Below are positions 1-32,816 of a stretch of 32,816 bases of DNA, piece after piece. The DNA comes from a virus (taxonomy: Duplodnaviria; Caudoviricetes). The stretch lies in the IMG/VR virus record IMGVR_UViG_3300044512_002141, positions 1 through 32,816 of that record; one strand, written 5' to 3'. Position 1 is the first letter of the stretch, and every line of letters starts with the position of its first letter. Below the pieces are notes generated by a model that was not told where the DNA came from, searched no databases, and was given only the letters and a program-made list of their open reading frames with translations. The position numbers and the translations under genes were made by a program.

Positions 1-617
1 GCGAAGTAATTCGTACGATCAACCTTGCAGCTGTAGCTGGTTCACAAGGCACCGTATCTTCTAACGGTACTTTTGACCTTGACGTTGATGCTTCTGGTCG
101 TTGGTCAGTTGAGAAGTTCAAGGGCCTGATGTTCCACATCGAGCGCGAAGCTAACAAAGTAGCTAAGGACACTCGACGTGGTAAGGCTAACCTGATCATC
201 TGTTCTTCTGACGTTGCATCTGCACTTCAGATGGCTGGTGTTCTGGATTACACGCCTGCTCTGAACGGCAACTCTTTGGCAGTAGACGACACTGGTAACA
301 CCTTCGCTGGTGTACTGAACGGTCGGTATCGCGTATACATCGATCCTTACGCAACTACTAACTACATGAACATCGGCTACAAAGGTGCAGGCGCATTTGA
401 CGCTGGCATCTTCTACTGCCCTTATGTTCCTCTGCAGATGGTACGTGCTGTCGATCAGGATACTTTCCAGCCGAAGATTGGCTTCAAGACTCGTTACGGT
501 CTTGTTGAGAATCCTTTTGCTCACTCAGTACAAGGTACTCCTGCTGTATCTGACGGTGCAATCACCAACGGTACCAACGCATACTATCGTATGTCTACGG
601 TCAGCAACCTGTTGTAA
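1..617 (+). CDS. gp23: Major capsid protein, T4 gp23 family (5'-truncated by window edge)
   Basis: Frame is open from base 3 (EVIRTINLAA...GTFDLDVDASGRWSVEKFKGLMFHIEREAN). Typical gp23 C-terminal motifs: FAGVLNGRYRVYIDPY, DAGIFYCPYVPLQMVRAV, FQPKIGFKTRYGLVENPF. Confidence 0.97.
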   Translation, partial: EVIRTINLAAVAGSQGTVSSNGTFDLDVDASGRWSVEKFKGLMFHIEREANKVAKDTRRGKANLIICSSDVASALQMAGVLDYTPALNGNSLAVDDTGNTFAGVLNGRYRVYIDPYATTNYMNIGYKGAGAFDAGIFYCPYVPLQMVRAVDQDTFQPKIGFKTRYGLVENPFAHSVQGTPAVSDGAITNGTNAYYRMSTVSNLL

Positions 618-645
618 TAAAAAGAATCCCAAAAGGGACACTTTT

Positions 646-670
646 AAGGGAGCTCCGGCTCCCTTTTTTT
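646..670 (+). terminator. Rho-independent terminator after gp23
   Basis: GGGAGC-TCCG-GCTCCC stem-loop followed by T7. Confidence 0.9.
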
Positions 671-677
671 ATAAATA
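670..677 (+). promoter_or_regulatory. T4-type late promoter (gp55-dependent)
   Basis: Exact TATAAATA in intergenic DNA directly after the terminator and upstream of an RBS-bearing small ORF. Confidence 0.8.
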
Positions 678-714
678 ATATACGCTCAATATGAGCGCAA
701 CAAGGAGAAAATAT

Positions 715-807
715 ATGGACCTTCAACTTCCACTTATCGGAAAACTTCACGTCCCCTCACTACTCCTCGGAGGTGGAGTGGTCTTGCTATTGGCACTTTT
801 GTTGTAA
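715..807 (+). CDS. 30-aa hydrophobic peptide MDLQLPLIGKLHVPSLLLGGGVVLLLALLL (not in ORF track)
   Basis: Strong AAGGAG RBS at 702-707, ATG 715, TAA 805-807. Flanked by its own late promoter and terminator. Confidence 0.75.
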   Translation: MDLQLPLIGKLHVPSLLLGGGVVLLLALLL

Positions 808-821
808 TCTAATCATGAGCG

Positions 822-845
822 AGGAGGCTTCGGCCTCCTTTTTTT
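822..845 (+). terminator. Rho-independent terminator with cUUCGg tetraloop
   Basis: AGGAGGC-TTCG-GCCTCCT plus T-run, the classic T4-type terminator loop. Confidence 0.92.
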
Positions 846-850
846 ATGTA

Positions 851-858
851 CATAAATA
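851..858 (+). promoter_or_regulatory. Probable late promoter variant for gp3
   Basis: CATAAATA (one mismatch to TATAAATA) between the terminator and the gp3 start. Confidence 0.55.
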
Positions 859-886
859 GTATAAACAGGTTATAATAGGTCTTACC

Positions 887-1393
887 ATGACTATGAATAA
901 AAATATGCTGTCTCCAGTTGGTTTCAGCTTCCACGTAAAGAAACTACCTGAATTAAACTTTTTTGTTCAGAGTGTTACTGTGCCTGGTGTAACGTTGCCT
1001 ATCTTTGAACAACCCAACCCGTTTAAAGCAATACCACGTATCGGTGATCATTTACAGTATGGTGAATTGCTAGTGAATTTTAAAGTCAACGAGGACATGG
1101 GAAACTATGTGCAAATATACAATTGGCTATTAGGTATTGGTTTTCCTGATTCTTTTACTCAATATAAAGAAGTAGCAGAAGAAGCAAAGCAACTTACAGG
1201 TGATGGTATTGAATCTGATGCATATATGATGGTTATGTCTAGTGCTATGAATCCTATTATGCGTATTGACTTTGAAGATGTTTTTCCTACAGCGCTTGGA
1301 GATATTACCATGGATTCTCGCGATACAGGCATTGAATACCTCGATACGACTGCTACTTTTAAATTCCTCAAATATACATTTACTCCCGTATAA
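887..1393 (+). CDS. gp3: Tail completion / tail tube terminator protein, T4 gp3 family
   Basis: N-terminal NMLSPVGFSF..KLPELNFFVQSVTVPG, YGELLVNFKVNEDMGNY..IYNWL, FPTALG. Conserved position between gp23 and uvsY. Confidence 0.85.
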   Translation: MTMNKNMLSPVGFSFHVKKLPELNFFVQSVTVPGVTLPIFEQPNPFKAIPRIGDHLQYGELLVNFKVNEDMGNYVQIYNWLLGIGFPDSFTQYKEVAEEAKQLTGDGIESDAYMMVMSSAMNPIMRIDFEDVFPTALGDITMDSRDTGIEYLDTTATFKFLKYTFTPV

Positions 1394-1407
1394 TTTTGTA
1401 GTATAAT
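1379..1407 (+). promoter_or_regulatory. Sigma70-type early/middle promoter upstream of uvsY
   Basis: TTTACT-N17-TATAAT, matching the T(T/G)TAC(A/T) -35 seen at other promoters in this window. Confidence 0.6.
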
Positions 1408-1428
1408 AGTTCTTTTGCAGGATATATT

Positions 1429-1863
1429 ATGACTCTTGATGAAATCTTTGACTTGTGGTCTGACGATACACAAATTGATCGTACTGAACTTGGTAATGCA
1501 GCTCTCGAACTTGCAAAGCTACATCATAAGTACTATCGTATATTCTCTCAAGAAAGACTCTTACACAAAAAACTTGAAGCTGATATGAAACAATTGAAGC
1601 TTGATAAGTATGAGTTTTTCGTAGATGGTCCAACAGAAGAACATATTGCAAAAGGTTGGAAGCTACCACCAAAAGGTCGTATTCTTAAATCAGATGCTGG
1701 TCAATATGTCGATGCAGACTCTGACATCATCGCACTTAATCTTAAGCTTGCATATCAACAAGAAAAGCTAGAACTCCTGGCAGATATTATCAAAACAATT
1801 TCTAATCGTGGATTTCATATTAAATCAGCAATTGAATGGGAAAAGTGGAAGATGGGCGGATGA
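1429..1863 (+). CDS. uvsY: Recombination mediator UvsY
   Basis: W..D..ID...L......LHHKYY N-terminus, YVDAD, ISNRGFHIKSAIEW C-terminus. Size 144 aa and synteny fit. Confidence 0.9.
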   Translation: MTLDEIFDLWSDDTQIDRTELGNAALELAKLHHKYYRIFSQERLLHKKLEADMKQLKLDKYEFFVDGPTEEHIAKGWKLPPKGRILKSDAGQYVDADSDIIALNLKLAYQQEKLELLADIIKTISNRGFHIKSAIEWEKWKMGG

Positions 1864-2729
1864 GGATAGTTGTGACTGGAGCCTGTGGTTATATAGGCTC
1901 ACATCTTGTAGTACGACTTGCCGAGTTAGGTCACAAAGTCATATCTGTTACAAATAACTTTACAGAAAATTATGAGCTGGTTAAAAAACATTCTTATGTT
2001 GTAAGAATGAATAATAACCAAGAACATGATATGTATCTTGATCAATCAGATACACTCATACATCTCGGCGGGTTTATATCAGTAGAAGAATCAATGTCAG
2101 AGCCTCTTAAGTATTATCAAGGAAATACTTCTGAGACTATTAGATTATTGAAAGAATACAAATGGGATAATGTTATCTTCGCCTCAACGGCAGCATGCTT
2201 TGATCCAATATCTCATTATGCCAAATCAAAGCTCGCATGTGAGTGGACAATTAGAGCGATAGTTCCTAACTATACTATTTTTCGTTTCTTTAATGTGGCT
2301 GGTATTAATGAAGGTCATTACTATGTCAATCCTACCACACATATCATCAGCAAGCTTGCTGAATGCGCCGTCAATAAAACAAAGTTTATCATGAATGGCT
2401 ATGACTTTGATACACCTGATAGGACATGTGTACGAGACTACGTAGATGTTAACGACCTAGTAGAAGCAATTGTGAAGGCCATAAATAAACCTGCCAACAC
2501 TGAATATGAATGTCTAGGTCAAGCGATAGGTTATTCAAACAAAGCAGTGTTACATACAATGGAATCAGTGATCGGAAAACATATCGACTTTGATTATGGT
2601 CCGCGTAGAGATGGTGATGCAGCGCGCCTCGTTGTTCCTGAAGTTTCACAATATTTAGATCCACAAAAAACATTGTGGGATATGTGCAAGTCGACTTATG
2701 GATATTTTAAGAATCTCAAAAATCAATGA
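1860..2729 (+). CDS. NAD-dependent epimerase, UDP-glucose 4-epimerase (GalE)-like
   Basis: VTGACGYIGSH Rossmann motif, FASTAA, YAKSK (YxxxK), FRFFNVAG, TCVRDYVDVNDL, RRDGD. Start taken at the ATGA overlap with the uvsY stop. Confidence 0.88.
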   Translation: MRIVVTGACGYIGSHLVVRLAELGHKVISVTNNFTENYELVKKHSYVVRMNNNQEHDMYLDQSDTLIHLGGFISVEESMSEPLKYYQGNTSETIRLLKEYKWDNVIFASTAACFDPISHYAKSKLACEWTIRAIVPNYTIFRFFNVAGINEGHYYVNPTTHIISKLAECAVNKTKFIMNGYDFDTPDRTCVRDYVDVNDLVEAIVKAINKPANTEYECLGQAIGYSNKAVLHTMESVIGKHIDFDYGPRRDGDAARLVVPEVSQYLDPQKTLWDMCKSTYGYFKNLKNQ

Positions 2730-4146
2730 GGTGTACAATAAGGTAGCCACTGATGATCGTGGCATTGCCGAAGAACTGTCTGCGTATTTTACGTTTAAAG
2801 TTCCTGGTTTCCAGTTTATGCCAGCCTATCGAAACCGTTACTGGGATGGTCAGATCCGTCTATACAATACATCAACTCAGATGTTATACTCTGGTCTAAA
2901 TAATTATGTTGTTATGTTTTCCAAAGAACGTGGTTATAAAGTAGAGTTCGAGTACGATAACAGCGCTGAAAACTATTCTGTAGCAGAAGCGAAGAAGTTT
3001 GTTGAAGAAGAAAAGTTTACGATGATACCCCGAGACTATCAACTTGAGGCATATGTAGACGCAATACGATATAAGCGTGGTCTATTCATCTCACCCACAG
3101 CTTCTGGTAAGTCCTTCATCATCTATATGATCATGCGTAGGTTACTACGACAGACACTTATTATTGTACCTACGACTACACTGGTACATCAGATGTACTC
3201 TGATTTCGAAGAGTATGGATTCAACAGCGAGAAATATTGTCATAAGATATTCAGCGGTAAAGACAAGAACACAGACAAACCAGTAGTCATCACAACATGG
3301 CAGTCGATTTATAAGTTACGTAAAGATTGGTTTAAGAAGTTTGATGTCGTGATTGGTGACGAAGCACACCTCTTCAAAGCCAAATCACTGACTTCTATCT
3401 TAGAAAAGATGGAAGATACAGAGTATCGTTTTGGTTTTACTGGTACATTAGATGGTACACAGACACATAAGCTTGTGCTCGAAGGTTTGTTTGGTCCTGC
3501 ACAGAAAGTCATATCAACGAAAGAGTTGATGGATAGCGGTACATTGGCAGAGTTTAAGATCAAAATACTGGCTATGAAGTATCATGACGAGATACGTAAA
3601 ATAGTATCGAAGATGGACTATCAAGCCGAAATGGATTTTCTTGTATCGCATGAAGGCAGAAATAAGTTTATCAAAAACCTTGCTCTTTCTTTAGAAGGGA
3701 ATACATTATTATTATTTCAATATGTTGAGAAACATGGTAAGATACTGGAAGAGATGATAAGAGAAGAAGCTGGCGATCGTAAGGTATTCTTCATACATGG
3801 TGGTGTCAAAGGCGAAGAACGTGATGACATTCGTGGTATCGTAGAGAAAGAGAATGACGCAATTATAGTAGCATCATACGGTACCTTTTCAACAGGGGTA
3901 AATATTAAGAATCTTCATTCAATTATTTTTGCAAGTCCATCGAAGTCGAAGATACGTAATCTTCAATCGATAGGAAGAGGACTGAGAAAATCAAATACAA
4001 AAGATTCAGCAGTACTATATGATATTGCTGATGATCTTTCATGGAAATCCACATCAAACTTCACACTAAAACATTTGATGGAAAGAGTTAAGATATATGA
4101 TGAAGAGAAGTTTGACTACAAATTGTATAGCATAGGATTGGACTAA
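2698..4146 (+). CDS. uvsW: SF2 DNA helicase UvsW
   Basis: PRDYQ, SPTASGKS (Walker A), DEAH, GFTGT, TFSTGVNI, QSIGRGLR motifs. Confidence 0.95.
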   Translation: MDILRISKINEVYNKVATDDRGIAEELSAYFTFKVPGFQFMPAYRNRYWDGQIRLYNTSTQMLYSGLNNYVVMFSKERGYKVEFEYDNSAENYSVAEAKKFVEEEKFTMIPRDYQLEAYVDAIRYKRGLFISPTASGKSFIIYMIMRRLLRQTLIIVPTTTLVHQMYSDFEEYGFNSEKYCHKIFSGKDKNTDKPVVITTWQSIYKLRKDWFKKFDVVIGDEAHLFKAKSLTSILEKMEDTEYRFGFTGTLDGTQTHKLVLEGLFGPAQKVISTKELMDSGTLAEFKIKILAMKYHDEIRKIVSKMDYQAEMDFLVSHEGRNKFIKNLALSLEGNTLLLFQYVEKHGKILEEMIREEAGDRKVFFIHGGVKGEERDDIRGIVEKENDAIIVASYGTFSTGVNIKNLHSIIFASPSKSKIRNLQSIGRGLRKSNTKDSAVLYDIADDLSWKSTSNFTLKHLMERVKIYDEEKFDYKLYSIGLD

Positions 4147-4538
4147 TGCACGTAGTCGTAAAATTAAAAAGTGGTGAAGAGTTATTTGGTAAGATGTTAA
4201 TTAAAAACGAGAACAGCATTGATCTAGATGATGCAATGAGAATGAGATACCATATCTCAGAAGAGAATGGCGCGCCAGTCATGTACTTTACTAAGTATTG
4301 TATCTTTACAAAATCGTTTGAAGTCTCGATACCAAATGAATGTATTATGCATATATTTAAAGACCCAGTTGATTCTCTCATAGATTTTTATGAGAAGGAA
4401 TTATTTGACTGCAAAATGAGTTATAATAATGATATCGAGGAAGAAAAACCTCGGCGTCATAAAAAGAAAACTCGCTTAAACGACGAAAAGTTTTATGCGA
4501 TGCTCGAAAAATTAAAAGGTGATCATGAGGTACACTGA
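4146..4538 (+). CDS. Hypothetical protein (T4-like gene commonly between uvsW and gp55)
   Basis: Translationally coupled ORF with a VVKLKSGEELFG N-terminus typical of small beta-barrel phage proteins. Confidence 0.7.
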   Translation: MHVVVKLKSGEELFGKMLIKNENSIDLDDAMRMRYHISEENGAPVMYFTKYCIFTKSFEVSIPNECIMHIFKDPVDSLIDFYEKELFDCKMSYNNDIEEEKPRRHKKKTRLNDEKFYAMLEKLKGDHEVH

Positions 4539-5056
4539 TGGCAAACTATATCAACAACAAAGAGTTCTATGCTCTGTTACAACAATTCAAAGCCAATTGC
4601 GCTGATGCAGAAAAAGCAGGTCAGCCAGCACCACGAGTGCCAGAAGATATCGGCAAATGCTTTATGATGATCGCTACCAAGTTAGCAACAAAAGCTAACT
4701 TCTCTGGATACACATATAAAGATGAGATGATCTGTGATGCCCTTGAAAATTGTGTAGTAGCAGTACACAGCTTTAATCCAGAAAAATCCAAGAATCCATT
4801 TGCATACTTCACACAAATTATTTGGTATGCATTCCTACGACGTATCGAAAAAGAGAAGAAGCAAACATACGTCAAATACAAATCACTCGAACAATTAGTA
4901 GTCGATGCAGAACTCCTCGATGATGAAGGCTCAGACGCATATAAGAACTATGATATTGCAAACGAAAAGATGAAGCCTATCATCGATAAATTTGAAAACA
5001 GACAGAAAAAGAAAAAGACAGCAGAGCCAAAAGGCCTGGAGAAATTTACTGAATGA
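4538..5056 (+). CDS. gp55: Late transcription sigma factor gp55
   Basis: NYINNKEF, NFSGYTYKDEMICDA, FNPEKSKNPFAYFTQIIWYAFLRRIEKEKKQ. Confidence 0.96.
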   Translation: MANYINNKEFYALLQQFKANCADAEKAGQPAPRVPEDIGKCFMMIATKLATKANFSGYTYKDEMICDALENCVVAVHSFNPEKSKNPFAYFTQIIWYAFLRRIEKEKKQTYVKYKSLEQLVVDAELLDDEGSDAYKNYDIANEKMKPIIDKFENRQKKKKTAEPKGLEKFTE

Positions 5057-6102
5057 AACTTGCATTGATTACCGATCAACATTTCGGAGTACGTAATGAC
5101 AGCATCCAATTCCACGAATATTACAAAAAATTCTATGAAGAGTTCTTTTTCCCAACTCTTAGAGAAATGGGCATCAGAGATATCGTCGAGCTCGGAGATA
5201 TTTTCGACAGGCGCAAGTATGTTAATTTTGACACCTTGTCTCGTTGCCGTGATTACTTTTTTGATCCTATCGCGCGTGACGATTTAAGCCTACATTGTAT
5301 CGTAGGCAATCACGACATCTATTTTAAGAATACTAATCGAATCAACGCTCCCGAACTTTTGCTTGGTGAGTTTGACTTACATGTATATTCTGAACCTACT
5401 GAAGTAAATTTCCATGACACAACAATTCTTATGATGCCATGGATTAATAGTCAGAACTATGATGTCGCGATGTATGCAATCGATAAATCAAAATCTGATA
5501 TATGTCTTGGCCATCTCGAGTTTCAAGGCTTTGAAATGTATCGTGGTGCAGTGATCGATCACGGTCTATCACATAAGGCATTTCAGAAGTTCGACATGGT
5601 ATGCTCAGGTCACTTTCATCATAAGTCTTCTAAAGACAATATCCATTATCTCGGCGCGCCATATGAGATGACATGGTCAGACTATGACGATCCTCGAGGA
5701 TTTCATATCCTTGATACAGAAACAAATGAGTTAACTTTTTATCAAAATCCGTTTATAATGTTCCATAAGGTTTTCTATGACGATAAGATCGGTGAACATG
5801 TGCTCTTACAAAAGTTCGATCATCTAAAAGACACACACGTAAAGGTAGTTGTCAAGAACAAGGACAATCCATATTTGTTTGATCTATTCATCGATCAATT
5901 GAATGCGTGTAATCCTGCACATATGCAAGTCGTTGAAGACAACTTTAATCTCGACATAGAGGTAGATGATAATATTATTGATGAGGCAGAAGATACTATT
6001 ACAATCATTCGTAAGTATATAGATAATCTTCAGCTGAAGGATAATCAACCTATGAATGATCTGTTCTATGATCTATACCATGAAGCATTGAGTACTGAAT
6101 AG
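5053..6102 (+). CDS. gp47: Recombination endonuclease subunit gp47 (Mre11/SbcD-like)
   Basis: Metallophosphoesterase motifs TDQHFG, LGDIFD, GNHD, GHLE, SGHFH. Confidence 0.95.
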   Translation: MKLALITDQHFGVRNDSIQFHEYYKKFYEEFFFPTLREMGIRDIVELGDIFDRRKYVNFDTLSRCRDYFFDPIARDDLSLHCIVGNHDIYFKNTNRINAPELLLGEFDLHVYSEPTEVNFHDTTILMMPWINSQNYDVAMYAIDKSKSDICLGHLEFQGFEMYRGAVIDHGLSHKAFQKFDMVCSGHFHHKSSKDNIHYLGAPYEMTWSDYDDPRGFHILDTETNELTFYQNPFIMFHKVFYDDKIGEHVLLQKFDHLKDTHVKVVVKNKDNPYLFDLFIDQLNACNPAHMQVVEDNFNLDIEVDDNIIDEAEDTITIIRKYIDNLQLKDNQPMNDLFYDLYHEALSTE

Positions 6103-7802
6103 TGTTATATTTTAAAGTAGTACGTTGGCAAAACTTCTTGTCGACGGGTAATCAATGGACAGAGATCCATTTGAATAAAGCGCCATCAACATTGATCGTT
6201 GGTGAAAATGGTGCAGGCAAATCAACAATGCTTGATGCCATTTCTTTCTCATTATACGGTAAACCATATCGTAACATTAACAAGCCACAACTTGTCAATA
6301 GTATCACCTCAAAAAGATGTCTTGTTGAGATAGAATTTTCTGCTAAAGGCAAAGAATATTTGATTCGTCGTGGTATCAAGCCAAACGTATTTGAAATTTT
6401 CTGTGATGGCAGAATGATCGATCAGAATGCATCTATTAGAGAATATCAAGAATATCTCGAGAAGAATGTACTAAAACTAAATCACAAGTCATTCACACAA
6501 ATCGTAGTGATTGGTTCTGCTAACTTTATTCCGTTTATGCAGATGAAAGTGTGGGAACGTCGTGATGTTATCGAAGATCTACTCGACATTGAAATCTTTA
6601 CGAAGATGAATAATCTCTTGAAAGAGAGAATGACGAAGAATAAAGATGATGTCATTGCAGCAAAGTACAATACTGATATGCTCGAACAAAAGATTACGCT
6701 GACAAAAAAACATATGAACGAGATTATGTCAATGCAAAAGTCTGATCGCGATGCTAAGATTGCTAAGATCAAAGACTTGAATAGTCATCTATCAGATCTA
6801 CAATTTACATACGAGGGTAGACTGAACACTGCAAAACATTTAAACGATTCAATCATTGATAAAGAAAAAGTCAAAGGTAAGAATGATAAGCTAAAACAAT
6901 TGAAGAGTCAACTCGACTACAAAGTTTCAAATATTCAAACGTCTATAGATTTCTTTAAAGATCACGACACGTGTCCGACATGTAAACAAGATATCGATGA
7001 GGATTTTAAAGAAGAACACATCTGTGAACAACAAGAAAAACAAATTGAAATCAAATCTGGCATCGATGAGTTGATGAACCATTTTGGTCAAGTAGGACAG
7101 AGACTAGAAGAAATATCTGCGATACAACAAACTATCAATGATGTGAATCAAACTATCATCAAACTAAACAGTGAGATGACAACAACACGAAATCATATTC
7201 AAGAGATTGAAGCTACACTAAAAGAAGTTCCAACGTTACAAGAAGCCGAGGATCTTGATGATCTGAATGGTGAGCTAATGAAAATGCAATCATTGCATGA
7301 GACATTGCTACTACAAAAAGAGAGATATGAAATTGCATCGTCTCTACTCAAAGATGGTGGTATCAAGTCGAAGATCATCAAGCAGTATGTACCTATCATC
7401 AACAAGCTAATGAATAAGTACCTCGCTGCGATGGAGTTTTTTGTACAGTTCGAACTTGATGAACAATTTAACGAAAAGATCAAGTCGAGGTTCAGGGATG
7501 AATTTACATACGACTCGTTCTCCGAAGGTGAAAAGATGCGTATTGATCTTTCACTCCTTTTCACATGGCGCGCCGTCGCCAAGCTAAGAAACTCTGTAAC
7601 GACTAACCTTTTGATCATGGACGAAGTATTTGACTCCTCCCTCGATACAACAGGTACCGATGAGTTCTTGAAATTGATTACACAACTGACACAAGACACA
7701 AACGTCTTTGTCATCTCACACAAAGGTGACCAACTCTTCGATAAGTTCCACAGTAACATTCGATTCGAGAAGGTAAAAAACTTTTCGCAGATCGCTGCGT
7801 AG
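6102..7802 (+). CDS. gp46: Recombination ATPase gp46 (Rad50/SbcC-like)
   Basis: GENGAGKS Walker A, coiled coil with CPTC zinc hook, FSEGEK signature, LIMDEVFDSSLD, ISH. GTG start. Confidence 0.96.
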   Translation: MLYFKVVRWQNFLSTGNQWTEIHLNKAPSTLIVGENGAGKSTMLDAISFSLYGKPYRNINKPQLVNSITSKRCLVEIEFSAKGKEYLIRRGIKPNVFEIFCDGRMIDQNASIREYQEYLEKNVLKLNHKSFTQIVVIGSANFIPFMQMKVWERRDVIEDLLDIEIFTKMNNLLKERMTKNKDDVIAAKYNTDMLEQKITLTKKHMNEIMSMQKSDRDAKIAKIKDLNSHLSDLQFTYEGRLNTAKHLNDSIIDKEKVKGKNDKLKQLKSQLDYKVSNIQTSIDFFKDHDTCPTCKQDIDEDFKEEHICEQQEKQIEIKSGIDELMNHFGQVGQRLEEISAIQQTINDVNQTIIKLNSEMTTTRNHIQEIEATLKEVPTLQEAEDLDDLNGELMKMQSLHETLLLQKERYEIASSLLKDGGIKSKIIKQYVPIINKLMNKYLAAMEFFVQFELDEQFNEKIKSRFRDEFTYDSFSEGEKMRIDLSLLFTWRAVAKLRNSVTTNLLIMDEVFDSSLDTTGTDEFLKLITQLTQDTNVFVISHKGDQLFDKFHSNIRFEKVKNFSQIAA

Positions 7803-7810
7803 GAGGAAAC

Positions 7811-8023
7811 ATGGCATATAAAGTTTTAGTACAAGTATCTGAAGACGGGGACTGGGATCCAGTTCTCGATATGAAGTTAAGTCGTACACGTTCTGTACCT
7901 CGTCTATTTTTAGAAGAAGAGGATGCACAATATTTTATCGATCAACAACCAAAGCAAGAAGATGTTGGTTATAAGCGACAATTTAAAATTGAAGAGGCAC
8001 AGGATTGGACTGATGTCGGATAA
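7811..8023 (+). CDS. Hypothetical protein
   Basis: AGGAGG RBS, 70-aa ORF. Confidence 0.7.
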   Translation: MAYKVLVQVSEDGDWDPVLDMKLSRTRSVPRLFLEEEDAQYFIDQQPKQEDVGYKRQFKIEEAQDWTDVG

Positions 8024-8531
8024 ACTACATATCGTACCAGTATCTCATCCAGCATTTAATGCTCCTATACAACAGTTCGAATTTGAATCTGATGTTGATA
8101 GGCATGAGTTAGTAAAAGAGATGACAGAAATTATGCAAAAGGCTGGTGCTGCTGGTCTTGCTGCTAATCAGTTAGGTCTGGAGCATCGCGTCTTTGTTTT
8201 GAATACAGAACCAGATGTATTGGCTTGTTTTAATCCACGTATTGTACATGAGTCTGAAGAGTATGCTGTACTCGAAGAAGGATGTTTATCATATCCTGGA
8301 ATGTGGGTAAAAATCAGGCGACCGTCATGGATTCGTGTAAGATTTCAAGATGTGAATGGTGTAATGCAAACAGAAAATCTCAATAAGATGCCAGCTCGGG
8401 CATTTATGCATGAACTAGATCATCTTGACGGTGTGAATTATTTGATGAGAGCCAAAAAAATTCATTTAGATAAAGCGAAGAGAAAGATGAAACTCATCGA
8501 TCGCAAACTGAAGAGGATGCAACTTGCTTGA
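8013..8531 (+). CDS. def: Peptide deformylase
   Basis: Three PDF motifs: AAGLAANQ, EGCLS, HELDHL. Start placed at ATG 8013 rather than 7923. Confidence 0.92.
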   Translation: MSDKLHIVPVSHPAFNAPIQQFEFESDVDRHELVKEMTEIMQKAGAAGLAANQLGLEHRVFVLNTEPDVLACFNPRIVHESEEYAVLEEGCLSYPGMWVKIRRPSWIRVRFQDVNGVMQTENLNKMPARAFMHELDHLDGVNYLMRAKKIHLDKAKRKMKLIDRKLKRMQLA

Positions 8532-8721
8532 TAATTTAACAGAGTATTTTGGTAAGAAGAAGAAACCAAAAAGTACATTGACGAAAAGCTTCTACTGGCC
8601 ACGTTGTGATGAGAACGGACAGTGGTGGAATGGATATGAGAAAGTGTATATGCGTCGACATCCACCATGTACATTTCCTTTATTTAATGATAAGATAGAT
8701 TCATGTTTGGAAGATACTTAA
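8524..8721 (+). CDS. Hypothetical protein
   Basis: 65-aa ORF with a TTG start overlapping the def stop. Confidence 0.45.
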   Translation: MLDNLTEYFGKKKKPKSTLTKSFYWPRCDENGQWWNGYEKVYMRRHPPCTFPLFNDKIDSCLEDT

Positions 8722-8772
8722 TATTTGTCGATACAGTGGTATTGGCTTTGATGAAATTGAAGCGAGGAAAGT

Positions 8773-9198
8773 ATGAGTAAGAATTGGGTTAAAGACATCA
8801 ATAAGATGCATGAGAAGTATGGCGTACATGATTGGGTTGAGAAGAATCAACATCAACTCAAACAGTTCCTTGATTTTCGTTTGCGGTTCCTTTACGAAGA
8901 AGCCAACGAGACATCGCTAGCTGTTGATGCACGTGATGCTGAAGAAATCGTAGATGGTCTGATTGACATCTGTGTTGTGGCTATCGGTACACTTGACGCC
9001 TTCGGTGTTGATGCGAACAAAGCATGGGATCGAGTCTATCGAGCCAACATGCGCAAAGAGGTCGGTACTAAAGACAGTCGACCTAATCCCCTCGGGCTAC
9101 CTGATCTGGTAAAGCCCAAAGGCTGGCGAAATCCATCCCATAAGAACAATCATGGTCTCCTGGGTGCAATGCCGTACTCGGACCCTAATGAGTTCTAA
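8773..9198 (+). CDS. All-alpha NTP pyrophosphohydrolase (MazG/PRA-PH-like), possible dUTPase/dCTPase
   Basis: EEANE...EEIVDGLID acidic motif, AWDRVYRANMRK, DLVKPKGW. Confidence 0.82.
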   Translation: MSKNWVKDINKMHEKYGVHDWVEKNQHQLKQFLDFRLRFLYEEANETSLAVDARDAEEIVDGLIDICVVAIGTLDAFGVDANKAWDRVYRANMRKEVGTKDSRPNPLGLPDLVKPKGWRNPSHKNNHGLLGAMPYSDPNEF

Positions 9199-9228
9199 AA
9201 AGTTATAAGAAATGTAAATATTATACAA

Positions 9229-9348
9229 AAATAGTCTAAGAAAGTCTCAAAAAATCTCTAACAAAATCAATAACTTAGGTACGCCCCAAAAGTCTAATGA
9301 AATCAAAGACTTAGAGGTGTACTTTTTCTGTGCCTGCTGTATAATGGT
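9229..9348 (+). promoter_or_regulatory. Early promoter cassette copy 1 with two IHF-consensus boxes
   Basis: AATCAAtaacTTA 9265-9277, AATCAAagacTTA 9301-9313, GTGTAC(9317)-N17-TATAAT(9340). Near-duplicate of 32050-32160. Confidence 0.8.
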
Positions 9349-9382
9349 CCTTGTCAAATAGAGATTAACTAGGAAAAAACAT

Positions 9383-9685
9383 ATGGCAACTTTCACTGTA
9401 CATCAGGTTCAAAACAAGCACGACTGTCCTGCTCGTATTCGTTTTGATGATAACTATCAAGCTGGTGACTTCGATCACTATACTCCAGTCTTTCGTGTAG
9501 ATGCTGACGATCTTAATCACGTCTTCGCACTGACTAATCATTGGGGTGATCGTGAGCGTGTACTACGACTCGATCGTGGTCATTCTACTAGTGTAGGTGA
9601 CATCATCGAAACCCATGGCGGTGAGTATGGTCACGCCTTTTGGATGGTTTCTTTCGGTGGCTTTGACAAGTTGGAGGTACTCTAA
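9383..9685 (+). CDS. Hypothetical early protein
   Basis: AGGA RBS. The HSTSVGDII motif recalls YodL-like phage proteins. Confidence 0.75.
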   Translation: MATFTVHQVQNKHDCPARIRFDDNYQAGDFDHYTPVFRVDADDLNHVFALTNHWGDRERVLRLDRGHSTSVGDIIETHGGEYGHAFWMVSFGGFDKLEVL

Positions 9686-9765
9686 TGAGAGATACAATTA
9701 CAGGAATTTTGGTAGTGTCGGCACTCGGCGCTTTGTTGGGTGTAATGATGGGAATGGCAATATAA
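9685..9765 (+). CDS. 26-aa hydrophobic peptide MRDTITGILVVSALGALLGVMMGMAI (not in ORF track)
   Basis: TAATG overlaps at both ends, so it fills the gap between neighbours exactly. Confidence 0.65.
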   Translation: MRDTITGILVVSALGALLGVMMGMAI

Positions 9766-9986
9766 TGAGTAAGCAAGAAGCTTTTGAAGAAATGTGCATC
9801 ATCAAAAATATGATGGAAGAACACGCTAGCGAGCTCCGCTCAATCATGCGTAAGTTGTTTCCTGATCAGTTCTATCTAGGTAGTGCTTACGATGTATTTG
9901 ATGTCACTAGTAGCAGTAATCCTTACGATGTGTCTATCGATTCTTTGCTCGAGTCTATCGCTGAAGAAAATGAGGAGATTTATTAA
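9765..9986 (+). CDS. Hypothetical acidic protein (MSKQEAFEE...)
   Basis: TAATG coupling. This is the 3' part of track ORF 9597..9986. Confidence 0.7.
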   Translation: MSKQEAFEEMCIIKNMMEEHASELRSIMRKLFPDQFYLGSAYDVFDVTSSSNPYDVSIDSLLESIAEENEEIY

Positions 9987-10294
9987 TGGAAGTGCGTGAA
10001 GGTAGAAGTCCTAGCTACGTGTGTTCTTTAGATCCACAGTCATGCGTGGATATGGAAATCCTCGGTGCTATCAAGCGTAGCATTAAAGCAGCGAATGCTG
10101 ATGTTCAGTGGGAACAAACAGATTGGGGTCCGCTCGTTAAAGTACGCAAACGTGTCCGTGTCAAAGGTCGCGAAGCAATTGAAAAAGTAAATGGTCGAAG
10201 TTATACTTGGGCTGGAGATTTACTTGGTGGCTTAGGTAATGCTAAGCGGTTTGATGTTTATATTCATGATGATAGGAAGTATAAGTATGAGTGA
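9986..10294 (+). CDS. Hypothetical protein
   Basis: GAGGAG RBS and TAATG coupling. Confidence 0.75.
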   Translation: MEVREGRSPSYVCSLDPQSCVDMEILGAIKRSIKAANADVQWEQTDWGPLVKVRKRVRVKGREAIEKVNGRSYTWAGDLLGGLGNAKRFDVYIHDDRKYKYE

Positions 10295-10472
10295 AGAAGT
10301 AAAGTGGTACTGCCGTGGTCGGGCAGGTGAGGAAGTGCTCAGCATCTTAGAGCAACTTTGTGAAGGCCCTTTCCAACTGTCAGACACGCAAGTCGCAGCG
10401 CAACTGCAGCGTTTTGGTCTTACAGCTTTCGAAGCTGTCGAAGAAGTTGTTAAGTTCAAAGAGGAGGGCTAG
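10287..10472 (+). CDS. Hypothetical protein (MSEEVKWYC...)
   Basis: AGGAAG upstream, overlaps the previous stop. Confidence 0.6.
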   Translation: MSEEVKWYCRGRAGEEVLSILEQLCEGPFQLSDTQVAAQLQRFGLTAFEAVEEVVKFKEEG

Positions 10473-11089
10473 TGAAAACTAATCACTACCGTTTACCGAA
10501 CCAGCTGAGAGCCCAATGTAAGGGCCTCGGTATGGATGAGCTAGAGATTTTCAAGTATGAAACCTACTGGCTCAAAAAGAATCAGGTATTGCGTACAGGC
10601 AAACAAGCTTCTGTGGACAGCGAGAAGCAAAAAGTCTACGATGCTGAATGGAAATTTCAAAAGAAAGTAGACATCACAAAGTTCAAAGACATCAGAGAAG
10701 CTGAGAAGCGCATGAAGCAGATCACGAGTAGTAAGCTATGGTCTGACTTAAGGGGCAAAACAACTACTCTGCATCACTCTGGTCGTATGAAGCGATATGC
10801 TGGTATGGCGTACTGGACTGGCAAGATCAAGCTCGCCAATTCGGGTCTCGATGAGTATACATTGATTCACGAACTAGCACATCAAACACCGAATGCTATG
10901 CATCACGGTGTACAATTCCGTATTAATGTGGTAAGATTAGTATCTAGATTTATGGGTACTGACGCCGCTAAAGAATTGAAAGCACAGTTTAAGAAACGTA
11001 AGCTGAAGCTATCAATGTCACAGCCACGGTCCCCTGAGTCGTGGTTTAAATCTTACAAGCGAATGGAACAATTAAGGAAATCGTTATGA
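10472..11089 (+). CDS. SprT-like / zincin metalloprotein
   Basis: LIHELAH (HExxH) followed by HHGVQF. GGAGG RBS and GTG start. Confidence 0.75.
   Translation: MKTNHYRLPNQLRAQCKGLGMDELEIFKYETYWLKKNQVLRTGKQASVDSEKQKVYDAEWKFQKKVDITKFKDIREAEKRMKQITSSKLWSDLRGKTTTLHHSGRMKRYAGMAYWTGKIKLANSGLDEYTLIHELAHQTPNAMHHGVQFRINVVRLVSRFMGTDAAKELKAQFKKRKLKLSMSQPRSPESWFKSYKRMEQLRKSL
10997..11089 (+). repeat. 93-bp diverged direct repeat, copy 1 (3' end of SprT-like gene)
   Basis: Encodes RKLKLSMSQPRSPESWFKSYKRMEQLRKSL*, colinear with 11431-11523. Confidence 0.92.
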
Positions 11090-11430
11090 GTAGTAGTAAA
11101 GTAACAATCAAAAATTTGACTGATTTAACATCTCATTGGGGATATCTAAAAGGCGGTGTAGTGCAGCTAGTCGATGTCACTATTGATGCTGGTCTATATA
11201 CACAAAAAGCTAGAAACGTTCAGTTGTTTGATCGTCAGACAGGTACCCGAATAAAGTTGCCTTCAGCTGATCCTATTTCTTATAATTTGATTGCAGCGTC
11301 AGATAAAATCTTACCTAAAAAGCGAGTTGATAGAACATTAGCTGGTATTTTGTATGCAGCAAAAATGGCATATAAATGCACGCGTGGTAGAAATGATCAA
11401 AGATTTTGTGTAACTTATGAGGTAGATTAA
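11086..11430 (+). CDS. Hypothetical basic protein between the two repeat copies
   Basis: ATGA overlap, 114 aa, AT-rich codon use. Confidence 0.7.
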   Translation: MSSSKVTIKNLTDLTSHWGYLKGGVVQLVDVTIDAGLYTQKARNVQLFDRQTGTRIKLPSADPISYNLIAASDKILPKKRVDRTLAGILYAAKMAYKCTRGRNDQRFCVTYEVD

Positions 11431-11523
11431 CGTAAGCTGAAGATGTCTATGCCTCAGCCTCGTTCTCCTGAATCATGGTACAAATCTTACAAGCGAATGG
11501 AAGAAATGCGAGAAAAATTATGA
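11431..11523 (+). pseudogene. Orphaned alternative 3' end of the SprT-like gene (repeat copy 2)
   Basis: Encodes RKLKMSMPQPRSPESWYKSYKRMEEMREKL*. Same length as copy 1, with many synonymous differences. Confidence 0.88.
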
Positions 11524-12005
11524 TAGATGCAAGCGCTGTAATTACTGACTTCAATGGTGTTTATGATTGGATAGTCACTGAAGAGTTTATTAAACATCGC
11601 GATATCTTTGCTGAACAATTATCAGGTAAAGGTACAGTACGAAGAGCTGATTGCACTGTTGCTGAATACGTTTTGGCTGAACACATACCAAGTTTTAAAT
11701 TAACACCAACAAGTCAATTCGAAAATGATTTGTTATGCGAAACTTATAAATATCTAGATGCTAAACAGTTTGCAAAAGCTGGTGTAAAAGTTGGTGATTT
11801 TCCAATAGAAAGTGTAAAGAAAGGCAAAATAAATTATTTTCCAGTGTGGAAATTTCTGCCTAATAATCAATATCCTGGACCACTGATTGAAAGTCAAGGT
11901 ATAGATATTAAATTGTTAGGATTAGTTCCAGCTGAATTAGCAATAGAAAATTTACAAGACGTAAAAGGTGAAAAAAGATTTATATTTCCTGAGGAATTAT
12001 TATGA
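11520..12005 (+). CDS. Hypothetical protein, possibly PD-(D/E)xK nuclease-like
   Basis: ATGA overlap with the remnant stop. AEYVL...NDLL...YLDAKQ resembles the E...D...DxK spacing, weakly. Confidence 0.55.
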   Translation: MIDASAVITDFNGVYDWIVTEEFIKHRDIFAEQLSGKGTVRRADCTVAEYVLAEHIPSFKLTPTSQFENDLLCETYKYLDAKQFAKAGVKVGDFPIESVKKGKINYFPVWKFLPNNQYPGPLIESQGIDIKLLGLVPAELAIENLQDVKGEKRFIFPEELL

Positions 12006-12376
12006 AAGAATCTCTTAAAGTCCTGCAAGAATGTGCAGAAGTACAACTCAAAAAGTCTAACGACTATCAGAATGAGTACTCACGCATTCGTCAAGCAGAT
12101 TACTATCCTCGTGGCATTGCCACTATCACAGATCTTATCTACGCTAAAGTTCTTCGTATGCAATCAGTCATCGAAGCTAGCGAAAAAGATCCTGAGTATC
12201 AACCTAACTACGAGTCAATCGAAGACTCAGCTAAAGACTTGATCAACTATGCATCGTTCGTAGTATCATACATGCGTGGTAAGATGGAAGGTCAAGAACC
12301 TGATCGTGACATGCTCAATCGAGTAACTACTATTCCTAACAAAATGCCGGAGACGCCACTTGTTAAAAGTGAATGA
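12002..12376 (+). CDS. DUF1599-like nucleotide-modification-associated protein
   Basis: KKSNDY, K..R, ESIEDSAKDLINYA motifs. Directly upstream of the hydroxymethylase. Confidence 0.72.
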   Translation: MKESLKVLQECAEVQLKKSNDYQNEYSRIRQADYYPRGIATITDLIYAKVLRMQSVIEASEKDPEYQPNYESIEDSAKDLINYASFVVSYMRGKMEGQEPDRDMLNRVTTIPNKMPETPLVKSE

Positions 12377-13034
12377 AATACGTCAACACTTTATTGACGA
12401 ACTAAAAGCAGAACGATTTACAACTGATCGACTTGGTGATAAGACTATCGAGTTGATCGGCGCTTCGTTCCTTGCCGATGAACCTGCAGTTTTTGGTGAA
12501 CCAAACGAAGAGTATATCGAAGCCGAACTCGGTTGGTACTACTCTCGGTCGACTAACATCGACGACATCTATGCCAATCTGAAAGAACCACCAAAGGCGT
12601 GGCAGTATGCAGCCAATGCACATGGAGAAATCAATTCTAATTATGGACATCTTATCCTTTCCGACAAATACTACAACCAATATGAACGATGTTTGGCCGA
12701 ACTCATGGCAAATCGAGATACCCGCCGAGCATGCATGGTCTACAACCGACCAAGTATCTGGCTCGAATACAATGAAAATGGTAAAAGTGATTTCATATGT
12801 ACGAACGCCGTCACCTACTATATCCGAGGGAATAAGCTCCACAGCTGTGTACAGATGCGTTCCAACGACGTCATCTTCGGTTACAGAAATGACTACGCAT
12901 GGCAAAAGCACGTCTTAGATAAAATGGTTGATGATCTCAATCATAAAAACTTTGATCATGTAGAACCAGGTGACATCTATTGGCAAGTGCAGAATCTCCA
13001 CGTTTATGAAAAACATTTTGATCTGGTAAAGTAA
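12360..13034 (+). CDS. gp42: dCMP hydroxymethylase, T4 gp42 family (thymidylate synthase fold)
   Basis: Colinear with T4 gp42 as recalled: KTIELIGASFLADEP, GEINSNYG, SDFICTN (catalytic Cys), MRSNDVIFGYRNDYAWQ (Asp at the dCMP-specificity position), LHVYEKHF. Confidence 0.9.
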   Translation: MLKVNEIRQHFIDELKAERFTTDRLGDKTIELIGASFLADEPAVFGEPNEEYIEAELGWYYSRSTNIDDIYANLKEPPKAWQYAANAHGEINSNYGHLILSDKYYNQYERCLAELMANRDTRRACMVYNRPSIWLEYNENGKSDFICTNAVTYYIRGNKLHSCVQMRSNDVIFGYRNDYAWQKHVLDKMVDDLNHKNFDHVEPGDIYWQVQNLHVYEKHFDLVK

Positions 13035-13219
13035 TGATCGAGAGTAAACGAATTCTATTTAGTTGTGCAGATTCAGACAACTCTACTGTAACTTTTGAGT
13101 TTAACGCAATCGAAATGTCCACATTTGAAATGTTTATGCAGTGGGTTCGTTTTATGAATGCGATTGGTTATATTCTTGATCCAGAAGAAATGGAAGAAAT
13201 GTGGAATGGGATTAAATAA
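13034..13219 (+). CDS. Hypothetical protein
   Basis: TAATG-coupled 61-aa ORF. Confidence 0.65.
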   Translation: MIESKRILFSCADSDNSTVTFEFNAIEMSTFEMFMQWVRFMNAIGYILDPEEMEEMWNGIK

Positions 13220-13220
13220 T

Positions 13221-13523
13221 ATGGAAAAGAGTTATATCGAAATTGATGCAGGTCCATGGTTGACTTGCGACGGTGACATTGAAGTTTGCGTTTACATTGG
13301 AGAAGGTACATGTGAACCAAATCATACTTCAAAGGTAAGTCTCAAAGAATTAGTAGATCGTGAGTTAGAAAGTATGATTCCAGGTGTTATTCCTAAGGAT
13401 GGTGATACGAAATCTGGGAAGATCGCAGAGTATCACAAAGATGATGTCAAACGACTGCTAGAAAGTTTGAGAGAGTTGTACTATTATGCAGGTGGTCGAG
13501 CAGAGGAATTGGGTTGTGAGTAA
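13221..13523 (+). CDS. Hypothetical protein (MEKSYIEID...)
   Basis: ATG just after the previous stop. Confidence 0.65.
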   Translation: MEKSYIEIDAGPWLTCDGDIEVCVYIGEGTCEPNHTSKVSLKELVDRELESMIPGVIPKDGDTKSGKIAEYHKDDVKRLLESLRELYYYAGGRAEELGCE

Positions 13524-13749
13524 TGCAATTTTTGATTTAGAACAACAAATCCAAGAATGCTGGAAAGTCACAGATGATATTGACATGGTAACTAAGTATC
13601 TAGTAGATGATTCAGATGGATATACCGATGATGATGTTATGAATAAGTATTTTGCCATCAAAGAATTATACGAGCTTAAATTTAATCAGATGTGGGCTAC
13701 TTTCGAAACAGTATGCAAAGAATATCATGAAGCGAAAAAGAAATGCTAG
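13516..13749 (+). CDS. Hypothetical protein
   Basis: GAGGA RBS and GTG start. FDLEQQIQECW..TDDI looks like a recurrent phage motif. Confidence 0.7.
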   Translation: MSNAIFDLEQQIQECWKVTDDIDMVTKYLVDDSDGYTDDDVMNKYFAIKELYELKFNQMWATFETVCKEYHEAKKKC

Positions 13750-13762
13750 TTAGAGGTTTAAA

Positions 13763-13975
13763 ATGTCATACAGAGTTCACAACGACAACAACGGAACATA
13801 TCAGGACGTAGAAGGCTATGATGAACTCATACGTCTGCAGTGGGAAGCCAAAGGATCATATGTTCCCAGAGTAACATACACACCGCCTCATGATTGTGAC
13901 ATTTGGGGTTATGTTAACCCGCATACTATGAATAACGATTTTGCCACATCAACTGATGATGTGATAATTGGGTAA
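13763..13975 (+). CDS. Hypothetical protein
   Basis: GAGG RBS, 70 aa. Confidence 0.6.
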   Translation: MSYRVHNDNNGTYQDVEGYDELIRLQWEAKGSYVPRVTYTPPHDCDIWGYVNPHTMNNDFATSTDDVIIG

Positions 13976-13980
13976 TATGA

Positions 13981-15147
13981 ATGATTGAACCAACTCGATA
14001 TTACGATGAGTTCCTTAAGTATTTTGATCTAGCACTCAGTCAACAGAAAAAGTGTAACGTATCAGTAGGCGCTCCGTACGGTATGATCAAACATGCTGAG
14101 AGTGACATGGGCGATGATCTGATGGAACACGTTGAGCTATACGATGTAGTTGAACGTAAGTACGCTGGCTTCTCTCAGATCGTCAATGATGTGTTCTATG
14201 GTTGGACTGATAAGCATCCATATTGGAAGAAGATGGAAGCTGGTATGGTGACACGCCAGCGTGAGCAGGTCGCAAAAGATTGGACAGGCAAACACGCTGA
14301 CTTCGGTTTACCTGAATGGCTCTACATCTTCATCCTGCATCGTGTGACAGGCTCTGCGATTAACTACGCAACCAAACCTTCAGGTTATCACAACACCATT
14401 CTCTTTAATCTTCATCAGTCGAAAAACATCGAAGAGATGGTTGGACTGATGCGGCATTATCCTGCACCATTTTATACATCAGTTGGTTATCAGTTCCCTG
14501 CATTTCCTAAACCACAAGATGGTTACAAAAAAGGCGGTGACTATTTTCTCGGTGAGTATGCACCTCGTTTGGCAAGAGAAATGGCAGAGTGGCTAGAATC
14601 AGGTGGCAAGCGAGATCTACGAGAGATTGGCGAGTTTATGCTCGAGTGGAATGTCAAGAATGGATTACGTAAGTATCATTTTCAATACGCTGCAGTCATA
14701 GCTGACGTTGCAGATTGGTATCCACAGTATGTAAACTTAGACAGCATGTTCTATTACGGTACAAATGCTGTAGAATGTATATCATATCTTGCAAAGCCTA
14801 CACAGAAGATGAAGAAAGAAGTCTTTCTCGACGCTGTGATGGAAAAGATATATAATGATACAGGAAGTGTACCGTATAATGCTGAAGATGTATGTTGTGA
14901 CTTCATTCGTTATGTTGAGAACTATGTACGCCCAGGTCCGGACTACGATCATCTCGACTATGACAATTTGTGGTCATCATGTGGCATCAAAGACCATCCG
15001 TACGGTAGACAGAAGTATATGCTTGAACTCGGTCTTGTCGATACATTTAATGGTATGAAGAATCATCCATCAGATGATGTTATCCTCAAGGCAAATAATA
15101 TGAACGTTTCTGAATATCAAAAATTATGTCACTCACTCACTTCTTAG
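13981..15147 (+). CDS. Putative aG/PT-pyrophosphorylase / amino acid:DNA transferase-like base-modification enzyme (paralog 1)
   Basis: C-terminal FQYAAVIADV...DSMFYYGTNAVECI...NAEDVCCDFIRY fits the F.A....D / G.GA..GL / E..LCE..KY pattern of this helical family. Located next to gp42. Confidence 0.55.
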   Translation: MIEPTRYYDEFLKYFDLALSQQKKCNVSVGAPYGMIKHAESDMGDDLMEHVELYDVVERKYAGFSQIVNDVFYGWTDKHPYWKKMEAGMVTRQREQVAKDWTGKHADFGLPEWLYIFILHRVTGSAINYATKPSGYHNTILFNLHQSKNIEEMVGLMRHYPAPFYTSVGYQFPAFPKPQDGYKKGGDYFLGEYAPRLAREMAEWLESGGKRDLREIGEFMLEWNVKNGLRKYHFQYAAVIADVADWYPQYVNLDSMFYYGTNAVECISYLAKPTQKMKKEVFLDAVMEKIYNDTGSVPYNAEDVCCDFIRYVENYVRPGPDYDHLDYDNLWSSCGIKDHPYGRQKYMLELGLVDTFNGMKNHPSDDVILKANNMNVSEYQKLCHSLTS

Positions 15148-16124
15148 GCGAACACGAACACGACATCCAATATCCAAAAATTGCCGAAGTAGAATTAAAG
15201 AACGGCAAACCAATTGAAAGTTGGATGAAAGACTGGTGTCAAGAAGCTCGAACGAATAAGTTTTTCGAGTTTTGTCGTGCCTATGACGAACGTCAAGATT
15301 TTCTACTCAAGAATAACTATCAACAGTTCTCACATCGTTTGCACTGGCATGAGTGTCCGTTTGTCGACGAGATGAAGAAAGAAACTAACAGACGTAAGTT
15401 GATCGAGGCTTGTGTCTTATTCTCATTTAGTAATGAGCATTGGCAGACGTTCAGAGAGTGGCGAGATCATGGCTATGATGGCATGAAGGTACGGTTCTCA
15501 AACTATCGCCATGCGCGTTCTGATCTCTTTCAGATCTATTATCCGAAAGATACGAAGGTCAAAGATTGGCTAATCGAAGTACCACGTCGCGTAGCTCTCG
15601 ATATTGATTCGATGTTTGTTGAACGACAAACTATTCGACCATTTACAATGATGGAATTTGCTAAGAAGATGAACATCATCATGGTACGCGACTATGGTTT
15701 CCGGAATGCCATGTATCCATCGAAGAATGCTGCTCGCCATATTGCAATGTCACATCCTAAACTGGTAGATCCCGACTCGTTCCTACATGGTGGTACGGGT
15801 TATTTTGATGGACTATCACAGGTGTTTAACTGTCCTCACCTCATGAGTAAGTCGAAGTATGAGATCGACGAGGATGGTCAGTACGTCCCTATGAATAAGT
15901 GGGCAGAGATGCAAGTACAACATATGGATTATTTAAAGAATCACCCGAATAATCCTATACACACTCATCAGTATCTCAACTTAGAAGACAAGTTATGTAT
16001 GCATTATAAGTTTATGTCGATGAAACTTGGTGAGAAAAAGCAAACAAAGATGATCCCATATGATTGGGTTTATCCACAAAAATGGTCATTAAAGACCAAT
16101 AGGTATGATCGTGTTTCTTCTTGA
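15126..16124 (+). CDS. Putative aG/PT-pyrophosphorylase-like protein (paralog 2)
   Basis: SHPKLVDPDSFLHGGTGYFDGL...LNLEDKLCMHYKF aligns by eye with paralog 1 (WYPQYVNLDSMFYYGTNAVECI...YNAEDVCCDFIRY). Confidence 0.5.
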   Translation: MSLTHFLGEHEHDIQYPKIAEVELKNGKPIESWMKDWCQEARTNKFFEFCRAYDERQDFLLKNNYQQFSHRLHWHECPFVDEMKKETNRRKLIEACVLFSFSNEHWQTFREWRDHGYDGMKVRFSNYRHARSDLFQIYYPKDTKVKDWLIEVPRRVALDIDSMFVERQTIRPFTMMEFAKKMNIIMVRDYGFRNAMYPSKNAARHIAMSHPKLVDPDSFLHGGTGYFDGLSQVFNCPHLMSKSKYEIDEDGQYVPMNKWAEMQVQHMDYLKNHPNNPIHTHQYLNLEDKLCMHYKFMSMKLGEKKQTKMIPYDWVYPQKWSLKTNRYDRVSS

Positions 16125-16722
16125 TAAAGCGACTGAATACATCAGGGAGCCATGGGAACTAGCAGTCATCGATGATTGTCTACCACAAGAGACAGCCGAC
16201 TATCTACGTGATAATTGGCCTACACAATTCGATGACGATATTAATCCAAATTATTTTCAAAGATTGGGTACAGCAAAAATGCATGACCCTATATTCAAAG
16301 AATTTTTTGAAGAGAATTGGAAAAGACGAGAAGAAATTAAAGTGATGGCTCATAGTTATTTGGGTTTATGCACTACCACATTTGATAATCAGCTATCACG
16401 ATGGAACTGGATGTTTTGTAACAGCGATGACCACACTAAACTAGTACGTGACTGGCATACAGATAATGTTGACAAGAAGATACAATTTATTTTGTATCTC
16501 GGAGAGGATACAGATTATACTACTTTCGAAATGATGGATGATGAAGAAAATGTAAAGAGTTTGCCATTCAAACATAACAGATTGATATTTTGGCATGCAA
16601 CTGAACACACATGGCATCGTTTCTATTTTACAAAATTTCCACGCAAGACATTGAATTTGACTTGTTTATATAATCGTTCTGAGGAACACTATTGGGGTTT
16701 AGATGAGTATAAAAATACGTAG
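16105..16722 (+). CDS. 2OG-Fe(II) oxygenase superfamily protein
   Basis: VIDDCLP N-terminus, WHTD (HxD), ILYL, NRLIF, TWH, RKTLN. Confidence 0.8.
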   Translation: MIVFLLDKATEYIREPWELAVIDDCLPQETADYLRDNWPTQFDDDINPNYFQRLGTAKMHDPIFKEFFEENWKRREEIKVMAHSYLGLCTTTFDNQLSRWNWMFCNSDDHTKLVRDWHTDNVDKKIQFILYLGEDTDYTTFEMMDDEENVKSLPFKHNRLIFWHATEHTWHRFYFTKFPRKTLNLTCLYNRSEEHYWGLDEYKNT

Positions 16723-16927
16723 AGCATTAATAGAAGCAATAACTGATACTTTGCTCGCTACTCCACTCAATATGTTGATCAGCTGGGTAATTTTATGGTT
16801 TGCATTCCAATACTTTTGGGGTCCAACAGTTACAATGCTTATACAAACTGGTATAATGTTTATCTTTGCAGTGAGTCGTAAGGTATATCTGCGTTTATAT
16901 TTTGAGAAGAGATATGAGTCACAATAA
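16703..16927 (+). CDS. Small two-TM membrane protein
   Basis: GAGGA/GGGG upstream. Two hydrophobic segments and a C-terminal RKVYLRLYF. Confidence 0.65.
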   Translation: MSIKIRRALIEAITDTLLATPLNMLISWVILWFAFQYFWGPTVTMLIQTGIMFIFAVSRKVYLRLYFEKRYESQ

Positions 16928-17798
16928 CCATATTATTGATGGGGTAAATAAAGATGTCGGTATCTTCGGATACGAGGCAGCAAAAGATTATTTCTTGGAA
17001 ATGTGTGATGGATGGACACCATACAATGATGACCCAGTTGTCAAAGTACACGATGGAGTGCGAGTTGTCAGGGACGACCTTACCGTTGGAACCAAAACTC
17101 GAGCGGGTGATCTTCTTGCTGCTCGTTGCCCGACTGATACCATGGTGTATTGTCAGCCTCGGACTGGTCTTGCCGGCGTATCTCTTCTTGACGTAGCTAA
17201 ACATCACAATAAGAAGGTGACGTTGTTTATGCCATCTTCAAAAAGAGTGTCGTTACATCAAGCTTGTTGTATTGAACGAGGAGCAGATGTACAATTTCAT
17301 CGTATTGCTGCGATGCCAAACCTAAATAAGAAGGCAAAAGAATATGCAGAAAAAGAAGGTCACTACTTCATTCCGCTTGGTCTCAGACATGAGCTCGCCA
17401 CCGCCGGAATTGTTTACACAGCTTCTCGAATACCTGAGCCTGAAGTGGTATACGTTGCTATCTCGACCGGTGTTCTTGCTCGAGCTCTTCAAATTGCATG
17501 GCCTCGAGCTGAGTTTCGTTGCGTTGCTGTTGCTCGCAACCTAAAAGCTGGAGAATTAGGTAGAGCTGAAGTAATATCAGAACCTTTACAGTTTACTCAA
17601 TCAGAGAAGAAAGAAAATCTACCTCCGTTTCCCACTATCGATACATATGACGGAAAAGTGTGGAAGTGGATACCTAAAAATACTAGTCAGGATATACTTT
17701 TCTGGAACGTAGGTACAGAACCTGTTTTACAAGATGAGACGATTTATGATAGAATAGATTCATATCGTCAGTGGGAGAAAGATCAATGCGCGGCTTAG
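16914..17798 (+). CDS. PLP-dependent enzyme, fold type II (Trp synthase beta / cysteine synthase-like)
   Basis: VRVVRDDLTVGTKTR (Schiff-base Lys), VAISTGVLARAL phosphate-binding loop, TYDGKVW, LFWNVG. Confidence 0.8.
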   Translation: MSHNNHIIDGVNKDVGIFGYEAAKDYFLEMCDGWTPYNDDPVVKVHDGVRVVRDDLTVGTKTRAGDLLAARCPTDTMVYCQPRTGLAGVSLLDVAKHHNKKVTLFMPSSKRVSLHQACCIERGADVQFHRIAAMPNLNKKAKEYAEKEGHYFIPLGLRHELATAGIVYTASRIPEPEVVYVAISTGVLARALQIAWPRAEFRCVAVARNLKAGELGRAEVISEPLQFTQSEKKENLPPFPTIDTYDGKVWKWIPKNTSQDILFWNVGTEPVLQDETIYDRIDSYRQWEKDQCAA

Positions 17799-18892
17799 TA
17801 GCGTCACCATTTAATGTAATATCAAAATCAATGGACAGCCATCGTGCTGCTCAAGGTGTTATCTATGCTAGTCAGCTAAAAGAAGCTGATGCTAGTCGCA
17901 GTATAGATATCTGTATGTCTGGGTTCCTCTATAAGGAAGATTGGAACCAGTATGATGAACTGTACGTATATCATGGGAATGATTGGGGTGGCTCTCTGAA
18001 TCTGTTTGGTGGATTGCAAAATTATAGTGGTATCTACAACTTCGTCAATTTCTCAAAGTTCAAAGGCACGGTGTACTCGCTCGTCATCGATATGGTCGAC
18101 TACTATGCCATTATGAAAGAGAAACTTGATAAGGCCAAAGAAAAAGGTCAAGAGTATAACGCTGAGTGGAACGAAGTTGATTGGGATAATCTTAAGCGTA
18201 TGTGTACAGAAGCCAAGACAATCGATCCCAATGCATTGAACCCGTCTCGTAAGATTGCTATCGGTGATAGTCATGCTATTTGCATGTATCGTCCTGGTTG
18301 GCAAAACATCTCTGTTCCATTTAAAACACTACACGGAGCATTGAAAGAAGGACTTGAAAGTTTCTTACCAAAAGGTGCATATAATGAGATTGAATTTTAT
18401 TTTGGTAACATCGATATTCGCCATCACCTCTGTCGACAAGATAATCCAGAAGAGGCAACAAAAGAATTAGTACGTAAGTATATCGAACAAGCAATGGCTC
18501 TTGCTAATTTTTATAACGCAAAAGTAAAACTATACGAGCCGCTACCTATTGAAAATCCTAGTCGTAAGATTCCAAAAACTGGTTGGCATAAAGGCGCACC
18601 ATTTTGTGGCGATTGGGCATCACGTAACTTTATTCGCAAACTATTTCGTGAAGAAATTAGAAAGAATCAAGGACAAGGAGTTGGTGTTGAATTATATGAG
18701 TGGGTAGGAGAGATGATAAATAATCAAGGTGAGTTAGATTTTGAATATATGGAAAAACCCCAATCCGTACACCTCTCTCGTCGATGGTATCCTCATTGGC
18801 AAGGTTACGAGTACAGTCACGCACCATATATTGACTACACACCTATTCCAGAGAGTGAGAATAAACCCACATCTCTCGAGGCGTTTTTCTAG
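17786..18892 (+). CDS. Conserved phage protein with C-terminal SGNH-hydrolase-like domain
   Basis: IAIGDSHA (GDS), FGNIDIRHH (GxxD), SVHLS (terminal His). Confidence 0.6.
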   Translation: MRGLVASPFNVISKSMDSHRAAQGVIYASQLKEADASRSIDICMSGFLYKEDWNQYDELYVYHGNDWGGSLNLFGGLQNYSGIYNFVNFSKFKGTVYSLVIDMVDYYAIMKEKLDKAKEKGQEYNAEWNEVDWDNLKRMCTEAKTIDPNALNPSRKIAIGDSHAICMYRPGWQNISVPFKTLHGALKEGLESFLPKGAYNEIEFYFGNIDIRHHLCRQDNPEEATKELVRKYIEQAMALANFYNAKVKLYEPLPIENPSRKIPKTGWHKGAPFCGDWASRNFIRKLFREEIRKNQGQGVGVELYEWVGEMINNQGELDFEYMEKPQSVHLSRRWYPHWQGYEYSHAPYIDYTPIPESENKPTSLEAFF

Positions 18893-18921
18893 TTTACAAA
18901 TGCTTGTTTTTATGGTAAGAT
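18892..18921 (+). promoter_or_regulatory. T4 early-type sigma70 promoter
   Basis: GTTTACA-N17-TAAGAT upstream of a GAGG RBS. Confidence 0.6.
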
Positions 18922-18942
18922 ATTCTAAAGTGAGGATATATT

Positions 18943-19905
18943 ATGGAACTTAAAATTGCAGTCGAAGAACTGCGAAAATATAAATTGTTTATTGCAACTC
19001 CAATGTATGGAGCAATGTGTTCTGGTATGTACACAAGAGCTATGGCAGATCTATCTGCTAAAATGGCAAAGTATCAGATTCCACTCCAGTTTTATTATCT
19101 GTTCAATGAATCATTGATTACTCGAGCTCGTAACTATTGTGTTGACGAGTTTATGCGGTCAGACTGCACACACATGCTATTCATTGATTCTGATATTGGT
19201 TTTAAAGCAGACGATGTAATTGCAATGATGGGTTTAATGATTCAAAACCCAGATGAATACGATGTGATGTGTGGTCCATATCCTAAAAAGACTATCTCTT
19301 GGGAAAAGATTGTGCAAGCTGTTAATCAAGGTGTAGCAGACGAGAATCCAAACGTTCTAGAAAATTATGTTGGCGATTTTGTATTCAATCCTATCAAACG
19401 CAAAGCAATTAAGATCAGTGATCCTGCAGAAGTAGCTGAAGGTGGTACTGGATTCATGATGATTCAAAAGCGGGTGTTTGAAGAGTATGCACAAAAATAT
19501 CCTCAATTTTATTATAAGCCAGATCATGTCCGCACTGAAAACTTTGATGGCAGTCGCGATATTATGGCATACTTCGATGCATTGATTGATGATAAATCAC
19601 AAAATCTTGTGCATGAAATTGAAGCATTCTTTGATAAAAATCCCGATGCTTCCAAAGAGGAAGTGATTAAATTTTTAGCAGATAAGAAGACAGGCATTCA
19701 TACTGCAGAGTATTCGAATAGATATTTGTCCGAAGACTACATGTTTTGTTATAATGTCAGACGTATGGGAAGGAAAGTGTGGATGTGTCCTTGGATTCAA
19801 CTGAAACATATCGGTTCTTATACATTCGGTGGTTCGTTATCACATATCGCTCAGATCAATGCTAGCGCAACAGCAGATCCATCTAAACTTGGTAAGAAAA
19901 AGTAG
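18943..19905 (+). CDS. GT-A fold glycosyltransferase-like protein
   Basis: LFIATPMYG, ESLITRARN, HMLFIDSDI (DxD), GTGFMMI, YLSEDYMFC, LKHIG. Confidence 0.78.
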   Translation: MELKIAVEELRKYKLFIATPMYGAMCSGMYTRAMADLSAKMAKYQIPLQFYYLFNESLITRARNYCVDEFMRSDCTHMLFIDSDIGFKADDVIAMMGLMIQNPDEYDVMCGPYPKKTISWEKIVQAVNQGVADENPNVLENYVGDFVFNPIKRKAIKISDPAEVAEGGTGFMMIQKRVFEEYAQKYPQFYYKPDHVRTENFDGSRDIMAYFDALIDDKSQNLVHEIEAFFDKNPDASKEEVIKFLADKKTGIHTAEYSNRYLSEDYMFCYNVRRMGRKVWMCPWIQLKHIGSYTFGGSLSHIAQINASATADPSKLGKKK

Positions 19906-19916
19906 GAAACTATATT

Positions 19917-20573
19917 ATGAAACTCAATACACGTACTATTCAAGTACTCAAAAACTTTGCGTCTATTAACCCGTCCATTCAGTTTTCTGAAGGCACGAGT
20001 CTCAAGACCATTTCACCAAACAAGACGATGATGGCTAAAGCCAAACTCGAAGATGTTATTCCTTCGACTTTTGCTATCTATGATTTGTCTCGTTTCCTTG
20101 GTGTTGTATCATTGTTCGAAGATCCGACTTATCAGATCGAAGATCGTATGGTTAACATCGGCGCACCTGGTCGAACAGTCAGTTATACATTCGCTGATCC
20201 TTCTACCATCATCACACCTCCCGATCGAGAGATTGTATTGGAAGAACCTGATGTAGTGTTCGAGCTCAAGCATGAAAACTTTGCTGAGATTATGAAAGCA
20301 CTCGGTGTGATGTCTTTCCCTGATCTCGTCGTTGTTGGCGAAGATGGTAATATCTTCCTTCGTGCAACTGACACTAAGAATCCATCTTCTGATAAATATG
20401 ATATCGAAGTTGGAACTACCGATCGTACCTTTACCGCAGTTTTCAAAACAGAAAACGTTAAGATCTTGCCGTCCTCCTACACGGTTAGTCTTTCCTCGAA
20501 GGGCATTTCTCACTTTGTGTCCGACGATGTAGAGTATTGGATCAGTCTCGAAGCTAACTCGACCTTCGAGTAA
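19917..20573 (+). CDS. gp45: Sliding clamp gp45
   Basis: MKL...T..VLKNFASINPSI, FAIYDLSRFL, YWISLE. Confidence 0.94.
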   Translation: MKLNTRTIQVLKNFASINPSIQFSEGTSLKTISPNKTMMAKAKLEDVIPSTFAIYDLSRFLGVVSLFEDPTYQIEDRMVNIGAPGRTVSYTFADPSTIITPPDREIVLEEPDVVFELKHENFAEIMKALGVMSFPDLVVVGEDGNIFLRATDTKNPSSDKYDIEVGTTDRTFTAVFKTENVKILPSSYTVSLSSKGISHFVSDDVEYWISLEANSTFE

Positions 20574-20667
20574 TACGATCAAAAGGGGGCACGGAACAGC
20601 TTGACGTGTCTGCCATGCGCGAAGGGATTGGGGCGACTGGCATTTATTTAATGAAAGTAGGTGATTT

Positions 20668-21606
20668 ATGCGTGATGATTTTTTATGGGTCGAGAAGTAT
20701 CGTCCCAAAACTGTAAGTGATACAATTCTACCTGTTGATCTAAAGAAAACATTTCAACAATTTGTCGATCAAAACAATATTCCAAATCTCATCCTCACTG
20801 GTGGTCCCGGTGTAGGTAAGACGACAGTCGCTCGAGCAATGCTAGAACAACTCGACTGCGATTACATCGTCATCAATGGCTCGATGAATGGCAACATCGA
20901 TACACTTCGTGTAGAGATACAACAGTTTGCCTCATCGGTCTCACTCAGTGGAGGTCGTAAGTACGTCATCCTTGACGAAGCTGACTATCTCAATCCAAAC
21001 TCCACTCAACCAGCACTTCGCAACTTCATGGAAGAATACTCCAAGAATTGCGGCTTCATTCTGACTTGTAATTTTAAGAACAAGATCATCGAACCTCTTC
21101 ACTCTCGATGCAGTGTGATCGAGTTCAAGATCGCCAAAGACGACAAGCCAGACATGGCAGCTCAACTCTTCAAGCGAGTTATTAACATCCTCAAATCCGA
21201 GAATGTAGACTTCGATCAGAAAGCAGTTGCCGAAGTAATTAGTAAATACTTCCCAGATAATCGAAGGATTCTGAATGAACTACAACGATACTCTGCTACT
21301 GGCAGGATTGACACTGGTGTACTCGCTAATCTACATGAGACTACACTACAAAATCTTGTTGGAGCTTTACGAGACAAAGACTTTACCACCGTCCGAAAGT
21401 GGGTCGCAGACAACTCAGACGTAGAAGCAGCTACCATCTTCCGTCAGATCTATAACAAGTGTTCTGACTTTCTAAAACCTGGCAGTGTGCCTCAACTCGT
21501 TCTCATCCTCGCCGATTATCAATACAAGGATGCATTCGTTGCTGATCACGAGATCAACATGACTGCATGCCTCACCGAAATCATGGTCAATTGTGAGTTC
21601 TCGTAA
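20668..21606 (+). CDS. gp44: Clamp loader ATPase gp44
   Basis: WVEKYRP, GGPGVGKTT, ILDEAD, LHSRC (SRC motif). Confidence 0.96.
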   Translation: MRDDFLWVEKYRPKTVSDTILPVDLKKTFQQFVDQNNIPNLILTGGPGVGKTTVARAMLEQLDCDYIVINGSMNGNIDTLRVEIQQFASSVSLSGGRKYVILDEADYLNPNSTQPALRNFMEEYSKNCGFILTCNFKNKIIEPLHSRCSVIEFKIAKDDKPDMAAQLFKRVINILKSENVDFDQKAVAEVISKYFPDNRRILNELQRYSATGRIDTGVLANLHETTLQNLVGALRDKDFTTVRKWVADNSDVEAATIFRQIYNKCSDFLKPGSVPQLVLILADYQYKDAFVADHEINMTACLTEIMVNCEFS

Positions 21607-21764
21607 TGTGGAGAATTTGGGCCAAATCGCTCGGAGAAAAAGTAGGCGAAACAGATTCACAAGCAGATGCTGTAGCTATCATCAGGACTTTCTGGTGGCT
21701 CCTCCATGTGATTACCTGTTTCTTTATAATCGTACATAATGGTCATAATTTAGGGTGGTGGTGA
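21606..21764 (+). CDS. 52-aa membrane protein MWRIWAKSLGEKVG... (not in ORF track)
   Basis: TAATG and TGATG coupling at both ends, one hydrophobic segment. Confidence 0.7.
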   Translation: MWRIWAKSLGEKVGETDSQADAVAIIRTFWWLLHVITCFFIIVHNGHNLGWW

Positions 21765-21943
21765 TGCTTAGGAGAAAACCAAAGAGAACATGCCAAACAC
21801 CGAACTGTAGCAATGTACTACCAGAAGAACCTGCTATAATATATGTAGGTGAGTATGCGTTCGATGTTTGTGAAGAGTGTGAGAAGTTGATGGATATTAT
21901 ACAAGAGAAAACGGAGGAGCACTATGGCGACGAGTCCATTTGA
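21764..21943 (+). CDS. Small putative zinc-binding protein
   Basis: CQTPNC...CEEC, TGATG coupling. Confidence 0.6.
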   Translation: MLRRKPKRTCQTPNCSNVLPEEPAIIYVGEYAFDVCEECEKLMDIIQEKTEEHYGDESI

Positions 21944-22313
21944 CTATCTGAACTCCATCAACGTCACAAAAAAGAATATGATGCGTGATACCGAGAACGA
22001 TACACTTGCCGAGAAAGACTATAACGCCTTTATCGTTAATCGCGGACTATCATATTTCCAAGATACTGTTACTGTTGCAAATGAAATGAATATTCATCAT
22101 GAGCTCGACCATCTTCTTCAATACGAGTTTCTTATAAATATTATTCGGCCACGAAAAAGGTTCTCTAAGTGGTTTAAAAAAGAGCAAGACAGTGACGTTG
22201 AAGCAATTGCAGAGTTCTATGGCTACAGTAATGAAAGAGCCGCACAAGCACTAACTATCCTGTCTAATGAGCAAATAAGAATAATAAAAGAAAAATTAGA
22301 AAAAGGTGGTTAA
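21924..22313 (+). CDS. gp62: Clamp loader small subunit gp62
   Basis: SPFDYLNSIN, YNAFIVNRGLS, NEMN, RKRFSKW, YGYS..A, KGG end. Confidence 0.93.
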   Translation: MATSPFDYLNSINVTKKNMMRDTENDTLAEKDYNAFIVNRGLSYFQDTVTVANEMNIHHELDHLLQYEFLINIIRPRKRFSKWFKKEQDSDVEAIAEFYGYSNERAAQALTILSNEQIRIIKEKLEKGG

Positions 22314-22315
22314 AT

Positions 22316-22714
22316 ATGAGTGCGGTAGAATCTCTAGTTGAAGTTACCCTCCAGAGTCAAGACGATTTCCTTAAGGTACGTGAAACACTTACACGTATCG
22401 GCATTGCATCTCCTAAAGAAAAGAAACTCTATCAGTCATGTCACATTCTCCATAAGCGTGGCAAGTATTACATTGTTCACTTCAAAGAATTGTTTGCCCT
22501 CGATGGCAAGCCTACAAATTTTTCTGAAGAGGATCAAGGCAGACGCAATACAATTACTAAACTTCTTTCTGACTGGAATCTTATCTCAGTTGTAAAAGAA
22601 GGAAACATCGAAGATCCAGCAGCTCCTATGAACCAAATTAAGATTATTGCTCATAAGGATAAGAACGAATGGGAGCTGGTAGCTAAATATAACATAGGTA
22701 ACAAGAAAAAGTAA
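22316..22714 (+). CDS. regA: Translational repressor RegA
   Basis: DDFLKVRETLTRIGIAS, LYQSCHILHKRGKYYIVHFKELFALDG, KYNIG. Confidence 0.97.
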   Translation: MSAVESLVEVTLQSQDDFLKVRETLTRIGIASPKEKKLYQSCHILHKRGKYYIVHFKELFALDGKPTNFSEEDQGRRNTITKLLSDWNLISVVKEGNIEDPAAPMNQIKIIAHKDKNEWELVAKYNIGNKKK

Positions 22715-22717
22715 ACG

Positions 22718-22790
22718 TAAGTTATTGATTTTCTTATGAAAAAAAATGTAACAAGTCGGCATGTACAAATGAAGCCCCGTATAGTAGAAT
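22718..22790 (+). promoter_or_regulatory. Early promoter with inverted IHF-consensus box
   Basis: TAAGTTATTGATT 22718-22730 is the reverse complement of AATCAATAACTTA. TGTACA(22762)-N17-TAGAAT(22785). Confidence 0.7.
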
Positions 22791-22812
22791 GGGCATGTAA
22801 TTTGGAGATTGT

Positions 22813-23346
22813 ATGACAAAAGTATACACCAAAAATGTTACTCCTGTCCAGCGCAAGTTGGTTAGGGATCTTATACCTTTCTGCGCCAAGAAACTTATGC
22901 CTCGTATCAAAGATCTGCAGATCACCGTTGTTGGTGTCAAGGATTTGGTAGAAAAGGAAGGCATACATGCAGACGTCATCTACGAATATGTAGATGCTAT
23001 CGTTCGTCCTAAAGACTACACTATTCGTGTTGATACAATGGACGATCTGCAAGAATTCGTGCGTGTCATCTGCCACGAAATGGTTCACGTTAAACAGTGG
23101 GCTCGTGGCGAGATGTACTCGTATGATAGACACCCCAATCTGACTCGTTGGCACAAGCAAAAGATTGACCACGACAAGATGGATTACTATGACCAACCAT
23201 GGGAAATCGAAGCCCATGGCCGGGAAGAAGGCCTTACGGTCTCTTTCTTACAAGAATATGAAAAGTGGGCAGGATTTGTCTATGGAATTATTGAAGATTA
23301 TAAAATGCAGCGACCACAGCAAATGGTACTCGACTCACGTTGGTAA
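22813..23346 (+). CDS. Zincin-type metalloprotein
   Basis: ICHEMVHVKQ (HExxH) and YYDQPWEIEA, with a GGAG RBS. Confidence 0.8.
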   Translation: MTKVYTKNVTPVQRKLVRDLIPFCAKKLMPRIKDLQITVVGVKDLVEKEGIHADVIYEYVDAIVRPKDYTIRVDTMDDLQEFVRVICHEMVHVKQWARGEMYSYDRHPNLTRWHKQKIDHDKMDYYDQPWEIEAHGREEGLTVSFLQEYEKWAGFVYGIIEDYKMQRPQQMVLDSRW

Positions 23347-23476
23347 AACCTTTCCGCTGATCGAAACATTTCCAACAGAATATCTTACACGTCAATTACC
23401 TGATAACAAATTCGGTATCAGGTTCTTGAACTATGTGTCAAAAGAAGATGCAGAGGTTGTAAATGAAGCGAACTGA
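23282..23476 (+). CDS. Hypothetical protein (start uncertain, 23282 or 23291)
   Basis: KIIKCSDHSKWYSTHVGKTF...; fills the gap to the next gene. Confidence 0.55.
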   Translation: MELLKIIKCSDHSKWYSTHVGKTFPLIETFPTEYLTRQLPDNKFGIRFLNYVSKEDAEVVNEAN

Positions 23477-23738
23477 AGATATTGAATTCTACCATGGCAG
23501 CGCGCTGATGTCAAAAGCCACCGAAGAATGTGGTGAATTGGTTCAGGCTATCTCGAAGTATGCTAATAAAGGTGGTAGACGAAACGAAAATAAAATACTT
23601 GAAGAAGCTGCAGATGCAATGGTAATGATAACCGCTCTAATAAAATATCTTGAAGCTGATGAAGATAAATTCTTCAAGCGAATCGAGAAGAGCAAAAAGA
23701 AATTTGACAGATACTATGAGGAGGATTATAGTGAGTGA
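23463..23738 (+). CDS. MazG-like nucleotide pyrophosphohydrolase
   Basis: EECGELVQAISK...ILEEAAD motif. Confidence 0.8.
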   Translation: MKRTEDIEFYHGSALMSKATEECGELVQAISKYANKGGRRNENKILEEAADAMVMITALIKYLEADEDKFFKRIEKSKKKFDRYYEEDYSE

Positions 23739-24015
23739 AGTCGATAATGTAGGAACTCTCGTTACACTTGTAACAGCAGGTGGCGAGATGGTGGGTCGAT
23801 ATCTTGGTGAAGATGACGATAGTATTAAGATTGAATCCCCGCGAGCTTTCGTGCAAACAGAAAAAGGTGTTGGTTTTGCACCGTCTGTATGTTTGACTGG
23901 TAAGCGTGAACCTGAAATGGTATCATTCGGTAAGTATCAAGTAATTCTTATTGTTGAGACTAATGCAGAGATTGAGAAGTTGTGGCTTCAAGCGACAACT
24001 GGTTTGGTAGTATGA
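23731..24015 (+). CDS. Hypothetical Sm-like fold phage protein
   Basis: GGAGG RBS and GTG start. VTLVT..GEMVGR...PR, ending ATTGLVV. Confidence 0.7.
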   Translation: MSEVDNVGTLVTLVTAGGEMVGRYLGEDDDSIKIESPRAFVQTEKGVGFAPSVCLTGKREPEMVSFGKYQVILIVETNAEIEKLWLQATTGLVV

Positions 24016-24587
24016 GAGATAAACTAATCCTCACTGATTGTGATGGAGTAATGCTCGATTGGATGTATTCTTTCGATCAATGGATGAAACGCCATGGTTA
24101 TCGTATCCAAAATGCAGGTGAATATGACATTGGTAAAAAGTATGAAGTAGGTTTTGTTGAGAAGAAAAAACTTACTCGTATGTTTAATGAGTCTGCTTCC
24201 ATTCGTAAGATACCACCACTACGAGATGCTATTAAGTATATTCGCAAATTGCATGAAGAACATGGATATGTGTTCCATGTAATCACATCATTAAGTGATG
24301 ACGAGTATGCCCAACATCTCAGGACGAAGAATCTTTGTGAGACGTTTGGTCATACAGTCTTCGAGAAATATGTGTACCTCGACTGCGGTGCTGATAAGGA
24401 TGAAGCACTTGCTAAGTACGAAGGTAGCGGTTGTTATTGGATCGAAGACAAACCAGAGAATGCAATCGCCGGCCAAAAAGTTGGTCTAAATACTTTGCTG
24501 ATGGCGCACGGTCATAATGTTAATCAAAAAGAAGCCATGGTCCGTGTACAAAACTGGAAAGAGATTTACGAGATTATTGTTGGATGA
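24012..24587 (+). CDS. HAD-superfamily phosphatase / 5'-nucleotidase-like (T4 30.2-like)
   Basis: ILTDCDGVMLDW (DxDGV), VITS, K, WIEDKPEN. Confidence 0.82.
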   Translation: MRDKLILTDCDGVMLDWMYSFDQWMKRHGYRIQNAGEYDIGKKYEVGFVEKKKLTRMFNESASIRKIPPLRDAIKYIRKLHEEHGYVFHVITSLSDDEYAQHLRTKNLCETFGHTVFEKYVYLDCGADKDEALAKYEGSGCYWIEDKPENAIAGQKVGLNTLLMAHGHNVNQKEAMVRVQNWKEIYEIIVG

Positions 24588-26101
24588 TTGTAGATAACCC
24601 CGAAATTCCAAATTATTACCATGTCGTGTATGCGGGAAAAAAGGAAAACATTAAAGGAAAACCTATCGAGCAATACTTCGAAGATTTTAGACATGTTCGT
24701 ATTGTTCCTTATGATATAATTCGGGATCGTACTTTTTCTAAAAATTGTCCTAATGAACTTTTTAGTAATACAGTACAAAAATTTACAACGCGAGTAGCTA
24801 ATGAAGAAGTCGACGTAGATAATTTTACAAACTCGCCAGACTTTCAAACTATAGAATACTATTATCGTTGGTTAATCAAAATGAATTGGTTGATCAATGA
24901 TATTCGTACTAAAGGATGTTGCGAACCGATATGGGGTACAATTGTTCCTAGTTTCAATAAACTTGGCGGAGTAGATTACACCTACCATGTGCATCCAGGT
25001 ACATTTAGAGTATCTGCTTTTGAGATTATGGAACGAAATGAACAGTGTGTTGTTTTTGATGCGTTCGAAGTATTTCATGATTACCCAAAGGCATCACTAG
25101 CACAAATACTTGAATTGTATAACGATCCTGTTGGCACAGATGTAGAGATCAATATACTACAGCAAGACACAAGTTATATGACACCTCAGATCATGAACAT
25201 GCATCCCAAAGGTTTAAATTGTAGTATGACACCTTCTCTCAAGAAATGGGAAAAGAGAGTCAGACACATGTTCAATGCGCCACTCAAGATTTTTATAGGA
25301 TATGATAGTAGACATAATGATGCTACTAATGTATGTCATAACAGTATACTAGAAACACTCGATAAAAGAGAAAGAGATAAAGTAGAGATTATACATCTCG
25401 ATACCTCAAAGATTCCAGGTTGGGAAAGAGAATACAAAAATCAATCGACTGAGTTCTCATACTCTCGCTTTCTTGTACCATATCTGTCAGACTACAAAGG
25501 AATCAGTATCTTTGTCGACGATGACTTTATCTTTAGAAAAAATCCACTCGTACTCGCATTATTCTTGACACATAATCACAGTGTAGCTTGTGTTAAACAT
25601 GACTTTGAGAAAAAGTTTGACACTAAATTTAATGGTGAGAAAGATGTTTGGTATCCTAAAAAACTATGGTCGAGTTTAATGGTGTTCAACAACTCTCATC
25701 CAGACTGTAAGAAGCTAACTCTCGATTCAGTACAACGAGAGAGCGGCAAGTTTTTGCACCAATTTGAATGGACAAACGACAGTAAAATTGCTGACTTGCC
25801 TGCTAAATGGAATTGGTGTGAAGGGTATCATGATGTCATGGATGCTCATAAATCGTTAGGATTACATTGGACTCGTGGCGGTCCATGGATCGATGATATG
25901 AATACTACACATATTGCCATGCTTGAGCTTTATGACTGGTATAGGCTAAGACGCTTAGTAGGTGTAGGTGAAAGGTTTACATATCAAGAAAAACAGGTTA
26001 GTATATTAGATATGAAACATTATTATGACATCGAAAATCCTGTAAAAGTTGAAGCTGATGGCACCAGGATTTGTAGATCGATAAATAAAGATGTTCGATG
26101 A
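24584..26101 (+). CDS. Two-domain protein: ParB/Srx-like N-terminus plus GT8-like glycosyltransferase C-terminus
   Basis: C-terminal half: KIFIGYDSR, QSTEFSYSRFLVPYL, FVDDDF, YPKKLWSSLMVFN, WNW, HWTRGGPW. N-terminal half: LINDIRTKG..EPI...VHPGTFR. Confidence 0.75.
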   Translation: MIVDNPEIPNYYHVVYAGKKENIKGKPIEQYFEDFRHVRIVPYDIIRDRTFSKNCPNELFSNTVQKFTTRVANEEVDVDNFTNSPDFQTIEYYYRWLIKMNWLINDIRTKGCCEPIWGTIVPSFNKLGGVDYTYHVHPGTFRVSAFEIMERNEQCVVFDAFEVFHDYPKASLAQILELYNDPVGTDVEINILQQDTSYMTPQIMNMHPKGLNCSMTPSLKKWEKRVRHMFNAPLKIFIGYDSRHNDATNVCHNSILETLDKRERDKVEIIHLDTSKIPGWEREYKNQSTEFSYSRFLVPYLSDYKGISIFVDDDFIFRKNPLVLALFLTHNHSVACVKHDFEKKFDTKFNGEKDVWYPKKLWSSLMVFNNSHPDCKKLTLDSVQRESGKFLHQFEWTNDSKIADLPAKWNWCEGYHDVMDAHKSLGLHWTRGGPWIDDMNTTHIAMLELYDWYRLRRLVGVGERFTYQEKQVSILDMKHYYDIENPVKVEADGTRICRSINKDVR

Positions 26102-26346
26102 AGTTTGTATTAAGAAGTTTGGACGCGGGTTCGACTCCCGCCGCCTCCACCAATTTTGCGGTACCCAGTTTCGGGGGCGTTATGGATTCGACAGGCAACT
26201 GAAAGCAAATGGAGAACCGTCCATGAACGCTGACGTAAAACGGTGGTTCAAAACTACAACTGCCAATGATGACAGTTACTACGGTGATTACGCACTAGCT
26301 GCATAATCCCGCGGGGCGGCCACTGCCTTGTGATCCAAGTGTGGCA
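26092..26346 (+). ncRNA. ssrA: Circularly permuted (two-piece) tmRNA
   Basis: The acceptor piece with T-arm GCGGG-TTCGACT-CCCGC and CGCCTCC-A-CCA (ends 26152) comes first. A 20-nt spacer follows, then GGGGGCG-TTATGGATTCGAC (26173), which forms a 7-bp acceptor stem with G3.U70. Tag ORF 26262-26306 is ANDDSYYGDYALAA*. Outer ends are approximate. Confidence 0.93.
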
Positions 26347-26354
26347 TTTTTTTT
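26319..26354 (+). terminator. Terminal hairpin plus T8 ending the tmRNA coding piece
   Basis: GCCAC...GTGGC stem followed by A and TTTTTTTT. Confidence 0.7.
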
Positions 26355-26376
26355 GCTATGAAGCAAGGAGGAGTTT

Positions 26377-26865
26377 ATGTTTAAGCTATTACTTGTTGTA
26401 ATGTGTATGGTATGGTCAGAAGCTGTCGCTTCCGACGAGTGGATACAAGACGAAATTGATTGTCTTGCGAAGAATATCTACTTTGAGGCGAGAGGAGAAT
26501 CTCTGACTGGTAAAATTGCAGTCGCTAATGTCACGATGAATCGTGTAAAACACCATAAGTATCCTAGTACAGTTTGTGCTGTAGTGACTCAAGCTAAATG
26601 GTATGTCAACTGGAAAGGCAATCGTTTACCTAAACGAAATCAGTGTCAGTTCAGTTGGTTCTGTGATGGCAAGGCAGATGAACCTGTCGATATGAGAGCA
26701 TATAAAGATAGTGTACGTGTAGCAGAAGTAGTGTATCACGGCTATCGCGATCTTACAGATGGGTCGTTGTTTTACCATAGTACGAAAGTTGAACCATATT
26801 GGGTTGCGTCAATGGTTAGAACTAAGAGTATAGGTGCTCACGTATTTTATAGGTATAATAGATGA
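26377..26865 (+). CDS. SleB/CwlJ-family cell wall hydrolase with signal peptide
   Basis: CLAKNIYFEARGES..GKIAVANVTMNRV, CQFSWFCDGK, IGAHVFY. AGGAGG RBS. Confidence 0.92.
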   Translation: MFKLLLVVMCMVWSEAVASDEWIQDEIDCLAKNIYFEARGESLTGKIAVANVTMNRVKHHKYPSTVCAVVTQAKWYVNWKGNRLPKRNQCQFSWFCDGKADEPVDMRAYKDSVRVAEVVYHGYRDLTDGSLFYHSTKVEPYWVASMVRTKSIGAHVFYRYNR

Positions 26866-28526
26866 AATTTTATAGTTGTTTCCCAACGCGAACATTAATG
26901 TTGGTAACAATAATTGGTTTGATATTTTTACTCACTGCGTGTGGTGGTGGCAGTAACGATACAGCAGCACCAATTGGTCCAACTAACCCTGCACAAGGTA
27001 CAGTGTTGGACACATCGTGCAATGGCACAACCCTCATCGAAACCATTGCAGATGGTAACGGTGGTTCGACTCAACAAGAAACTCCAAACTCAGAACAATG
27101 TGGATATGTAGTATCTCCTCAGTATGGTACACCACTCGGCGATCCATATTGTGCTAATTCAACACAACAACTCTTTTCAGAACTACTCAACATCGTACAA
27201 AATCTTAGTGAATTTGATAAAGTCCAAGATTTTGCTGACGGTGAAGGTGGTGAATATACAGAAATTGTAGAAATAGATTCAGAAACCTGTGGTTATGTAG
27301 CGCCGCCTGAACGAGGTACACTACTCGGCGAATCATATTGCGCAGTTGAATTAGAAGAAGATCCATACTTAGAAATAGTATCAGAAGAAATTAACCATCT
27401 ACTACGAGAAGATCGTTTACAAGATTATCATGATGGTAATGGTGGTTATTATACTGATAGACTAGTGCACCTCGATCAAACATGTTTTGTACAGATGTCA
27501 CCACCAGAAGATTGTCCTACTACATTTACAGATACGGGAGATTCTCGTTATAATTATCTAACATGTGACGGTGTAAAACAAAGAACAGATGTCTGGTTTC
27601 CATATGATCCAGATCAATACGAAACTGCTGTGATCGACATGCTGATTGTCTTTGATACTGCCATCACAGAAGAAGATAGAGACGGGATGACTATTGAGGA
27701 GTTCGTAGACAAGCAGATATTCGAATCAAATCATATGTACATCTCGTCAGGTACAAAGACACTTGTTCGAAGAGCTGGCATCAAGTTAGTAGAAGTGGCG
27801 CCAGGTGATTTGTATCGTCAGTATACCGCATTTTTTGCTGGTCGTTACGAGTTTAATGGACTTGATGATTGGCAAAGAGAAGCAGAGGCAGACTTTGTAT
27901 TCCTCTTTAAAAAGAAACCAGAAAATCCAATTGCCTGTGGCGTTGCAAACTTAGATGCATCCCGAGGTATGGACAAGACGCGTGGCATCACACAGTGTTT
28001 TCATAACAGTGTGTTCCAAGATACATCAACAACAAGATATTATCAACGAGCGCAAGAAACATTTGCTCATGAGATAGGTCATTTGTTAGGTGCACAACAT
28101 GCTGAGGAAGATGCTGATGTTCCAGGTATTTTTGAATATTCGTTTGGATACAATCTACCAGGATATAATCCTCAAGATAATCCAGAATATGAAGGTGCTT
28201 GGAGTGGTTACGGTACGATTATGTCGTATGCTGATTTACCAGTTGGTAGATTTTCAGATTTTGATGTAACTTGTCTTTATCCCGAGGAAGCAGGTGAATA
28301 TGCTGGCCAATCTGTCAAACTAGGAACAGAAGGCGGATGTTTTTGTTTGGATCCCCCAGAAAATCATCCATCACCAACTAATAATGCAGAGACTATCGAG
28401 AGGACAAGATATATAATGAGTCAGCTGCATGAATTAGAACATGGTGTACAATTTTCACCAACAACTATGTACTTTGATGGATTAATATTGGATAATGAAG
28501 ACGATGCACAAATTTGTCTATTTTAA
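26862..28526 (+). CDS. Lipoprotein with Cys-containing repeats and C-terminal metzincin (reprolysin-like) metalloprotease
   Basis: Lipobox LLTAC-GGGS, HEIGHLLGAQH (HExxHxxGxxH), Met-turn TIMSY. The true start may be ATG 26898. Confidence 0.82.
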   Translation: MKFYSCFPTRTLMLVTIIGLIFLLTACGGGSNDTAAPIGPTNPAQGTVLDTSCNGTTLIETIADGNGGSTQQETPNSEQCGYVVSPQYGTPLGDPYCANSTQQLFSELLNIVQNLSEFDKVQDFADGEGGEYTEIVEIDSETCGYVAPPERGTLLGESYCAVELEEDPYLEIVSEEINHLLREDRLQDYHDGNGGYYTDRLVHLDQTCFVQMSPPEDCPTTFTDTGDSRYNYLTCDGVKQRTDVWFPYDPDQYETAVIDMLIVFDTAITEEDRDGMTIEEFVDKQIFESNHMYISSGTKTLVRRAGIKLVEVAPGDLYRQYTAFFAGRYEFNGLDDWQREAEADFVFLFKKKPENPIACGVANLDASRGMDKTRGITQCFHNSVFQDTSTTRYYQRAQETFAHEIGHLLGAQHAEEDADVPGIFEYSFGYNLPGYNPQDNPEYEGAWSGYGTIMSYADLPVGRFSDFDVTCLYPEEAGEYAGQSVKLGTEGGCFCLDPPENHPSPTNNAETIERTRYIMSQLHELEHGVQFSPTTMYFDGLILDNEDDAQICLF

Positions 28527-28529
28527 GGA

Positions 28530-28820
28530 GTGAAGATGAAAGAGAAATTACTAAGAGCAGTACGCGCAAAGCATGCTGCAGTTATGGAAGAAGCGCTTGT
28601 CAATATCGAAGTCTACGAAAAGGCCGTAGGTATTGGTGAACATCCCGATATTGTAGAATCAGTCGAAGCACAAGTCGATAAGTACGTACACGCACTTGAG
28701 ATGGTCGAAGGAGTTGATAAGATTCTTGCTGCTGATAAAAAGTTTGTAATCGATGTGACAGTTGATGATTTTGAACCTCCTGGATATGAAAATACTGTGA
28801 CAGGAACTACGAGATATTGA
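28530..28820 (+). CDS. Hypothetical conserved phage protein
   Basis: AAGGAG RBS (ATG 28536 likely). VGIGEHPDI motif. Confidence 0.75.
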   Translation: MKMKEKLLRAVRAKHAAVMEEALVNIEVYEKAVGIGEHPDIVESVEAQVDKYVHALEMVEGVDKILAADKKFVIDVTVDDFEPPGYENTVTGTTRY

Positions 28821-28821
28821 A

Positions 28822-29160
28822 ATGTTTAAGGCGTTGGGTTTTTGGATATACGATACGTATAACTTTTTCTTCAATCTTAAGTACAATCCACTAAGACACA
28901 TTCCAAACGAGTTTACACAGTTCATTCTGATGTTTTATTTGTCAGTCATGTGGACTGTCGTGTTTACTCTGTGGACAGGATACACAATTTATTTTGGTAT
29001 CGGTAGTGTAGGTGGTCATCTACTTGTAATTGGTGCATTCTTTATTACAGCATTGACATTTAAAGATGCTGAAAAGAATGGTCATTTGTGGGTTAAAAGA
29101 CAACCACCTATAGATCCAACGAAAAACAAATGTGTTTGGGATTTAGAGAAGGAAGGATGA
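28822..29160 (+). CDS. Membrane protein
   Basis: NPLRHIP motif and two hydrophobic segments. Confidence 0.75.
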   Translation: MFKALGFWIYDTYNFFFNLKYNPLRHIPNEFTQFILMFYLSVMWTVVFTLWTGYTIYFGIGSVGGHLLVIGAFFITALTFKDAEKNGHLWVKRQPPIDPTKNKCVWDLEKEG

Positions 29161-29303
29161 GAGAAGTATTCATTTATTTTTGGGTAGTAGCACCGATTAT
29201 TCTATGGTTTGGTATGCTATATGGAGATTACCTTGATGGTGAGTACAAGCCATTTTGGCAAAAGAAAAAGGACGGAGTTAATTCAGGAGCAAAGTTCGGA
29301 TGA
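29157..29303 (+). CDS. 48-aa membrane peptide MREVFIYFWVVAPIILWFGMLYG... (not in ORF track)
   Basis: ATGA overlaps at both ends. Confidence 0.65.
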   Translation: MREVFIYFWVVAPIILWFGMLYGDYLDGEYKPFWQKKKDGVNSGAKFG

Positions 29304-29596
29304 AGTATTTTTTACTATTCATGATTTTCCCGCTCATGTTATATGCAACAACTGTAGAGAGTATTGAGACAGAAGGGAAAGCAAGATCTAAAGATCAATC
29401 ATTACAAAATGCATATATTGCTGCTCATTTTCAATGCAATCGAAAAAGACTGTGGGCAAACCTTGATACATTAGTTGTCAAAGATGTTTACACTAGCCAA
29501 TATAAAATTGCAGGAGGTCGTAAAAGTATTACCGATTACTCCACAGTTGTAGAATTTACATGCACATCCGAGTATAAGAGGACACCGTCTGAATGA
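29300..29596 (+). CDS. Putative secreted protein
   Basis: Signal-peptide-like N-terminus and two Cys. Confidence 0.65.
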   Translation: MKYFLLFMIFPLMLYATTVESIETEGKARSKDQSLQNAYIAAHFQCNRKRLWANLDTLVVKDVYTSQYKIAGGRKSITDYSTVVEFTCTSEYKRTPSE

Positions 29597-30159
29597 GAGA
29601 TTGGACGGCAAAATCTATGACGAAGTTCTTTCGGTTCTTCGCTGATACATTTTTTGCTAAACGATACGGACATAGAGCAGTTGTACTTGAGACAATTGCT
29701 GGTGTTCCTGGTATGGTGGCAGGCATGTTGATTCATCTACGTAGTCTTCGTAAGATGGAACGTGGTAATGGTCGTATGATTACCGAAATGTTAGCAGAAG
29801 CAGAGAACGAGCGTAAACATCTCATGTTCTTCATTGAGATTGCTCAACCCAATCAGTTTGAAAGATTTCTCATTGTGATGGCGCAATTTATCTTTTGGCA
29901 TTTTTATCTCGTGTTTTATATTTTTGCTGATAAGACTGCACATAAGATGATAGCGTATTTTGAAGAAGAAGCAGTACGATCATATGATGAATATATCAAA
30001 CTGATTGAAGATGGTATAATCGAGAATGTACAAGCACCTCAACTTGCTATAGAATACTATATGCTAAATAAAGATGCAACGTTACTCGATATGGTAAGAT
30101 GTGTACGAGACGATGAACGTAAACATAGTAAGGTGAATCATAGAATAGCAGGTTTTTGA
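29593..30159 (+). CDS. aox: Alternative oxidase (di-iron ubiquinol oxidase)
   Basis: RYGHRAVVLETIAGVPGMV, HLRSLR, EAENERKHL, YFEEEAVRSY, VRDDERKH. All six di-iron ligands are present. Confidence 0.93.
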   Translation: MRDWTAKSMTKFFRFFADTFFAKRYGHRAVVLETIAGVPGMVAGMLIHLRSLRKMERGNGRMITEMLAEAENERKHLMFFIEIAQPNQFERFLIVMAQFIFWHFYLVFYIFADKTAHKMIAYFEEEAVRSYDEYIKLIEDGIIENVQAPQLAIEYYMLNKDATLLDMVRCVRDDERKHSKVNHRIAGF

Positions 30160-30962
30160 TGGCAAACATTGCAAATAATTTTAATGTACATCAACCTTTT
30201 TCTCCAGCCATTGGTGAATATAGGGTTGAATTTACGGAAGAAGAAGAAAAAACTATAAAGAAGTGGACTGATCCAGACTATTATATGGAAAATAGTTTAG
30301 TGGCTGATTGTGGTGATGGATCATATATCGCGAAGCCATATTCAACTCCAGAAGAACGTAGACATCATGTGATATGGCAAGATGACTTTCTCATTTTGTA
30401 TGTAGGCATGAATTTACTTAAACAACCTGAATGGGAAAGTTTAGGACAAACAATCCGAGAGTTGGGTACTCATTACACAGAACAAATTGCTGGCATGACT
30501 GTACCTGAAGGCGCATATATCGATGCATGTGATTCATGGATAATTCGTAATCATTGTACTACAAACTATCCACAACCATATCATAGAAGACATTGTCATT
30601 CTTTTGCTTGGTTGACAGGAGTATTGTATTTAGATGATAGTCCAAATGGTACAGTATTGCATGCCAAACAACCTTTTTCTGATTCGTATGAACCATTTTG
30701 TTGGCAATTAAATAACAATCAATATAACGAAGATGAGATATTCGTTCCTGCGGAAAAAGGCAAATGTATTATTTTTCCGTCAAGAATAGACCATAGCATC
30801 ATGAACAATGCAGATCTCAGTACTCGCCATGTTGTTGCCTTCAATTTATGGCCATACGGAAATATTAGTAATAGTAATGCTGCTCGAATGTCATATGAAT
30901 ATGTTCCGACTCGTGGAATTAACTCGGTGTCACAACCATATCCAGAAAGGAATAACTCATGA
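30156..30962 (+). CDS. 2OG-Fe(II) oxygenase-like protein (HxH type)
   Basis: SW...HCH..AWLTGVLYL...GKCIIFPSRIDHS...RHVVAFN. Confidence 0.8.
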   Translation: MMANIANNFNVHQPFSPAIGEYRVEFTEEEEKTIKKWTDPDYYMENSLVADCGDGSYIAKPYSTPEERRHHVIWQDDFLILYVGMNLLKQPEWESLGQTIRELGTHYTEQIAGMTVPEGAYIDACDSWIIRNHCTTNYPQPYHRRHCHSFAWLTGVLYLDDSPNGTVLHAKQPFSDSYEPFCWQLNNNQYNEDEIFVPAEKGKCIIFPSRIDHSIMNNADLSTRHVVAFNLWPYGNISNSNAARMSYEYVPTRGINSVSQPYPERNNS

Positions 30963-31171
30963 ATTGGTTCAATAATATTATTAAAGGTCTAGAAAGATCA
31001 GTAGAAGAAAATCCTATAGATAAAGCTATAGTAGAAAAACTACCACAAGAGGGTGAAGTCAATAAAGTCTATGAGGCGAGATGGGTTTGGTATCACACCA
31101 TTCTTGCTGCTGAGATTGCATTCACTAACATCCTGCTTATAGCAATCTTGTTTGTATTGGCATTCAAATGA
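30959..31171 (+). CDS. Small membrane protein
   Basis: AAGGA RBS, C-terminal TM segment after RWVWYHTILA. Confidence 0.7.
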   Translation: MNWFNNIIKGLERSVEENPIDKAIVEKLPQEGEVNKVYEARWVWYHTILAAEIAFTNILLIAILFVLAFK

Positions 31172-31491
31172 AAAAATTTATTTTACGTATTGTTTTGTTT
31201 TTCTCAGTATATGCTATTGGTTTTATAGTAGGCACTGAACTGACAACTGACAAATGGGAAGAAAAATTAAAACTCGCGCTTGCTGAAAGATATGAGATCG
31301 AGAAAATTAAAATAGATGTAGAGAATACAGTAGCAACAAAAGAAGCGAATGAACATTTTCTACGAACACTGTGGAACACATGCATTAATGCTGGTGGTTT
31401 CGTTATTAACAATGAAGAAACAGGCGAGACAGAAATTTTTAAATGTTCAAAGGCAGGAGATGATAATGAGCTCACAGTGGCAAGGCGGTAA
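31168..31491 (+). CDS. Membrane-anchored hypothetical protein
   Basis: N-terminal TM then a coiled-coil-like segment. ATGA overlap. Confidence 0.7.
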   Translation: MKKFILRIVLFFSVYAIGFIVGTELTTDKWEEKLKLALAERYEIEKIKIDVENTVATKEANEHFLRTLWNTCINAGGFVINNEETGETEIFKCSKAGDDNELTVARR

Positions 31492-31651
31492 AGGTTCAGC
31501 TCGAAGACCATCATCTATTGATAGGGCACAGTGGGAAGAAAACTATCATAAGATCTTTGGTTATAAAGAAGAGAAAAAACGATGTCTGGACTGTGGTGAA
31601 AATTTGCCACACCATACCCCCCAATGCATCCATAAAAAACATATGAAATAA
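31466..31651 (+). CDS. Small protein with GGKGS..RP motif and C-terminal CxxC-H-C zinc finger
   Basis: AGGAG RBS. WQGGKGSARRP...EENYHKIFG...CLDCGENLPHHTPQC. Confidence 0.7.
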   Translation: MSSQWQGGKGSARRPSSIDRAQWEENYHKIFGYKEEKKRCLDCGENLPHHTPQCIHKKHMK

Positions 31652-31662
31652 TTACATTGCTA

Positions 31663-31691
31663 TGTACATATCTTGTCCCATGCTGTAGAAT
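31663..31691 (+). promoter_or_regulatory. Early sigma70-type promoter
   Basis: TGTACA-N17-TAGAAT-GGGC, the same architecture as 22762-22794. Confidence 0.7.
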
Positions 31692-31717
31692 GGGCCTTTG
31701 TTATGGAGATATGTGAT

Positions 31718-32038
31718 ATGGCGATGATGTTTACTAATACCCTCTCATACGACATGCAGGGACGCAAGCGCAAAGCTCGTAAGATCCGCGGCGAGGTCTA
31801 TAAGAAGTATAATACCCCATCATTTCAACCCCTCCAGCGATCCAGTGGTCCTGTCAGACGCGATGAAGGTATCGTATATAAGTCTGTAGACGATCATGGT
31901 CCTATCGCCCATGCGCGACCAGAAGCTCAGAAATACACAGGCACATTGGTCAAAGGCATTGCAACGATGCACAAGTCTAATGCTGTCCCTGTGATCGACC
32001 AGGAGCAAGCTACCGAGATCTCGAGTATGAGAAGGTAG
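31718..32038 (+). CDS. Conserved T4-like hypothetical protein
   Basis: GGAG RBS. C-terminal YTGTLVKGIATMHKSNAVPV motif. Confidence 0.8.
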   Translation: MAMMFTNTLSYDMQGRKRKARKIRGEVYKKYNTPSFQPLQRSSGPVRRDEGIVYKSVDDHGPIAHARPEAQKYTGTLVKGIATMHKSNAVPVIDQEQATEISSMRR

Positions 32039-32049
32039 TTTCTTATAAC

Positions 32050-32160
32050 AAAATAGTCTAAGAAAATCTCTAATCAAATCAATAAGTTGCAAGTGACCAG
32101 AAACTCTAATCAAATCAATAACTTAGAGGTGTACTTTCTCGGTCCCTGCTGTATAATGGT
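32050..32160 (+). promoter_or_regulatory. Early promoter cassette copy 2 with two IHF-consensus boxes
   Basis: AATCAAtaagTTG 32077-32089, AATCAAtaacTTA 32113-32125, GTGTAC(32129)-N17-TATAAT(32152). Confidence 0.8.
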
Positions 32161-32189
32161 ACCTGTAAATTAATGATGGAGCTATCAAT

Positions 32190-32366
32190 ATGCATGATGC
32201 TATTATTTGGATGGTGACTTACGAAGGCCAGTGGGATGGCAAAAAAGGTGAGTCGCCTTACACATACACAGCTTATTCTGCAGGCGCAGCGATGGAGTTG
32301 GTCGAAGAATTGGAACAACAATATCCAGATCGTAAGTGGAGAATTGAGGAGAAGGACGTATCATGA
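32190..32366 (+). CDS. 58-aa hypothetical early protein MHDAIIWMVTYEG... (not in ORF track)
   Basis: GGAG RBS, first ORF after the promoter, ATGA overlap with the next gene. Confidence 0.7.
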   Translation: MHDAIIWMVTYEGQWDGKKGESPYTYTAYSAGAAMELVEELEQQYPDRKWRIEEKDVS

Positions 32367-32557
32367 ATACTAGTGATCTTATCCGCCACATCTTGAATAG
32401 TGTCGAGCATATGGCTAAAGAAGCAGACGATCGTGCGATCGATAATCCTAACGCACACAATATTGGTGTGGCCGATGGTATTGATCAAGTTCGTAATGCG
32501 TTATTTGCAATTGATTATGAGTGGACAGAGATGATGTCTGCAAGGAGTGAAGTATGA
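32363..32557 (+). CDS. Hypothetical protein
   Basis: GGAG/AAGGA RBS, 64 aa. Confidence 0.7.
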   Translation: MNTSDLIRHILNSVEHMAKEADDRAIDNPNAHNIGVADGIDQVRNALFAIDYEWTEMMSARSEV

Positions 32558-32816
32558 CTTATAAGATAGTAGTACACCACGATGGTGTTGATAAAACTGG
32601 TAGACCGCTGGCTGCTGGTGATGTGAATTGTGTCGGCGGAGATGAAGTTCGAGTATTCTATAATAGAGAAGAAGCTGAATCTCTGTTTGAAAATTTATGG
32701 GATACCTTTCGCAGTGGTCATCCACGAGCGGATCGTTCTGCAATGAATTTTACAAAAGTTAGCCTTTATCGGTATGATGGTATGAACGCGGAAAAAAATC
32801 CAGAGTATACACTCAT
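32554..32816 (+). CDS. Hypothetical protein (3'-truncated by window edge)
   Basis: AAGGAG RBS and ATGA overlap. Frame MTYKIVVHHDG... stays open to the end. Confidence 0.65.
   Translation, partial: MTYKIVVHHDGVDKTGRPLAAGDVNCVGGDEVRVFYNREEAESLFENLWDTFRSGHPRADRSAMNFTKVSLYRYDGMNAEKNPEYTL

Follow-up and report, generated by a model that had tools for sequence, protein, structure and literature searches.

A conserved gene cassette of T4-like phages suggests a non-sugar hypermodification of cytosine by relatives of thymidine-hypermodification enzymes

Some phages attach amino acids to thymine in their DNA, and the gene block described here, from an uncultured T4-like phage, raises the question of whether an equivalent chemistry acts on cytosine. 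Thymidine hypermodification in phages M6, ViI, PaMx11, PhiW-14 and SP10, according to two reports (PMC8989533, PMC11472151), uses a dUMP hydroxymethylase, a 5-hmdU DNA kinase, the transferase AADT/aGPT-Pplase2 and a PLP decarboxylase. The cytosine hypermodifications in the literature cited here consist of sugars or of a carbamoyl group; that literature describes amino-acid transfer for thymine alone, and there a kinase is needed. We analysed a 32,816-nt stretch of the phage's DNA (the window) and consider it likely that its cytosines carry some non-sugar hypermodification of 5hmC.

All ORFs named in an initial annotation of the window are present on the + strand, in one co-oriented block between gp46 (6102-7802) and gp45 (19917-20573; Table 1). 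ORFs of the cassette mostly overlap or lie at most 50 nt apart, with a largest gap of 123 nt. The expected co-occurrence was borne out: among 31 distinct loci encoding the helical protein A388, its tightest partner was X373 (31/31), and the PLP enzyme (30/31), gp42 (29/31), Nmad1/DUF1599 (26/31) and the A388 paralog B332 (21/31) were also frequent. This linkage, including that to gp42, persists where the genes sit elsewhere in the genome or stand in another order. The conserved core is Nmad1, gp42, A388, B332 (optional), the M6 gp52-type PLP homolog and X373. The DUF1599-like reading of Nmad1 agrees with a Pfam score just below the cut-off (24 versus 25 bits). In 27 of the 31 loci, a PRA-PH/MazG-like gene is found no more than 9 kb from A388, and its product likely removes dCTP from the pool. 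One alternative is that cytosine is not hypermodified at all, with A388 and B332 serving as repair glycosylases or the whole set acting on another base or polymer beside gp42. We give this very little credence, since the gp42 linkage survives relocation and reordering, and the ExxxC motif, M6 gp52 homology and BGT-like domain discussed below all indicate C5-modified pyrimidines.

Table 1 Features of the cassette region in the window.
Feature	Position	Strand	Match or remark
PRA-PH/MazG-like nucleotide pyrophosphohydrolase	8773..9198	+	PF01503 E 3.3e-9
Nmad1/DUF1599 nucleotide-modification-associated protein	12002..12376	+	PF07659 E 5e-5
gp42-type dCMP hydroxymethylase (Cys147, Asp178)	12360..13034	+	T4 gp42 PDB 1b49, E 1.3e-74
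Three small ORFs	13158-13975		Outside conserved set
A388, helical protein, aGPT-Pplase/AADT-like (HhH-glycosylase-like) superfamily, E302xxxC306	13981..15147	+	
B332, optional A388 paralog, E287xxxC291	15126..16124	+	Predicted fold like PaMx11 gp46
2OG-Fe(II) oxygenase-like gene	16105..16722	+	PF13640 E 0.0037, below cut-off
Fold-II PLP enzyme, full-length M6 gp52 homolog	16914..17798	+	hhalign
X373, BGT-like N-domain (~residues 1-150), SGNH domain (Ser167, His334), C-terminal clamp-type peptide	17771..18892	+	
GT-A-like lineage gene	18943..19905	+	Pfam E 0.05-0.06 (weak)

Several genes of the block fall outside the core. DUF7220 and the three small ORFs are not conserved and were set aside as cassette parts. 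The 2OG oxygenase and GT-A genes exist as first described, though both family calls are weak and neither belongs to the core. The former, present in 1 of 31 A388 loci, is a passenger, and the proposed tailoring by oxidation is not supported. The latter occurs in 22 of 37 X373 loci (the set used for GT-A and gp45 counts), exactly those with gp45 nearby, and lies beside gp45 in DLP_6, a phage lacking gp42; it is probably a gp45-linked lineage gene, and its suggested role in glycosylation was not upheld. The window also encodes a nucleotide-sugar epimerase (1836-2729). A sugar modification, with the GT-A protein or another glycosyltransferase acting on 5hmC and X373 O-acetylating the sugar, is favoured by the position of the GT-A gene next to the cassette, the epimerase, a GT1 in the relative G004 and the many SGNH enzymes that O-acetylate sugars (X373 matches include PatB and OatA). 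We nevertheless find it improbable: the GT-A gene is missing from 15/37 X373 loci, follows gp45 even where gp42 is absent, and leaves A388 and the PLP enzyme unexplained.

The gp42 homolog shows full-length homology to the T4 enzyme, including the catalytic Cys and the cytosine-specifying Asp. The GYRND motif initially noted was confirmed, and C147 and D178 are kept in 63/63 aligned homologs; PMC8670742 supports this Asp as the dCMP-specifying residue of gp42-type enzymes. Orthology strongly suggests that the enzyme makes hm-dCMP, which would then be replicated into DNA as the first step of a modification pathway.

The reading of A388 and B332 as paralogous aG/PT-PPlase-like proteins was supported by profile paralogy, the B332 fold and the ExxxC motif, but not by Pfam families. 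Pairwise BLAST gave no significant match between them (E 0.22) and a shallow profile comparison did not detect paralogy; deep-alignment profiles matched with probability 92 and E 6.4e-7, with ExxxC aligned. We collected 936 homologs of A388, and E302 and C306 are invariant in 69/69 of them at 23-96% identity; the Glu-x3-Cys test on the B332 family gave 119/119. The best PDB match of the B332 model is the PaMx11 amino-acid:DNA transferase gp46, a distant match (TM 0.34, E 0.018) that places the gp46-like helical fold of AADT/aGPT-Pplase2 in this protein, as had been anticipated; A388 was assigned through homologs, motif and paralogy. PaMx11 gp46 is described in PMC11472151 as a glycine:DNA transferase with catalytic Glu243...Cys247, and the identical spacing of ExxxC was counted in favour of a transferase-type reading.

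Neither A388 nor B332 matched PF18724 (AADT/aGPT-Pplase2) at E<=1, and one of 68 A-family representatives gave a weak match (19.3 bits versus a cut-off of 26.2). Both also miss PF18723 (HMUDK_hel/aGPT-Pplase1), which M6 and ViI pass and for which nothing in genomes G001-G004 exceeded the cut-off; the X-fusion partners P0243-P0245 alone reached it, and PF18723 occurs in 11-36% of members among the Atlas neighbours of A388. No significant match was found in profile comparisons of the pair with M6 gp51 and gp55 or with the 44RR fusion (see below), in a PDB sequence search with A388, B332 and X373 profiles, or in tblastn searches of 50,697 phage records with A388 and B332. Because M6 gp55 also has ExxxC yet is dispensable for glycine transfer, the motif is not proof of transferase activity. 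We interpret A388 and B332 as paralogous proteins of probable amino-acid:DNA-transferase fold, with amino-acid transfer itself a predicted function.

The fold-II PLP enzyme of the initial annotation proved homologous to M6 gp52, a DNA-amino-acid decarboxylase (hhalign probability 95.8, E 6.9e-9, 221 columns), and only weakly matched ViI gp226. Its K61 aligns with the Schiff-base lysine of M6 gp52 (K36) and is kept in 58/58 homologs. Together, the transferase fold, ExxxC, M6 gp52 homology, gp42 Asp and co-occurrence point to a cytosine-directed cassette related to the thymidine-hypermodification enzymes. The proposal of a cytosine version of thymine hypermodification stands in this form, without 2OG or GT-A tailoring.

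X373 had been called SGNH-like; the fold was confirmed, with Ser(I), Gly(II), Asn(III) and His(V) all present, but a BGT-like domain, a clamp-type tail and helical fusions had been overlooked. The canonical block-V DxxH acid was not found: K, Q, S or R occupies position 331. Six residues ahead of H334 there is an invariant E328. Resemblance of the N-domain to BGT is weak but consistent: PF09198 at E 0.0022 (below cut-off), hhalign probability 36 over 48 columns, and a Foldseek match of the model to 1qkj at E 2.5e-4. The UDP-glucose-binding C-terminal domain of BGT was not found in X373, whose C-terminal half is SGNH. The protein ends in a gp43-like clamp peptide, a type of tail seen in 61/98 X termini; six control families had 0-1 apiece. 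We predict that X373 is a 5hmC-DNA acyltransferase, a call weakened because esterases and transferases share the SGNH fold and the top structural matches are mostly hydrolases; the matches also include the sugar O-acetyl enzymes PatB and OatA.

The X373 domain is fused in 13 proteins, nine times to A388-family and four times to PF18723-type (HMUDK_hel) domains; P0242, an X domain with a low-complexity extension, was left out of this count. All 13 fusions retain GDSH, and all seven A-family representatives >600 aa are X fusions. Since thymine systems fuse a kinase to the helical domain where X373 is fused here, X373 likely takes the place of the kinase that had been expected elsewhere in the genome.

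The phage's own genome is represented by the window, and genome-wide absences are therefore based on relatives. Four of these, 91-99% complete, contained no true homolog of the 5-hmdU kinase. The M6 gp54 query recovered its positive control and gave one weak match in four genomes, rejected because it falls in a holin gene of G004; the ViI gp243 query matched 0/5 genomes in a search that had no positive control. Cassette loci hold no conserved kinase, and a small P-loop kinase-like ORF lies nearby in 7/228. The census also returned no gp1-like dNMP kinase, so divergent kinases may be missed. Consistent with the earlier observation that the window encodes no T4 alpha- or beta-glucosyltransferase, neither AGT nor full BGT was found in three of three near-complete relatives tested or in 44RR, and X was the only BGT-domain match in those three relatives. 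Elsewhere, G004 encodes a carbamoyltransferase domain in addition to its GT1.

These data suggest a pathway that we hold tentatively, as a possibility short of probable. X373 would use its tail to dock on the gp45 clamp, engage 5hmC with the BGT-like domain and O-acylate the hydroxymethyl through Ser167/His334, creating a leaving group that would be the counterpart of the kinase's phosphate in thymine systems. The ExxxC cysteine of A388 (and B332 where present) would then attack C6 and expel the acyloxy group, an amino acid would add to the exocyclic methylene, and the PLP enzyme would decarboxylate the adduct. Because the alpha-amine must be free for M6 gp52 to act, and a radical-SAM isomerase was not seen, a side-chain-linked residue such as serine is the likelier adduct. 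The modification may shield the DNA against host nucleases. The pathway is weakened by 44RR, whose X-helical fusion comes with no PLP homolog, by PTm1, whose X homolog has no helical partner that could be detected, and by the carbamoyltransferase domain and GT1 of G004.

Alternatively, the ester may be the end product: X373 would add an acyl or aminoacyl group, the PLP enzyme would make or trim it, and A388 and B332 would do no more than help by presenting the base, as does the clade-1 helical protein paired with the 5-hmdU kinase. The interchange of A-family and PF18723 (kinase-helper) domains in X fusions fits this idea, as do the 44RR complement of gp42 and an X-helical fusion with no PLP enzyme, the ExxxC of the non-transferase M6 gp55 and a known carbamoyl ester of 5hmC (PMC8670742). 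We consider it unlikely, given that 30/31 loci keep a PLP enzyme homologous to one acting on amino-acid-base adducts in DNA, and that the two paralogs in 21/31 loci mirror the helper and transferase pair of thymine systems. A reversed order seems more doubtful still: A388, alone or with an unrecognised kinase, would activate 5hmC and attach the amino acid, the PLP enzyme would follow, and X373 would act last, acylating the amine or hydrolysing a protecting group. The final acetylation in the PaMx11 pathway, the mainly hydrolase SGNH matches and the incomplete kinase census speak for this order; the occurrence of X without PLP in L150 and 44RR, an acceptor domain that points to unmodified 5hmC as substrate and the lack of a conserved kinase speak against it.

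The cassette shares with thymidine systems a TS-family hydroxymethylase, paralogous same-fold helical ExxxC proteins and an M6 gp52-homologous PLP enzyme. It differs in its dCMP-type hydroxymethylase, in the SGNH/BGT-N protein fused to a helical domain where no kinase homolog was found, in helical proteins outside PF18723/PF18724 and in having no radical-SAM or flavin enzyme in view. With T4 glucosyl-hmC synthesis (gp42, gp56, alpha-/beta-glucosyltransferase) it has in common a true gp42 ortholog and the BGT-like acceptor domain, whereas the SGNH domain replaces the sugar-nucleotide half of BGT. The 5hmC carbamoyltransferase, which forms 5-carbamoyloxymethylcytosine and whose gene is accompanied by those for a dCMP-type TS homolog, PRA-PH and dCMP deaminase, places a non-sugar O-acyl-type group on 5hmC, as is predicted for X373, but belongs to an unrelated enzyme family, with no SGNH, AADT-fold or PLP partners described in the available text (PMC8670742). 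Compared with PatB, OatA-C, sialate O-acetylesterase and PAF-AH, X373 stands apart by its DNA-acceptor-type domain, its clamp-type tail and the missing canonical DxxH acid of block V. If the proposed pathway is correct, amino-acid-transfer chemistry extends to cytosine with a different activator, an SGNH enzyme takes a DNA base as substrate, and many hundreds of environmental T4-like phages build cytosines bearing an amino acid or amine without a kinase; an enzyme tagging 5hmC with an amine would also help 5hmC mapping.

The cultured Aeromonas phages 44RR, 31 and 25 all have an X373 homolog, and PTm1 has one with no detectable helical partner. Petrov 2010 (PMC2993671) listed 44RR, 31 and 25 among phages with gp42 and no glucosyltransferase, and left open whether such phages (with RB69 and JS98 as examples) make other modifications. 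The X373 homologs bear on this question and make the system testable in cultured phages: conceivably, though short of an even chance, a clamp-riding SGNH enzyme activates 5hmC by O-acylation for amino-acid installation, with a reduced form producing the cytosine modification of 44RR, 31 and 25. Matches to X373 motifs are estimated to occur in 1100 viral stretches, and matches to A388 motifs in 780.

The initial annotation's named ORFs were all recovered by ORF calling on the window, in one orientation, within a 32.8 kb T4-like phage fragment with the gene order gp23, uvsY, uvsW, gp55, gp47, gp46, the cassette, gp45, gp44, gp62 and regA. Intergenic spacing across 12002-20573 runs from -38 to 123 nt, and TATAAATA, which we take to be a T4 late-promoter-type site, lies upstream of the cassette, with only two such sites elsewhere in the window (at 670 and 22133). 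The MazG-like and NT5C-like genes downstream of regA possibly serve nucleotide-pool control.

Coordinates of features in the window and in related viral loci (L numbers)
Feature	Position	Remark
Nucleotide-sugar epimerase/dehydratase	1836-2729	between uvsY and uvsW
Peptide deformylase	7923-8531	
TATAAATA	11745-11752	257 nt upstream of Nmad1
Nmad1	12002-12376	
gp42	12360-13034	dCMP hydroxymethylase
A388	13981-15147	predicted helical protein, amino-acid:DNA-transferase-like, ExxxC
B332	15126-16124	paralog of A388
PLP enzyme	16914-17798	fold II
X373	17771-18892	putative BGT-like N-domain, SGNH domain (GDSH), clamp-type tail
GT-A-like protein	18943-19905	
MazG-like pyrophosphohydrolase + NT5C-like nucleotidase	23463-24587	downstream of regA
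Alternative oxidase, then second 2OG-Fe(II) oxygenase	29593-30962	oxidase PF01786, E 2e-66
DUF3310 (example)	L148:7727-8056	
UDG-like protein (example)	L205:3478-3903	
dCMP deaminase (example)	L043:6191-6658	
C5 cytosine methylase (example)	L039:3870-5075	
44RR2.8t ORF233c	L019:7408-11388	locus of the X-helical fusion and its symporter neighbour
ZS04 PLP homolog	L020:2326-4764	
Mae-JY30 PLP homolog and adjacent methylase domain	L021:7009-8600	
G004 carbamoyltransferase-domain gene	L255:2107-3669	
PTm1 X and TS loci	L261:6557-7576, L263:1180-1857	

This cassette is a real, widespread variant of pyrimidine hypermodification. Our pool of 228 viral loci (an initial set plus the best 80 matches from each of three further searches) held a near-full A388 homolog in 181; 72 of those, with flanks reaching 3.5 kb or more upstream and 4.5 kb or more downstream, reduced to 31 distinct loci at 90% identity. 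The co-occurrence survey with gp42 proposed in the initial annotation placed gp42 near A388 in 29 of these 31, and PLP in 30; X (31/31) and B (21/31) counts are biased upward because A, B and X queries drew the pool, which leaves gp42 and PLP counts unaffected. PRA-PH (27/31), Nmad1 (26/31), gp45 (18/31) and GT-A (16/31) were also found. Anchoring on X (37 distinct loci) recovered A in 36, and PLP and gp42 in 35 each. Two proposed members drop out: the 2OG oxygenase was nearby in 1/31 A388 loci, and GT-A occurred in exactly the 22/37 X loci with gp45 nearby (in DLP_6, whose genome is without gp42, it adjoins gp45). Exceptions were L079 and L080, with X and neither A nor PLP nearby, and L156, with A, B and PLP and no X within its short flank; one of the two A388 loci without nearby gp42 belongs to a genome (G003) encoding it elsewhere. 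The cassette relocates among genome sites, and its gene order varies.

Recurrent neighbours absent from the window's block were DUF3310 (104 loci), a UDG-like protein (86), dCMP deaminase (80) and a C5 cytosine methylase (37), none of these counts being de-duplicated.

The cassette is cytosine-directed. Its gp42 matches T4 dCMP hydroxymethylase (E 1.3e-74), and the homologs that could be aligned from related loci keep both Cys147 and Asp178 (63/63); PMC8670742 describes an Asp in this place as the mark of enzymes that use dCMP. The PLP family profile matches M6 gp52 (prob 95.8, E 6.9e-9, 221 aligned columns), with K61 on K36, the lysine proposed there to bind PLP, and matches ViI gp226 weakly. 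M6 gp52 is described as decarboxylating an amino-acid-thymine adduct in DNA and requiring a free amine.

Fusions bear on the role of X. A search for over-length X homologs found eight, four with an A-family domain and three with PF18723 (HMUDK_hel, a kinase-helper helical domain) over cut-off; the remaining one carries a low-complexity extension and no fused partner domain. All seven A-family representatives above 600 aa are X fusions, distinct X-A fusions number nine, and GDSH is retained in 13/13 X fusions. Aeromonas phage 44RR2.8t ORF233c joins X to a weak PF18723 domain. Judging by the Pfam name and the SP10 entry, this helical domain pairs with a kinase in thymine systems, so X appears to sit in the activator's slot. 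One of the PF18723 fusions, P0245, has three parts: an FkbM-type methyltransferase domain, HMUDK_hel and X.

The analysis shows the parts themselves, the folds of B332 and X373, the conserved motifs, the gene linkage and the fusion proteins. For the chemistry we infer that X would O-acylate 5hmC in newly made DNA; A, with or without B, would swap the acyloxy group for an amino acid via a Cys-C6 adduct, leaving the product to be decarboxylated by the PLP enzyme. This whole pathway is a plausible, if tentative, reading. That the ester is itself the end product seems somewhat unlikely, and the reverse order of steps improbable; that the cassette carries out no cytosine hypermodification at all is highly improbable.

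The cassette is probably kinase-free. Among four relatives 91-99% complete, all with gp42 and PLP, the ViI gp243 5-hmdU DNA kinase had no match (a search without positive control), and the one M6 gp54 kinase match, inside a G004 holin gene, was spurious. Scanning G002 and G004 (L243-L260; near-complete, gp42-bearing) for Walker-A motifs gave no kinase-like ORF and also no gp1-like dNMP kinase, so divergent kinases could escape detection; a small P-loop kinase-like ORF lay within 4 kb in 7/228 loci. With T4 as control, the three relatives tested had no AGT, and their sole BGT-domain match was X itself. Cytosine hypermodification is typically sugar transfer according to PMC13326640; a sugar plus an acetyl group on 5hmC is distinctly unlikely here, and the readings together make some non-sugar decoration of 5hmC likely. 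A scan of 98 G004 proteins found a carbamoyltransferase-domain gene and a GT1 outside the cassette, which could act on 5hmC independently of it, possibly giving one phage two 5hmC-modifying systems.

The variant is apparently so far uncharacterised: in a library with few subscription papers, no title or abstract opening listed by the searches described 5hmC as the substrate of an SGNH or AADT-type enzyme. Phages 44RR, 31 and 25 are described as having gp42 without glucosyltransferases, and that account leaves open whether such phages make other modifications (Petrov 2010, PMC2993671). We found gp42 and gp56 in 44RR, and searches there for AGT, BGT and PLP homologs found none. Cultured phages with X homologs allow a direct test of the cassette chemistry, and Tenacibaculum phage PTm1 is a second such case for X, with a full-length stand-alone homolog and a divergent TS homolog bearing Asp at the specificity position; no helical partner was detectable there.

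In 44RR2.8t, the gene immediately preceding ORF233c encodes a sodium:solute symporter, a possible supplier of substrate. The closest cultured-phage PLP homologs hint at another base modification linked to PLP: in Erythrobacter phage ZS04 the homolog is fused to an N6/N4 DNA methylase domain, and in Microcystis phage Mae-JY30 it adjoins one.
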